Below, one piece after another: positions 1 to 64,000 of a stretch of DNA of 64,000 bases. Source of the stretch: an uncultured virus (IMG/VR IMGVR_UViG_3300021431_000088) (Duplodnaviria > Heunggongvirae > Uroviricota > Caudoviricetes); the IMG/VR virus record IMGVR_UViG_3300021431_000088; one strand, given 5' to 3'. Under the pieces are notes generated by a model that saw nothing but the letters and a program-made list of their open reading frames with translations, had not been told where the DNA came from and did not search any database. Position numbers and translations under genes: made by a program. Within the stretch, counting starts at the first letter, position 1. Every line of letters begins with the position of its first letter.

Positions 1-30
1 CACTACTTACCTTTAGTGCTCGTGCGAAAG

Positions 31-102
31 TACCCGATATAGGAATCGGACCCATATACCACGGTTCGTAGCCGTGTGCTCTATCCGTTGAGCTAATCGG
101 GC
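31..102 (-). tRNA. tRNA-Arg(ACG)
   Basis: Cloverleaf; anticodon arm CACGG-CTACGAA-CCGTG. Confidence 0.9.
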
Positions 103-202
103 ACGCGTCCAACTTCTTTTTAGTTTTACACCAAGAAAGTTGGAAGAACTTGGAGAGCCTATTCATGGGAGCGACCCATGCAGACGCGTGACTAGCCGCC
201 TC

Positions 203-279
203 TGGTACTCCACAAGGGATTCGGACCCTCACTGTATGCGCTCTGAACGCATTGCCTCTGCCAATTGGGCTAATGGAGC
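203..279 (-). tRNA. tRNA-Leu(CAG), short variable arm
   Basis: ATGCG-TTCAGAG-CGCAT anticodon arm; encoded CCA. Confidence 0.85.
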
Positions 280-282
280 ATA

Positions 283-369
283 TGGTGCCCAAGGTGGGAG
301 TTGAACCCACAGTGTATCAATGTAGACGATTTTGAGTCGTCCCTGTCTCGCCAGTTGCAGCACTCGGGC
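283..369 (-). tRNA. tRNA-Leu(CAA)
   Basis: GACGA-CTCAAAA-TCGTC; long variable arm; CCA. Confidence 0.92.
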
Positions 370-376
370 ATTAAAG

Positions 377-458
377 TGCGGGTAGCCGGACTTGAACCGG
401 CACGCCTTACGGCAACAGATTTTAAGTCTGTGGTGTCTGCCTATTCCACCATACCCGC
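377..458 (-). tRNA. tRNA-Leu(TAA)
   Basis: ACAGA-CTTAAAA-TCTGT; long variable arm. Confidence 0.93.
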
Positions 459-469
459 AGATTGGAGGT

Positions 470-691
470 TTAAACCTCCTTTACATCGGCTCGTTCAAAC
501 TCTTCCATCAGAGTATCTTCGGTAAGCGGGTCTTCCCACTCTTCCAGATAGATGCCAATCACATTATCATGACCATAGTAATTGGCTACCTTCTCAAAAG
601 CATCACCATAACACTTCGCACCCGCAAGGCCAGATTCCTTGCGCCGCTTGTTGTCCACATCATCGAAATAGTCAATCTTATAGTAATACAT
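470..691 (-). CDS. hypothetical protein (73 aa)
   Basis: ORF with GGAG RBS, ends TAA. Confidence 0.75.
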   Translation of the reverse strand: MYYYKIDYFDDVDNKRRKESGLAGAKCYGDAFEKVANYYGHDNVIGIYLEEWEDPLTEDTLMEEFERADVKEV

Positions 692-692
692 A

Positions 693-890
693 TTATTCTC
701 CTTCCCGAAAGAACTTCTTGAAAAACTCCATCATTTCCTTATCTTCGGTGAAAAACGGGTCTTTTTGTTCTTGACCTACATACTCTCCAAGTACATTACT
801 TATTAGCTGCCCGAAGCGCCAATCTGGTACTGTGTGCCACAAAGCGGCAAGTTCCTGACAAAAAGTATCAATACGGTTTGGGTTTCTCAT
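693..890 (-). CDS. small conserved-type phage protein (MRNPNRID...PDWRFGQL)
   Basis: ORF downstream of TTGACA/TATAAT promoter. Confidence 0.75.
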   Translation of the reverse strand: MRNPNRIDTFCQELAALWHTVPDWRFGQLISNVLGEYVGQEQKDPFFTEDKEMMEFFKKFFREGE

Positions 891-942
891 CTTATCCCTC
901 ACTTTCTAATAATATTATACTATAATTTTGAAAAATGTCAAG

Positions 943-1014
943 AGCTGGTGACAGGACTTGAACCTGCAACATCTCGCTTACAAGGCGAGCCCACTACCAT
1001 TGTGATACACCAGC
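943..1014 (-). tRNA. tRNA-Thr(TGT)
   Basis: CTCGC-CTTGTAA-GCGAG. Confidence 0.9.
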
Positions 1015-1154
1015 AAGTGGAGAGGAACTTCCCCTCCGGTGTGCCGAAGTTCATCGAGCACTGGGACCCGGGCCTCACAGCCAGCCCCAACGGCGGTTTT
1101 TCCGACATGCTGGTCGTGCCTATGCAAGATCGTGCTCATTAAACACAACCCAAG

Positions 1155-1227
1155 CTGGGGTGGCTGGATTTGAACCAGCGATCACGGAGTCAAAGTCCGT
1201 TGCCTTGACCAACTTGGCTACACCCCA
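1155..1227 (-). tRNA. tRNA-Gln(TTG)
   Basis: ACGGA-CTTTGAC-TCCGT; U1-A72, G73. Confidence 0.93.
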
Positions 1228-1231
1228 ATAC

Positions 1232-1307
1232 TGGCGCCCGATGTAGGGCTCGAACCTACGACGCTGCGGTTAACAGCCGCATGCTCTACCGACTGAGCTA
1301 ATCGGGC
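1232..1307 (-). tRNA. tRNA-Asn(GTT)
   Basis: TGCGG-CTGTTAA-CCGCA; CCA. Confidence 0.93.
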
Positions 1308-1310
1308 AAA

Positions 1311-1456
1311 TGGTGGAGACCGTTACTTTACTTTCTTATATACCGCTTTCTACTAAGCCACATATCACTACTGAGCCGCCTTCTTGTAGCAAGAATACTC
1401 ATATTGCAAAGTTATCTTCGCGGCGGCTTTCGTGCCGGTGGTAGTTTACCGTCCCC
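1311..1456 (-). ncRNA. unknown structured RNA closed by an alanyl-type acceptor stem (GGGGAC...GTCTCC-ACCA)
   Basis: 5' GGGGAC pairs with 3' GUCUCC, giving G3.U70, A73 and CCA; internal helices GCCGCC/GGCGGC, GCGAAG/CTTTGC, TTCTTG/CAAGAA; no T or D arm. Confidence 0.55.
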
Positions 1457-1500
1457 ACGAATCCATGTTAGCGGTTGCATCACTAGGGAGGCGATGCGTC

Positions 1501-1577
1501 TGGCGATGCTAGTGGGGATTGAACCCACGATCTCAGGCGTGACAAGCCTGCGCGATAACCATCTTCGCTATAGCACC
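1501..1577 (-). tRNA. tRNA-Asp(GTC)
   Basis: CAGGC-TTGTCAC-GCCTG; CCA. Confidence 0.92.
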
Positions 1578-1761
1578 ATAGGATTGGCTTACCCCGACAC
1601 GCGTCTGCCAATCAGCGCGCCCCAATCAACGCGCACCCCGTATGGAAACCGCTGCAAACAAGGTATGAAACTGGATCTTTTTGTTTATCTGCGTGATTCC
1701 ATATCAAGCCTTTAGGTTGGCTAGCCACACATCATTCTTTAAGCTCGCATTTGTTCTGAGC

Positions 1762-1837
1762 TGGTACCCCATGAGGGACTTGAACCCTACATCTTGGCCT
1801 TGAAAGGGCCACGTCCTTACCTTTAGACTAATGGGGC
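1762..1837 (-). tRNA. tRNA-Glu(TTC)
   Basis: TGGCC-CTTTCAA-GGCCA; CCA. Confidence 0.92.
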
Positions 1838-1934
1838 ATAATATGATAGACTATTGCAGAACTTGCGGTCTATCAGCGCGACACCTTTTTATACTGGGTC
1901 ATGTATCCAGTTTTATTGCCCGATCTGCACAGGC

Positions 1935-2008
1935 TGGCAGGAGTTGAATGATTTGAACATTCATCGCTTGTTTTGGAGACAAGAAGACTACCATTGTCCT
2001 AAACTCCT
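1935..2008 (-). tRNA. tRNA-Trp(CCA)
   Basis: CTTGT-CTCCAAA-ACAAG; CCA. Confidence 0.88.
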
Positions 2009-2011
2009 ATT

Positions 2012-2086
2012 TGGCTGGCGATCAAGGACTCGAACCTTGAACTATGGAGTCAGAGTCCATTGCGTTACCAATTACGCCAATCGCCA
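2012..2086 (-). tRNA. tRNA-Gln(CTG)
   Basis: ATGGA-CTCTGAC-TCCAT; CCA. Confidence 0.93.
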
Positions 2087-2092
2087 ATGATG

Positions 2093-2166
2093 TCGGGGTG
2101 GAGGGATTCGAACCCTCGGCCTCGTGTTCCCGAAACACGCGCGCTACCAAACTGCGCTACACCCCG
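2093..2166 (-). tRNA. tRNA-Pro(CGG)
   Basis: CGTGT-TTCGGGA-ACACG. Confidence 0.93.
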
Positions 2167-2339
2167 TTCCTTTTTACATTATTATTATAACTCGAAATTG
2201 GTCAAAAGTCAAATATTTTGCTAGGCTAATTCCATTAGTCTAGACTTAGACTATGTACATTTCCACCTGGAGTCTCAAACATTCCCACCTCACTGCATCC
2301 TCCATAGTCCTAGGCTAGTAAGCACTAGCTCCTTTTATG

Positions 2340-2411
2340 AGTGTCCAGTTGGAGTTGAACCAACTAACAAGAGCTTTGCAGGCTCTTTCCCGCCCGACGA
2401 GAGTTGGACAC
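2340..2411 (-). tRNA. tRNA-Cys(GCA), atypical D arm
   Basis: AGAGC-CTGCAAA-GCTCT; GTGTCCA/TGGACAC acceptor; U73. Confidence 0.8.
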
Positions 2412-2416
2412 ATAAG

Positions 2417-2489
2417 TGCGCACTGACGGACTCGAACCGCCGACGTCTTGCTTGTAAGGCAAGCCTTCTCCCAACTGAAGTAAGCGCGC
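2417..2489 (-). tRNA. tRNA-Val(TAC)
   Basis: CTTGC-CTTACAA-GCAAG. Confidence 0.9.
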
Positions 2490-2493
2490 ATAC

Positions 2494-2788
2494 TGGACCC
2501 GATGGGAATTGCACCCATGTCCATGCTATAGTAGGTATTAAGAAATACTTACACGATAGATGGTTTTAAGTTCCATCAAACTATCCAGAGGAAAAAAGAA
2601 GAAATACGTACTAATCTTTCTTGAAGCCGCAGGTAATTACCGATTAGCAAGTTTACCGTTTAGGCAGCCGCAATCAGGCGGCTAGAGCGAAATTATATTC
2701 GTCGTTTCTTTTTTACGTTGCTGCGTAAGGTGCTCCGCCTACCCGTGTTCTCAATACTCACCATACCTGTCGAATCTAAGTCAGGCCC
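2494..2788 (-). ncRNA. ssrA: tmRNA, tag peptide approximately (A)DEYNFALAA
   Basis: 5' GGGCCTGACTTAGATTCGAC; 3' T-arm plus CGGGTCCA with G3.U70; internal frame GAC GAA TAT AAT TTC GCT CTA GCC GCC TGA. Confidence 0.93.
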
Positions 2789-2793
2789 ATACG

Positions 2794-2866
2794 TGGAGTT
2801 GACGCGAATCGAACGCGCTGCATCCTACTTGCAAGGCAGGTGCTCTACCAATTGAGCTACAACCCC
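2794..2866 (-). tRNA. tRNA-Ala(TGC)
   Basis: CCTGC-CTTGCAA-GTAGG; G3.U70. Confidence 0.92.
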
Positions 2867-3334
2867 ATTTCCTTTTTACATTACTATTATAATAAAACTT
2901 TTACTAAAAGTCAAATACTTATGAGTTTTCTCCTTTGAAAAATAGAATTATCATTGCGATCATAAGTAATACTCCTACGCCGAGAACACCATAATCGGTT
3001 TCTAAAAGTGTTTCAATAATTAAATCCAAAATACTCACCTCAAAATGCAGGACGAATTATTAAACAGGTAATAATGAAAATAATAGCCAATCCAACAAAT
3101 ATCTTTAATTTCATACTACGTCCTCCTTCTTAGTAAAAAAGAGGCATTTGATCGAATGCCTCAAAATAAGTTAGGATTTCGTTTTCTGCTCGTCAGCAGA
3201 GCTACTGAGTATTAAATGCGATAGCAACTTTCGGCATTCCTAACTTATGTAAGTCTGTGCCGCGCGCGGTCACAGCATATGTGTGGTAATCCCGTGTTTA
3301 AAGTGCGTTCTATTACCACAAAGCCCAGCACTAC

Positions 3335-3393
3335 GAGACACGGTAAAAAACATAAGCAACATTGTTCTACTAATTATTTGCTGTCTGTGTCTC
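3335..3393 (-). ncRNA. ACAGCAA-motif small RNA, copy 1
   Basis: GAGACAC-AG-ACAGCAA...GTGTCTC closing stem; lies directly after a TTGACT/TATAAT promoter. Confidence 0.6.
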
Positions 3394-3442
3394 ATCCTTT
3401 TTACATTTTTATTATACCATGGATTTCAACAAAAGTCAAATG

Positions 3443-3982
3443 TTAGGGCCATTCTCCTAATGGCAAACCTACTGAACCACGCTCAACATCAGTATTAAAA
3501 TATACTCCCTGCGCGCCTGGGCCAGTAAGTAATTCGGTAGCAAGCTCCTCATATAGACAACTAATTACGCCATGGCAATCATGAAGATTATCCGCAAAGA
3601 ACTGTACAACATAATTTTTAAATACTACATATACCATATCAAACCAACCATATTCAGCAGTTGGAGGAATGACGGCATATGCGAAAGCTGGATTCTTATC
3701 AAAAGCTACTTCAAAAAGTTCTTTCTTATCATGGAAAGCGCGATTAGAGGGAATACCATCGACATCTACCATCAGCGTAACATTACCAAAATGAACTTCC
3801 TTTGGTAGAAGCATTAGTAGTGCCGCCACTTTATCCCCATTATTACAAGATAGAATAATATAAGGATTCAGGCCAGTATAGTCAACATTACAGGCAATTT
3901 GCGGGTCTCCATCAAAAAGAGCTTCCATTTTCTTAATATAAATTGCCCAAGGAGAGAGAATCTTTAGACGTGCGTCTGTCAT
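3443..3982 (-). CDS. hypothetical protein (179 aa)
   Basis: ORF with GAGG RBS. Confidence 0.8.
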   Translation of the reverse strand: MTDARLKILSPWAIYIKKMEALFDGDPQIACNVDYTGLNPYIILSCNNGDKVAALLMLLPKEVHFGNVTLMVDVDGIPSNRAFHDKKELFEVAFDKNPAFAYAVIPPTAEYGWFDMVYVVFKNYVVQFFADNLHDCHGVISCLYEELATELLTGPGAQGVYFNTDVERGSVGLPLGEWP

Positions 3983-3996
3983 AATTTATACCTCGC

Positions 3997-4947
3997 TTAT
4001 TCATATTTTACATGAACATAATCCAATACTTCTTTCATTCCTAAACCACCTTCATCCCATGGTTTAAGGCAGTATTCCCATATCTTAGGGTGAGTCTGTT
4101 TTAGTTGCTGGAATCTGTTAGGCTCTTTTTCCATATGGCAGCCAAATGCGCAGAAGATACACCCGGTTCTATGTATTCCCGTGGTAGTAAGCTTGCCTTT
4201 CTTATCCTCCACTATATCACCATATAGAGGACAATATGGAACATTGTATTCTTTCAAATACTGTAGAATATCTTGTTCCGTCCAGAAAGATAAAGGTTTG
4301 CTCTTAGCTTCTTTCCCTTCAAAGGCATTACATCCACTACGCATCCACTCATTACGTCTAGTAATAGACTCTTCCGCGAGTGTCGCAATCATTGGATGCT
4401 TGCCGCTTACCTTCTGAAATCTGTGGCCTGGCTGCTTTTTCATTACGTCACAGCACCAATCACTAATCTTAAAAGGCGCGTCTACTAAGTATTGCCATTT
4501 TCCATCGCCTAAACCGAAAATCTTACTGTCATATTCTCCACTAAGGTATCTCGCTCTTACTGAGTCTGGGTTCCTTTTCGCCGTTGCCACATATCCAGCA
4601 ATACGTTTACTAATGACAGGATAACCAAACTCTTCAATAACTTGCCGAAAAGTTTTACGTGGTTTAATAATTTCAACATTATCCCAACTTTTTACAAAAT
4701 CTTTTACTTCTGGATATTCTAGACCAGTATCTACAAAAACTGCGGTAACTTCTGGATGAACTTGGCGTACAATATCAAGTAAGACTGTGCTGTCTTTTCC
4801 GCCAGAAAAAGCCACATACACCTGACCATCGAAATGGTTATAATATTCCATTATTTTTGCGATTGTGGTCTAAATCTTCCATTCTAGCGGCTCGGACTAC
4901 ATCTGCTTTAAATCAGTAGCAGAAAACTTTCTACTTCCCGATGCCAT
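3997..4947 (-). CDS. PAPS reductase-family (PP-loop, Fe-S) protein, 316 aa with 2 in-frame TAG
   Basis: SGGKDS PP-loop, DTGLEYPE, CC...RTGCxxC; N-terminus MASGSRKFSATDLKQM*SEPLEWKI*TT reads through TAG. Confidence 0.9.
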
Positions 4948-5013
4948 CTGTTATACCTCACATATAAGTAATATAAGGGTTTCTCCCTTTTACATTTATA
5001 TTATACATTAAAA

Positions 5014-6717
5014 TTAAATAAAAGTCAAATAATAATAATAATCTGGAACCTTATCATTATTTTTTATATCATTGATAAAACGTATGATATTTGGTTTATC
5101 AATATATTTTATTAATGTTTTTAATTGTTGTTTGAAATACATTGTGCGATAAGTATCATAATGTTCATACCGATAATAAACTTCATTATAAAACTTTTTT
5201 ATATAATACCAGTATTCTTCTACTAATTCTGGTCTATTTTTTAAACATTTTAAAAATAATTTATAAATATCAACAATATATGAACCTAATTTATTACCAA
5301 TAATATCAGCATGGATATTAAGTCTTTCACAATTATTCGCATAGTATATTGCGTTAATAATAATTCCAGGCATACATGTATAATTAAACTCTTTATTATT
5401 TTTATAGGTTAAAGAGTTCTAATTAGTTACTGTGCGATAAATAGGGATTTTAATATGTTTAAAATGAGGGGTAGATTCCTCATATTCAAAATCTTCTAAT
5501 AATGAATAACAAGTAAAGTTGAAACCACAATCTTCGGCCGCGTAAGATCCCGCGCCTTCATCATAAGGATATAATTTATATATTTCTAAAAACTCTCGTT
5601 TATAAACCTTTGCGGGCGTAGATGGCTCATATGTATCACTTACTTTATGTGTATCATCATTAATCCATTGCCATTCATAAATATCGGGCATACAATTACT
5701 ATCTAATTCATCATGTATTATGTTGAAACAGTATTTAGATAATATAATATCACCGCAGTCAACGAACATAATATAAGGATTAGATGTATTTTTAATTCCT
5801 ACTTTTCGCGCATTACCAGGCCCCTTATTCTTATCTTGCTTAATAAGATTTATTTTAGGAAACCGTTGTATAATATCTGTATAATCAAAATTAGAACAAT
5901 CATCTACTATTGTTATGGTTATCCAATTTAATATTTCTGGATAATAAATTGAATTAAGAGTACGTATTAACCCATCTTTGTCATTATAACTTGGAATAAT
6001 AATATCTAAATTATAATTGTCTGGTTGATTATATTGGATTTCTATATCTCTATATTTCTTTACTAATGGCTTATTCATCCAATTCTTAATTCCAGCATAA
6101 TGAATAATTTTACGATGATGCGCCTTTTTATATTCTGTATAATCATTTACATTATAATCTGGTGGTAACTATAATATTGCGCCCTGACAAAACTCTGGAT
6201 ATGCATCTTGCATGTCAAACTTATAGTATTTAGTGTTAAGTGCGTTAATAATTTCATCATCTTTTTTATCAGCGCGTAATTTATTTAGATTTATCATCAT
6301 TACACCTGCATTAATTGTTAAATAAGTATCGGTGCTCAATGTAGCATCTGGTTCTCTACAAGCTGCAAAATAATAATTTGATAAATCAATATCCCATAAT
6401 TCAGATATATTTTCATTAACTATTGTATCTACATCTAATGAAAGGATTTTATCTAAAGTAGGAAAAACCTTTGTTAATGCGGCCCGAATAAGCGCCATAT
6501 ATGTAAAGCGACTTCTAAAATTAGGGCCGGTTGAGGGAAAATACTACTGATTACTAATGTTAATAGTGGTTACTTCTGGCGGCAATTCAAATGGAAATTC
6601 GTCGTCTTCTATAAGTAAATATATCTATTCTACATTTGAATGAATCAATAAAGATTTTGCCGCAGCTAGCATGCCTTCGTATAAATTACGCGTACCAGTA
6701 TAAACCGCTGCTCTCAC
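5014..6717 (-). CDS. GT8-GT2 glycosyltransferase fusion, 567 aa with 4 in-frame TAG
   Basis: GTG start after GGAGG; GT8 motifs (LSLDVD, NAGVM, IIHYAG) in frame with GT2 motifs (IIPSYN, IVDDCS, NKGPGNAR, FVDCGD); fragments separated only by TAG. Confidence 0.85.
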
Positions 6718-6778
6718 TCAATTATCCTCCTTTATACGCCAAAGAGCGGTATAATCTATACCGCTTATATTTCATAAC

Positions 6779-6839
6779 TAGGCGCATTAATATTACAATC
6801 CAAACACGATTATTCTATAAAAGTTGCTGTGTGCGCCTA
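6779..6839 (-). ncRNA. ACAGCAA-motif small RNA, copy 2
   Basis: TAGGCGCAC-ACAGCAAC...ATAATC/GATTGT hairpin...TGCGCCTA. Confidence 0.6.
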
Positions 6840-6956
6840 AACTATTGGCCTACTCCGAACTTCATATCGGTGCGCCAGTCTCAGAATCGAACTGAGTCAT
6901 GCGATTTAGTGGTCGCCCGGGAAATCCATTCCCGCCACTGGTTTTCGGCCAATATT
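6840..6956 (-). ncRNA. tRNA-like domain embedded in a larger RNA
   Basis: D arm CGGG/CCCG, arm GCGA-CCACTAAA-TCGC, T arm CTCAG-TTCGATT-CTGAG, 5-bp acceptor CCAGT/ACTGG extended by TATTGGCC/GGCCAATA. Confidence 0.6.
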
Positions 6957-7051
6957 TGGTTCAATCCTCTTTTATTATGCGCCGATCGACTCTCCTAGCT
7001 TTGCGCGCGAGCTTGAACTATTTTTTATACTCATTGCTCTAGTTTGAGTTG

Positions 7052-7124
7052 TAGGGCGCCCGGGACTTGAACCCGATGTCGCCTGTTTATAAGACAGGTG
7101 CTTGACCAGTTAAGCTGCCGCCCA
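7052..7124 (-). tRNA. tRNA-Ile(TAT)
   Basis: CCTGT-CTTATAA-ACAGG; acceptor has terminal mismatches. Confidence 0.75.
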
Positions 7125-7191
7125 TCGTAGGGTAGATTTCCTACCCTTTCAACATATTTATTATACTCTAAATTATACTCAAAGTCAAATA

Positions 7192-7371
7192 TTAGTCTTT
7201 GAAAAACTCTCGAACATTATCTTCTGAATATCCGACACTTTTCATGAAATCAAGAAAAAGCTCGCATACATCATCACAATAAATGCCATCTTCTTCGCCT
7301 TGAAACATATTAACTTTACGTTCTGAATGGCCTTCATCCTTGAAAGAATACATAAAACAAACCTTTTCCAT
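7192..7371 (-). CDS. hypothetical protein
   Basis: ORF with AGGAG RBS; C-terminus similar to neighbour (F..F..S/ALGYS). Confidence 0.7.
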   Translation of the reverse strand: MEKVCFMYSFKDEGHSERKVNMFQGEEDGIYCDDVCELFLDFMKSVGYSEDNVREFFKD

Positions 7372-7382
7372 ATTTACTCCTT

Positions 7383-7577
7383 TCATTCATCATCTTCAAC
7401 TTTAATTACACGGTCTACAAGAGTCGGAGAATAACCGAGCGCCAGTACAAACATCTTAAAACGTTTGGCTAGCATAAAAATAGTAACATCTTCTGGATTT
7501 GCTGAAAAACTAATGTTAATATTGTCATTAGTTTCATCATCGACTGAATTGTACCTAAAATCATAATAGTCTTTCAT
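7383..7577 (-). CDS. hypothetical protein
   Basis: ORF after TTGACT/TATACT promoter. Confidence 0.7.
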   Translation of the reverse strand: MKDYYDFRYNSVDDETNDNINISFSANPEDVTIFMLAKRFKMFVLALGYSPTLVDRVIKVEDDE

Positions 7578-7639
7578 AGGTATCCCCTTTCTCTTTTTCT
7601 ATAAATAGTATATCATAATTTTGAAAAAAGTCAAATAAA

Positions 7640-7942
7640 AAATTTCCATAATTCATACTGAGCCGTTTGCGTGGCGTTCTGAACTATGGAAAATCACGCC
7701 AATAAGTTCGCAACGCTTATTTGCGCTAAGCAACAATTTCGTGTCGCTCTCTACGCTTCAATTCCGATGTGAAGACAACGCATACTATTTACGGTGTATG
7801 ATTGCCCGATGTTCTCTTACCTGAACATAAGGTTTCGCCACTGGTTCTCTAGAAAAACCTTACGGGGCTGGCCTCCCGGCGGCTCTGTGGGCCTGCTTCA
7901 CTCTTAGTTACTTAAGCGCAAGGGAGAACTAAGAAATCCCTT
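7640..7942 (-). ncRNA. putative ~300-nt structured RNA
   Basis: No ORF; many hairpins (TCTTAGTT/AACTAAGA, AAGGTTT/AAACCTT, CATAC/GTATG, AATAAG/CTTATT, TTCCATAGTTCA/TGAATTATGGAA) and long-range GAGCCG/CGGCTC. Confidence 0.5.
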
Positions 7943-7944
7943 AG

Positions 7945-8015
7945 AGCGCCATATGGGACTCGAACCCACTATACCAACTTGGAAGGATGGGATGTTACCA
8001 TTACACTAATGGCGC
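7945..8015 (-). tRNA. tRNA-Gly(TCC)
   Basis: CCATC-CTTCCAA-GTTGG; U73. Confidence 0.88.
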
Positions 8016-8022
8016 GAATATC

Positions 8023-8077
8023 TAGGCACTAAAATCACAATCCAATTCGATTATATAAATGTTGCTGTTAGTGCCTA
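8023..8077 (-). ncRNA. ACAGCAA-motif small RNA, copy 3
   Basis: TAGGCACTA-ACAGCAAC...ATAATC/GATTGT...TAGTGCCTA; immediately 3' of the suppressor tRNA. Confidence 0.6.
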
Positions 8078-8082
8078 TATAA

Positions 8083-8171
8083 CGGGGGTATCCGGATTCG
8101 AACCGGAGTAAGCGCCCTCAGAAGGCCCGAGTTTTAGAGACTCGTATGCTAGACCGCTGCATCATACCCCA
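8083..8171 (-). tRNA. amber suppressor tRNA (CUA), Gln-type acceptor, long variable arm
   Basis: CGAGT-CTCTAAA-ACTCG; TGGGGTA/TACCCCC-G73 acceptor; TCCGG-TTCGAAT-CCGGA T arm. Confidence 0.9.
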
Positions 8172-8207
8172 ACGTAAGGCTGATTTCGGCTCAGCCATAA
8201 GCCTTAA

Positions 8208-8546
8208 TTAAAAAGGGAAAATCCTATCGAAGACATCAAACAAGGTTGGAATCTCTTCCGTATTTGTAGTAGTGAAGTGGTATGAATGATACTTATCCAC
8301 AAACTCCTTGATTTTCTTCTGATAAGCCTTCTGCGCGTCAACCATAGCCTTACGGGCCTCTTCAACCGCGTTAGCCATTTCCTTGCGCTCAGCGACTTCC
8401 TTCTCTTTCTTTTCCTTAGCAAGCGCAGTTTCGCGCTCCTTGCGAATCTTTTCCAGATTTTCCTGTTCCTTCGCATGGAACTCTGCTTCGAGGCATGCCT
8501 TCTCGGTATCGAATACCTTGTTAAGTTTTTCGCTGTAATATTTCAT
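8208..8546 (-). CDS. coiled-coil hypothetical protein (112 aa)
   Basis: AGGAGG RBS, own promoter; likely co-transcribed with the suppressor tRNA. Confidence 0.85.
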   Translation of the reverse strand: MKYYSEKLNKVFDTEKACLEAEFHAKEQENLEKIRKERETALAKEKKEKEVAERKEMANAVEEARKAMVDAQKAYQKKIKEFVDKYHSYHFTTTNTEEIPTLFDVFDRIFPF

Positions 8547-8649
8547 ATCTCATAACCTCCTTATGTTATGAAAAAATATTCTTAGAAGAGATGTTCCTTA
8601 CCATCTTTTCTAAAAATATTATACACGAAAACTCAACAAAAGTCAAATG

Positions 8650-9054
8650 TTAGGATAGCAATTTCCAACCAGCGGGATACGCAGATGGAGACCAAATATT
8701 ATTGTCAATTAAGCTTTCATATGTTTGGCCTTCGAACATAACTTTATCGCCTTTCATATAAGGATTGGTGCTATCTGGCTGTTCCCATTCTGGAATAACC
8801 TCTGGGTCGGGAATAAGAACTTTTGCCCATAAACTTGGAGCAGCAGTTGGAGTCCAAGCATCCTGGGAAGTATGCGCTTGTAAGCACCGATATAAAGTGC
8901 CTTCAAAAAGAACCCTAACATCCTTTTCATAGGGAACATCAGGTTTCCAGTTTGGAAATAAGTTTTTTGCTTCCAAAGCATCCTCATCGGATAAAGATAT
9001 AGCCGCCTTTTCAATATAAGGACGGAGTTTTCGCGCCAATTCTACAAATGTCAT
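8650..9054 (-). CDS. carbohydrate-binding (CBM5/12-like) tail accessory protein
   Basis: W..D.PY..D.RV.F.G.LY.CLQAHTS...W.P...PSLW and Y.KGDKV...G..Y.S...N.W.P motifs. Confidence 0.8.
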   Translation of the reverse strand: MTFVELARKLRPYIEKAAISLSDEDALEAKNLFPNWKPDVPYEKDVRVLFEGTLYRCLQAHTSQDAWTPTAAPSLWAKVLIPDPEVIPEWEQPDSTNPYMKGDKVMFEGQTYESLIDNNIWSPSAYPAGWKLLS

Positions 9055-9302
9055 GTCACATCAACTCCTAATAAGATTTTTGCGGCTTCAAGCTCTTGTT
9101 CTAAAGAAGTAATTTTATTAGCTTGTAAAGTTAAATACTCATCTTTAGTATATTCAATGTAATCATAGCTGAAACCAGTAATAGCATGTTCATCAATAGT
9201 TTTGGAGTATTCTTCAATATTAGAAGCCACAAAAACTGCGTTGGGAGTAAACTCAATATCACTTGGGCGTGACGCACTATAAACTTTACCATAATTTTTC
9301 AT
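9051..9302 (-). CDS. small tail-fibre-associated protein
   Basis: Overlapping start/stop; C-terminal LEQELEAAKILLG shared with 21467-21646. Confidence 0.75.
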   Translation of the reverse strand: MKNYGKVYSASRPSDIEFTPNAVFVASNIEEYSKTIDEHAITGFSYDYIEYTKDEYLTLQANKITSLEQELEAAKILLGVDVT

Positions 9303-9307
9303 AAATA

Positions 9308-11743
9308 TCACGCTCCCATTTTAGCTACCCATTTGTTAATATTTGCGGTATATGTAGCATTCTTAGTAGGAATATACATTAAACGAGCGCCGTAATTTAA
9401 GCGGGCTCCTGTAGTAACGTTATAGTCAGCGGCATAATAGAATGGACCGGCATTCTCTTGATGACTATAGGCACCGCCGCAAGCGATAATCTTATTTTCG
9501 GTAGTATTAGGAGTTACCCACAGATTATCGCCAACTGGAAGAGCACTAGAAGCCCTATTCGAGCATTCGATTGGTAAATATACCCAGTCATAGTCGCTAT
9601 TGCCATAGCCCATAGCATTTATCCAAGTATAGTTAGAAGGAAGATTAAAACCAACATCTTCATAGTTATCGCTAACGGTATCAGGAGTATAATTGAAGTT
9701 TGTACAAATATATGGATTGCCACCCTGAGACTTACCATCACCTTTAACTACTACACCGCCAATCATTTTCCAAATATTACCCCATGGATTTTCTAATCCA
9801 CGATAACTGATTGCGCGCTTACCGGCAACAGTATAAGTAGTAGTTGAACCATTGATTTCGGTTACTGTTGCTTCTGCCGCACCAGTAGTATTACCTAAAC
9901 TAGAGGTAGAACCAGTAATAGAGCTACAATTGTAAGAACTATTGCCGGAAACATTACAAATACCAAGTTCAAGTGATTGCTGGCCATTCATAGAACCGAA
10001 CTCAACCATCTCTAACATCTGGTTAGTAGCAACAGCAGCCATGTTTTCGATATGCCAACCCGTGCCACGCGCAGTAGCGTAAGATTCCATTTCAGCAATA
10101 GTCTTAGCGGCAACTGGCTTACTATCCGCAATAGAGGTTAGTTTATTATCGGTTAGGCCGCCTTCATAGGCTGAGAATAGTACATAATCTAATTCACTAT
10201 CTCCATCTTTAAAGATAGGCGCTAATTTATAATTACTGTGCTTCTGTGCGGAAATTGAAATAGTTTCATGACGAATAATCTGTCCTTTTGAAGCTGTTTC
10301 AATGTTTAAAAGCGTGCGCTGATAGTAGAACTTGGGTTGATATATCATAACTTGCCCATTACTACCGTCATCTTTATAATTAGCATCTCCATAGAAAGCA
10401 GTAATTTCACCGTTATCGGAAACATTACAACGCATACGGCCGCCGTACATTGGATATTTGTTAAAGTCAGAACCAGCATTGAGCGATGTGGCCTCCTGGA
10501 TTCTCATAATGGTTCTGTTAGCATAATCAATATCTAAGCCAACTACACCAGTGGGATTATAAATACCTTCTTTCGTAAGAAGGGTAATTAAATCTTCTTC
10601 GCTAATTTCACTTGCTGCGGCATTACCGTTTTCATCTATGACTACCATTTGGCCGGCATTTTCGGGGCCGAAATCAATACTGCCACTACCGCCGCTACTA
10701 CTAGATGGAGTAGTCCATTTTAAGTCATAATCGGTATCAGAGTTCTTAGAAAGAACTTGGCCTTCGGAGCCACCCGCAGGAATAGGAGTTAATTTATTAC
10801 CTTCTTTATTTGTGAAATCCCAATTAACATATACATCTCCTGCATGGTATGCGTTTCCTTCCCATCCAAAAGCGGTACTATTTGAACGTCCGCCAGAAGA
10901 AGTACCATTACCAATAACAAAAGGAGCATCTGTATTAGAAGGTAAATATTTCCATTCTTTTGGCTCTGGATAATTGCCCGCTCGGAAAACTGGATAAATA
11001 CACTCACGGCCCTGTCCTTGATAAGTTACTCTATCTCCAATATTATACTTCGCGCCTTTAGTAAAAGTAGGATAAAGTTCCATTGAAAGATTATAAGTAC
11101 CACTTGCGTGTGAAGCAAATGCACCAGCTACTGTTAGATCACCTTCAGAATGAGCGGCTTCTCCACTTGCGGTAGTATTTCCTCCTTCAGAGTGTGCTCC
11201 CACTCCAGAAGCAGTTCCGCCCCATCCTTCTGCGTGGGCGCCATCCCCAGAGGCTATAGTCCCATTACCTTCTGCATGAGAATGAAGTCCGGATGCTTGA
11301 GTATTATAGCCTTCTGCATGTGAATTATTCCCTGTTGCATAGGTATAAGTACCATAAGCCTGTGATGAGGTTCCACTAGCAGTTACGTTTTCACCAAAAG
11401 CAATACTATTCTATCCCACTGTAGTATTGGCGGAGCGTCCCCTACTCAATGTAGTATCTAATACAGTATCTGCTTTATCCGCTTTCTCATCTAGCATAGA
11501 TTTGGTTACGCCGGCTTCTTGCGCGGCATCTAATGCTTCTTGCGCAGTTTCAAGTAATTCGGTAGCAGTTGTTACTTTTTCTGTAATGCCTTCAGCTGCC
11601 TAATTTACAGAAGCAATCGCGGCATCAGCGCTATCTGCGGCCGCAGCAGCACTAGTGGCGGCTTCTTTTGCCTATTGTGCGTATTTAGTTACGTCTGCTG
11701 GCTGAGACATAGCCTTTGCTAACATAATATCAATTATATCCAT
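9308..11743 (-). CDS. tail fibre / receptor-binding protein with HAEG (YadA-head-like) repeats, 811 aa, TAG read-through
   Basis: Frame continues from ATG 11743 through TAGs into the 631-aa ORF; HSEG/HAEG repeats; GLENPWGNIW C-terminal domain. Confidence 0.85.
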
Positions 11744-11745
11744 GA

Positions 11746-11946
11746 TTAGCCACCTGCCTCAACAACGTCTATCCATTCCTTATCACTATTAGCAATTAAC
11801 ATTTGAAATGGATTTAATACAACGGCAACAGATCCCAGCACAATATATTCTTCTGGTATATTCTATAAATCTGATGGAGTATCACAAAAAAACTCATTAG
11901 TAATTTCATTATCTAATGAGCCACGTTTACTCATTTTATATGCCAT
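11746..11946 (-). CDS. hypothetical protein (66 aa, 1 TAG)
   Basis: MAYKMSKRGSLDNEITNEFFCDTPSDL*NIPEE; RBS AAGGAAGT. Confidence 0.7.
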
Positions 11947-12113
11947 ATTTTTTCACTTCCTTAATAAAATTGGGCTATCTCCCCTTTACTCTAATGTATT
12001 TATGTTATGCGCAAAGAATGGTTTTAATTTAAAAAAAATTATGGGGCATATAATGCCCCATATTTATATGTAAATATTAAGTCGGCGCGAAGCAGCGATT
12101 TAATATTATATAC

Positions 12114-13928
12114 TTAAATGTGTTTTATTCCAATAAGTTTAGTAATTGAGCGCGCAGCAGTATATGCGCTTACTCCCGTAGATAATATTGATAGTTTTTC
12201 CATCTAAGTTAAAGTTAATTGAGTCGTACTATCAACATGTATTTTAATAGTAAAAGCGCGAAAACCATTTGTTACTGGGTCTATACATACTCCACGGAAT
12301 GACTTGTCATCGCTATCACTATTATAAGTAAGTGTTCCTGTAGCACCAGTATCTAAAACTGCTTCAATTACTGCCCACTAACTAAAATCATTAGTGACGG
12401 TAATATTACCACTCGACCATCCAGTATCACTAGACCATAGTACCGGCGCAGTAAAGGTATCATATCCATTATGATATAATCCCCAATTATCTGCTATTTC
12501 AACCCTATTACTGCCGGTTGGATAGCAACCATAACTAAACGCATTTCGTTCTGGTTCCCATCTCATTAAGGCTTCTGCGCTTGATAACTGAACTTCTATT
12601 GAATCAATAGAAGTAACATTATCATAAAATGTTACTTTTATCATATATTTCGTATCATTGCTAAAGGGATAAGTTGTAATATCAGGAGTCAATAGTGAAA
12701 CATATTCTCCATTATACATTGGAGTTGTGGGATAACTGCCATTAAACTCTTTTGCTTCTACCTTCATAAATAACGCATTGGAAGTTCCTATTTTAGTATA
12801 ACTCGCAGAGGACTCTAAATATAAGCCTTCTCCAGTAGACACAACTACCTATGTGCTATCGCATCTTTTTGCCGTAACTGTAGTATAAGAAGGTAGATTA
12901 TAAGGAGTTACTTCTACGGAAGTAGTTGTACTAACAGTTCTATTGCGGCTATCCGTTGCGGTAATAGTATATGTTAATGTCCCACTATTACTGAAAACAC
13001 TACTGGTCGCAGTTTTCTCTAATGATGTTGTATTTCCAGCGAAAACTTTATTTAAGCCATTGCCGCTGAAAGTTAAACTCTTTATTATAGCTCCATATTT
13101 AGCTGTACTAGAGGCTGTTAATTGTAGATAGCTATAATTTTGTAAGAGATATGCAACACTATCCAGAGTGACAGAGTTCTTTTCAACTGCGCTAGTAATA
13201 GAAACTGAAGGATTATAAGCGCTTGTATTGGGTATAGTTATTGTAAATGTTTTCGTGCTCTGACCGACAAGAGTAGAACCATTATAAGTTTTAAGAATGG
13301 CAGTAGCAGTACCACTTGTGGCAGAAGGAATCTCATTTGCATAACTGCTATCTATGGAGACAGAGCCGGAAACGGCTGTGCTTCCTGCGGCGATATTAAC
13401 TACAGAAGAAGTTTTATCACCAAAAGTAACCTATAGTTTATGACTATAAGTGGAATATGCGGCCGTACCTGATACTGTTACGGAACCGCCGCAAGCAACT
13501 GATGAAGTAATCGAAGAGATTTTTGTTGCTACATCACTTACTTGCCATTCTATAACTAATTTAATATATGAACCTGATTTTAATTCACCAGAGCTGCCAT
13601 TGATACCATATAGATAAAGAGAATTGATATTGGTAAAATTACTATTAGTATAATAAGTACTACTAATTGTCGTGACTGACTCCTGGCCGCCGCCAGTCTG
13701 AGCATCTAGTGGCTATGAAATAATTGTACCAGAACTATTATTTACTTTAATTTGAAAATTATAGGAGCTGGTATTGCGGAAAGTACGATAAAACTTTACA
13801 GTTTTAATTTTATAATTAACACTAGGAAAATCTCCCGTTTTATTAACAACAAGCGTATAGCCTGTCACATTTATTGTCTAATTTCCAACAACTTCTGCTG
13901 AATAAGTTACTGTTCCTGTGTTTGCCAT
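12114..13928 (-). CDS. Ser/Thr-rich tail protein (DUF859-like), 604 aa, TAG read-through
   Basis: GAGGTG RBS; frame open except for TAG; YTITATDSRNRT motif typical of siphovirus tail proteins. Confidence 0.75.
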
Positions 13929-13939
13929 GGGCTCACCTC

Positions 13940-15109
13940 TCATGCATCTTCAAGGGCTTTAACCCATGGAGTTGCTTTATCATTTTTCTCTAATTTTAAA
14001 TGGCTAATTGTTAAAGTAGTACCTGTCCATCCAGTAGTACCATCAACTGACCTAAGATAACCACGCATACGGGTAATCGTGCCACTTGCCTACTTATCCG
14101 TTAATTTAAACGTAGTTTCAAAATGTCCAGAATACTCAGAAGCTCCATTCGTTTTAATAATATCGTAGTTGTTGCCTCCGCTAAGACGAACTGGCCATGT
14201 ATCAGATTGTACTTCATTTGAATAAAAGAGCAAACCAATTCTAAAATCAGGGGCATTTGAAACAACATTTGATAATTTATAGTCATAAGATATGGTGAAG
14301 GTATCATCCTAATTTCCACTAATCAAGGTTTGTCCATCAGATACTAAATATACCCAATCTCCATATCTATAATTAGAACTAGCGACCATACTTAGTGAAT
14401 TAGGTGTGGCTGTACCAGCAAAATAGTTTCTCTTAACAAACAAGGAATCACTATCAAATGTCCAAGTCACATCATATCCATCTACTGTAGCAGTTAACCC
14501 GCCGAGCATAAACTTATTTTTAATGCCTTCCTAAGTAGCAACTAAAGTAGAATTATTGATATAGGCAACTTCCTATTTCTTTTCTAAAAAACTAATCTTA
14601 TCATCTGATATAATAGCTTTATAGTCGCCTTCTATCCATTTTTGCGCGGTTTCATCATACTCTTGCTTAGATAATGCTAATTCTGAATCATCACCCTACG
14701 CATTAAACCATTTTTCTTGCCAGTCAGTTAATGAACTGGTTTGGTCTTGTAGAGTATCAACTGTATCATTTAAGATAGCTTGCTATTGTTCTGTTGTAGA
14801 AACCCGCAAGTTCAAGGCTGATTGGTCATAGTCATAATCTTCTTGTGATACTTTTTGCTCTAGAGCATTAGTATTGGCTTGTATTTGCGCGGAAGCCTCA
14901 TTTAATGATGCGCTTAAATCATTAATTTGCGCGCTTAGGTTATTTTGTAGCGCAATCAAATTAACATTTATATCATCTGGAGTAATATACAAGTCATCAG
15001 CATTATAAGTAACGGTTGTTGTACCTACCGTAATACTCCCATTATTAAAAAGTTCCTCGGCCTAATCCTCAGTCAAGTAAACTATTTTATGTAAATATGA
15101 ATTACTCAT
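13940..15109 (-). CDS. tail-associated protein with coiled coil, 389 aa, TAG read-through
   Basis: Joins ORFs 14783-14992 and 14309-14509 in one frame; ends with KLEKNDKATPW. Confidence 0.75.
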
Positions 15110-15261
15110 AGTGTTGGCGCCTCCTCTTCAGGGATTTCATGCCAGTTGGAAGGAGAATCATAGATTCCAAGCCAAACATGATGGGCATAAGCATCTCCAT
15201 TTGTTAAAATCATACCTTCGCCCGCAATAATTTCAGTAATTTCATTATATAAGATTTTCAT
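15106..15261 (-). CDS. small tail-fibre-associated protein (51 aa)
   Basis: GGAGGGAG RBS; A.EG.ILTNG...LG..DS..NW.EI motif. Confidence 0.7.
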   Translation of the reverse strand: MKILYNEITEIIAGEGMILTNGDAYAHHVWLGIYDSPSNWHEIPEEEAPTL

Positions 15262-15272
15262 ATTCTCCCTCC

Positions 15273-17534
15273 TTAGTTGGCAAGCGTCCAACCCTTGTTT
15301 GTTGCTATTTGCTTTTCAGCAGTTGTAAGTTTGTTGAGGTTCATTGTGCTTAGGTTGATTGTACGAGTTGTTGTAGTGTTTTGGAGATTGTTAAATAATG
15401 TTACTATTTGTTCTACTGGTAAATTATAGCTGTTTGCTATACTAAAGTTTAATTTTACTGGCGGGAAACCAATAATTTCTTTTAACTACCAACAATAATT
15501 AAGGAAACTACCTGGTGCGGTAGAGGTTACTTTTGGAATACTCCAGTTACGAAGATTAACGGATTCTAGACGATAACAATACTAGAACATATTAGCTATA
15601 GTAGTACATAATGGAAGTGATAGACCTGATAGATTAACTGTTTTTAATCCATAACATTCCTAAAAGAGACTGGCAACTGTAGTTACTTTAGATAAATCCC
15701 ATTGAGTTATATCTACAGGTGGCTCAGTTAAAGAAGCACAATAATGAAACATTTCAGCAATTGTGGTAACTTTAGAAGTGTTCCAAACCGTTGTTGGGAA
15801 AACAATTGTTTTTAAACTCCAACAGCCATTAAACATACTAGCTAAAGAAGTACAGTTACTACAATCAAAGCCTGATATATTAACACTTTCTAAGCTATAA
15901 CAATTCTAAAAAAAGCTAGCATAGCTATTACTATTCATTTTCCATCCAGAAATATCTAAATCTTTTAAACGATATGCATTAGCAAACATGCTCATGCCAG
16001 TAGCGGTGGAGCTAGTAAAATCCCAGTTTGTAATACCTGTAATTTTTGATAGTGAATAACAATTCTAAAATAAGTACTAATGACTTGTAGTATTATCATC
16101 ATCAAGGCCAGATAGATTCCAATTAGATGGGAAGTGTAGTTCTTTAATAGAGTAACAATTATAAAATAAGTTTGCCATCTTTTGACAACTTCCTGAGTCC
16201 ATCTTTAACCAAGACAAGTCTATACTTGATAATTTATAGCACTCTCTAAAGCAGCCATCAATTCGCGTTAAATCTCCTGTCTATATTATTGGTGCTTTAA
16301 TTTCTCTCAAACTACGGCAACCATAAAAAGTCGATCCCATACTTGTAACTGCACTGACGTTCCACGCACTTAAATCTAAATGTTTTAAGCTATGACAGTA
16401 TATAAACATTGAATTGAAATTAGATACTTTACCAATATCCCAATTTTTTATTCCTTCTAAGTCTAATAAATCTCGACAACTATCAAACATATTTGACATA
16501 CTTGTAGCTTTAGCAGTATTCCAATTTTCTAATCCTATAATTCTTCTTAAGCTGCGACAATTTCTAAAAATGGATGCTAATGACGTTGCTCCAGAAGTAT
16601 CTAAGTTAGAGACATCTAATTCTCGAACACTAAAAAGTCCATCAAATAAACTTTCCATAGTAGCATTTAATTTACTAGTGTTTAAAGAACTTATATCTAA
16701 ATGTATCAGATTCTAACAATTCTAAAACATACATCTAAATCGCACACAATTCTAAGTTTTTAATGCGGTAATGTCTAGATCCTATAAACAATAAGAATTA
16801 ATATACATATAAGAACAGTCATTTAGTTTTGTGCCAGTTCCATTACCAACCTTTTCGCGCTATAGAGAATGTGCGCTCCAAAACTAGGTATTTACACTAT
16901 AATTTATCGTAGTAATATTAGGAATATAAGCAATTCTTTCCAATAAATGCTACTATTGCGGCAAAAATACTCTTCCTTCTGGAGACTGCGCAGCAGGAAC
17001 ATTTAGAAGTCTAAATAATTTTATATTACCAGTTACGCGAATCACAACATATCCTGTAGCATATTCATTAAAGAAATAATAATTATTACTATTATGTGCT
17101 ACAGTATCCGTGGAATCCACTACATACGTGCCATTTGTAATATGTCCGAAATCGACTGTTGCGGTGTCCCCCGTATTAGTTAATTCAATATGAAAGCTAC
17201 AAAAGTCATCAGGCGCGCCCGTGCTATATGTCATATAAATAAAATCATTATTGCCAGTAAACTATAAGTTTAAGCTGTCCAAATCTGGCCAGCCACTCGG
17301 CCGCGTCCAGACCTCATCTTCATCATTAACCTTTATTGTCCAGTCCTAATCAAAGCCATATGGCTCATTTAAATCCTCAATTATCTCACTAATGTTCCTA
17401 TCTTCTGTCTTTCCGACGCGATAACTAACCGCGTCCTATAAGTTTTCAAACTATTCATTCGTAAGAAGTACACCGTCATTACTCGCAATAGGCAATGTAT
17501 TGCCTACTCGTACATTTCCTAAATAAACTGCCAT
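15273..17534 (-). CDS. BspA/DUF285-type leucine-rich-repeat surface protein, 753 aa, at least 15 in-frame TAG
   Basis: Repeats L.L..W.TS.VT.M..MF..C..L; C-terminus IATNKGWTLA; F*NC lines up with FRNC/FYNC repeats. Confidence 0.85.
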
Positions 17535-17545
17535 GGTGCCCCTCC

Positions 17546-17758
17546 TTACTCATTCAACCTAATAATTGGGATTTTACAATCCTCAATCTAATCGGTTGTA
17601 GCGAGAGTTTCTCCTGCGGGAATAGTTAAATCCGTCCCGTTGATTTGATTTACATAAATATTCCATTTATTATTGCTATTGCCCAAGCTATAGGTATTAG
17701 AACCGCTTGGAACATTATTATGTGGGATTAAATTAACCCCAAACGTCATATTAGCCAT
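17546..17758 (-). CDS. hypothetical protein (70 aa, 1 TAG)
   Basis: GGTGGTG RBS; frame open except for TAG. Confidence 0.65.
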
Positions 17759-17772
17759 AATAAATCACCACC

Positions 17773-18021
17773 TTATGTTACGGTAGTTTGTCCGTTTGCG
17801 TCTACCGCAAAATGAAATGTAATTGTACCATTGGCTCCATTTGGAACCTCTATTTCAAAAGTATTACTGCCCGCGGCAGTAGTTAGCACGGCTTTTGTTA
17901 CCTATACATTTAACTCAATATCCGTGCTAACATACTTGCCCGCAGTAGACAGTCTAATTATATTATTTTGTTTCTCGGCAGTAATTGTGCCGATATTATT
18001 TGTTAAACTTCCTGCCGCCAT
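17773..18021 (-). CDS. hypothetical structural protein (82 aa, 1 TAG)
   Basis: GAGGTG RBS; IRLSTAGKYVSTDI resembles N-terminus of next gene (ITFLTKNRFVDAN). Confidence 0.7.
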
Positions 18022-18031
18022 TTACTTCACC

Positions 18032-20302
18032 TCAAGTAATGGTATAGGAACCATCATATGTCTACATTGTACCAACAACAAGCGCGCCAGCATTATCATA
18101 AGCAGTATAACCTGCTAGAATGTAATTAGCGGGAGCATTGTCACCAGAGGCATCAGGTACAAGTTTTGCTAAACTAATTTTAACAGCAGGCGTATAACCT
18201 TCGTTGATATATAAGAAGTCTCCAGATATTAGTGCTGGAGTAGTACTGGAAATATCAGTATAAGTAGTACCACTTGTACCGCTATTAGCAAAAGTTGTTG
18301 TAGTAATAGGTACGTATGTAACCGCTGATGCGGCCGCACCAACAGTCAAATTACTACTATTAGAAGTGGTATATTGGCCGCTGGTAGTAGTACCATAACC
18401 GGCAGTCTTAACAGTTGCTGTTGCGGCGACAGTCCCGGTATTGGCTGGAGATGATACCGCAATGTAATAACCAGAACTTGGCTTAGTAGTGGTTGCGGTG
18501 CCAGCAGCATCAATGTTAGTCGCACTATTTTTACTAATAGCTGGTGCCTTTGTGCCAGTGCCGCTAAGATTGGCTTGAATAGCAATCTTAGGCAAGGTTG
18601 CCGCAAGAGTTGCTCCATCTGTATTTGAAGACTTTGTACCAACATTACTGGCAATGTAGCCCTCGGTAGTGATAGTTGGCGCGCTAATAGTTGCTTTGCC
18701 TGTTAAATCGAAATTGGAATTAGTGGAATTATAAGCTACAGTAGCAGTAGAAATAGTTGCTGTTCCAGACTTGATTGCGCCCGCTTTGATTGGAACATAT
18801 GTTGCGGCCGCAGCATTGCTTCCTACACTGACTGTAGTTGCTTCATCTTTCAAATAATGCTCTGTAGTACCATAACCTTCAGTAGTAACCGCGCCATTGA
18901 TAGTTAAGGTGCTAGATTTTGCGGTGGCATCGACTCTAACATATGCGCCGCTACTAGGTTTGGTGGTAGTAACTGCGCCACTCGCGGCATCAACCCAACT
19001 ATCACCAGATGGTTTAGCAGTCCTGCTGATCGCTGGCGTTACTTTAGCAGTCCCGGATACATCCACACCAACCTAAATAGTTGCCAACTCTTTAGAACCG
19101 GAAATACTATTTCCATTCTTAGTGCCTTCAGTAGAACTTACATAACCTGCGGTATTGATAGTAGGAGCAGCAATAGAACCACTTGCGGTCTGTATGAACT
19201 TGCTCTCATCACTATCCCAAGCTGGGCTAGAAATTGTAGCTGTGCCCGCAGCAGAAGTAATTGTACCTAGCGCTACTGAGGAAGTACCGCCAGTTATCCA
19301 ACCAGAACTATAAGTAACGCTTCGGCCGCTAACAGTAGCAGTAGTGGTCTTTATTGGGACATAATGGATGTCAGATTGCGCCGCGCCAACGGTAGCCGTG
19401 GCAGCGGTCCCGACACCAAAATTAGTAGTATCACCATAACCAGCAGTATTAACTGATGGCGCAGAAGTGATAGTAGAAGTATTGGCATTACTACGAATAG
19501 CTACATAAACTCCACTAGACGGAGCAGTTGTAGTTGCGTTACCATTTGCGGCATCAGTTACGCCGCTAATGGAGATTGCTTGCTTTGCCAAAGCTGGCTT
19601 ACGAGCACTAGTTGCGCCGGTGAGAGTGGAATTGAGGATAATTTTATCTACGGTAGTATTTAAAACTGCGCCGCCGGGATTAGTATTCTTTGTGCCTTTC
19701 GTAGCTGAAATATAACCAGCATTTACTACTGTGGGCGCACTTACTGTCCCACTACCACTAATTGTAAAGTTATTGTCAGTTGAATTATATAGATATTGAA
19801 CAGTATCAATTAGAGCGGAACCTGAAGTGATTTCACCTGCCGCGCTACTATCCGCTGCGCCAATAATAATGGTTCGCGCGCTATTATAACCTTCGGTAAT
19901 GGAAATAGTTTGCGCCGAATCAGAAGGATTAACTGTACTGCCACTAGTAATTGTGGTAGTACCATTCTTTAAGATAGATTGATTTACTGTACCAACAGCT
20001 ACGGAGCCATCTGATACTTGGTGGTCTCCTGCTGTTATCCATCCTGCCCTAGTAACATTAACATTACCACTAAGATTAACTGTTGGAGAATACTTTCCAC
20101 CTGAAGCGTTTCCCATTGACAATCCAGTAGTAATATCATCTAATGTAAGTATTGGTTCGGAAGCACCTTCTGTGGAAATAGTAACGCGTGCATTCGCGTC
20201 TACAAATCTATTTTTTGTTAGAAAAGTGATTGTCTTTTCGCCTGCACCAGTAATCGTATACGGCACATTCCATCCAGCCGCATCATTTCCTGCAATTGGC
20301 AT
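18032..20302 (-). CDS. Thr/Ser/Ala-rich repetitive fibre protein, 756 aa, 2 in-frame TAG
   Basis: ORFs 19073-20302 and 18062-19066 share a frame; three internal repeats (TTT.PSSG.Y...V.TAGYG). Confidence 0.85.
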
Positions 20303-20316
20303 TAGCGTTCACCTCT

Positions 20317-20880
20317 TTAATAAATAGTTCCCGCATATACAGGAACGAATACGTCTTGGGAGCCATCAAAGGTATATTCTTGTCTGGCCCCAAAGGTTAA
20401 TTTATGAGAAAGTTTTTTAGCAGTATTGTTAACAATACGCCAATAAGCGCCATCATAAGTTAAAGCAATGGTTTCATTATCATCCCATAAATTAACCGCT
20501 GTGCCGCTTAAAAAGATAGGCGCGGCCGCGAGCCCATTGATTTTCAAAGTGGGTGTGGCCGCGGTATTTGTATAAGTAAAAGTAACGTGTATTGTTATAC
20601 CAGTTACTAAATCAAAGTCTTTTATCGTGCATTCTTTTTGCGCGATTGCGGGAGGAGTATTACAAGTGCAATAATAACCATTTATATAGCTAGAAGAAGT
20701 AAATGGTAGGTTTATTACATTCGTAATACCATCTCCAACTTTCAATCTCGGATAAGGATGGGCATTATCAGCAAGATAAATAACAATTTCACCTAAAAGT
20801 GGAATAAAATCTTGACCGTTTTCATTCCAATTAGCTTCGGTATCGCTTTTCTGCTAAAAGCGTGCGCGAACTGTTGCCAT
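20317..20880 (-). CDS. tail fibre protein with hyaluronidase/Mtd-like N-terminal motif, 187 aa, 1 TAG
   Basis: RF*QKSDTEANW...FIPLLGEIVIY...RLKVGDG. Confidence 0.8.
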
Positions 20881-20899
20881 AATAATACCTCCTTATTTA

Positions 20900-21298
20900 T
20901 TAGTAAAAACTTGTGCCACTATTAAGAATTGTATCATCAATAAGATTTGCGCTTATCGGGATATATTCGTTATCCCAATAATAGAGAATACGTTCTTCTG
21001 TATCAAAATATAATTTATCCGTTTCTCCTATTTCGGGGAAGTTGGCGTAAGTTTCAAATATAATTTCTGTTTTATTGTCTAAGTATTTGCCAAAAGAAGA
21101 AGTAAACTCTTCTTTCGTCCCCATATATCCACTATGTAAGGCTAAAGTGTAGAGTTTATCACTTAATAAGGTGAGGTTGCTGATTTCCCAAGGATAAATA
21201 TGGGGTATTTTTGGATCTTCTGATAAGATGATAGGAAGAATTAACTCGTTGAAACGTAATAATAAATCACGAGTCCGCTGTCTATTGGATTTGTACAT
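20900..21298 (-). CDS. hypothetical structural protein (132 aa)
   Basis: FPEIGETDKLYFD...LYYWD motif typical of tail accessory proteins. Confidence 0.75.
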   Translation of the reverse strand: MYKSNRQRTRDLLLRFNELILPIILSEDPKIPHIYPWEISNLTLLSDKLYTLALHSGYMGTKEEFTSSFGKYLDNKTEIIFETYANFPEIGETDKLYFDTEERILYYWDNEYIPISANLIDDTILNSGTSFY

Positions 21299-21466
21299 TA
21301 TGGTTTCACCTACCTTATCTACACTTAATTTTAATTAGGTATATCCGTTGCGATTATCTTCATCTTGGGCGGCTTTTAAAGCACATAAGACGCCAATTAG
21401 TAGTATAAGAGCAGATAAAAATAAAAGTATTTTCATAAGAATCTCTCCTAAAATAAAAATAAGGTT

Positions 21467-21646
21467 TTAATCTATTCCTAAAAGGATTTTCGCGGCAGCA
21501 AGTTGTTCTTCTAGCGCGGCGATGCGCTCTTCCGGAGTAGGCTGCGGCTGTTCGTTTGCTGCTTGCTCGACTGCCGCGATTTCCTCCGGTGTGGCGTCTC
21601 TATAGACGGTTTCCCCGGTGATATGATTGTGCTCTGCAATTCTCAT
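21467..21646 (-). CDS. small tail-fibre chaperone-like protein (59 aa)
   Basis: GAGG RBS; RDATPEEI...PTPEERIAALEEQLAAAKILLG. Confidence 0.7.
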   Translation of the reverse strand: MRIAEHNHITGETVYRDATPEEIAAVEQAANEQPQPTPEERIAALEEQLAAAKILLGID

Positions 21647-21651
21647 TTTTT

Positions 21652-22344
21652 TTACCTCGCATATATCCAGTATTCTGTGCCGGCCTTTATGTACCGATCT
21701 GTTTCGTATACGTTATACCTGAAGCCCGTGATCGTCTGCCCTTGTGCGAGCATCGAGCCGTGAAGCAGCTGCGTGACACCGGCGCCGCTGTACTGTCCCT
21801 GTTCTCCTCTCACAAATCCACCGATAACTGTTGCGCGGACGGTTGCATAAAACTTGTTCGCATCTGGCCGTGTGTAAAGCGTCTGCCCGCCAAGATTAAT
21901 CCTTGCGTTGCTTGTGCTTTCTGTATCTACCCACAAGCCTGCATTTGGCGTGCCTGCGTTTGGAGCTGTATCTGCCGCGTTGTTTATTCTTCCGTACATC
22001 ACGAGAAGAATGTCCTTATAGGCTATGTTCGAAAGCTGTATCACTTGCACATCTTCCGTAAGAGTCGCGTGCTCAATCAGCTCAAGGCCATCTCCCCCGC
22101 CGCCGCCCTGCACTGTCTGCCAGCTCCGGCCTCCCTGACCGTCCGTGGTCAGCACCTGCCCGGCTGTGCCCTCGGTGGCGGGTTCGTCCATCTTCCTGCT
22201 GACATCCACCAACCCGGCGATCTCCTGCTTGTCAGTCGCAGTCAACTCATAAGTAGGCCCTTCCACCGCCGTCAAACGCTACAATTCTTCTACAATCGCC
22301 TTACCTGTTTCGTCTAACATCGGAGGCTTGTTAATTGTAGCCAT
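21652..22344 (-). CDS. tail fibre-like protein, 230 aa, 1 TAG
   Basis: MATINKPPMLDETGKAIVEEL*RL matches neighbour MSTVTKPILLDETGQAILTQLRRI; GTAGQVLTTDG motif. Confidence 0.8.
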
Positions 22345-22374
22345 AAACATCCTCCTCCTTCAAATATATATTCA

Positions 22375-24309
22375 TTATAGATTCCACCATCCATCTTTCG
22401 GTGTCGCGGGAATTGTCGCCCGATACCAGTCAGGATCGCTGTCTGTACCAAGTGTTGTACCGTTTACCGAGATAATGATATAGCCATACGGAGATACACG
22501 AACCTTCATCGGAGGCCCACCCTTGGAGGACGGAACGTTCATGACAGTTTCCGTATCCATTGCCACGCCGAAGTGACCGATTGTGACTTCCGTGCCGTCC
22601 GCAGGAAGCTGTGTCTTCAGCGGGATATTAAAGTTCAGGTAGCCCGTATGATAGCCAGTTGCCCAAAACGAGTTGTTGCTATTCCAGTCAGTTGAGCTGA
22701 CATAGCTATTACTGTCATAGCTGCGGCTGATCCACTTTGGACCTAAGGGATTCAGCGGAGCGCTTCCCATATAATACATAGAGTCTCCGATCGGCGTGAT
22801 ATTCGAGATCTTCAACGTATAGCCCTGTGTGCAATTCGGCTTCAGACGTATGATGATATTCGGATAGTCATAGCCGATGCCGATAAAGTCATTGCCTGTG
22901 CTCCTGTTCGGCAGCGATACGGTTAGTCTCGTATTACCCGTAAAGGCAAAGCGGCTTGCTCTGCGGATGGCGATTGCGTTGGCCTGACTGGTTGTCAGAA
23001 TCATCGTCGCGCCATCGGTGTCCGTATGGATGCTAAAGTAGCCAGCTCTGATTGTAATATCAATGGCCTGATATGTTGCGCCACCTTTGATATTAAGCTG
23101 GATATTATCACTCATATAGATATGATAGTTGTCTACTACGTTTGTATTTTCGGGAATAACAATCTCCGAATAGTTGGTGCGCAGGAAGCGAACCACCATT
23201 TGATTTAGTGTCCGAAGCTCAGCGCCGCCCAGAGAGAATCTCGCCTGAGATTCAGCAGAAAGCAGAAGCGAACCTTCATTGTAGTTGTGAAGGCCGTTAG
23301 GATACAGCGGCGTATAAGGCGCGGTTTCTCCCACAGGGAACTCCACGACGAAAGCATTATTGACTTCCGCGTTCAGCGGCGCGAATGTCAAACCAACCAG
23401 ATGCTTATCGCTTGTGAACTCAAAGCCTTCGATTTCGCCCTGATAGTATTTGGCTGCGCTGTCGATATTTGCCATTGCCCAGCCAGTCTGCGCCTTCATA
23501 CCACTGATCAGACCCGTAGCGATTACACCAAACTCGGAGGACAGATAGAATCTGCCGTTGCATACAGCGAAGTCCTGTCCGAAGCCTCTGGTTCCGCTTG
23601 CGCGAGGGTCGATATCAATGCCTGTCAGATCAAGTGTTCCGACCTGTGTCCAAGCGTCATTTTCGCGCACGAAGATCAGATGATCCCATGTCTTGTAATA
23701 AAGCTTTTCAGCCACAGGATCATAGGAAATCGCGCTTGCGGTATAGACACTTGATGTTTCATCACGATAAGTATTTACTTGAGTTGGTTGAAGTACACGC
23801 GCCGTTACCGAACCACTATCGGTCGTGAAGGTTTCCTCCGCGCTTGTTAAATTATTTAAATCGTATACATAGAAATATCCTGCGTCTGCTTCTGTGCCAG
23901 CGGTGCTGGTATCGAAGAACGGCGCAATCCAGATCATGCCCGTGTTAGGCACATACGCGCAGGAGTTCGCGTGACCGAGATGAGCATACTGCACGGTGTT
24001 TCCATCCTTGTCCTGTATGCCAACCTCCGCGTTGATCGTACCATCATTGGTGAACTTGCGAACGATACCAATATCGCTTCCACGGGTAACTGCCTTCTGC
24101 CTTTCAAGAGCATTGAAAGTATAATAATCATCGCCAAGCTTCAAGCAGGAGGAAGCAAGATATTCCGCAGAGCAAAGATAGTCGCCCAAATAGATGGGCA
24201 TCATGGTCGTATCGGCAATCTTGCCTTCCACGCTGTTGATGCGGCGAAGCTGGGTCAGAATCGCCTGACCCGTTTCGTCCAGTAATATAGGTTTGGTGAC
24301 TGTGCTCAT
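22375..24309 (-). CDS. putative receptor-binding protein (beta-propeller-like, 644 aa), no TAG
   Basis: Long ORF; LGHANSCAY and GEIEG motifs seen in Gram-positive phage RBPs. Confidence 0.8.
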   Translation of the reverse strand: MSTVTKPILLDETGQAILTQLRRINSVEGKIADTTMMPIYLGDYLCSAEYLASSCLKLGDDYYTFNALERQKAVTRGSDIGIVRKFTNDGTINAEVGIQDKDGNTVQYAHLGHANSCAYVPNTGMIWIAPFFDTSTAGTEADAGYFYVYDLNNLTSAEETFTTDSGSVTARVLQPTQVNTYRDETSSVYTASAISYDPVAEKLYYKTWDHLIFVRENDAWTQVGTLDLTGIDIDPRASGTRGFGQDFAVCNGRFYLSSEFGVIATGLISGMKAQTGWAMANIDSAAKYYQGEIEGFEFTSDKHLVGLTFAPLNAEVNNAFVVEFPVGETAPYTPLYPNGLHNYNEGSLLLSAESQARFSLGGAELRTLNQMVVRFLRTNYSEIVIPENTNVVDNYHIYMSDNIQLNIKGGATYQAIDITIRAGYFSIHTDTDGATMILTTSQANAIAIRRASRFAFTGNTRLTVSLPNRSTGNDFIGIGYDYPNIIIRLKPNCTQGYTLKISNITPIGDSMYYMGSAPLNPLGPKWISRSYDSNSYVSSTDWNSNNSFWATGYHTGYLNFNIPLKTQLPADGTEVTIGHFGVAMDTETVMNVPSSKGGPPMKVRVSPYGYIIISVNGTTLGTDSDPDWYRATIPATPKDGWWNL

Positions 24310-27300
24310 GCACTCACCTCCTCATAAGTTATACAAAGTTGTCCATTAACTACGGACAGACCAGTTTGAGATATGCCGAGCATGTTTTGGATGGCTGCTT
24401 GGGCTTCGGGTGTGTATGTACCGACCGCGTTACTGCTTTGGCTTTGGGTAATATCGCCTGCGGCTTTGGCGAGGCCGTAGAAGGCGGCTTGATGTTGAAA
24501 ACCCGGAGTGATTGCATTGTATGTGCTCGTCGCGCTTTTGATTGTGTATGTTCCTGCATAATCAATGCGCAATGCGCCGGTAGTGCTATTAATTAATATC
24601 CCGGACTGAGAACCGTTTGAAACAAGTCCCAACGTGCCTGACCCTGCAATCGGTATATTCGCCACGCCGTTCGTCAGCACACTTGTGCCATTAACTTGAA
24701 CATCCGTAACGGTTCCACCAGCATGATCATCCACATACTTTTTAGTTGCGGCATCATTGTTATCAACTGGCGCGCCAAGGTTCTTGATAGGTAGATTTCC
24801 AGCAGAGTAATTAGCGGGCCGTTGTGAAGCTCCCATACTCATGGCCATTATATTAAGAACCATACTTGATTGCCACGTATCAGTACCTTGTTGAGACATA
24901 CCAGTAATCCATATCTATATCTCACCCATGTCAAACTTACCAATTATCATGCGCGCTAGAGTTGATATATTGATATTAGTTAAAGGCGCATGAGCCGTTA
25001 CACCGGCACCCGTTTGACTAGCTAACGTTAAATCTCCATAAACACTCTTTCCCGCCTCAAATGCCGCATAAATATCATCTATAGATGTATCACTTGTTAC
25101 TACATCTTGTGTATCTACATTAAGAGTAACTACTAATATATCGCTAACATCTTTCAACGAGGACACATTGAACTCATTCGCAGTTCCCTTGAACAGCGTC
25201 ATATCTCCTTGAAGTGCCATATCACCATTCCATTTGAGCTCCATAGCATTGGAACGAGTGGTTGCGTTGCCGTTACCAATTACAAAAGCAGTATCAGAAT
25301 TAGAGGGAAGTTCCTTCCAGTTTGAGGCTGTCCAGGCGGCATCGCTATTTTCTGTAATACATTCATAGCCAACACCGTTATTGTTCACTTTGTCTCCAAC
25401 TTTATAAGTTGTACTTGCAGTCCAATTAGGATAAATCGTCATAGTTTCATTGAAACGGCCACCAGCGTGAGAGGATGAAGCGTTAGCAATCGTGCTATTA
25501 CCTTCTGCGTGAGACATAGTTCCACTTGCTGTAGTCGCATTGCCTTCTGCATGAGACATAACTCCAGTAGCATGAGTCATATATCCTTCAGCATGTGTCA
25601 TTACATTGGTGGCTTCAGTGCTAAGACCCTCTGCGTGCGCAGCCATATCACCTGCGGTTGTGTTTTGTCCTTCTGCGTGAGAGGCTGAGCCATTTGCATG
25701 AGTCATATTTCCTTCCGCATGAGAATACATACCTTGCGCGGTAGTGGCTGTACCTTCTGCATGAGCAGTATAACCACTTGCGGTTGAACCGTTACCTTCG
25801 GCATGAGATGGACTACCAGAAGCCCTAACCCCCATACCTTCAGCATGAGAACCGACGCCACTTGCAGTAGCACCACCACTACCTTCAGCATGAGAGTACA
25901 TGGCTGTGGCATAAGAGCCACATCCTTCAATGTGTGAATAGTCTCCAGACGCGATGCCGCCTTGTCCAGCAGCATAAGCACCAGCGCCAGTCGCGGAAGC
26001 CATATGTCCTTGAATGAGGCTTCCGTCCCATTTGATCGTTAAGGCGTTTTTACGCGCGTTCTCGCTTTCACCGTTACCTATCGCCATAGCGACAGGAGAA
26101 TTGGTAGGAAGCTGATCCCACTTGGAAGCTGTAAAGTTCTCATCGGTATTCGCGGTCTTACACTTATAGCCTACATAGGAATAGAGTACACAGTCTCCAA
26201 CCTTGTATTCCGTGCCAGATACCCAGTCAGGATACAAGTCCATCTTATTGTATCTGCCGCTTGCGTGTGAGTCTCTGCCGGGAGCAATTGTGTAAAAGCC
26301 TTCAGCGTGAGCATTTGCGCCGCTTGCTTTCGTCTGGAAGCCTTCCGCATGAGAATAATATCCCGATGCTTCAGTGTAGTTTCCTTCCGCATGACTCGCT
26401 TCACTGGTTGCTTTTGTGTAGTAGCCTTCAGCATGAGCGTCAGGCGCAGCAGCGAGTGTTGTATAGCCTTCCGCATGGGCATATAAGGCAGTTGCCTGAG
26501 TTTCACGTCCTTCTGCATGGCTATAATGGCCTCCCGCAACAGTCCTGTCGCCTTCAGCATGAGAATGTTCTCCTGCCGCTGTTGTGCGATAACCTTCCGC
26601 ATGACTGTATTCTGCTGTTGCTTGACTGTTGCTGCCCTCGGCATGAGACCCTTCACCAGTCGCGGCAGTATAATAACCTTCGGCATGGGCTCTATATCCG
26701 GCAGTTGTATAGCCGCCTTCAGCATGTGCTGCTTGGTAATTTGCGTTAGTGCCATCGCCTTCAGCGTGAGAGTACTCACCTTTGGCGTTTGTGTTATTTC
26801 CTTCCGCATGAGCCGCACTCTTGGTAGCATGGGTATTATTACCTTCCGCATGAGAGCCATTTTGCGTTGCTTCGGTGCTTTGTCCTTCTGCGTAAGCAGC
26901 ATACCCGCTTGCTTTTGTGTTCTCGCCAGTTGCAAAAGAATAATACCCGCTTGCTTCCACGGAAGAACCAAGCGCAGTGCTTCCGTAGCCAACAGTCGTG
27001 CCAGTTTTGCGTCCCATACTCAACGTAGTATTTAATACAGTATCTGTCTTTAACGCATAATTACTCAAATCAACTTGGGTATTTCCAATCTTTTCCCAAG
27101 CATTGTTAATATATATGTATTCATCGTATGAATCCGATGTGTCCCCTGTTTTCGGGACAAAATAAATAGTATGTGTTTGTATATCTTGCTCAGGCAACTA
27201 TTCAACAACTAATACCTCAAAAGACTGTACTCCTCCTATTGCTTCTGCTATCATAGAAGCAACTTCTGTACTAGTAGTTGCGCCAACTTCAGACGCCGTA

Positions 27301-29600
27301 TAACTAGGTTTGTTAGCGGTTTTCGCCCAAGCAGGTACAGTGGGGTCGGTTTCGGTATAACTGGTAATGTAGCCTGCGTCATTTATTAATTGTGAAACTT
27401 TTTTTGGAATCTTATCATCTACATATTTTTTGGTAGTGGCATCATCCGCAATCTTAGGAGTCCCCAAGTTTGTTATGCGCATCTAACCAGCATTTGCCTA
27501 TGTTGGATTTTCCATAAGAGATGTTGATGCTCCGATCAACGGTCGCATATTACGAACTTCCCACTCAGATTGTCCTCCTAGACTCTGCCCTATAATCCAT
27601 ATAATAAAGTCTCCAGCAGAAAACTCTGCTAAAACCATACCAAAGAGGCCCGTTTGTCCACCCATAGAAACCTCTTGACTAACAACTTTTATTGTGCCAA
27701 TAAGGTCTAGCGCACTTGATGCATTTGTTAAAGTCGCATGGCCATAAACAGGTTTCCCTGCCCCATAGGCGTTAATAATGTCATCAACTTCAGTAGTGGT
27801 CGTAATGGCACTTGTCACCATATCTATATTAAACTCTGCTACCATCGCGCCCATTTCTTTCAATGAAGAAACAGTAAACTCATCTGCGGTTCCCTTAAAT
27901 AATGTTAAGTCGCCTTGAATTGCTAAATTGCCTTGCTGCCCCAATTCTAAAGCATTAGAACGATTATTTTCACTTGTACCATTACCTATAATAAAGATAT
28001 TATCGACTGAACTGGGCAATTCTTTCCAATGCTCTTCCGTCCAGCGAGTATCGGTATTATCAACAATACACTCAAAACCAGTACCATATTGAAATACCTT
28101 ATCTCCTACAACATACGATGTTCCCGCAGTCCAAGCGGTATATGGCACTGAAGCTACATTATAATTTCCAGATACATGGGCACCGCGGCCGTTAGCAATA
28201 GTATAATAGCCTTCTGCGTGAGAAGCATATCCATTTGCTGTAGTATGATAACCTTCAGTATGCGAGCTTCCGCCTTGCGCAGTAGTTGTATCTCCTTCTG
28301 CGTGATCATTACTATTCGCGGCTACAGTATAGCTACCTTCAGCATGAGAGCTTGTGTTTGCGGCAGTAGTTTCATATCCTTCAGCATGAGCATTGTGTCC
28401 CACAGCCTTTGTGAGATTACCTTCTGCGTGTGAAGCTTCGCCACTAGCAAGTGTTGTATATCCTTCAGCATGGGCATATTCATTTACCGCCTAAGTAAAC
28501 TCACCTTCAGCATGTGTTCCTTCTTCTGTGGCGGTTGTTCTATAGCCTTCTGCGTGCGCGCCTGTACCATTCTGAGTAACAATCGTATCATATCCTTCGG
28601 CATGAGAACCAAGCGCATACGCCTTACTATCTCTACCTTCTGCGTGAGAAGCACTTCCTGCGGCAACGGTATAAAATCCTTCAGAATGGGCCTCACTACC
28701 TGATGCGGTGGTTTGCTGTCCTTCTGCGTGTGAGTATTCTCCAGTTGCGCGCCCATTATATCCTTCGACGTGTGAGTTTGCGGCAGTAGCCTGTCCATAC
28801 GCCCCTTCAGCATGAGCATATGCTCCGGATGCTACAGTCTCATTTCCTTCAGCGTGAGACGCAAGGCTAGATGCGGTAGTATGTTGACCTTCTGCGGACG
28901 CATAATTACCACTAGCGATTGACATATTACCAACTGCCTGAGAGTAAAAACCACTTGCTTCTACATCTAAACCGAAGGCTACGCTACCTACGCCAGTTGT
29001 TGTTTCATCTTTCCGACCTCGGCTTAGGGTAGTATAAAGTAAAGTATCTGTCTTATCAGCCTTATTGTTTAGGTCTTGTTGAATTGAAGCTGCGGCTTCA
29101 GCGGCATCCGCGGCAGCATCGGTAGCTATGTCTGCTTGTTCAGTAGTATCTTTTTTAATTTGCTCCATTTCCGCAATTGCTTCTTCAACATATTTTATTT
29201 GGCCCGGCCGTAAGGTTGAATCTGGCGCATCATCTGCCATTAGTAAGTTATCACCAGTTTCTCTAATTTCGCAGACTGGTAAACTAAAAGCGGCATAATA
29301 AGAATTAACTTCAGTGCCACCTGTTAAAACGCCATTTGTAAATTGCGCATTTGAATAAAACTTAATATCCCATCTATATTCTCCAACTGGTAAGTTCACA
29401 GTGTCTTCATGCGAAAAATCATAAGTTAACATTCCGTCAGATAAAGTCATCTGTGCTTCAAATACTTTTCGATGTAAAAGACAATTAAAAATAGTGAAAA
29501 TTGCAGCATTTGCACCATTTTCTGTTGGTAACATCGGTATAGAAAGCTTCCCAGTATCGCCGCGAGGGATAATCAATCTTCTTTGAATTAGTCTAATCAT
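24306..29600 (-). CDS. giant tail fibre/adhesin, 1764 aa, 5 in-frame TAG; BppU-like N-terminus, dozens of HAEG repeats, CBM-like modules
   Basis: Five ORFs in one frame separated only by TAG; 14-aa A.G..SHAEG..T repeats continue across the TAG at 28491. Confidence 0.88.
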
Positions 29601-29614
29601 TTAATCACCCTCTT

Positions 29615-29974
29615 TTACCAACGTTTTGAAGCCAAGGTAATTTCGCATTCAGGCAACTTATAACCTGCATAATACGAATGAACTTCATCTCCGTCTACTA
29701 ATAATCCTGTATCATCATGTACAGGATTTACATATATCTTAATATCCCAATAATAGCGCCCGAGCGGCAAATCGCGCGTATCTTCATGAGAAAACTTTAT
29801 TGTTATAGTATTATCTTTATTAATTTCAAACTCATGTGTCCAAATGCGGCGCTAATTATTAAAGATAGAAAAAACCGCGATTGAGTTATCTTTATTCATA
29901 AGAGCGGGGACAGTGAAAGAACCTGTGTCACCGCGCGGAATAACTAAACGACGTTGTGGTGTAAATCTAATCAT
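29615..29974 (-). CDS. stand-alone paralog of the N-terminal domain of the giant fibre (119 aa, 1 TAG)
   Basis: QRRLVIPRGDTG...FSHEDT..LP.G.Y.WDIK...EV.SYYA...LP.CEI shared with the 29600 gene. Confidence 0.8.
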
Positions 29975-30105
29975 CTGTCCCACCTACTTAATTTAATAAT
30001 TTTATATAAGCTTGGCTATACGTCTAATGGATTATCTAGTCTCTTAATTTTTAAGTGAAAAATAAGGGAAGCACTAATTATATAATTTTTTAGGGCATAA
30101 AAAAT

Positions 30106-30128
30106 AAGTGCTCTTTTCAGAGCACTTA
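30106..30128 (-). terminator. rho-independent terminator
   Basis: ATAAGTGCTC/GAGCACTTAT hairpin with U-tract on the minus strand. Confidence 0.7.
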
Positions 30129-30131
30129 TCA

Positions 30132-30311
30132 TTATTCAGAATCCGTGGTTGATTCAACCTGTTCGTCTATGGGAACTTCACCATACTTTCTGCCGCATTT
30201 CGGGCAGTATTCACATTCTCTTAGATTATTTGCCGCGTCGAAGAAAAGAAATGGAGTTTTATCTTGCTTTTTGCGGCTGTCCCAACAGTAAAAACATCCA
30301 AAATCGTTCAT
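30132..30311 (-). CDS. small zinc-ribbon protein (59 aa)
   Basis: CFYC...CEYCPKCG. Confidence 0.7.
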   Translation of the reverse strand: MNDFGCFYCWDSRKKQDKTPFLFFDAANNLRECEYCPKCGRKYGEVPIDEQVESTTDSE

Positions 30312-30632
30312 TTATTCACCTTCAACTGCGCGCTGGTCTAAGTTTAACTGTTCTACCTGCGCTTCAATAGCTGCGCGAATTACATCCTCATCGAAGGTTA
30401 AACCTTTCTTTGCTAGTAAATCCTTTGCCAACTTTAAAGCATAGGCAAGTTTATCAGGCCCCATCTTCGCGCCGAAAATCTTTTCAGCCGCAAATACAAC
30501 GGTCTGGGCAATACCAGCTAAAATTGATAGCTGTTCAGAAGAAACATGAGTCTTGATATAGGGCCATGCGATTAGCGCGAATAAGCCGCCTAGTACAAGA
30601 ATTAAGCCTAGTAAAATCTGAGTAATATTCAT
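30312..30632 (-). CDS. holin (LL-H-like), no TAG
   Basis: N-terminal TM helix; V.AAE...G..K...IEA.V motif; next to endolysin. Confidence 0.8.
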   Translation of the reverse strand: MNITQILLGLILVLGGLFALIAWPYIKTHVSSEQLSILAGIAQTVVFAAEKIFGAKMGPDKLAYALKLAKDLLAKKGLTFDEDVIRAAIEAQVEQLNLDQRAVEGE

Positions 30633-30664
30633 ATAATATTACCTCCTATTTTTCTTTTATTATA

Positions 30665-31459
30665 TCACACTTTATTATCAATTGTCAAATATTTGGACAT
30701 CATATATCCTGTTTTTCCCTTATATTTTACCTAAGTCCAGTTTGGGTCATCTAACAGTTGAACTTGCTCTCCCTTATCTATTCTTAGGAGAACTGTATTT
30801 GAGGTTGAAGGGCCGGAGCGTAAAGCTACTCTCACATCATTTACGGTTGCGGTATGACCAGTAGGTGTCGGGGCGGGTGCAGGTGCAGGCGTGGGTTTTA
30901 CACTACTGCTGTAATCCACGCCCTTTAATTCGCCCCATTCATACCACTTGGAATTGGTAATTTTAGTTGTAATTACGCCTGATTGGGTACCACTTGCTTC
31001 AATTACTGTCCCATTACCAATATAAAGTCCCACATGAGAACGATCGGATTCTCCTTTTAAGACGAATACTGCGGTTCCGGGCTTAAGTTCTTGTCCGTCC
31101 GTGCGCTTTCCCTTGGAGAGTTTGCCTTTGGAGACACAATACTTATTCCACATGGTATTAGAACCATGATACATATAACCACCAAGCTCTTTAAAGGCCC
31201 AATAGAAAAGGCCCGAACAGTCAGTCACCCAATGCCCAATCCATTTCGAGCCATAATATGCGGCTTGATAATATGTATCTTTCTTTGCTTTATCATTTCC
31301 GCGCCAATCGGAACCATATTTGTTTTTCATAGTACGTACTACTTCTTCTTGCTAAGCTTCCGTCCACATTGTATGCCATTTGTTTATAATATAGCCCCAA
31401 TTGTTATCAAGCGCATATTGAAACTTCGCAATTAAATCAGCCGTTTTCACTGTCGCCAT
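30665..31459 (-). CDS. endolysin: NlpC/P60 peptidase plus SH3b, 264 aa, 2 in-frame TAG
   Basis: DCSGL, HVGLYIGNG..IEA, PT/PA linker, LRSGPST...WT*VKYKGKTGYMMSKYL. Confidence 0.88.
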
Positions 31460-31769
31460 CTTCTGTCACCTCCTTGGTAGGAGTTAGATGGTTTATGAGA
31501 TGCTGAAAGCCGCCTTTGTCTAGCCATTTTAAAGTAAACTTATCACTATAAATCATTTTTTCTCCTAAAGAATTAACTAAATAAGTTGAAACATTTACTA
31601 ACATTATTGTATCCATCCCGGTAGTTGTGGTAACTAATGCGGTAGCGGTCGCGGGCGCAATTGCCGCAACTATCAGGACGGAAAAACGATAAATTGCCCA
31701 TACCCAACAAATAAAACGGCTAAGCCGCTTACTGTATTGGAGGGCAGCAGCTGCAATTTTATTGGACAT
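31437..31769 (-). CDS. membrane protein in lysis cassette (110 aa)
   Basis: Hydrophobic segments; overlaps endolysin start. Confidence 0.7.
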   Translation of the reverse strand: MSNKIAAAALQYSKRLSRFICWVWAIYRFSVLIVAAIAPATATALVTTTTGMDTIMLVNVSTYLVNSLGEKMIYSDKFTLKWLDKGGFQHLINHLTPTKEVTEDGDSENG

Positions 31770-31786
31770 GGTTTATCACCTCGATA

Positions 31787-33346
31787 TTATGTTGTTGGAG
31801 TAGTAATAACGTCTCCTGCGCTTTCTTCAATAATTTCTGACGCATAACTAGAAGTCCCATAATCTTCAAAATGAGCTGTAGACTTTATGTCATTTTGGGT
31901 TGCGGAAAAAACATTGTTAATACCAATTATATTATAATAAGAAGCCTATATACCATAAGTATTCTTATGAAGGATATTATTATTCATAATAAGAGACGGC
32001 AAGGAAGTTTCATTGGTATAATGTGGAGTTGGACTTTGTGCTTCAACGCCATGAGGATTGCCATGTATATACGCGTTGTTAATTTCAGAATAACAGAAAT
32101 TATGCGCGGCAACTCCGCCGCCATTATTGGATTCATTATCATAAAACTCGCCACCATGAATATGCATCTGTCCAAACATATGGCAACTTACGCCATCGTC
32201 AAAATTATTATAGGCTTTACAATTAAATAGAGTTAAGTTATTAATTGGGCGAGTATAAGTAACTAGCTTACAATTTGATAGTGTTAATTCTATAATTCCT
32301 AAACTCTCACCAGTAGGACTTTGTGCGCCCATAATCTCTACTATTATTTTCTATCGTGAAGCTTCTGAAACCTTTACCTAGCTATCAGTTAACTAAAATA
32401 AACAGTAATAATTTCCAGTTAGAGGTGAATTAGGAAGAACCTAAATCCATTGGTATCCCTGAGCCTTATCTGAAAACTCAATTCTATTATTAAAGAAAGA
32501 ATTATTACTTTTAATCTCATAATTTGCTATTTTAGGTCTTAACTATCTCACATTTATAGGTTTATTATTACCAGCACTAATAGTCCAATCAAAAGAAAGT
32601 ATATAAGTTTGCTAAGTATCGGCAGATAAGGTATAAGTTGTTTCATCTGTTAAAAGTTTTAATGGCATAATTACATTAAGGCTAGATGACGTACCTCTTT
32701 GTTTAGAAATCTCAGTATTTGCTAATAAATTATCACTTGTACTACCTTCTGTTCCATTAAAGCCATCATTTTTATTATTATAGCTTTCACAATGATAAAA
32801 GATTACATCGCTATTAACATTAGTAAAACCGTTTCTATAATTATTATAAGCAATACAGTCTGTATAAGTGCCGGTACTTCTTCGCGCGTAGAAGCCTGAA
32901 CCACCATTACCTTGTCCAACACCAGGAGTACCTTGCGCATCGTAGTTATCTGCGGCAATAATATGATCAAACTCAAACTCACAATTATCAAGTAAGAAAA
33001 CGCCCATAGTACGTATCTATGTAAAAGTAGCATATCCATTTTGGCAACTAATCTTTACTTTTCTATTAGATAAATGGATAAAATCATTATATAAGCCTGG
33101 CTCACAAATAACTGTAGTAGTAGCAGGATTAGAAAAGGCTTTTGTTAAAGTAAGATAGGGAGATTCTTTTGTACCTAGATTATCATCGCTTCCTTGCGGA
33201 GACATGTAAACTGTAAATATTTTTACAAAATCTTCATTTATAAGATAAGTAATATTATTTTCAATCGCATTCATTTTCTCCGCAGTAATAGCTTCATTAT
33301 CTTCCCACTATCCCCACGTATGTTCATGTATAGTTGGATTACTCAT
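31787..33346 (-). CDS. right-handed beta-helix (pectin-lyase-like) protein, 519 aa, TAG read-through
   Basis: GSDDNLGTKESPYLTL.KA, C.AYNN..DG repeats; three ORFs in one frame. Confidence 0.8.
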
Positions 33347-33396
33347 CCCTCATACCTCCTTTATAGAAGTATAAAAAAAAGAGCGGCTTTTGCCGC

Positions 33397-33813
33397 TCAT
33401 AGAATCTTTTCAATAGCATAACCATTTTCAGTTGTATAAACGATAGTGCCAATTTTCAATGCCTTTGCGGCCGCGAAGCACGAAGGACAGCATCTAGCCA
33501 TCGCAAATGCTCCGTTGCTATGCTCCCTATACACATAGAGAGTTACTTTTGAAAAATCAATATCCAAATACTTAATCTTAGTTAAGCACATTTGCTCTGC
33601 GTGCATCTTATGCGGGAAATCTTTTTCTTTACAGGTAAAACGATAATGGTTAAAGCGCATCTGGTCAGTATGCGTTCGCTCCGTATTCCATCCCTTAGCC
33701 AAAATCGTTCCTTTGTAAACAGCAATACATCCCACCTGCACGCGTTTATGAATACTATAATTTGAATGTTCACTACAATGTTTAGCCAACTTCAAAAAAT
33801 GTTTATGATTCAT
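33397..33813 (-). CDS. cytidine/dCMP deaminase-family zinc protein
   Basis: VGC...G.N, HAE, CCPSC motifs. Confidence 0.85.
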   Translation of the reverse strand: MNHKHFLKLAKHCSEHSNYSIHKRVQVGCIAVYKGTILAKGWNTERTHTDQMRFNHYRFTCKEKDFPHKMHAEQMCLTKIKYLDIDFSKVTLYVYREHSNGAFAMARCCPSCFAAAKALKIGTIVYTTENGYAIEKIL

Positions 33814-34240
33814 TCAATCGTTCCTTAATTTTATTTTCAAGTTTGTCCTTTCGGGCGCTAACCTTCATTCCAAGGTCATTGAAATCGGAGACAATATCCC
33901 CTAGATGACCATCAAGCATCTGAACAAACATGTTCGCGCGCTTGAAGAAGCTGCGATAGCATTTATCTTTCGCGCGGTTAAAAGCGATGAGCCGTCCAGT
34001 CTCTTCATCCCATTCATCCTCTTCTGAGCAAACAGCTTTGCCAACAAAGCTATTTGGCATAGCAAGATGTTTATCCTCGTAAATATACTCTAATCCGATA
34101 TGATAATTAAAGTCATGGAATCTAAAATTATCTACGATAAAATTAATAAGTAGGTCATGAGTTCCGGGAATTACGCATACCACGATGCGCGCGTCCTTAT
34201 TTACATAAAAATTACAATCACTCTGCTTAATGCCAATCAT
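33803..34240 (-). CDS. hypothetical protein
   Basis: AAGGAG RBS; GKAVCSEEDEWDEETGRLIAF.RA motif. Confidence 0.8.
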   Translation of the reverse strand: MIGIKQSDCNFYVNKDARIVVCVIPGTHDLLINFIVDNFRFHDFNYHIGLEYIYEDKHLAMPNSFVGKAVCSEEDEWDEETGRLIAFNRAKDKCYRSFFKRANMFVQMLDGHLGDIVSDFNDLGMKVSARKDKLENKIKERLNES

Positions 34241-34404
34241 AATATTCTCCTTTACAGTTTCATCCACTTCATTTTGCGGCAACAAGTACAACGATACAGC
34301 GCTTGAAGATTCCCATAGTAAACAGGTTTCCAATGATGTAGGTGAAACATTTATTATCTCCTTTTTTCTTTTATTATACTTGAAAACTCATTAAAAGTCA
34401 AATA

Positions 34405-34836
34405 TTAGTTAAAACTGCGTGCCTCAACAACATAACCGTTGCCATCAATAATAGAGCACATGTTCTGGGTTACTTCATCATTACCAAGGTCGGCCGCGAG
34501 AATAGCAAAATATCTCTTAATAGCTTCCTGATATTCCTTGAACTCGACTGAAGTGCTGCGTTGGCCATTTGCTACGCGTACACGAATGACGGCGTACTTG
34601 AAGGGATTTGGCGCAGGAATAAACTCGGTTGAAGCGGCATTAAACATAAAGGGATCAACGGCGTTCTTGCCATCTTCCTTTAGAATACCGCAGTATGCGT
34701 AGGTAACTTCAGCGTTATTCAAATCGGCCGCGATAATGGCGTGAAAACGAGCAAGGGCTTCGCGCAAAGTTGCTTTTTCTTCAATAGAATGCTGTTCAGT
34801 TTCGCCCTTGTAAAAAATACGAACTACCTGATACAT
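34405..34836 (-). CDS. hypothetical protein with internal duplication
   Basis: Two copies of EA..R...I.AADL.N.EVT...C.I....G. Confidence 0.8.
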   Translation of the reverse strand: MYQVVRIFYKGETEQHSIEEKATLREALARFHAIIAADLNNAEVTYAYCGILKEDGKNAVDPFMFNAASTEFIPAPNPFKYAVIRVRVANGQRSTSVEFKEYQEAIKRYFAILAADLGNDEVTQNMCSIIDGNGYVVEARSFN

Positions 34837-34849
34837 TGATAATTCCTCC

Positions 34850-35050
34850 TTAATAGATAAAAACATCTAAGTAATCAGGCTCAAGGCCCAAATTACAATT
34901 TAATATATCCTCGGCTTCAGTAATAGAGCCGTTATAAAAAGCATGTTCCAAGTCTCTTGCGGTTTCTTTAATCGCAATCATTGCTTCATTGAAGCTAATA
35001 TTGTCGCGCTTAGCAATCATTTCAGCAAGCTCATCCCAAGTGTGTGGCAT
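34850..35050 (-). CDS. hypothetical protein (66 aa)
   Basis: GGAGG RBS; LGLEPDY motif. Confidence 0.75.
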   Translation of the reverse strand: MPHTWDELAEMIAKRDNISFNEAMIAIKETARDLEHAFYNGSITEAEDILNCNLGLEPDYLDVFIY

Positions 35051-35291
35051 TTATATCCTCCCAACTTACTCTAATCATAGTGTCTTTTCCTTCATACTAT
35101 AAAATAGTTACGATATAGCCCAAACAGCGCAAGGCATCAATTACATTGGTTGTAATTTTGCCCGCGTAGATAATATGTTTGCCGCCATGCTAAATAGCAT
35201 CCCATATTCTTATCTCAATATGCTTATGGATAGAATAATCATCAGGAGTAAGAAGATGTGCTATTGCGGCGGCTTCACTCGCAGTTAGCAT
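35031..35291 (-). CDS. hypothetical protein (86 aa, 2 TAG)
   Basis: Fills the gap between neighbours only if TAG is sense. Confidence 0.65.
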
Positions 35292-35454
35292 CCTCCATTC
35301 CCTCCTTGTAGAAATCAAAAGCAACGGTTTCCCAATTTGAAAAAGAGTATCCACAAAAGGCGCAATAGGTTGGCATATTTTGAAGATTGAAGATTCTCAT
35401 ATGGCAATTGGCGCAATAATAAATATCATTGCGTTTTAAAATCTTCGATACCAT
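35275..35454 (-). CDS. zinc-finger protein
   Basis: CANC...CAFCG. Confidence 0.65.
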   Translation of the reverse strand: MVSKILKRNDIYYCANCHMRIFNLQNMPTYCAFCGYSFSNWETVAFDFYKEGMEDANCE

Positions 35455-35455
35455 A

Positions 35456-35902
35456 TTAGTCCCACAGGTGGTAGAAATGTTCTCCAATCTCATTTAGTGC
35501 CTGTTTAATATTATTTGCGCCCTGAACGTCCAGTTCATTCATACGAGCGAAGTATTGTTTAGTATCTTTCATACTAAACTCATTATGGGCTTCCTTGTAT
35601 TCCGTAGAGCCGCTTTCAAGTAAATCAGCTATTTTATAAAGCCAATCATGCCACTTTTCTGGCGTCTCAAACGGTTCAATTCCAGGATACGCACTCCCAT
35701 GATTAGCCAAGTAGCGGAACATTGTGGGCGCAGTACTCAAAAACCATTCGTCCCAATTCCACACATCACTATAAGTCCAACCATTAGTGGAACGGCGGAT
35801 TGCGGCGCCGATGTTCTGAAAGAGTTCGCGCGCCCATTTCCACGGATGGGTAAGGTAATAGCGGGTGGAATATGGGAAGTTCCAAACAGTCCACTTACTC
35901 AT
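35456..35902 (-). CDS. hypothetical Trp-rich protein (148 aa)
   Basis: GGAGG RBS; ORF. Confidence 0.8.
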   Translation of the reverse strand: MSKWTVWNFPYSTRYYLTHPWKWARELFQNIGAAIRRSTNGWTYSDVWNWDEWFLSTAPTMFRYLANHGSAYPGIEPFETPEKWHDWLYKIADLLESGSTEYKEAHNEFSMKDTKQYFARMNELDVQGANNIKQALNEIGEHFYHLWD

Positions 35903-35953
35903 ATGAAAATCCTCCTTTTCATATTCATATTATAGCAGGATTTGAGAAAAAAG

Positions 35954-37606
35954 TCAAACTATAATGCGATATTTTTCGCGCACCTTAGTAAGATATTGAG
36001 GCCATTGTTCCAAATCCTTTAATGTTGCTTGTTTTTCTACTATTGTGATGCCAATTTCATTAAAAATAGTAGTACAGCCGCGCAAGGAAGTAATTACGTG
36101 ACGCGACTTGTCTGTAATGTTGGCTTCCTTGAAGTCTTGAATAAGCGCGGTTTGCGCCGAACCTTTAAGCGGGACGCCCCTCCATCGTTCTGCTATTTCT
36201 AAAATAGTTTCACGTTGAGTAGCGATACGAAAATCACCACTATCGAGAAATTGCGGGTTCGCGCCCAAGTATGAATACATTTCCTGGACGGCTTCTTCCG
36301 TATTTCCCATTAGGCGCAAGTAATCGTGGTGATCGCGCAATAGGTGTAAGTAGGCTTGTTCATTTACCTGGTAAGTCTTTGAGCCGTCCTGACACTTATG
36401 TTCGGTAATATAGCGTACCTTAAATTGCGCGCCCTTCAGAACGCCAAATTGCTTCGCAAGTTCTACTTGATTTCCTTCGGCTTGTAATTTGCGGAAGTGC
36501 GCAAACATATCAGACTGGATTTGAAAGTCGCGTTGAGCCGAACTTGGATTAAAGATAATGAAAAGTTGATCAAGGTTGCCGCGAAAGCGCCCAACCTTTT
36601 GTCTAATTTCTACTTCCCCATATCCATCAATAATCATGTAGTCGATTTTGGGAAAAGTAAGAGACATACCTTCTTGGAGTGTATCGGTTACGATTAAAAT
36701 TGAAATGTCATTTGGGAGGTGTTCGTTGCGCAAGGCTTCGAACAATGATTCCTTGCCGTCCGCAATTCGCTGCTTGTCTGCTAGCGCTTGTAGGTCAGCA
36801 AGTGTTAAACCACTCTTACCATCACTTAATTCCAGAAGAAGATCTTTTGCGGCAATAGAGACTTGGTCTGTGTTTAAGGAGAGAGAAGTTTGGTTTGCGC
36901 GCGAAACAAGCATTGCTACTCCCTTTTTCGCATCAAGCAATTTAAAGTACCAATCCTTTACTTTGCTTGCGCTTTTGAGGAATACAATGCCGCGTCGGCC
37001 TTCCTGTTGCGCTAAAAAGTAATCGAGCGCAACATTCGTATTGCGTGTTTTTACAAACTGTATTTCCTTTACGTAGGTATTGCTTACGTATTTGGTAAAG
37101 TCCGGAAACAAGTAAATAAAGGAACAATCTTCAGCAAAGAATTGGCGCGAAAGGTCTTCAAAATACTCATCATTTGCTGTAATGAAGATGATATGGGTAT
37201 TTTTGCGGCCGCTCTTAATCCAATCGCCAATAATAGTGGTGTCTTCTGCAAAGGAAGCTTCGCTAAACAGGCCATGACACTCATCAATTACAACCCAGTC
37301 GTAATCTATGGTGCCGCGGTTTATCATGTTTGCGAAGCCCAAGCGTTGACATACATCAACTTCACCGTACTTATGGCGCAATTGCTCTACTGTAATGCTG
37401 CGGCTTTCCACTACTAGCATAGTTTGGAGATGTTGGAACTTATGATCCAACTCCTACAATACGCTTCTCATAATGGCGGTCGTTTTGCCAACGCCCGTCC
37501 CGCCATTCAATACCAAGAAGGTATTTAGATCGGATAGATCGGTTTTGCGCACAAGTTGAATAATATCCTCAACCGCAAACTCCTTTACTTGCTCATGTGT
37601 TCTCAT
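35954..37606 (-). CDS. SF2 (DExH) helicase, possibly origin-binding, 550 aa, 1 TAG
   Basis: Walker A GGTGVGKT separated by one TAG (37454) from DECH, TAN, TDTLQEG and Q.VGR.R motifs. Confidence 0.88.
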
Positions 37607-37924
37607 GGTTGCTCTCCTTAACTTTCGGGATTTCGCTTCGCGCGTATCTAATAAAAGGAATAGATTGCGCACGAAAATGAAACTCCTCTTAACATATAGT
37701 ATCTCCCTTACCCTTATAGTATAACATAATTTTTAGGGGAAGTCAATTTTTTATTCAAAACGTAATTTCAGGTAGTTATAGTAGCTGTACCGGGCGCAAA
37801 AACCTAACTCAATCACGAAGCAAGAGTTGCGCCGACTGGCGTCGGCGCTTTGCTCGGACGCTTCGCGTCCTCGCAAGATTTGGGATATAAAGAGGTAATT
37901 ATGGGATGGGAGTATATGGTAGGG

Positions 37925-38062
37925 AATGAAAATGAAATTACGGGAAATGAAAATGAAATTGCGGGATTACTATATATAGTATGAAATGAAAATGAAATTG
38001 CGGGATTTGAAAATGAAATTGCCTTCTCATAGGAATAAGATAGGAATGAAAATGAAATTGCG
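37925..38062 (+). repeat. five direct repeats (A)ATGAAAATGAAATTRC
   Basis: Copies at about 37926, 37946, 37985, 38008 and 38045. Confidence 0.9.
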
Positions 38063-38656
38063 TTATATTCGCGCGCGAAACTCTGGCTTTATTTTCTATA
38101 TATACTATACTGCTTCTTGTAATGTATTATAAATAATATAGGAAGATGGTTGGATCGTATACATTACCTATTGGGGTAATATTGGTGTCCCATCGGCTCC
38201 TACCTCTACTTCCTTGACTGCGAATTGGCGGTCATTATGGAGGAAGGTTAGTATGGAATGCGTGCGGTCGAATCCATCATACTTATTGTAGGTATCAATA
38301 ATGTAGGACAAAAAATCATCTCCGAGGGAAAACTTTCATAAGTGTGCTCAAATAAAAATACGTACCTCCAATCACAGTAAATAGGAGGTAGGGAAGGGGA
38401 AGTAGAATGGGAGAGTTTTTGATCGGAGGGCCCGTATCCTTGTCGGGGAGGGTCGTCGGGCCACTCCGACCGATAGGAGGGTTGATATGAGATGGACCGT
38501 CCATACCATAATCTCCCAACTTTGTCAAAAGATTGATTAAAAATACTTGAAAATACATTATTTCTCTTTTTTTCTTCTATTATACCACGAAAATTGTAAA
38601 AAGTCAAATATTAGGATGTAATAGTCAAATGTTTGACTGGTTATCGACCCTAAAAT

Positions 38657-38718
38657 TTTGACCCCTTATCGGGCGCGTTTGTAATATATATAACAACTGC
38701 GCCTGATAAGGGGTCAAA
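38657..38718. repeat. 62-bp imperfect palindrome with AT-rich centre
   Basis: TTTGACCCCTTATCGGGCGC...TAATATATATAA...GCGCCTGATAAGGGGTCAAA. Confidence 0.9.
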
Positions 38719-38940
38719 CACTTGACTTTTAGCATGTGATAATGGTTTGCTCGAAAAATAGACCAAAGTTTTTACTATGGTTTACGGATAGAGTTCGCTT
38801 TATGCGCCTGATACCGATAATACCCGAGTTTTTGCGCGCGGCTATTTATCAAACGCGCCTGAAAAAGGGGATGATTTTTTGAATAAAAATAAAAATGACT
38901 GGCAGGACGGGCCAGTCATTTATGATAGTTTGCGCGCAAA

Positions 38941-39159
38941 TTAGTAATGGATAACAAGGTTTTCATCTATAAAATAATTACCATCATAGTTCGCGCAAAG
39001 GTCAAGATCGGTGTACCAGTTGACTTCATAGTCGCCTTCGTCCTTTCCAGCCATAGCTGCACGGGCGCGCTCCGCGTCTTCCTCGGAAGCGTACAGCTGG
39101 TCATTAACAATCAGTTCACAGTCAGTGCTGCCAACGTAATCTACAGCCCAGTACTTCAT
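38941..39159 (-). CDS. acidic hypothetical protein
   Basis: ORF with GAGG RBS. Confidence 0.7.
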   Translation of the reverse strand: MKYWAVDYVGSTDCELIVNDQLYASEEDAERARAAMAGKDEGDYEVNWYTDLDLCANYDGNYFIDENLVIHY

Positions 39160-39182
39160 ACTTTCTTCCTCACTTTCTTTTT

Positions 39183-39259
39183 TGGTGGGTCGCAATGGAT
39201 TTGAACCACCGGCCTCACGCTTATCAGGCGTGTGCTCTAACCAACTGAGCTAGCGACCC
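39183..39259 (-). tRNA. tRNA-Ile(GAT)
   Basis: CACGC-CTGATAA-GCGTG; CCA. Confidence 0.95.
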
Positions 39260-39297
39260 AAAATCTCCCCAATTTGGGGAGACAAGGAGATGATACC

Positions 39298-39783
39298 TTA
39301 GCCCTTAGAGTAGTGCTTCTTCTTCTTCTCGTCAAGAGTAAGAGTAAGCACACCGCGCTCCACGAGACGCTTCGCGGCGGAACCAACTGCCATTCGAGTC
39401 ATCTTGCTATCCAGCTTGTCAGCTAGCGCATTATAAATGTCAGTAGCGGTATAGTTGGTAAAAGCAGGCATATTGGCGATTAGGTTATCAAGATTCTGGC
39501 GCCGAGCCTCAGCTTCTGGGTTGGGGCCAGCTACATGAGCGGGCTTGCTTGCGCGCTCAGCTTCCTTCAGCGCATTCTCAGCTTCCCAAGCCTTATATTC
39601 TGACTTAGCAGCTTCGAAGTTGAAAGCCTTATAACGCTTAGTATCTTCAGCAAGCGCAAGGCTAATAGAAACCTTTACCACGCCCTCATCGGTAGGGATC
39701 GCAATAAAGTTCACCTTATTGGCGCGGCACTTCTCGGCGCCCTCAAGGCTCATTACCATAGAAAGGACATCATTCTTAGTCAT
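39298..39783 (-). CDS. protein with C-terminal winged-helix-like domain
   Basis: YTATDIYNAL...TRMAVGSAAKRLVERG.L; AGGAGG RBS. Confidence 0.8.
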   Translation of the reverse strand: MTKNDVLSMVMSLEGAEKCRANKVNFIAIPTDEGVVKVSISLALAEDTKRYKAFNFEAAKSEYKAWEAENALKEAERASKPAHVAGPNPEAEARRQNLDNLIANMPAFTNYTATDIYNALADKLDSKMTRMAVGSAAKRLVERGVLTLTLDEKKKKHYSKG

Positions 39784-39857
39784 ATTTCCTCCTTTGTACA
39801 TGCGGTTTTCGATTTACGGCAGGCCGCGAACTGCAACAATTTTTTAAGTTGTAGAAA

Positions 39858-40058
39858 TTACATCAGGTCATACATCTTCATGATGCGCTCAACTCGCACA
39901 AGGTCGGATGCGCGCACAGTGATCGGGACGGCAAGATGATCTGCCACCTTATGGATGTCGCCAATGGCGCACCCTACGCGATCAACAATACAGTTAATAA
40001 TGTAGCGACCGATTTTATCAGCAGGGAAGTAATAAGTACGTTCTACCATCTTAATCAT
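39858..40058 (-). CDS. hypothetical protein
   Basis: GAGGAGG RBS. Confidence 0.7.
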   Translation of the reverse strand: MIKMVERTYYFPADKIGRYIINCIVDRVGCAIGDIHKVADHLAVPITVRASDLVRVERIMKMYDLM

Positions 40059-40224
40059 CCTCCTCAATCACTTCATGCCAAGTATACACGCGTCTGAAGT
40101 TCGGGTCGTTCTTTTCTGCTTCTACGCATAGCTCTTCTGCGGCAGCCATGCTGTGGCATACTGCGTAGAAAACATCTACAACGCCCTCGTGAGTTTCACC
40201 GACTACGACATAGGCTCGTCTCAT
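40051..40224 (-). CDS. hypothetical protein
   Basis: Promoter plus AAGGAG RBS. Confidence 0.7.
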   Translation of the reverse strand: MRRAYVVVGETHEGVVDVFYAVCHSMAAAEELCVEAEKNDPNFRRVYTWHEVIEEDD

Positions 40225-40304
40225 TATTTTCTCCTTTCTCTTTTCTACGTCTATATTATACACGAAAATTGCGCGAAAGTCAAATATTGGGAATTGGTAA
40301 GATT

Positions 40305-40606
40305 TTCCAGCTGGCCAGACCCAGCTTGTTTGGGGATTCCAATTTTAGAATTGGGATGCGAGAAACGAGTCGCCGCAGGAAAATGAAAGTAGATTGTGGT
40401 TATTGACTGGCCGGCCAGTTCCAGCTTGCGCGCTCCCAGCTCGCAACTTGCCGCGACCTTTCCCAGCTCGCACCCAGCTTGCCTTCCAGCTCGCCCCGTT
40501 CCAGCTCGTCCCAGCATAAGGTTCCAGCTCGCACGGCCCTTCATATAATATAAGTCCAGCTTCCAGCTCGTAAGGTTCCAGCTTCCAGCTTCCCAGCTCG
40601 CAGCTT
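40305..40606 (+). repeat. cluster of about 15 same-orientation CCAGCT(C/T) motifs
   Basis: Irregularly spaced TTCCAGCTCG/CCCAGCTTG units in a non-coding gap. Confidence 0.85.
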
Positions 40607-40843
40607 ATATGGATATATATAATATATAAAGCGCCTTACGCTGTAAGGCGCCGCCGGTATTATTGAGATGATTGAAAGAAAGCGGGTGGATCAGGTGGAA
40701 GATTTTACCAGATTGATAAAAAATTGTCAATCGAGGGGCTTGACTTGCGCGGGAAGGCGTGATATAATAGAATGGGGGAGAAGATGGGTATGGGCTGGCC
40801 GGCCAATTTTAGCCGGCTGGATTCTGGCCGGCCTGACCGAGGA

Positions 40844-41014
40844 TCAGGAATTATCCCAATCCTCGTTCACAAGTTCGTAAGACTGCCAAAGCTTGCCTTC
40901 GAAATCACAGTTAGAGCACTTAACGCGCCAGAGCACGTCGTAGTTATGACCCATCCAGTATTCATCCAGTTGATCTTCGAACTCCAATTCATTACCGCAG
41001 TTAGGGCACTTCAT
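40844..41014 (-). CDS. zinc-ribbon protein
   Basis: CPNCG...CSNC. Confidence 0.75.
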   Translation of the reverse strand: MKCPNCGNELEFEDQLDEYWMGHNYDVLWRVKCSNCDFEGKLWQSYELVNEDWDNS

Positions 41015-41030
41015 GTTTGTATTTCTCCTT

Positions 41031-41447
41031 TCAAATGAAGTCTTTCTCAAAGGTGTCAATGATGGGAAGATGCGAGGGGTCGTTGAGCCAAGCAATCGCC
41101 CAGTTGGTAGCGGCCATTTCATGGGGAATCCTAAAGTATGCCGCGCCAGTTATGTCCTTATAGTCATTGTAATCTGCCGCGATGAATACTTCTTTGGTGA
41201 AGAAGTGTCCCAATTCGTGGAGAATAGTGAGAGCAATGTCAGAGTAAGCGGCGGCAAGCGGGCAACGTGAGATAAAGTCTGCGCGGAAAGCTACATCATC
41301 GGCATCGTTCTCAAAGAGATCGTGCGGAATATGTAAGCGCGGTTTCTTTTCCCAAACATTCATACTCCATGCGTCATCTTTGATGATGATAACGTGAGTA
41401 TTTGCGGCGGCATCCGCGAACTTGCGAATGGCTTGTAGGTGGGTCAT
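41031..41447 (-). CDS. HEXXH zinc metallopeptidase (ImmA/IrrE-like)
   Basis: ILHELGH...HEMAA.NWA. Confidence 0.75.
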   Translation of the reverse strand: MTHLQAIRKFADAAANTHVIIIKDDAWSMNVWEKKPRLHIPHDLFENDADDVAFRADFISRCPLAAAYSDIALTILHELGHFFTKEVFIAADYNDYKDITGAAYFRIPHEMAATNWAIAWLNDPSHLPIIDTFEKDFI

Positions 41448-41667
41448 TTCACTTCTCTCCCTTCAACTCCTTAATGAACTTCTCGGTATCCCATTCCTCG
41501 TTCTTCATCCTGCGAAGAATCTCTTGATTTTCAATCATCAGTTGCTCGATCGTCATCGTTCATTTCCTCCCTTCAACACCCTTAGTATATCAAATAATAT
41601 GTTAAAAGTCAACTACCAAATTGTTAAGATTCTGTTAAATCTTTTGGCCGGCCGAAATGGAGGGTAG

Positions 41668-41910
41668 TTAACTCTCCATAAGGTCGAACATTGAGATCTG
41701 ATAAGGTTCGGTGGGTGCCACATCGGGTTCGATGTAATGGCCTTGTAGTTTGTAGGTATATGTTATGACAAAACTGCCTTTACACCGCAAGCATTTACAG
41801 TACCACGACCGCTGTCCAAAATCGTCCATAAAATCCGTATCAGAATCATCAGCCACGTAGTCCTTGCTACCGCAGTAGGGGCACTTTTCATCTTCAAACA
41901 TTACTTTCAT
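41668..41910 (-). CDS. zinc-ribbon protein
   Basis: CPYCGS...CLRC. Confidence 0.7.
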   Translation of the reverse strand: MKVMFEDEKCPYCGSKDYVADDSDTDFMDDFGQRSWYCKCLRCKGSFVITYTYKLQGHYIEPDVAPTEPYQISMFDLMES

Positions 41911-42072
41911 CCTCACTTTCACAGGGTTCGACACCCTCAATATCGAATACAAAGTTATCAATGTCTGCGGTATTATGGAACGTGATCTGCCTAAAAGCAA
42001 GTTCTATTGCCTGATCTTCCGTCTGGGCGCGAACGCGGCAATAGCCATTGAAATCGATCCAATACTGATTCA

Positions 42073-42420
42073 TTAGGCGTTCGCCTCCTTTTCCTTGGCG
42101 GCGGTCTCACGCCGCTCCTTATCCTTGGCGATCTTAGCCGCACGCTTCTGCGCCTTCTCGGCCTTTTCCGCCTGCTTCTCATTGTACTTGGCGATCTCGG
42201 AAGCCATCAGTTCCTCGGCGGTCATGTCCTCGCGCTCCTCGGCAACAATCGCGCCGATACGCACATAGCGGGTATGACCATTCAGGTCAGTCAGAATAAT
42301 ACCAAACTGGCGGTCATTCACACGAGAGAACGCGCCCGCGTCAACCTGCGCAATGTCCAGAATGTTGAATACCTGATCGCGCAGAGCCTTGTCAACAACC
42401 GCCTTAGAGATTTCAGCCAT
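42073..42420 (-). CDS. hypothetical protein with Lys/Ala-rich tail (related to 48920-49324)
   Basis: SKA.....LR; D..G....V.I; AKIAKD.. shared. Confidence 0.8.
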   Translation of the reverse strand: MAEISKAVVDKALRDQVFNILDIAQVDAGAFSRVNDRQFGIILTDLNGHTRYVRIGAIVAEEREDMTAEELMASEIAKYNEKQAEKAEKAQKRAAKIAKDKERRETAAKEKEANA

Positions 42421-42626
42421 GTGAGTTTCCTTTCTGGTTTTCTTAGTGTTTTCCTTCACTTTCTGATAAGAGTATATCATAAGTTTTGACTTTTGTCAAT
42501 CCTTAAATTAAAGTTATTTTTTTAACAATCTGCGGCCGGCCAGATTAGTCTACACTAACTCCATAAATGGAAAGGGGCCCGCCTGCGGGGCGGGCTTGGA
42601 GGAAAGAAAGGAAGGAAGGTTTGGTG

Positions 42627-42699
42627 TGCCCCAGGCGGGAATCGAACCCGCGACACACGGATTAAAAGTCCGTTGCGCTACCAACTGCGCTACTGGAGC
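42627..42699 (-). tRNA. tRNA-Lys(TTT)
   Basis: ACGGA-CTTTTAA-TCCGT. Confidence 0.95.
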
Positions 42700-42776
42700 A
42701 TATGCCGCGCTTAATCCTCCGTTGTTCTGCGCGGCCGCGTGCGCCATTACTCTCCACGCAACCCGTTTGGGAAGGC

Positions 42777-43115
42777 TTACGCCTTCCGATAGGTGTTGGG
42801 CTTACCCTCGATCTTCACGATCTCGTCCTTCCACAGATGGGACAGAGCATACTGTACCTTGCTACGGGTGATACCTTCGGGCAGTTCATCCTCGATGGCA
42901 TCGAAGATTTCGCCGCAAGTCGCAGGTTCGTCAGCCAGCGCGCCGATCACGATGTCATGAATCGCGTCATACGCTTCGGCGTTCTTCGCCTTGATGGTGG
43001 CAGTCTTGTTCATTTCCTTCTCGACCGCCGCAATCGCTTCCGCGATAGCTTCGGGAGTGTTGGTGCCATTGCCAGTCAGAGCGGTGTAGATGGTGGACAG
43101 AGTGTTCTTAGTCAT
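42777..43115 (-). CDS. winged-helix-like protein, paralog 1 of 3
   Basis: T.GEI.DAIE..LP.G.T..KVQYA...LW..E..K.EGK.NTY. Confidence 0.85.
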   Translation of the reverse strand: MTKNTLSTIYTALTGNGTNTPEAIAEAIAAVEKEMNKTATIKAKNAEAYDAIHDIVIGALADEPATCGEIFDAIEDELPEGITRSKVQYALSHLWKDEIVKIEGKPNTYRKA

Positions 43116-43581
43116 GGTAAGTTCCTTTCTGGTTTGTGGTGTTTTCCTTCACCTTTCGTATTCATTATACCACGTTTGTGGTCTAATGTCAAGTGTTTGT
43201 CGCAACTTTTTTCGTAGCAGGGAAAGTTGCGGAAACCTGTCCGCTTCCTCTCTTTGGGATTACAAGAGATTTCACGGCGACCCGTCAGTTCTCACCTCTC
43301 AAAGTCCATCCCTTACTGGGAACATCCTTATTATAGCACAGGATTTGCTGTTTGTCAAGGGTTTAGGAGGATTTTGTGCCACATTTTCCTGCTTGCTTCC
43401 ATTTGGCGCCTTCGGAACGAGCATTTCCTTCTGTTGGGTACTCACTCCCTTGCCCTCCTGACATTTTCTATTATACTCATATTCGGCAAAAAGTCAACAC
43501 CTTTTTCAGAAAAAAGTTTGTGAAGATTTTAACAAGCGGGCCGGCTAATCAGTTCGGCCGGCGCGAAAAGGTTAAATTGCT

Positions 43582-43770
43582 TTAACCTTTTCGGAGTTCC
43601 ATTATTACATTCATATACTCTTCATCGGTAAACTCTTCAATCGCGTTGTTGATAATTTCCTGCGCGAGGATCAGACGTTTCAGATACGCCATATCATTGG
43701 GGCAATCGGTCAGAATATCAATGAGTGCCTTATGAAGGTATGCTTTTTCTTTTCTGTCTTGTACTTTCAT
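43582..43770 (-). CDS. hypothetical protein
   Basis: Coupled to upstream ORF. Confidence 0.65.
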   Translation of the reverse strand: MKVQDRKEKAYLHKALIDILTDCPNDMAYLKRLILAQEIINNAIEEFTDEEYMNVIMELRKG

Positions 43771-43973
43771 TCCTCATTGTCCTCCATTTTCCTCATAATT
43801 CTTTTGGCTTCTTTTTCGTTCACTTTTTCTGCCATTTTTAGCCATATCTGTTGTAAGATTTGGTATTCTTTTTGTTTAGGAGTGTGAGAGATATTACAAG
43901 GAATGGTGCCTTCATTATCAAAATAGGCACATTCGATCGCGTCCATTTCTTCTTGTGTAAACTTAATTTTCAT
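43767..43973 (-). CDS. hypothetical protein
   Basis: Coupled ORF. Confidence 0.65.
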   Translation of the reverse strand: MKIKFTQEEMDAIECAYFDNEGTIPCNISHTPKQKEYQILQQIWLKMAEKVNEKEAKRIMRKMEDNEE

Positions 43974-44248
43974 TCCTCGCTATCCTCCGTTTCATCCTCA
44001 TATTCGTACACATCATGCGCCCACCTGATTTCATCCTCCGCAAACGATTCAGGGGCATCGGGGTCTACGTCATCGGCATTAAGCCATTCATCCCAACTTT
44101 CCCACACAGAACCCCAGTCATCGCAATCCTCCATCGGGTCATCAATGTGGCACACGCCGCACTGATCGCAATAAGGGCAATCACCGTAAGCATTTACAGG
44201 GCAGTAAGTCAGTTCGCCGTTGTACGTTCCTTTTCTTGCGTCTCTCAT
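43970..44248 (-). CDS. Cys-rich acidic protein
   Basis: CP...DCPYCD.C..CH. Confidence 0.7.
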   Translation of the reverse strand: MRDARKGTYNGELTYCPVNAYGDCPYCDQCGVCHIDDPMEDCDDWGSVWESWDEWLNADDVDPDAPESFAEDEIRWAHDVYEYEDETEDSEE

Positions 44249-44259
44249 GCGTTTTCACC

Positions 44260-44481
44260 TCAATCATCCAGAACAGTCTTTTCGATGTAGTACAGATCCA
44301 CCCTATTCATGTGCGGTTCCTTAACCGACAGGCGCCAACCGACTTCCTCTTCGGACATAGCACCTATCTCATACCCGCTGCAGACATACCACAGCGCCAT
44401 CATGGCCTTGTCGAAAGTAGTATAGACGCCAATCAGCGCATTGTCGTTGCTTTCCTCAGTCAGCACATACACAGTATTCAT
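44260..44481 (-). CDS. hypothetical protein
   Basis: Promoter plus GAAAGGA RBS. Confidence 0.7.
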   Translation of the reverse strand: MNTVYVLTEESNDNALIGVYTTFDKAMMALWYVCSGYEIGAMSEEEVGWRLSVKEPHMNRVDLYYIEKTVLDD

Positions 44482-44774
44482 TCTCTTACTTCCTTTCTGT
44501 TCCTCTTGAACAAGTTCATTATATCACAATTTTAACTCGTTGTCAACCCCTTAGAAAAGAAATCTTACAATCGGACGCTTTTCCTTGGGATACTTCAAGA
44601 CGATAAGCCGCAACCAAATGGCTTTGTGGAACGGAAGATACCTAACGGTTTGCTGACCCCATTCATTCTGGATATACACATTCATTCGTCATCCCTCACT
44701 TTCAAAAAGAGTATACCACAGCAGAGATGATTTGTCAACCCCTTGCGCGAAAAAAGTTTTCGCGCCGGGCGGTA

Positions 44775-45449
44775 TCACGCCTTAGAGGGGGCGTGATACA
44801 GGACGCGATCGCATTTCGGTTTCTTCATTAGATAGGCAAAGATTTCACTTTCAATTTCGGCATCTTTCAGACCAGTATGCGCCTCCTGAAAGTCATTGTC
44901 CTTAGTGATGTAGCGGTAGATAATTTCTGCGGTATAACGCGGGCGCGGAACCTTGTGCTTCGTCATATAACCATTCTTTTCACAGAAACGCCTATAGGAA
45001 GGCATCTCCTTGAAAGTTTGACGCGCCATCTTGTAAGTGTCCCATACTTCCGTGCCGTAGGGGAAGAAATACTTGATGCGGCCATTGGTCAGCACGCGAA
45101 TCGTATTGTTAAGTGCGTTAATGTCAAATCTGGCATTGTGCGCAACCACAATATGAATGCCCAGTTCCTTCATCTGAGCGCAAATGCGCTCACGGGCCAT
45201 CAGGAAATCCATAACCTCGCGCTCACCATTCCAAATGTCATCTCTGTATTGCGGGAGTTTATCGGCGTAATAAGCGTTTTGCATCGCATCCTTCATACCA
45301 TAGAAAACTTCCGTAATGACGTGGTTGATGGGCTCACCTACTAGATTACCATATCTATCAATTGGACGCGCGCCCACATCATAAGTAAAAGGCGCGCTGA
45401 AACTGCCCGCCGTTTCGACATCTGTCATCATGAACTTCTGCTTTTCCAT
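44775..45449 (-). CDS. DEDDh 3'-5' exonuclease, paralog 1
   Basis: DVET, AHNARFD, DT, EAHTGLKD. Confidence 0.88.
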   Translation of the reverse strand: MEKQKFMMTDVETAGSFSAPFTYDVGARPIDRYGNLVGEPINHVITEVFYGMKDAMQNAYYADKLPQYRDDIWNGEREVMDFLMARERICAQMKELGIHIVVAHNARFDINALNNTIRVLTNGRIKYFFPYGTEVWDTYKMARQTFKEMPSYRRFCEKNGYMTKHKVPRPRYTAEIIYRYITKDNDFQEAHTGLKDAEIESEIFAYLMKKPKCDRVLYHAPSKA

Positions 45450-45759
45450 CGGTTATTACTCCTTTCGGTTTCAAGTGTTTTCCTTCACTTTCTGCGACTA
45501 GTATACCACGAATAATCAGAAATGTCAACCCTATTTGTAAAAAATTTTTTTCAAAGCAGGCCGGCTCGCTTACGCTAGATGGGAGATAATATCTTTTGCT
45601 TCTTCTAATTGTTGATAATAGGGGTCAGATTTTGGCTCTTCAAGATAGGAGTAATCGTTAAGGAAACGTTCTTGCTCTTCGCAAATGAGATTATAAACAA
45701 TCAAAAGGGCAATTTGTTTGGTCATTTTCATTATCCTTTCTATATAGGCGCGAAGTCTA

Positions 45760-46044
45760 TTACAAGTCTTTAGTCAGTTCATCAATTTTTGAATCAACTG
45801 CTTGTTTAATGTATTTTCTCAAAGGCGCAACAAAGGCATTTGGGACTTTTTCATCGGGATAAACGGTTTCAATCAATTGAGCGGCAATCTTGTGAATATG
45901 CTTCTTGTTGAGTTCTAACAGACCCCGAATGGCACTATAGGTAGGAAATGTTTGCTGGCAATATTCCTTTACATACTGCCAAATAGTTTCGTCAGAAAAT
46001 TCCGCATCCCAGACCCGTTCATAGTGAAGTTTCATTTTAGTCAT
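45760..46044 (-). CDS. hypothetical protein
   Basis: Promoter plus GAAAGGAG RBS. Confidence 0.7.
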   Translation of the reverse strand: MTKMKLHYERVWDAEFSDETIWQYVKEYCQQTFPTYSAIRGLLELNKKHIHKIAAQLIETVYPDEKVPNAFVAPLRKYIKQAVDSKIDELTKDL

Positions 46045-46556
46045 CTCCTTTCTGTTCTTCTCTTTCTGGAACAATTACATTATAGCATAAGCGGTGGCAG
46101 TTGTCAAGAGGTTTTGTCAAATAGCGCGCCATTCTCCTGTAATTGTATCTTTAACAAATTCAACGGAAGGTACACAAATATAGTAATCTTCAATGATTTC
46201 GTCCTCATAAAAAGCATTAGGATTGGTTTCAAGAGTGCGGTTAATGAAGGTGATGATTTCTTCGCGGGTCATTTAACTTCTCTCCTTCTCTGGTTTGTAG
46301 TGTTTTCCTTCACTTTCTGCGATTAGTATACCACTAATAGCTAGAAATGTCAACCCCTATTTCGGGATTATTTTTAAAAAAGTGGCCGGCCAGAGTTAGC
46401 CATGACTAACGAAATGAAATAAAAAGACCGCCCGAAGGCGGCGAAAGGAAGGAAGGTTAGATCATGAAAAAGCGGGATCTTGTAATTTGGAACACGTATG
46501 TATCCGCGTCAAGTGCTGAGTATTAAGTCCGATAACACTTTCGGGACTCCCGCGTG

Positions 46557-46629
46557 TGCGCCTACAGGGGATCGAACCCTGAACCCCTTGATTAAGAGTC
46601 AAGTGCTCTACCAGTTGAGCTATAGGCGC
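46557..46629 (-). tRNA. tRNA-Lys(CTT)
   Basis: CTTGA-CTCTTAA-TCAAG. Confidence 0.95.
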
Positions 46630-46756
46630 ATATAGGAGGGCTTATGTTGTTTAACCACGCTGAAAGACCCTCGGAAATCCTCGTGGCTCTTGGCTACGCG
46701 GAGCCCTTACGCGTCAATTAAGGCGAGTCAGTTTTCGCCACCAAGGCCGTGAATGC

Positions 46757-47089
46757 TTACACCTTGCGGGTGTAAGTATTCACCTTGCCCTCGATCTTGT
46801 TGACCTCATCAATCCACAGGCGGGTGATGGCGTACTGAACCTTGCCCTTGGTGAAACCATCGGGCAGATCGCCCTCAATGGCATCGTAAATCTCACCGAT
46901 GGTCAGGGGAGTATCGCACAGCACACCGAACACGATGGGCTTGACCTGCTCATACACATCGGCGTTCGCCTGCTTGCGCACCGCGTCCTTGTTAAGCTCC
47001 GCGGTCAGTTCGGCCTTGATCTCGTCAAGATTGGTGATGGCATTGCCGTTGAGGTAGGAAACGAGAGACTGGATAGTGGACTTACGCAT
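46757..47089 (-). CDS. winged-helix-like protein, paralog 2 of 3
   Basis: Similar to 42777 and 50328. Confidence 0.85.
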   Translation of the reverse strand: MRKSTIQSLVSYLNGNAITNLDEIKAELTAELNKDAVRKQANADVYEQVKPIVFGVLCDTPLTIGEIYDAIEGDLPDGFTKGKVQYAITRLWIDEVNKIEGKVNTYTRKV

Positions 47090-47442
47090 GGTGATTTTCC
47101 TTTCTGGTTTGGGGAGTTTTCCTTCTCCTTTTTACGTTTTCATTATACCACGGATTTTGTCTTTTGTCAAGTCCTTTTCAGAACTTTTTTCAAACTTTTT
47201 TCCTTGGGGACTTGCAAGTGAGGTTTGCTATGCACAGCGGCTCTGTAGCACTTCTTCCGTAATGTATCGAAGAAGTCGGGCTGGGTTCTTTTCCTCTCCC
47301 CTCGGAACAATTATAGTATACCACAAATTTGGAAAAAGTCAAGTGGTTTCGGGAAAAAACTTTAAGTTTTTTTCGAACTTTGAAAATGTATAATTATGAA
47401 ATGAAATTGTATAATTATGCGCTGGCCGGCCCGCGCCTGCTC

Positions 47443-48012
47443 TCACGCGGAGAGCAGGATGGAGGAATAGGAATAGGCATGGAAGGAAGGGGACTTAATA
47501 GCCCACTTGCCATAGCAAGCATAGTCAATGATGACCATGTGCCCGTGAAGGAAACCAAAGTTGCCGCCATGTAAGTCAGCAAGGCCGCAATCCTCGCACC
47601 AATCGCGCTCATCTTCGGTCATAAAATCCCACGCATCCTCGGCGCGATCTTCATCAATATCCTCAACGCGCGGCATAATGTAGTAGATACGGCCATTATA
47701 CTCATAACGAGTGATTTCTGCGAACAGATGCGCCATGCCCATACTTGCCGCACGCTTGTAAAGCTCGATTTCCTTTTCACACCCGCCGAAACGGTCGATA
47801 CCATACTTATTATAGTCAATTTTAATGACATAATCAGAGGTAATCAGAGCCACGCGCGTGTACCCGTGAGTACAATGGATATTTCGATAGGGGTGGTCTT
47901 TCAGGAAGCGGCGGGTGGCCTTCTCAAAGTCATATTCCTCATGGCACGAAATGAAATACGGCGCAATCAGATGAACGAATTGCTGGGCGCGGGCGACATA
48001 GTTGCTCTTCAT
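47443..48012 (-). CDS. protein-kinase-like fold protein, paralog 1
   Basis: G.TR, VIK, E..LY, DLH.GN.G, IIDY. Confidence 0.8.
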   Translation of the reverse strand: MKSNYVARAQQFVHLIAPYFISCHEEYDFEKATRRFLKDHPYRNIHCTHGYTRVALITSDYVIKIDYNKYGIDRFGGCEKEIELYKRAASMGMAHLFAEITRYEYNGRIYYIMPRVEDIDEDRAEDAWDFMTEDERDWCEDCGLADLHGGNFGFLHGHMVIIDYACYGKWAIKSPSFHAYSYSSILLSA

Positions 48013-48106
48013 TGGGCATCCTTCCTTTCTTGACATTAGTATATCACTTAATATGACAGTTGTCAACCCCTTTTTAGAAAAAAGTTTGGGCCGGCGCGAT
48101 GGGCGC

Positions 48107-48763
48107 TTAAGCACCCATACGCTCCAAACATTTCAGAAAGATTTCCTTTTCGATCATCACATCCTCAAGTCCCATATGCTTTTCCTCAAAGTTCATATCA
48201 CCAGTAATGTAGCGGTAGAGCACTTCGGCAGTCATACGAGGGCGCGGCTTAGAATGATTAGTCATAAAGCCATTGGCCTTACACCACGCAATGTACTGCG
48301 GGTCTTTTCCAAAAACTTCCTGCGCCATCTTCATGGTATCAATGATCTTCATGCCCCACGGCAGGAAGTAGCGCACCTTGCTTTTGGTCTGATACCGCAT
48401 AGTGGCGTTAAGGGTATTCACATCAAAGAAGGCATTATGCGCAACAATTCCCTCCACATCGTACTTGCGGCACAGTTCATGGAAAATCTTGTACATCTGC
48501 CAAGTATTTACAATCTTGCGCCGCCCCATCCGCATATCTTCCAAATATTGCGGAATCTTATCCGCGTAATAGGCTTCTTTCATGGAATCGGGCATCCGAA
48601 AAAATACATCCTCATTGATAAGGCTCATGGCCTCATACACCTTGCCAGTCTCATCGACCACCGCCAAACCCAACTCATAGTTTTGACCATTTTTTACATC
48701 CAGTTGGCCATTGACCTTCGGGGTCTCGGCGGTCTCACCGTCAAGGAACAGATACTTAGACAT
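48107..48763 (-). CDS. DEDDh 3'-5' exonuclease, paralog 2
   Basis: DGET, AHNAFFD, EKHMGLED; PRPR.TAE..YRYIT shared with 44775. Confidence 0.88.
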   Translation of the reverse strand: MSKYLFLDGETAETPKVNGQLDVKNGQNYELGLAVVDETGKVYEAMSLINEDVFFRMPDSMKEAYYADKIPQYLEDMRMGRRKIVNTWQMYKIFHELCRKYDVEGIVAHNAFFDVNTLNATMRYQTKSKVRYFLPWGMKIIDTMKMAQEVFGKDPQYIAWCKANGFMTNHSKPRPRMTAEVLYRYITGDMNFEEKHMGLEDVMIEKEIFLKCLERMGA

Positions 48764-48919
48764 TGGAATTGCCTTTCTGGTTTGCGTTGTTTTCCTTCAA
48801 CTTTCATATATCATTATACTCATTTTTTAGAAAATGTCAAGGGGTATTTTAGGATTTTTGGGCCGGCGCGCTTTCCTATACTAAAGCGCGAAAGTGAAAA
48901 ATGAAATTGAAGGAAGGCA

Positions 48920-49324
48920 TTAGCCTTCCTTCAACGGGATCTTTTTCAGTTCTTTCAAACCCTTGTTAGCTTCGGCAAGCGCCGCCTTCTCGGCGCGTTT
49001 CTTCTCATCCTTCGCAATCTTCGCCTGTTTCTTCGCTTCAACGGCGGCCTTCTTCGCCGCACGATCACGCAGGGTCAGCGCGAAATCCTCTGCCACCGCG
49101 TAGCCATCGTAGGGAGTGTAGCCACCCGCACCGTTGCGAGTACCGCGCGGAATACTCACCTTAATGACCACCCATGCTTCGTTGCCATCGGCATCCAGAC
49201 AAGGGATAGCCACCTCGGACGCGCTCACGGCAAGCGCATCAGTCTCCACCTTCTCACTAATCATGTCGCGAATCATGTCGAGATAGGTGTTGCGCAGTTG
49301 ATTTTCCAGATTAGCCTTGCTCAT
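48920..49324 (-). CDS. hypothetical protein with Lys/Ala-rich tail
   Basis: GAAGGAG RBS; related to 42073. Confidence 0.8.
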   Translation of the reverse strand: MSKANLENQLRNTYLDMIRDMISEKVETDALAVSASEVAIPCLDADGNEAWVVIKVSIPRGTRNGAGGYTPYDGYAVAEDFALTLRDRAAKKAAVEAKKQAKIAKDEKKRAEKAALAEANKGLKELKKIPLKEG

Positions 49325-49691
49325 TAGCAATCGCTCCTTCCTTTACTTTCGTAGTCATTATATCACACTTGCTTGCCGTTGTCAAGGGGTCTTTGAAAGT
49401 TTTTTTTGGCAGTCAAGTTGTTGACTTCCTCAACTTTCAATTATATTATATCATGAAATTGAAAAATTGTCAAGTATTTTTCTTTGATAATTTTTTCACA
49501 ATTTGCGGCCGGCGCGCACGCCTGACATCAGTCAGGCGCGATGAATCCTACATAGAGCAGAGGATACTTAGCATCGGTAAGTTTTTCATCCTTGACATAG
49601 AAGTCCAAACCAACCTCGCGTGCGGTGGCAATGAGTTCTTCCAGAGCACCATTGAAATCTTCCTCAGTCCAAAGAGCCTTGAAATCCATTA

Positions 49692-50147
49692 TTATTCTCC
49701 TCTCCTACCAGTTAGGTATTTCAGTACCTTAATCATATCCTGCGGGTCATACGCATGACCGAGCCAGTTATCACGATTTGCTTCCTCGTCATCGAACAGA
49801 ATATCATCTTCATCCTTCATCACGATGCTTTTCGGCGTACCGTATCTCATGATATACACGCTATCCCAGCTAACGCTGTGAAGGTGCTTTTCCAGCCAAG
49901 CCAGCTTCGCCTGTTTGACAGCTCGATTGTAGCTTGCCGAGCCGCCCTTAGAAGTCCAGCTCACAATGCCGAGCTTGTAACCCAGCCGCTGTGCCTGATT
50001 CATCAGCTTTGCCAGCTGGCTCATGTTCCACATGACTGCGGCCTCCGCATACGGGGACGCATCTTCTGCGCGCAGTTTGGGGAGCCAGTTTTCAACCTCG
50101 TACAGATTGGCAATCGTGCCATCCATGTCCCACCAAATCGTTCTCAT
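49692..50147 (-). CDS. HAD-superfamily (5'-nucleotidase-like) hydrolase
   Basis: DMDGT, S.T, K, LFDD. Confidence 0.85.
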   Translation of the reverse strand: MRTIWWDMDGTIANLYEVENWLPKLRAEDASPYAEAAVMWNMSQLAKLMNQAQRLGYKLGIVSWTSKGGSASYNRAVKQAKLAWLEKHLHSVSWDSVYIMRYGTPKSIVMKDEDDILFDDEEANRDNWLGHAYDPQDMIKVLKYLTGRRGE

Positions 50148-50327
50148 TCCTTCGGACTTCCTTTCCTCTTTTCTGATAAGAGTATACCACGAAATTATAC
50201 ATTTGTCAACCCCTTAGACGAAATAATTTTTCAAGTTATGGGAAATTAACCTTGGCGGCCGGCCAGGGTTAGCGGTGCCTAACTGAAAACAAAATTAAAG
50301 GGCAGGGTTTCCCCTGCCCTTCAGGCA

Positions 50328-50663
50328 TTACGCCTTGCGGTAGGTATTGACCTTACCCTCGACGCGGGCAATCTCGTTAGTCCACAGCCGCGTCACCGCA
50401 TACTGGAGCTTGCCCTTCGTGAAACCATCGGGGAGCTTGTCCTCAACAGCCTCGAACAGCTCGCCAATCGTGACCGCCTGCTCAGCGGCATCCAGCTCGG
50501 ACAGAACCAGCTCCTTCACGCTGTCGTACAGCTCGCGGTTCGCCGCGGCCTTAGCCGCGCCCTTGTCCAGCTCGGCGACCAGCTCGTCACGAACATCGAA
50601 CAGCTCGGAAACAGCGTTGTCGTTGATGTAGTTGATGATGGTGTTCATGGTGCTCTTCTTCAT
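50328..50663 (-). CDS. winged-helix-like protein, paralog 3 of 3
   Basis: Similar to 42777 and 46757. Confidence 0.85.
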   Translation of the reverse strand: MKKSTMNTIINYINDNAVSELFDVRDELVAELDKGAAKAAANRELYDSVKELVLSELDAAEQAVTIGELFEAVEDKLPDGFTKGKLQYAVTRLWTNEIARVEGKVNTYRKA

Positions 50664-51830
50664 GGGTCAATTTCCTTTCTGGTTTGTAGGGTTTTCCTTC
50701 CCTTCATCTTACGTTGTTAGTATACCACTTTTTTATTCAGTTGTCAAGTGTTTTTGAAAACTTTTTTTTCGTTTGGCGGTCAAGCCTTATGCGCATCTTA
50801 GGTGTTAGGGGAACGAATCCCTTGACCGTCATTCTTTAAGGAGGCCGTTCGCTCACTCCTTACATTTTGTATTATACTCAGTTTCGGGAAAAAGTCAATA
50901 GGTTTTTGAAAAGTTTTTTGAAGTTTTTTTGAAAATGTAATTTAGCGCTTTAACATGGTAAAGTGCTGGCCGGCCAGAATATAATAGGCCGGCAGAAAAA
51001 TCTGGCCGGCTAAAAAAAGACGCGCGATCACTCGCGCGCCTTATAACTTTCTTCAAGTGCTCGACAACCATTCCATATGTTAACGGCACGTTGTACTCGT
51101 GTATAGTCCCTACGCCCGTATGTATCGCATACGGCATAGAATGTGTATGTAGACATGTGCTTACAATGACGACAAAGGAAAACAATTAGGCGATTAAGCA
51201 TAGCGCCTCCTTAGCAGTCATAGGTATACCCGCCAGAATACGGGTCGAATCCCATTTCCAATTCGTCATCATTGTAGTCATAGTAGTCATAGTCATTGTC
51301 GTACTCTTCGTCCCAAGCCTCATCATCAAAGTAGATGTAATCCTCATTCATTATCCATTCCTCCTTTTATCGCACGGTTGATTCTTTTCCGAGCTTGCCG
51401 TTGTAGCTTCTTTTTCAGCCTACGGTTCGCGGGAGAAGCAGTGTTTATCCAGCGGCGGCAGCCCGCATTCAAGTCCCAAGCTGCCAGCTCGTCGCAGCGT
51501 TTATACCCAGCTCGCATCGCCATTGTCTTACCTCCTTAATGCCGAAAGTAGTTCTCACGCCAGTAAAGGATGACCTCTATCATCAGGAACGTTGCCAGAA
51601 GCACCCAACCAATAATATCAAGCATAACGTGCTTTCCTTTCTGCCCAATCGGGCAAGCCCATTATATCACATTCGGAAAGGGGTGTCAAGAGGGTTCCAG
51701 TATTTTTTGCGATCCTTGCGCCCTCTTGACATAATCATTATAGCGCATATATGATAGAATGTCAAGTGCTTTCCAAAACTTTTTTGGTGATGGCTGGCCG
51801 GCCAGAATGAGCCGGTCCAAGGTGGGCCGA

Positions 51831-52109
51831 TTACTCGGCCCACTCCTTCACCTCACCCGTGTAGATGTTCATGTCCATGTTGTCGCACAGCAACGTTTTC
51901 AAGGTCTGATACGTCGTGCCGATGGCGCGGGCGAACCACCCAAGGTGCTTGATAGTCGTGCGCGAATACAGGCCATTCACATGAACCCATCCGCTCGCGC
52001 TCACGGTCGCCACAATCGTATTGTAGGACTGAAGGGCGAAAGAGCCATCATTGTAGTAGTTGAGACACGCCTGCGCCTGCTTGTGATTGTCGAACTTTTT
52101 GCTATACAT
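51831..52109 (-). CDS. hypothetical phage protein (LQSY.T.VA...YS.TT.KH family)
   Basis: Promoter plus RBS; motif common in small early phage proteins. Confidence 0.75.
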   Translation of the reverse strand: MYSKKFDNHKQAQACLNYYNDGSFALQSYNTIVATVSASGWVHVNGLYSRTTIKHLGWFARAIGTTYQTLKTLLCDNMDMNIYTGEVKEWAE

Positions 52110-52452
52110 TTCCTTTTCCCCTTTCTTTTTATTCCCTTCCTTGGGAACGATCTTATTATATAGCATAATGGCGGAAATGTCAAGGGGTATTTGAAAACTT
52201 TTTTTGGCCGGCCGAATCACTACCGCATGTAGTGTACCGCGCCGATTTGAAGCGCAAGCCCCAGGAAGGTGGGGATGCTCGCCCATGCGGCAACAAACAT
52301 AATCCAGACAGCCATAGACATGAACGTCATGATGATACCCGCAAGACCGATCTTCTCCCACATAGGGCCATCCCCTTTCTTTACTATAAATATTGTAATA
52401 CATTTTTAACAGAAAGTCAATACTTTGGGAAAAATAAAAATTGCGTGGGCTA

Positions 52453-52956
52453 TTATGCCCACGCATAGTCGATCACGCACACCTTACCATTACGATAGCC
52501 CACGTTGCCCTCGTGAAGGTCGCCGATGGTATTACACAGCCAGTGCTCTTCGTCATCCGTACAGTAGTTCCACCAGCACCGATCATAGTCATTAACATGG
52601 TTAATGCGCGGCATAATGGAAACGTGGCGGCCATTGATTTCCACAACGGTAGTTTTTGCCAGCAGGTATTCCATGCCATCAGCAACGGCCATCTTATAGA
52701 CATCTTCTTCCGTGCTGTTATTGCCCGCGCGGCCATCTTCCCAGCCCTGTTCGGGCGTCATGTCAAACTTGATAACATAATCAGCGCGAATGACAGCAAA
52801 GCGGGAAACGCCGTGAGCATAGGCAACTTTGCGGCTGTGCGTCATGTTGTAGTATTCCATGGCGCAGGTAAAATCTTCCCATGTCTCACAGTCGCGGAAC
52901 AAACGAGACAGATACAGCGCGAACTTGTAGCCGCGATTCTCATAGCTTGCCTTCAT
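52453..52956 (-). CDS. protein-kinase-like fold protein, paralog 2
   Basis: GVSR, DYVIK, DLHEGNVG, VIDYA. Confidence 0.8.
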   Translation of the reverse strand: MKASYENRGYKFALYLSRLFRDCETWEDFTCAMEYYNMTHSRKVAYAHGVSRFAVIRADYVIKFDMTPEQGWEDGRAGNNSTEEDVYKMAVADGMEYLLAKTTVVEINGRHVSIMPRINHVNDYDRCWWNYCTDDEEHWLCNTIGDLHEGNVGYRNGKVCVIDYAWA

Positions 52957-53199
52957 TGCGTTTCCCTTCCTTTCGTGATAGAGTATATCACATAGTCGGC
53001 GACTTGTCAAGCCTTATTTTTTCAATTCCGTCCAAATCATCCCACAAAAGTAGGCCACCCAAAAGATCCCCAAAATCACATTCATGCCTTGACTACCTCC
53101 TTTCTACGGTTCCATTATAACGCCAATGCGGGCAAATGTCAAGGGGTATTTTTTGATAATGTTTTCACAAAGTTTTGGCCGGCTGAAAAGGGAAGACCC

Positions 53200-53646
53200 T
53201 CACGCCATCCGCATGAGGGTCTTTTCGTTCGTGAGCTCTGCGCCGTCGAACTTGATCTGAATCTGCTCACCGTTCAGCTCAATGTCGCCAGCTACGTTGA
53301 AGGGAACCGAATCCTTCACCCAGGTCTGATGGGCAACCTGTTCGGTGATGATCTTCTCGAACCGCTCACCCCGGTTGTACTTGTCATCGGTGTCCAGCAT
53401 TTCCGCCGCGCCCAGCGCGATAGCCGCGCCGCTCTTGACCAGCTCTTTCCGATCGGCGGCCGCCAGCTTTACGCGGATCTTGGCCCAGCCGCCGCGCTTG
53501 GAGCTCATGCGGTCGAGCTTGAGGAAGGTGTCGGCAATGTGGTTGCTCATCGTGTAGTAAAGGATGCCGTTGAGGATAAAGCCGATAATGTAGGCGGTGG
53601 CGGCGGACAGGCTGTTGTAGCGGTCAATCATTTCGTTGCGGGTCAT
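53200..53646 (-). CDS. putative PD-(D/E)XK-like nuclease-fold protein, paralog 1 of 3
   Basis: NRGERFE...AGDI...IQIK. Confidence 0.75.
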   Translation of the reverse strand: MTRNEMIDRYNSLSAATAYIIGFILNGILYYTMSNHIADTFLKLDRMSSKRGGWAKIRVKLAAADRKELVKSGAAIALGAAEMLDTDDKYNRGERFEKIITEQVAHQTWVKDSVPFNVAGDIELNGEQIQIKFDGAELTNEKTLMRMA

Positions 53647-53865
53647 CTTTGGGTTCCTCCCTTTCCTTTGATGGTTAGAGTATATCACTTCCCGGTCTGT
53701 TTGTCAACCCCCTTTTCGGGATTTTTTGAAAAAAAGATTTTTTTATTTTACCCCTTGACAACTTGAAATTGATGTGGCAATATACGGATGGTGGAGGAGG
53801 GCCTGCCCCATAGGGGCCCGGGCCGGCTACTGGCCGGCCAGATCGTAGTTAGTTGAGACTAACAG

Positions 53866-53916
53866 AAAAAATGGGCATCCCCGCCGTGGGTCCGAGTTCA
53901 CTCTGTCCCTCATCTA
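53866..53916 (-). ncRNA. small RNA family B, copy 1
   Basis: Own TTGACA/TATAAT promoter, no ORF; AGAT..GGACCCACGGCG..TGCCCATTTTT. Confidence 0.55.
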
Positions 53917-54018
53917 AGTTTATTATACGCGCGCCGGCCGAAATGTCAACCCCCTAAATGAAAAAAATTATTTTTCAAAAAGGGTTGACATATGAGAGGG
54001 GAAGTGGTAGTATATCAT

Positions 54019-54091
54019 CAGTGAGAGAGAGTAGCAACTCTTGAAGGGCGCTCAACAGAGCCAGAGGTGGCCCACCACAAAAAACCGCTAC
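54019..54091 (+). ncRNA. small pseudoknotted RNA family A, copy 1
   Basis: Promoter TTGACA-17-TAGTAT; covarying helices with copy at 59860. Confidence 0.65.
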
Positions 54092-54175
54092 ATTTTTTTA
54101 GGAAAGCACTTGACAGAATAGTCAAGTTGTGGTAATATAATAATGTCGGGGAGGATCCCCGAAAGAAGGAGGAAA

Positions 54176-54382
54176 ATGGTAATGGAAAAGAATGTGGTTC
54201 GCGGTCGTGGGATTGGTTTTTGTGGTCTGCTGACCATCGCCTTCATCGTGCTGAAACTGTGTGGCGTGATCGCGTGGTCGTGGTGGGCGGTGCTGTCGCC
54301 GATGCTGATTTCTATCGGGCTGACGTTCGTGCTGATGCTGGTTGTGCTGGTGATTGCGCTGATTAAGACCCTGAATGATTAA
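54176..54382 (+). CDS. small membrane protein (FIVLKL.GVI.WSWW.VL.P family)
   Basis: Two or three hydrophobic helices; GGAGG RBS; terminator follows. Confidence 0.8.
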   Translation: MVMEKNVVRGRGIGFCGLLTIAFIVLKLCGVIAWSWWAVLSPMLISIGLTFVLMLVVLVIALIKTLND

Positions 54383-54565
54383 AGGAAAAGCGGAGCAAAA
54401 TGCTCCGCTTTTCTGTTTCGGGATTACTTGTTATTTAGTTATAACTAACTGCGAAATAGCCGGCATGAAATGAAATTATTTTTCCGGGACGCTTGACAAA
54501 CGGAACGTTATGCTATATAATAAAGACACAAAGGAAGAGGGTAAACCCTCAAAGGAGGAAGGATC

Positions 54566-54760
54566 ATGGTAGAGTTCGGAAAGATGTGGACGATCACCAC
54601 GGCGGAGGATCTCATGGACGCGCTGGATACGCTGGATCGGCAGGAGTTCATCGCGGAGATGAGCGATGATTTTAGCTGCTGGCGGCGCGAGAAGGACGAG
54701 GTTGCGCGCCAGCGGCGTCAGGTGATGACAATGGCAAGGGATCGCGGCCTCATCCCGTGA
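54566..54760 (+). CDS. hypothetical protein (MVEFGKMW family), copy 1
   Basis: Paralog of 62150-62341. Confidence 0.8.
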   Translation: MVEFGKMWTITTAEDLMDALDTLDRQEFIAEMSDDFSCWRREKDEVARQRRQVMTMARDRGLIP

Positions 54761-54840
54761 TCCCTATAAAAAAAGTTTGGGAAGGGGCTTGACTTTTTAC
54801 CCGGCTTGCGATATAATAAGACCATCAAAGGGGGTGAGAC

Positions 54841-55038
54841 ATGGGGATGATGTTCAAGGGCGAAATCGCCAACGAGTATGGCGAGGTGATCGGCCGCTAC
54901 TGGTTCGAGATCTCCGCTGGCTCGTATGTCCTTCGGCTCTACGGTGTAAACCGCTACGGCTACACCGCCGAGGGCATCCGGCGCTGGTGCCTCGATAATG
55001 GGGCACAGTGGTGGGAGTCTGACTCCTGCGCACGGTGA
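54841..55038 (+). CDS. hypothetical protein
   Basis: Own promoter and RBS. Confidence 0.7.
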   Translation: MGMMFKGEIANEYGEVIGRYWFEISAGSYVLRLYGVNRYGYTAEGIRRWCLDNGAQWWESDSCAR

Positions 55039-55254
55039 GAATCCCTTGCTCCGAGGAACAAATCGGAGCCATTTTTTTGCCTTTTAATAGTAAAGTCCTG
55101 CCACTTGGGCGGGCGTTTTCTTATGCGCAAAAATAGTTAGTTAGTCATAACTAACTGCTGGCCGGTCTGTTTTGAGAATCTGGGCCGGCCAATTAGGGAG
55201 TTAGTCATAACTACATAACAAAATGAAATTGCGCATAAAAAAAGAGGGAAGATC

Positions 55255-55376
55255 CCTCTCTGTACAAGCCTCGCGCTTTTATTTGCTCCTTTGTGCCCCT
55301 GTGTGTCTAGTCGTGTTCGCTTGCGCTACTGGGACGAGGGCGGCGGGTGTTGCTGGCTTGTAGGCTCTCACCCTGT
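55255..55376 (-). ncRNA. putative ~120-nt RNA
   Basis: TTGACA promoter, no credible ORF, closing stem TACAAGCC/GGCTTGTA, terminator follows. Confidence 0.5.
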
Positions 55377-55578
55377 GATTGTATATTACCACGCGGGGCA
55401 TAAAATGTCAAGGGGTATTTTGAAAAAGTTTTGGGACGCTTTATCACTTTATCATAGTAAAGTGTGCCGGACGGTTTGAAAATGAAATTGCGGTTAGTTA
55501 TAACTAACTTATGGGATACTGGCCGGCCTGCTGGGTTAGTTATCACTAACTCGATCGCAAAATGAAATTGGGACGAGG

Positions 55579-55722
55579 TTTACTCGTCCCACTGGCGCCC
55601 CTTGTGCTTGGGCGGCTTGCGGCGCTTGTCGGGGATGACCTTGGTGGCGGGATTGATCGCGCCCCAGTCGCGGCGGAGGGACTTGTTGACCTCGTAACTG
55701 TCGCGAACCTTAACCTTCTTCA
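55579..55722 (-). CDS. small basic protein
   Basis: AAAGGAGG RBS; RRDWGAINPATKVIPDKRR. Confidence 0.65.
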
Positions 55723-55806
55723 TTTCGGGATTCCTCCTTTGTTTCCTTCATCGTAGATATAATACCAAAAAGAAAATGAAATGTCAAGTGTTAAAATGAA
55801 ATTATT

Positions 55807-56124
55807 TTATTCGATCCACCCGCCATAGCGAACAGAAACAATCTGATCATCATAGATACTTTCGGGCGTCCCATTGTCGTACATAATTAGGGACGCAATA
55901 TCATTTAGATTCCAATCTTCAATTCCTTCAAACTTCCAAATCAGTTCGGCCCAATCGACACAAACAACGAGATCGTTCTTATAGTCAAACGCAATGACGC
56001 GCGCCGTGCGCGGGTAAAGTCCATCAATTTCGGGCGCGGCCGCAGACGTTTCCGCAAGCGCGCAACCATTGGAAAAGGAAATCAAATTGACAAACAGGAT
56101 GGCCACCGCAAGGATCTTCTTCAT
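55807..56124 (-). CDS. protein with N-terminal signal peptide
   Basis: MKK plus hydrophobic segment and A-x-A. Confidence 0.75.
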   Translation of the reverse strand: MKKILAVAILFVNLISFSNGCALAETSAAAPEIDGLYPRTARVIAFDYKNDLVVCVDWAELIWKFEGIEDWNLNDIASLIMYDNGTPESIYDDQIVSVRYGGWIE

Positions 56125-56215
56125 TTTAGGAACCTCTCTTTTCTCTTATTTCGGGAACCGTCTGTATTATAGCAAAATGAAATTGATTTGTCAAGAGGGA
56201 AATAAAATTGAGTGC

Positions 56216-56671
56216 TCACGCTGTGAGCACTCTTGTCAGCATCTTTTCGTTGGTTAGTTCGGCGCTGTCAAACTTGATTTGAATCTGTTCGCCGTTGAGT
56301 TCAATATCACCCGCCACATTGAAGGGGATGGAATCCTTCACCCATTCGCTACCCGTGAGTCGTTCGGTGATGATTTTTTCAAACCGTTCGCCGCGGTTGT
56401 ACTTATCATCAGTCATCAGCAGTTCGTCAGTTCCTAAGCAGAACGCTTTGCCCGATTCTACGAACGCTTTCCGGGTGGCGGCATTCAGTCTCACGCGAAC
56501 CTTTGCCATGCCGCCGCGTTTTGAGGACGCCCGATCAAACTTGAGGATGTTGGCGGGCAGGTGGCCGTCGAACTTGATGTAGTAGAGAAGGTGGTCAAGG
56601 ATGAATCCAACGATGTACCCGTTTGCGGCGGTCAAGGTGTTGTAGAGGTTAGTCATTTCGGTAAGCGTCAT
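56216..56671 (-). CDS. putative PD-(D/E)XK-like nuclease-fold protein, paralog 2 of 3
   Basis: Highly similar to 53200. Confidence 0.75.
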   Translation of the reverse strand: MTLTEMTNLYNTLTAANGYIVGFILDHLLYYIKFDGHLPANILKFDRASSKRGGMAKVRVRLNAATRKAFVESGKAFCLGTDELLMTDDKYNRGERFEKIITERLTGSEWVKDSIPFNVAGDIELNGEQIQIKFDSAELTNEKMLTRVLTA

Positions 56672-56776
56672 TGTGGTTCCCTTCCTTTCCTTTGATGTCT
56701 TCATTATACAGGATAGCAAGCCGGTTGTCAAGCCCCTTAGTAAACTTTTTTTTGGCCGGCTGATCGTGGCAAGGCG

Positions 56777-56959
56777 TTAGCCTTGCCACGGGATGACCGT
56801 GCCGCCGATCTCATAGGCACAAGCAAGGGCGTCCTTTGCGTTATCCCACGCGCCATAGAACCACATTTCCCCATCCCATTCGCGGGCAACGATCCACGCG
56901 CACGGCGGCAAATCGTTCGGGATATTGACTACCACATAACCATTGAGTTCAAGCGTCAT
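56777..56959 (-). CDS. hypothetical protein
   Basis: Promoter plus AAAGGAG RBS. Confidence 0.7.
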   Translation of the reverse strand: MTLELNGYVVVNIPNDLPPCAWIVAREWDGEMWFYGAWDNAKDALACAYEIGGTVIPWQG

Positions 56960-57025
56960 TGCGATTCGCTCCTTTCCTTCACTACCATCATTATACCACT
57001 TTCGTGGCGTTTGTCAAGGGAGAAA

Positions 57026-57430
57026 TTACAGGCAGATCGTTTTTCCTTTTTCTTCCAGATAGATCGCCGTGTGTCCTTCCTTTTCCCATTGGCGGCAGTT
57101 GGTCTTATCATCATCAATCAGTATACCGTTCTCACGAATATAGTCAACCTTCCTGCCATAACCTACGATACAGATAAAGTGATCGGCGTCCATCATCGGC
57201 ACATACTTTTTCAACCAATCAATCTTGCCTTGACGTGCGTCATCGCTTGCGGCTTTGGTCAGAATATAGCACACATCGCCGCGCGCAATTAGACTATTGA
57301 GGATGCCAACATTTTCCATAAACGGCGCCAGATTCGCCAGAAAGTCATAACTATACGCGCGTTCCCGTACACCCTCATAGGCGCTGTGAAAATCTGCCAG
57401 CACGCCATCCATATCAAAGTAGTAAGTCAT
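57026..57430 (-). CDS. HAD-superfamily 5'(3')-deoxyribonucleotidase-like protein
   Basis: FDMDGVLADF, ILT, K..WL, LIDD. Confidence 0.85.
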   Translation of the reverse strand: MTYYFDMDGVLADFHSAYEGVRERAYSYDFLANLAPFMENVGILNSLIARGDVCYILTKAASDDARQGKIDWLKKYVPMMDADHFICIVGYGRKVDYIRENGILIDDDKTNCRQWEKEGHTAIYLEEKGKTICL

Positions 57431-57612
57431 TACCGTGGCCTCCTTACACTTAGAGTATACAGGATAGCGGCGCATTTGTCAACCCCTTTACCGGATTTTT
57501 TTCATTGATGGTTAGTCATAACTAACCCACTGGCCGGCCAGTTCGTTAGCCATAGCTAACTGAGCAGCGCGGCCGCAATAAAATAACCCTCCGCCGCTGG
57601 CGGAGGGTCTTA

Positions 57613-57696
<84 letters not shown>

Positions 57697-57780
57697 TCGA
57701 TTCTTCTTTATTATACAGCAATTTTCCAAAATGTCAAGTGTTTGGGAAAACTTTTTTCGTAGCTCGCTGGGATCTCACCT

Positions 57781-57933
57781 TCACGCCTGCGGCGTGAAGG
57801 TGATGGTCATCTCGTCCCAGTCGATGGTCATCAGCTGGCCCTTGAACTGGTCAGCGCCCAGCGCGAACAGCTCATCCAGTCCCTCAATATCCATGGTGAA
57901 GCGATCCTGCTCAGTGATGATGGTGAAGGTCAT
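57781..57933 (-). CDS. hypothetical protein
   Basis: GAAAGGAG RBS. Confidence 0.65.
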   Translation of the reverse strand: MTFTIITEQDRFTMDIEGLDELFALGADQFKGQLMTIDWDEMTITFTPQA

Positions 57934-58043
57934 TGTCGTAGCTCCTTTCGTCTTTCGGTGTCTATATACTATCACATTCCGGTCAGCTTGTCAAGCCCTT
58001 GACTGAAACTTTTTTCAGCTGGCGGAGGGGCTTCCCGCTGGCC

Positions 58044-58499
58044 TCATACGAGGCCAGCGAGGAGCTTTCCAAGCACCCGCTCGTTGGTCAGCTCCGCTCC
58101 GTCAAGCTTGATCTGGATCTCAACCCCATCCACCCGGATGTCTCCGGCCACCCAGAAGGGGGTGCTATCCTTGACCCAGCTCTTGCCCGTCCACTTCTCA
58201 GTGATGACGCGCTCCGCGTTCTCGCCCTTGTTGTGGGCCGGGTCAGCGGTCAGCAGGCTATCAGGGCCCAGCCGCTCAGCCGTGGCGCTCAGCTCAGCAC
58301 GGGCCGCGGCGTTCAGCTTAACGCGGAGCTTGGCGAACCCGCCCTTTTTCGTGCTCGCACGATCCCGGCGGATGAACCGGGTCAGCTCGTCAAAGCTCAG
58401 CTTCTGGACAAAGAGGTTGTGCGCGTGTACAAACGCAAGCGCGTACACATGGGCAGGGCTGAAACGGTTGTAGGTGTTGAGCATCTCGTTGGTATCCAT
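58044..58499 (-). CDS. putative PD-(D/E)XK-like nuclease-fold protein, paralog 3 of 3
   Basis: NKGENAE...WVKDS.PF.VAGDI...IQIK. Confidence 0.75.
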   Translation of the reverse strand: MDTNEMLNTYNRFSPAHVYALAFVHAHNLFVQKLSFDELTRFIRRDRASTKKGGFAKLRVKLNAAARAELSATAERLGPDSLLTADPAHNKGENAERVITEKWTGKSWVKDSTPFWVAGDIRVDGVEIQIKLDGAELTNERVLGKLLAGLV

Positions 58500-58643
58500 G
58501 GGGTTTACCTCCTTCATTTGATGGCTTCATTATACAGGATAGACGCCCGGCTGTCAACCCTTTTTTATGACTTTTTTGTAAATAAATTATTACAATTATG
58601 TTAAGATTTTGGGCCTAGCTCGTAACAATTTCGTAACAATTTT

Positions 58644-58754
58644 TTATATCGGCGGCCGATATATCGCCAGCCGATACATTGACAGCTGATGTATCGAGCT
58701 TCGATATATCGAGCTCCTATATATCGAGCTTCGATATATCGGCAGCCGATATAC
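58644..58754. repeat. seven tandem 15-bp units ATATATCG-N5-CG
   Basis: For example ATATATCGAGCTTCG and ATATATCGGCAGCCG; palindromic CGATATATCG at the junctions. Confidence 0.9.
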
Positions 58755-58764
58755 CTCATCAGCT

Positions 58765-58990
58765 TAGGTAGTTAGTCATAACTAACCTGAGTTAGCCTTG
58801 ACTAACCGTTAGTCATAACTAACCGTAGTTAGTCATAACTAACCCATTAGTTAGTTAGTCATAACTAACTCGCCGGTTAGTCAAGGCTAACAGTAGTTAG
58901 TCATAACTAACCGCGGCCGATCGTTAGTTAGCTATAACTAACCCGATGGGTTAGTTATAACTAATAGTAGTTAGTCATAACTAACTTCGG
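58765..58990. repeat. cluster of ten GTTAG-N6-CTAAC palindromes
   Basis: Consensus AGTTAGTCATAACTAAC with short variable spacers. Confidence 0.92.
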
Positions 58991-59283
58991 CCTACTAATA
59001 TCCTACTAAACTGGCAACTAAATTGAGTTAAATTAGTTGAATATTTTTTCCTATTATCAACCGGACGGGCGTTTGAGCCAATTTCGCGCGCTCTCAACGC
59101 AAATCTCGAAAAATCATGAATAATTATATAAAAACATGTATAAAATAAAGGGTTTTATACAGAAAATACATGGTTTTTTGTATATTATTCATCGAATGAT
59201 TTTTCTATCCGGCGGAGGGATTTTGCGCGTGAGCTAAATCGTTTAGTTGGTGTTTAGTTAAGTTAGTTATAACTAACTAAATT

Positions 59284-59335
59284 AAAAATAGGCAGGTTCG
59301 CCGTAGGTCCGACGCGACTTTTGCGCTTCATCTGA
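59284..59335 (-). ncRNA. small RNA family B, copy 2
   Basis: TTGACA/TATAAT promoter; AGAT..GGACCTACGGCG..TGCCTATTTTT. Confidence 0.55.
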
Positions 59336-59422
59336 TTATTATTATACTCACGTGGCCGCAAATGTCAACCCCTTTTTTGAGATTTTTTTGAGAAAATGAA
59401 AAAAGGGGGATCCCCCCTTTTT

Positions 59423-59731
59423 TCAGCAGTAAATCAATTCCATGCCTTGCCATTTCAGAATAGAAATCTGCTGATGTTCGCGGCCGATTCGCAAGGCTTC
59501 CTTTTTTGTGCTGATTCGGCTTGACTTGTCAATGTAGTAAATACCATTGGAAAACCATACGCCGCAATTCCCTTTATAGGTTTTAATAGCCTGCATCGCG
59601 GTTGTGATCGTCTTACATTCTACACCTTCGGTGGCAACCTGATAGCCCGTTTTGTACTGGATAGCGATTCCATTCTTCAAGGTAAGGCCGTCATTGTTTT
59701 TGAGCGCCTTCAAGGTTTTCATAGTGATCAT
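59423..59731 (-). CDS. hypothetical protein (102 aa)
   Basis: Promoter, RBS, terminator. Confidence 0.8.
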   Translation of the reverse strand: MITMKTLKALKNNDGLTLKNGIAIQYKTGYQVATEGVECKTITTAMQAIKTYKGNCGVWFSNGIYYIDKSSRISTKKEALRIGREHQQISILKWQGMELIYC

Positions 59732-59859
59732 TGCGTTTCCCTTCCTTTCCTTTGATACCTATATATTATACTGACCGGGTTAAAATGTCAACCCCTAAAA
59801 TGAAAAAACTTTTTTGTGAATAGGCTTGACATATGCCGGATAAAGTGATATTATAATGT

Positions 59860-59930
59860 CAGTGGGAGAGCGTGGCAACTCCTAAAGGGCGCCGAAAGGC
59901 AAGAGGTGGCCCACCAAAAAAAACAGCCAC
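59860..59930 (+). ncRNA. small pseudoknotted RNA family A, copy 2
   Basis: Promoter TTGACA-17-TATTAT; compensatory changes relative to copy 1. Confidence 0.65.
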
Positions 59931-60052
59931 AACCCCTTGAAAAAACTTTTGAAAAAAAGTTAAAAAAGGGGTTGACAAACAGGGAAATCGGTGTTATACT
60001 CATAATGTAAAAAGGACAAGGAAAAGTCCTAAAAACCGGAAAGGGGATCGCA

Positions 60053-60373
60053 ATGAAGGTTACTAAGGAAATGAAGAAGGTTTTCGCGCTGGTAGATGAA
60101 ATGCGTGAGGAAGAAAAGAAGCGCGTGCGCGTGCCCGTGTATTACAAGCGGCATGGGCAAATGATTCGCCGCAACTACGATGACACGGTGGATACCGATC
60201 GCTATAACCTGCTGTTCTTCAAGAAGGAAGGCGGTATCCGCGAAAACCGTTGCTTTACCTGTTGCGAGTGTGGCGGCAAGTGTGATTATTTTGAAATCGC
60301 GTGGTGGGCGTGTGAGGAAGGCGAGACCGTGTGTGATGACTGTATCGCTATGGAATATGGGGATGACATTTAA
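60053..60373 (+). CDS. zinc-finger protein
   Basis: CCECG...CDDC. Confidence 0.75.
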   Translation: MKVTKEMKKVFALVDEMREEEKKRVRVPVYYKRHGQMIRRNYDDTVDTDRYNLLFFKKEGGIRENRCFTCCECGGKCDYFEIAWWACEEGETVCDDCIAMEYGDDI

Positions 60374-61328
60374 TGTCATCCCTTTTTTGGCCGCAAGACT
60401 TTACCGCTTTATCATAGTAAAGTGCTAAAGTCATGCGGTTGAATATACATAATATCTGTATATTATACAGAAAATGAATAGTGCTATTTTGCCCGGTCAT
60501 TTCAAGAGTATAAAAACGATGAATAATTATACAAAAAACGCCAATTTTCTGTATAAAAATAAGCATTTTATACATGATTCTGTATAATTATTCATCGTTT
60601 TCTGAGAAATGCCCTGAGACGAAAGATTTTTCCGTTCATTCGATTAAACCGGATTAATGGAACGTTTTTCGCGCTGTCTCAGGGCATTTCTGTATATTCT
60701 ACGCATTTTTATACATTATCATGTATAATTGTATAAGTTAGTTATAACTAACCAACTATTATAAGGCAAAAAGAAAAGGGGGTTTTATACCCCTTTGATG
60801 GTAGCGATCAACTGAAGAATCAGGAAAATCGTGGCCGTGGAAAAACTAACGATCGCGCCGATACAGCAGATACCAAGATCATCAATGCCGTGCTCACTCA
60901 ACCAGATTCGGATGTTCTTCATTTTGTTTCCTTCCTTTCTGTTCCTTCTGGGAACGTCTATATACTACCATGCCGGATTAAAAATGTCAACCCCTATTTT
61001 CAATATTTTTTCAAAAAGTTTTTTTAGAAAAGGGGTTGACAGCCGGCGAAATTGCGCTATAATATAGACGTAAACAAGAGAAGGAAAACTCTTAAAAACC
61101 GGAAAGGGCAAGACAATGACTGAATGGATGCTGAATTACGAAAACCATGACACGGATTATGAGGAACTTCAAGAGCTGCTGAAAGAGCTTGCGAAAGAAT
61201 CGGAAGGCTGAAAAGCCTTCCGATTCCCGAAAAAAAGTTTTCAAAAGGGCTTGACATTTTAGCCGGGTTGCGTATAATAAAGGTATCAGGTGAAGGAAAA
61301 CACCTTAAAACCGGAAAGGGGAACTAAA

Positions 61329-61634
61329 ATGGCAATGAGCAAACAGACGGCGAACACGATCACGGCGGCGCGTGAGGTTTTCGGCAATCGTGAGTTTACG
61401 GAAAACGAATGGGCAAGCGCCCACATGGCAACGCGGCTGGACACGGTTGTGTATCACGGCGGCGCGCGCCGCATTGAGCACGTAGAGCGCGAATATTACA
61501 CGGTGGAAGAAATTGTAAACGAGTTGAACAGTTGCGCAGGCGATGACTGTTACGCTTGTAACTGGCATTATGAGATCGACAGCAATGGAAAGATTTTCCA
61601 AGATTTCAAGACGTACACCTATCAAATGATCTAA
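61329..61634 (+). CDS. hypothetical protein
   Basis: Promoter, conserved leader, terminator. Confidence 0.75.
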   Translation: MAMSKQTANTITAAREVFGNREFTENEWASAHMATRLDTVVYHGGARRIEHVEREYYTVEEIVNELNSCAGDDCYACNWHYEIDSNGKIFQDFKTYTYQMI

Positions 61635-61848
61635 ACGCCGAAAGGCGTTTTTTTTATTTATAGGGGTTGACAACTTGACATTTTTATGTTATACTATGAA
61701 CGGTGGAGGAGGGGCATATATATTAGCACTTTACTATAATAAAGTGAAAAAGTTTTAAAAAAAGTTTCAAAAAGGGGTTGACAAAAGACGCCGGGCGTGT
61801 TATACTATAATCGTTCCAAGGGGGAACAGAAAGGAAGGAAAGAAAACC

Positions 61849-62025
61849 ATGACTAAGAAAGAGATCAACCGAATCAAAGCGGCAATCGCGGACAGGAAAG
61901 AGCGGATCGCGAACCTCGACAAGTGGTGGCCGAATCTGCTGGAGAATGGCCGCAGGATGGCAACGCAAACGGCCGTGAGACTGGCGGAAGAGGTTGTAGA
62001 GCTGGAGAAAATGCTGAACGAGTAA
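61849..62025 (+). CDS. small coiled-coil protein
   Basis: MTKKEINRIKAAIADR...; promoter and terminator. Confidence 0.7.
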   Translation: MTKKEINRIKAAIADRKERIANLDKWWPNLLENGRRMATQTAVRLAEEVVELEKMLNE

Positions 62026-62149
62026 AAGCCCGAAAGGGCTTTTACTTTTTTCAAAAAAACTTTTGAAAAAGGGTTGACATTTTCCCGGCGTTGTGCTATA
62101 CTATAATCACAGAAGGGGAAAACCTTCTGAAAGAAAGGGGATTGAAATC

Positions 62150-62341
62150 ATGGTAGAGTTTGGCAAGATGTGGCAGATTGAAAACAAGGCCGATTTTGAA
62201 AAGGCTATGGCGGCGCTGGACGAAGCTAAGTTTATCGCGGAAATGTCGGATGACTTTTCCTGCTGGCGGCGTGAGCGTGAAGAGGTTGATAGACAGCGGC
62301 GGCAGGTGCTGGCGGCGGCGCGTGAGAAGGGGCTAATCTAA
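62150..62341 (+). CDS. hypothetical protein (MVEFGKMW family), copy 2
   Basis: FIAEMSDDFSCWRRE identical to 54566. Confidence 0.8.
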   Translation: MVEFGKMWQIENKADFEKAMAALDEAKFIAEMSDDFSCWRREREEVDRQRRQVLAAAREKGLI

Positions 62342-62385
62342 GCCCCTTCTTTTTCGCGCAAAAGTTAGTTATAATTAACTAAATT

Positions 62386-62440
62386 AAAAATGGGCAGATT
62401 CACCGTGGGTCCCAGTGTCTTGTGCTCCTCCCCTGATCTG
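62386..62440 (-). ncRNA. small RNA family B, copy 3
   Basis: TTGACA-17-TATAAT promoter; AGAT..GGACCCACGGTG..TGCCCATTTTT. Confidence 0.55.
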
Positions 62441-62597
62441 ATTATATTATAGCAGAAGGGCCGGCACTTGTCAACCCTTTTTTTTGAAAAAAGTTTTTTC
62501 AAAAAATTTGAAAAAAGTGTTGACATTTTCGCCGGGTTATGTTATTATATACTCACAGGGAGGGACAAGAGCCCACCGAAGAAAGGAAAGCAAGGCA

Positions 62598-62819
62598 ATG
62601 AAGAAGATTTACAAGATCAAGGTAGAACGGGTCACGGCTGATTGGGGACGATTCGAGGGTTATGATGAAACCTACGTGAGAACGGATAATATCGCCGCCG
62701 TGGTTGAAATGAAAAAGGCAGAGATTGAGAAAATCGGCGCGTGGTGGATGGGCTACGGAAAAGCTGAAGATGGGCGCCCGAACGTGGAAGCAGAAGAGCT
62801 GAACGTAATCGAAGCGTAA
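62598..62819 (+). CDS. hypothetical protein
   Basis: Promoter and RBS. Confidence 0.7.
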   Translation: MKKIYKIKVERVTADWGRFEGYDETYVRTDNIAAVVEMKKAEIEKIGAWWMGYGKAEDGRPNVEAEELNVIEA

Positions 62820-63102
62820 AGCTTCGGGCCGGCAAAATGCCGGCCTTTTTTATGTGCTGCGTTAGCTATAACTAACCAGCGCGCGGATTCCTCGTGAGCC
62901 TGCCCAACCTCTCTCCGGTCTCCCCGGTGTCCTCGACTGTATCTGTATTATAAAACGTCAAGCCGTGTTTGTCAAGCCCTTTTTCAAAAGATTTTTCAAA
63001 AGATTTTTTCGCAAAAGGGGTTGACATTTTATCCGGCATATGATATACTAATAATGTCAAAAGGGGAAGGAAAACCCCTAAAAACCAGAAAGGGGCAAGA
63101 AA

Positions 63103-63306
63103 ATGAAGGAACTGTTCACGGAAGGAACTTACACGGCACGCGGCACGCGCAAGGGCGCAACTTATAGCGTTGAGATCGTTGATGCTAATGGTACAATCGT
63201 TGCGTATCGGTGGTTCAATGACGCTACTAAAAACGCCGATAAGTATGTGCCTGCTAAGTTTTACGACATGATTCACACGGCTATTAGCAAGACAAGGTCT
63301 TGCTAA
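63103..63306 (+). CDS. hypothetical protein
   Basis: Promoter and conserved leader. Confidence 0.7.
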   Translation: MKELFTEGTYTARGTRKGATYSVEIVDANGTIVAYRWFNDATKNADKYVPAKFYDMIHTAISKTRSC

Positions 63307-63413
63307 TAGCCCTAATTTTTTTCAAAAAAGGGGTTGACATTTCATCCGGCATATGGTATACTTATACCGTAAAGAGGGGAAGGAAAACCCCTAAAAACCA
63401 GAAAGGGCGCTAA

Positions 63414-63587
63414 AATGACTGTTGCGATGCTGATGGAAATCCTTTCCCATATGTCCCCTGATGCGGTGGTTGAGTTTGATGATACCTATACCCAATGCGA
63501 AGGTTGGGAAGAAGGGCACGAAGATGCTACCATGGTGGTATCTGATGCGGTGGCCGATGGTGGCCGTGTGGTTCTGCACGGCGAATA
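63414..63587 (+). CDS. small acidic protein
   Basis: MTVAMLMEILSHMSPDAVVEF...; promoter, leader, terminator. Confidence 0.7.
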
Positions 63588-63813
63588 AGAAAAGGGCGCA
63601 AGCCCTTTTCTTTTTTTCAAAAAGGGGGTTGACAGATTGACTTTGCTATGCTATAATATGGATGGTGGAGGAGGGGCACATATTTTAACACTTTACTATA
63701 GTAAAGTGCTAAAGTTGAAAAATCTTTTTATAAAAGGGTTGACAAACCGGCGCGTTTATGTTATACTAATACTGTCAAAGGGGAAAGCCCTTGACAGAAA
63801 GGGGAAACGAAAA

Positions 63814-63945
63814 ATGCTGTATGTTATGCTCCTGATGAATGGCACGCTGTACACCTTCAAGACGGAAAAGGAACGTTTTGCCGCATGGATGAAACTGCCA
63901 GACTATAAAGCGAAAAACGCGCGATTCTATGAAATGGTTCTGTAA
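63814..63945 (+). CDS. small hypothetical protein
   Basis: Promoter, RBS, terminator. Confidence 0.6.
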   Translation: MLYVMLLMNGTLYTFKTEKERFAAWMKLPDYKAKNARFYEMVL

Positions 63946-64000
63946 AGAACCATTTTTCTTTTGTCGTTTTCATCTATTCGCTAAACCGTAGTTTAGCGAA

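What the first reader, a model, noticed from the sequence alone, without database searches (positions are those of the whole stretch)
54019..59930. Two-copy promoter-driven pseudoknot RNA with compensatory base changes (family A)
Seen: 54019-54091 and 59860-59930 each follow a consensus promoter and have no ORF. Helices covary: GAGAG/CTCTT vs GGGAG/CTCCT; loop GTAGC pairs with distal GCTAC vs GTGGC with GCCAC (pseudoknot); GCTC-AACA-GAGC vs GCC-GAAA-GGC. Invariant parts are GGGC...AGAGGTGGCCCACCA and an A-rich linker. I do not recognise the family. Inference: an early-expressed ~70-nt structured RNA, possibly an anti-defence decoy (pseudoknotted antitoxin mimic as in type III ToxIN systems), a ligand sponge or a ribozyme.
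Basis: partly seen in the sequence, partly recalled or inferred. Interest (0 to 1): 0.8.

Follow-up and report, generated by a model that had tools for sequence, protein, structure and literature searches.

The report
Undescribed double-pseudoknot phage small RNA
A gut-type bacterial virus carries two copies of a small gene that makes no protein but a tightly knotted 70-base RNA of a shape that matched no catalogued RNA family, most likely a stand-alone decoy aimed at the host cell.

Summary
Confirmed and extended. Both copies (54020-54091, 59861-59930) start 6 nt after a consensus promoter in the promoter-dense region of a tRNA-rich tailed phage. I found 23 distinct members in related phage contigs, none in bacterial genomes (0 of 29 hits). 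No Rfam match. Neighbours vary, 9 of 26 placements are closed by a terminator-like site, and the RNA is patchy among relatives, so it behaves as a stand-alone accessory RNA. It fails tested features of type III antitoxins, HDV-like and hammerhead ribozymes, put and riboswitches. Best reading: a nuclease-stable, shape-based decoy for a host protein (0.45, inferred); rivals are a new 5'-trimming ribozyme, a cis-acting leader and a ligand sponge. Expression and function are untested.

The parts
53985..54013 (+). sigma70/sigmaA-type promoter of copy 1 (TTGACA, 17 nt, TAGTAT with TG); predicted +1 at 54020
   Evidence: spacer 17 and 6 nt to the element in 20 of 20 members parsed
54020..54091 (+). 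RNA copy 1 (72 nt): 3-nt leader; S1 54023-54027/54038-54042; PK1 54031-54035/54087-54091; S3 54046-54049/54070-54073; hairpin P3 54050-54061; S4 54066-54068/54074-54076; A-rich linker 54077-54086
   Evidence: (87.7 bits)
54093..54099 (+). run of 7 T directly after PK1; possible pause or 3' end (inferred)
54110..54138 (+). next promoter, driving its own gene (54161-54382, PHROG 1374, unknown function)
53922..53949 (-). divergent promoter back-to-back with copy 1; drives a different ORF-less RNA (family B)
59826..59854 (+). promoter of copy 2 (TTGACA, 17 nt, TATTAT with TG); predicted +1 at 59861
59861..59930 (+). RNA copy 2 (70 nt): S1 59864-59868/59879-59883; PK1 59872-59876/59926-59930; S3 59887-59890/59909-59912; hairpin P3 59891-59900; S4 59905-59907/59913-59915; A-rich linker 59916-59925
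   Evidence: (97.9 bits)
59972..60000 (+). next promoter, driving a 106-aa ORF of no known family (60053-60373)
59763..59791 (-). divergent promoter back-to-back with copy 2; drives a 102-aa ORF

Best explanation
A stand-alone, trans-acting phage small RNA. Host RNA polymerase makes it early from a near-consensus promoter (inferred from sequence). It folds into a nested double pseudoknot (shown by covariation): an outer H-type knot (S1, PK1, and an 8-10-nt A-rich linker that probably lies in the S1 minor groove) that ties the 5' and 3' ends together, and inside its long loop a second small knot (S3, S4) capped by a variable hairpin. The result would be a rigid ~20-bp, nuclease-resistant body with almost no free single strand (inferred). 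It most likely works by shape, as an abundant decoy or mimic that binds a host protein (a defence factor or other RNA-binding or RNA-degrading enzyme) during take-over. The target is not identified.
For: Structure. Stand-alone: 19 downstream ORF calls fall in 15 clusters; 9 of 26 placements have a terminator-like site straight after the RNA, and in 6 of those the next unit is convergent, leaving nothing to regulate in cis. Accessory: model R1 hit 2 of 21 related virus records at E<=0.1 (only 1 strong) and 0 of 2 complete ones; up to 3 divergent copies per contig. Shape over sequence: paired positions swap freely between subtypes and the unpaired positions constant in all members are adenines. 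It sits among ORFan cassettes with 52 of the window's 64 promoter matches in 40-64 kb. Precedent for RNA mimicry by a phage: pseudo-ToxI (PMC3475682, passages read).
Against: No binding partner, transcript or phenotype is shown. No cognate host RNA was found: no Rfam match, no member in bacterial genomes. 17 of 26 placements run into the next promoter with no detected terminator, so their 3' end needs processing or an unusual stop. R1 misses divergent subtypes (it missed L242), so patchiness is overstated. The wobble-type pair at the base of S1 in 23 of 23 members is not explained by this reading.
Confidence: 0.45

Rival explanations
1. A self-cleaving or 5'-end-processing ribozyme of a new class that removes its 3-nt triphosphate leader, on a scaffold resembling a rearranged HDV fold (S1 as P1, PK1 as P2, S3 as P1.1, S4 as P3, the hairpin as P4).
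For: Nested double pseudoknot of ribozyme size. S1 starts at +4 in every member; its first pair is G.U in 20 and A.C in 3 of 23, never Watson-Crick (that A.C mimics G.U geometry and that HDV has a wobble at its cleavage site is recalled, one search gave no usable paper). The G-C pair at the end of S4 is invariant and would lie near this site in a stacking model (inference). Non-circularly permuted hammerheads exist (PMC10085705, passages).
Against: The HDV order is not kept: only 1-2 nt lie between PK1 and S1, so there is no P3/L3 there. The base after the P4-like hairpin is C in only 6 of 16 close members. No unpaired G or C is invariant. No CUGANGA (0 of 23). Terminator-closed copies have no cargo to process. 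G[AG]GAG at +4 is the commonest position across this clade's promoters (58 at offset 9), so the fixed start may belong to the promoter cassette.
Confidence: 0.15
2. A cis-acting leader: a put- or EAR-like RNA that modifies RNA polymerase to read through terminators, or an xrRNA-like cap that stabilises the read-through transcript.
For: Fixed distance from the promoter and ~70 nt, like putRNA (73 nt modelled; PMC9378689, passages). 17 of 26 placements read on into same-strand units; both window copies head a rightward array. S1 plus AAA and ACCAGAAA resemble this clade's generic mRNA leader (63 of 947 promoters; weak model hit at 63373-63414), suggesting origin from a leader. xrRNAs block RNase J1 (PMC8374639, passages).
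Against: Downstream genes have their own consensus promoter 74-196 nt from +1; 9 of 26 placements end at a terminator-like site, 6 facing convergent units; 11 lie inside same-strand arrays rather than at their head. put has two stem-loops and the paper never mentions a pseudoknot. An xrRNA needs upstream RNA to be degraded; here only 3 nt precede the fold.
Confidence: 0.15
3. An aptamer that soaks up a small molecule (nucleotide second messenger or metabolite).
For: H-type pseudoknots with A-rich minor-groove strands are typical of several riboswitch aptamers (recalled; the CptI paper notes the motif in SAM-II). No expression platform, as expected for a sponge.
Against: No riboswitch family reaches threshold; the only touch is a partial SAM-II hit at 19 bits against a gathering score of 44, E 6.6. 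The S1/PK1 junction position varies (pair or mismatch) and the unpaired bases of the inner knot differ between subtypes, so no conserved pocket is evident.
Confidence: 0.12
4. A mimic of a tRNA 3' end (GGGC/GCCC followed by ACCA) or a Shine-Dalgarno decoy (GAGGUG bulge) that binds tRNA-handling enzymes or 30S subunits.
For: ACCA follows S3 in 18 of 23 members and NCCA in 20; GAGG lies in the bulge of 16 of 23. The phage has 22 tRNA genes.
Against: Both motifs are lost in divergent subtypes through compensatory changes, and their bases are paired in S4; the CCA is internal, 8-10 nt before PK1.
Confidence: 0.05

Closest known systems
Type III antitoxin RNAs (ToxI, CptI) and phage PhiTE pseudo-ToxI (PMC4627078, PMC3475682; passages read)
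   Same: H-type pseudoknot with an A-rich loop; a phage-encoded non-coding RNA that could act by mimicry
   Different: Those are 34-50-nt units cut from tandem arrays and pseudo-ToxI copies the host sequence; this is a single 68-81-nt unit from its own promoter with a second pseudoknot, no array, no adjacent toxin
HDV-like ribozymes including theta ribozymes of gut phages (PMC10879173; passages read)
   Same: nested double pseudoknot, similar size, wobble-type first pair, gut-phage setting
   Different: helix order differs, no P3/L3 inside the first loop, no conserved J4/2 cytosine, not next to tRNA 3' ends
HK022 putRNA (PMC9378689; passages read)
   Same: ~70-nt RNA at a fixed place just after an early phage promoter
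   Different: put is two stem-loops acting in cis ahead of genes; this is double-pseudoknotted and often closed by its own terminator-like site
PeSL promoter-stem-loop cassettes of T4-type phages (PMC2839356; passages read)
   Same: region of ORFan cassettes each with its own consensus promoter, shuffled between relatives; the RNA occupies such a slot
   Different: PeSL stem-loops overlap or flank the promoter and act as terminators; here the structure is the transcribed payload
Viral xrRNAs (PMC8374639; passages read)
   Same: compact two-pseudoknot fold likely to resist exonucleases
   Different: found in RNA viruses of eukaryotes downstream of degradable RNA; here it begins at +4 of a DNA-phage transcript and the ring topology is untested

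Membership tests
Any Rfam 15 family | score at or above gathering threshold | tested here: not met
   whole window, 23 hits, none on either copy; E<=10 scan of 53900-60100, none on the copies; six homologous loci, best overlap SAM-II 19 bits vs 44
Type III antitoxin / pseudo-ToxI | H-type pseudoknot with A-rich loop | tested here: met
   S1 + PK1 + 8-10-nt A-rich linker in 23 of 23
Type III antitoxin / pseudo-ToxI | tandem array of 34-50-nt repeats | tested here: not met
   no tandem repeat over either copy among 12 rows; copies 5.8 kb apart; units 68-81 nt; feature from PMC12373285 passage
Type III antitoxin / pseudo-ToxI | cognate toxin gene downstream (antitoxin only, not required of a mimic) | tested here: not met
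   26 ORFs of the region against PADLOC: only DEDDh/PDC-S48 hits on two exonucleases; no toxin family among 28 ORFs in Pfam
Type III antitoxin / pseudo-ToxI | binds and neutralises a type III toxin | not testable with these tools
   needs a protection assay
HDV-like ribozyme | nested double pseudoknot in the order P1-P2-P3-P1.1-P4 (order recalled) | tested here: not met
   two pseudoknots present, but only 1-2 nt between PK1 and S1 3' strand; the 3-bp helix lies after the hairpin
HDV-like ribozyme | catalytic C at first position of J4/2 (PMC10879173) | tested here: not met
   base after the hairpin is C in 6, A in 3, G in 7 of 16 close members
HDV-like ribozyme | self-cleavage 5' of the first stem | not testable with these tools
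   needs in vitro transcription
Hammerhead ribozyme (any permutation) | CUGANGA core | tested here: not met
   0 of 23
HK022 put-like antiterminator | ~70 nt, promoter-proximal | tested here: met
HK022 put-like antiterminator | two stem-loops in a V shape | tested here: not met
   two covarying pseudoknots against the structure
HK022 put-like antiterminator | lies ahead of genes that depend on read-through | tested here: not met
   6 of 26 placements end at a terminator-like site facing convergent units; downstream units have their own promoters
HK022 put-like antiterminator | binds RNA polymerase beta' zinc-binding domain | not testable with these tools
   needs biochemistry
xrRNA | ring of ~15 nt around the 5' end; blocks 5'-3' exonuclease | not testable with these tools
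   no RNA 3D modelling or assay available; feature
Riboswitch | consistent downstream gene class and expression platform | tested here: not met
   19 downstream ORF calls in 15 clusters; next gene has its own promoter
PeSL cassette | simple stem-loop overlapping or flanking the promoter, acting as terminator | tested here: not met
   structure begins at +4 and is pseudoknotted; feature

The most novel reading that the evidence does not exclude
This is the first defined member of an arsenal of RNA-only take-over or anti-defence genes: a phage clade that fills its early promoter cassettes with several unrelated structured RNAs as other phages do with small proteins, this one being either an RNA inhibitor of a host defence protein with a new fold or a new class of small ribozyme that trims its own triphosphate leader.
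Probability: 0.35. Interest if true: 0.88.

Novelty: new variant of a known kind. Interest (0 to 1): 0.66.

Why it matters
Few phage RNAs are known to act against host defences, and compact natural double pseudoknots are mostly ribozymes or riboswitches. A 70-nt RNA with a defined start, five natural subtypes and ready-made compensatory variants can be tested at once for cleavage, ligand binding and protein partners. Its setting suggests that this phage clade uses many RNA-only early genes (other ORF-less families in 10-15 of 22 related loci, with no Rfam hit but tRNA in 7 loci scanned), a class that protein-centred anti-defence screens would miss.

Tried and rejected
No whole genome is held for the window; the nearest virus record G001 has no match. 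Loose pattern scans gave chance hits: 118 of 118 were non-members; 3 of 26 were members; 21 of 76; 6 of 52 and 0 of 29 bacterial-genome hits lay behind a promoter. blastn of copy 2 against GenBank phages: 2 chance hits; the neighbouring 148-aa protein has no match there; one exonuclease matches Enterococcus phages at about 37%, too distant to name a host. Expression: no RNA holder listed; contigs of three RNA runs did not cover either copy and the fourth run is probably DNA; this is no evidence either way. Three loci (L167, L173, L199) are identical to the window copies with flanks and were not counted as independent. L388 (other RNA family) and L390 (outer knot kept, inner knot ambiguous) were left out of the 23. 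A 5'-leader/ACCA three-way junction was dropped because S4 uses those bases and the leader varies. tRNA-end and Shine-Dalgarno mimicry were weakened (see rivals). Larger RNAs in L236, L237, L240, L241 share a 5' hairpin and A-rich linker but pair differently and were not counted. Literature: 10 searches listed no paper describing this motif. Fremin 2023 (PMC10690425): passages read; 4 readable supplements had no motif hit, but the files with IMG/VR alignments and models could not be read, so an unnamed entry there is not excluded. Weinberg 2017 supplement unreadable (its motifs should be covered by the Rfam scan, my assumption). Eckert 2023 supplement: no hit. Minerva preprint: outline only. 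PMC10383478: passages, only general context.
Full report
Setting. The window is part of a tailed-phage genome: 22 tRNA genes, a tmRNA and a cow-rumen-4 RNA, a tail protein and an NlpC/P60-SH3 protein. From 40 kb on it is a field of short genes of no known family, each behind its own near-consensus promoter (52 of 64 matches in the window; 28 sites against 8.4 expected in 53.6-60.2 kb). Related complete records are about 179 kb. Contigs similar to this stretch occur in a bovine gut library. A Firmicutes host is my inference from promoters, ribosome-binding sites and the lysin-like gene; it is not shown.

The observation. Both copies are as described. A model built from 16 distinct members finds only these two in the window (97.9 and 87.7 bits; next 12.6). 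Neither matches Rfam at the gathering score or at E<=10.

Relatives. Pattern scans found close members in 3 virus contigs and in 21 of 76 metagenome hits; three of these are identical to the window copies and some duplicate the virus contigs. All 33 matches of the full pattern lie behind TTGAC, 17 nt, a -10 box and 6 nt. Model searches and descriptor scans added divergent subtypes (L231, L232, L255, L242). The full descriptor gave 19 distinct hits in 2.37 million strand-bases of related phage DNA, all behind a promoter, and 0 in 0.98 million shuffled. The final set is 23 distinct sequences of 68-81 nt. None of 29 pattern hits in bacterial and archaeal genomes was a member.

Structure. S1 (5 bp) starts at +4. 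Its loop pairs with the 3' end (PK1): nine different 4-bp cores pair at 36 of 36 positions, and 0 of 100,000 reshuffles do as well; long-loop subtypes extend this helix with bulges. After a 3-4-nt junction comes S3 (4 bp, 92 of 92 cells paired), a variable hairpin, a short junction, three bases, one unpaired base, the S3 partner, three more bases, and an 8-10-nt A-rich linker. The two triplets pair (S4): GGU/ACC, GCG/CGC, GGC/GCC, and two types with one mismatch; 13 of 15 pairs over five types, reached by 2 of 120 permutations. That test is modest and partly post hoc, so I used the last virus scan with a pattern that fixes only promoter, S1 and the start of S3. Of 12 hits, 7 were known members and 5 were new: 3 have S3, a fully paired S4, the A linker and PK1, 1 keeps the outer knot with an ambiguous inner one, and 1 belongs to another RNA family. 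Two of the new ones carry GGU/ACC inside the subtype where L242 has GGC/GCC, an independent compensatory change. Over 23 members S4 pairs in 67 of 69 cells. So the RNA is a small pseudoknot nested in the long loop of a larger one. That S1, PK1, S4, S3 and the hairpin stack into one rod with the adenines in minor grooves is a model, not a result.

What is conserved. Unpaired positions constant in all members are adenines (first and last base of the S1 loop, start and middle of the linker). Junction bases of the inner knot differ by subtype. The first S1 pair is G.U in 20 and A.C in 3, never Watson-Crick. The GAGG and CCA motifs are lost in some subtypes and are paired in S4.

Context. Neighbouring genes vary (19 downstream ORF calls, 15 clusters, some calls probably spurious). 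Of 26 placements, 9 have a terminator-like site straight after the RNA (6 then face convergent units), and 17 run into the next same-strand promoter 74-196 nt from +1; 11 have a divergent promoter within 100 nt upstream (simple scans). One contig holds three subtypes within 5 kb. The model hit 2 of 21 related records, one strongly, and neither complete one, though it misses the most divergent subtype. No toxin or defence gene was found among the region's ORFs apart from two DEDDh exonucleases. S1 with its trailing AAA and the ACCAGAAA segment resemble the clade's ordinary mRNA leader (63 of 947 promoters), so the RNA may have arisen from a leader cassette (inference).

Mechanism. Shown: a conserved double pseudoknot, fixed promoter geometry, independence from neighbours. 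Inferred: early, abundant transcription; stability; action in trans; recognition by shape. The best single reading is a decoy for a host protein (0.45). A new 5'-trimming ribozyme (0.15) rests on the wobble-type first pair and the HDV-like set of helices but lacks HDV's order and catalytic base. A put- or xrRNA-like cis role (0.15) fits the read-through copies but not the terminator-closed, convergent ones. A ligand sponge (0.12) lacks a conserved pocket. The rest covers unlisted functions.

Comparison with what is known. It works like no tested family for certain and is a member of none: see the membership table. Ten literature searches listed no description; the alignment files of the large IMG/VR survey PMC10690425 could not be read, and its pipeline covered such contigs, so an anonymous entry there is possible. 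The scan's earlier notes hold no look-alike sequence but list analogous promoter-driven pseudoknot RNAs in other phages, which led me to test PeSL and put.

Verdict. A real, apparently undescribed phage RNA family with a better-supported and more complex fold than first reported, narrow in range, function untested. Interest 0.66.

Noticed in passing
window promoters at 53949, 59368, 62474 (minus strand; core motif at 53893, 59310, 62412): A second promoter-driven ORF-less RNA family (B, core GGACCYACGG, ending in a U-run), three copies here and present in 12 of 22 related loci; no Rfam hit.
   Followed up: partly
window 62975 minus strand (motif at 62937): A third ORF-less promoter-driven RNA (family C), in 10 of 22 related loci.
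   Followed up: partly
window 55411 minus strand; L233-L254: Further ORF-less transcripts behind consensus promoters; relatives carry many long structured ones, a GTAAGACC motif occurs in 15 of 22 loci, and Rfam finds only tRNAs in 7 loci scanned.
   Followed up: partly
L002, L144, L154, L169, L187, L215, L222 just 3' of the RNA: A hairpin with a conserved CAGGUAAGACC apex follows PK1 and often a U-run; the same module ends other RNAs (4 of 22 loci).
   Followed up: partly
L236, L237, L240, L241: Larger promoter-driven RNAs sharing a 5' GGGAG hairpin and an A-rich linker before a pseudoknot but with a different insert.
   Followed up: no
L390 about 536-620 (+): Divergent member with the outer knot and an ambiguous inner knot, fused to further structured sequence.
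   Followed up: partly
window 53200-53646, 56216-56674, 58044-58517 (minus): Three paralogous ~150-aa genes of no Pfam or PHROG family; motif pattern suggests a PD-(D/E)xK nuclease fold (my reading); Atlas lead ThaI-type restriction endonuclease at score 0.90 only.
   Followed up: partly
window 44775-45449, 48107-48763; 49692-50147, 57026-57475; 47443-48015, 52453-52962: Paired paralogues: DEDDh exonucleases, HAD 5'-nucleotidase-like proteins and phrog_4301 proteins.
   Followed up: no
window 59850-59878 and 54009-54037 (minus): Promoter-like matches on the opposite strand inside both copies (11 and 9 of 12); not kept in divergent subtypes.
   Followed up: partly
window 58645-58985: Arrays of palindromic repeats (TTAGTYATAACTAAC type and GATATATC type) in a gene-free stretch, a candidate origin or protein-binding array.
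   Followed up: no
window 8082-8172, 2491-2788, 8550-8613 (minus): tRNA with CTA anticodon (possible amber suppressor; several TAG codons seem to interrupt genes in the late region, not checked), tmRNA, and cow-rumen-4 RNA.
   Followed up: no
window 63021, 63334 (+), 50747, 47170, 43192 (-): A shared mRNA leader: short hairpin with an AAGGAAAA loop, then AAA and ACCAGAAAGG before the start codon; 63 of 947 promoters in the clade.
   Followed up: partly
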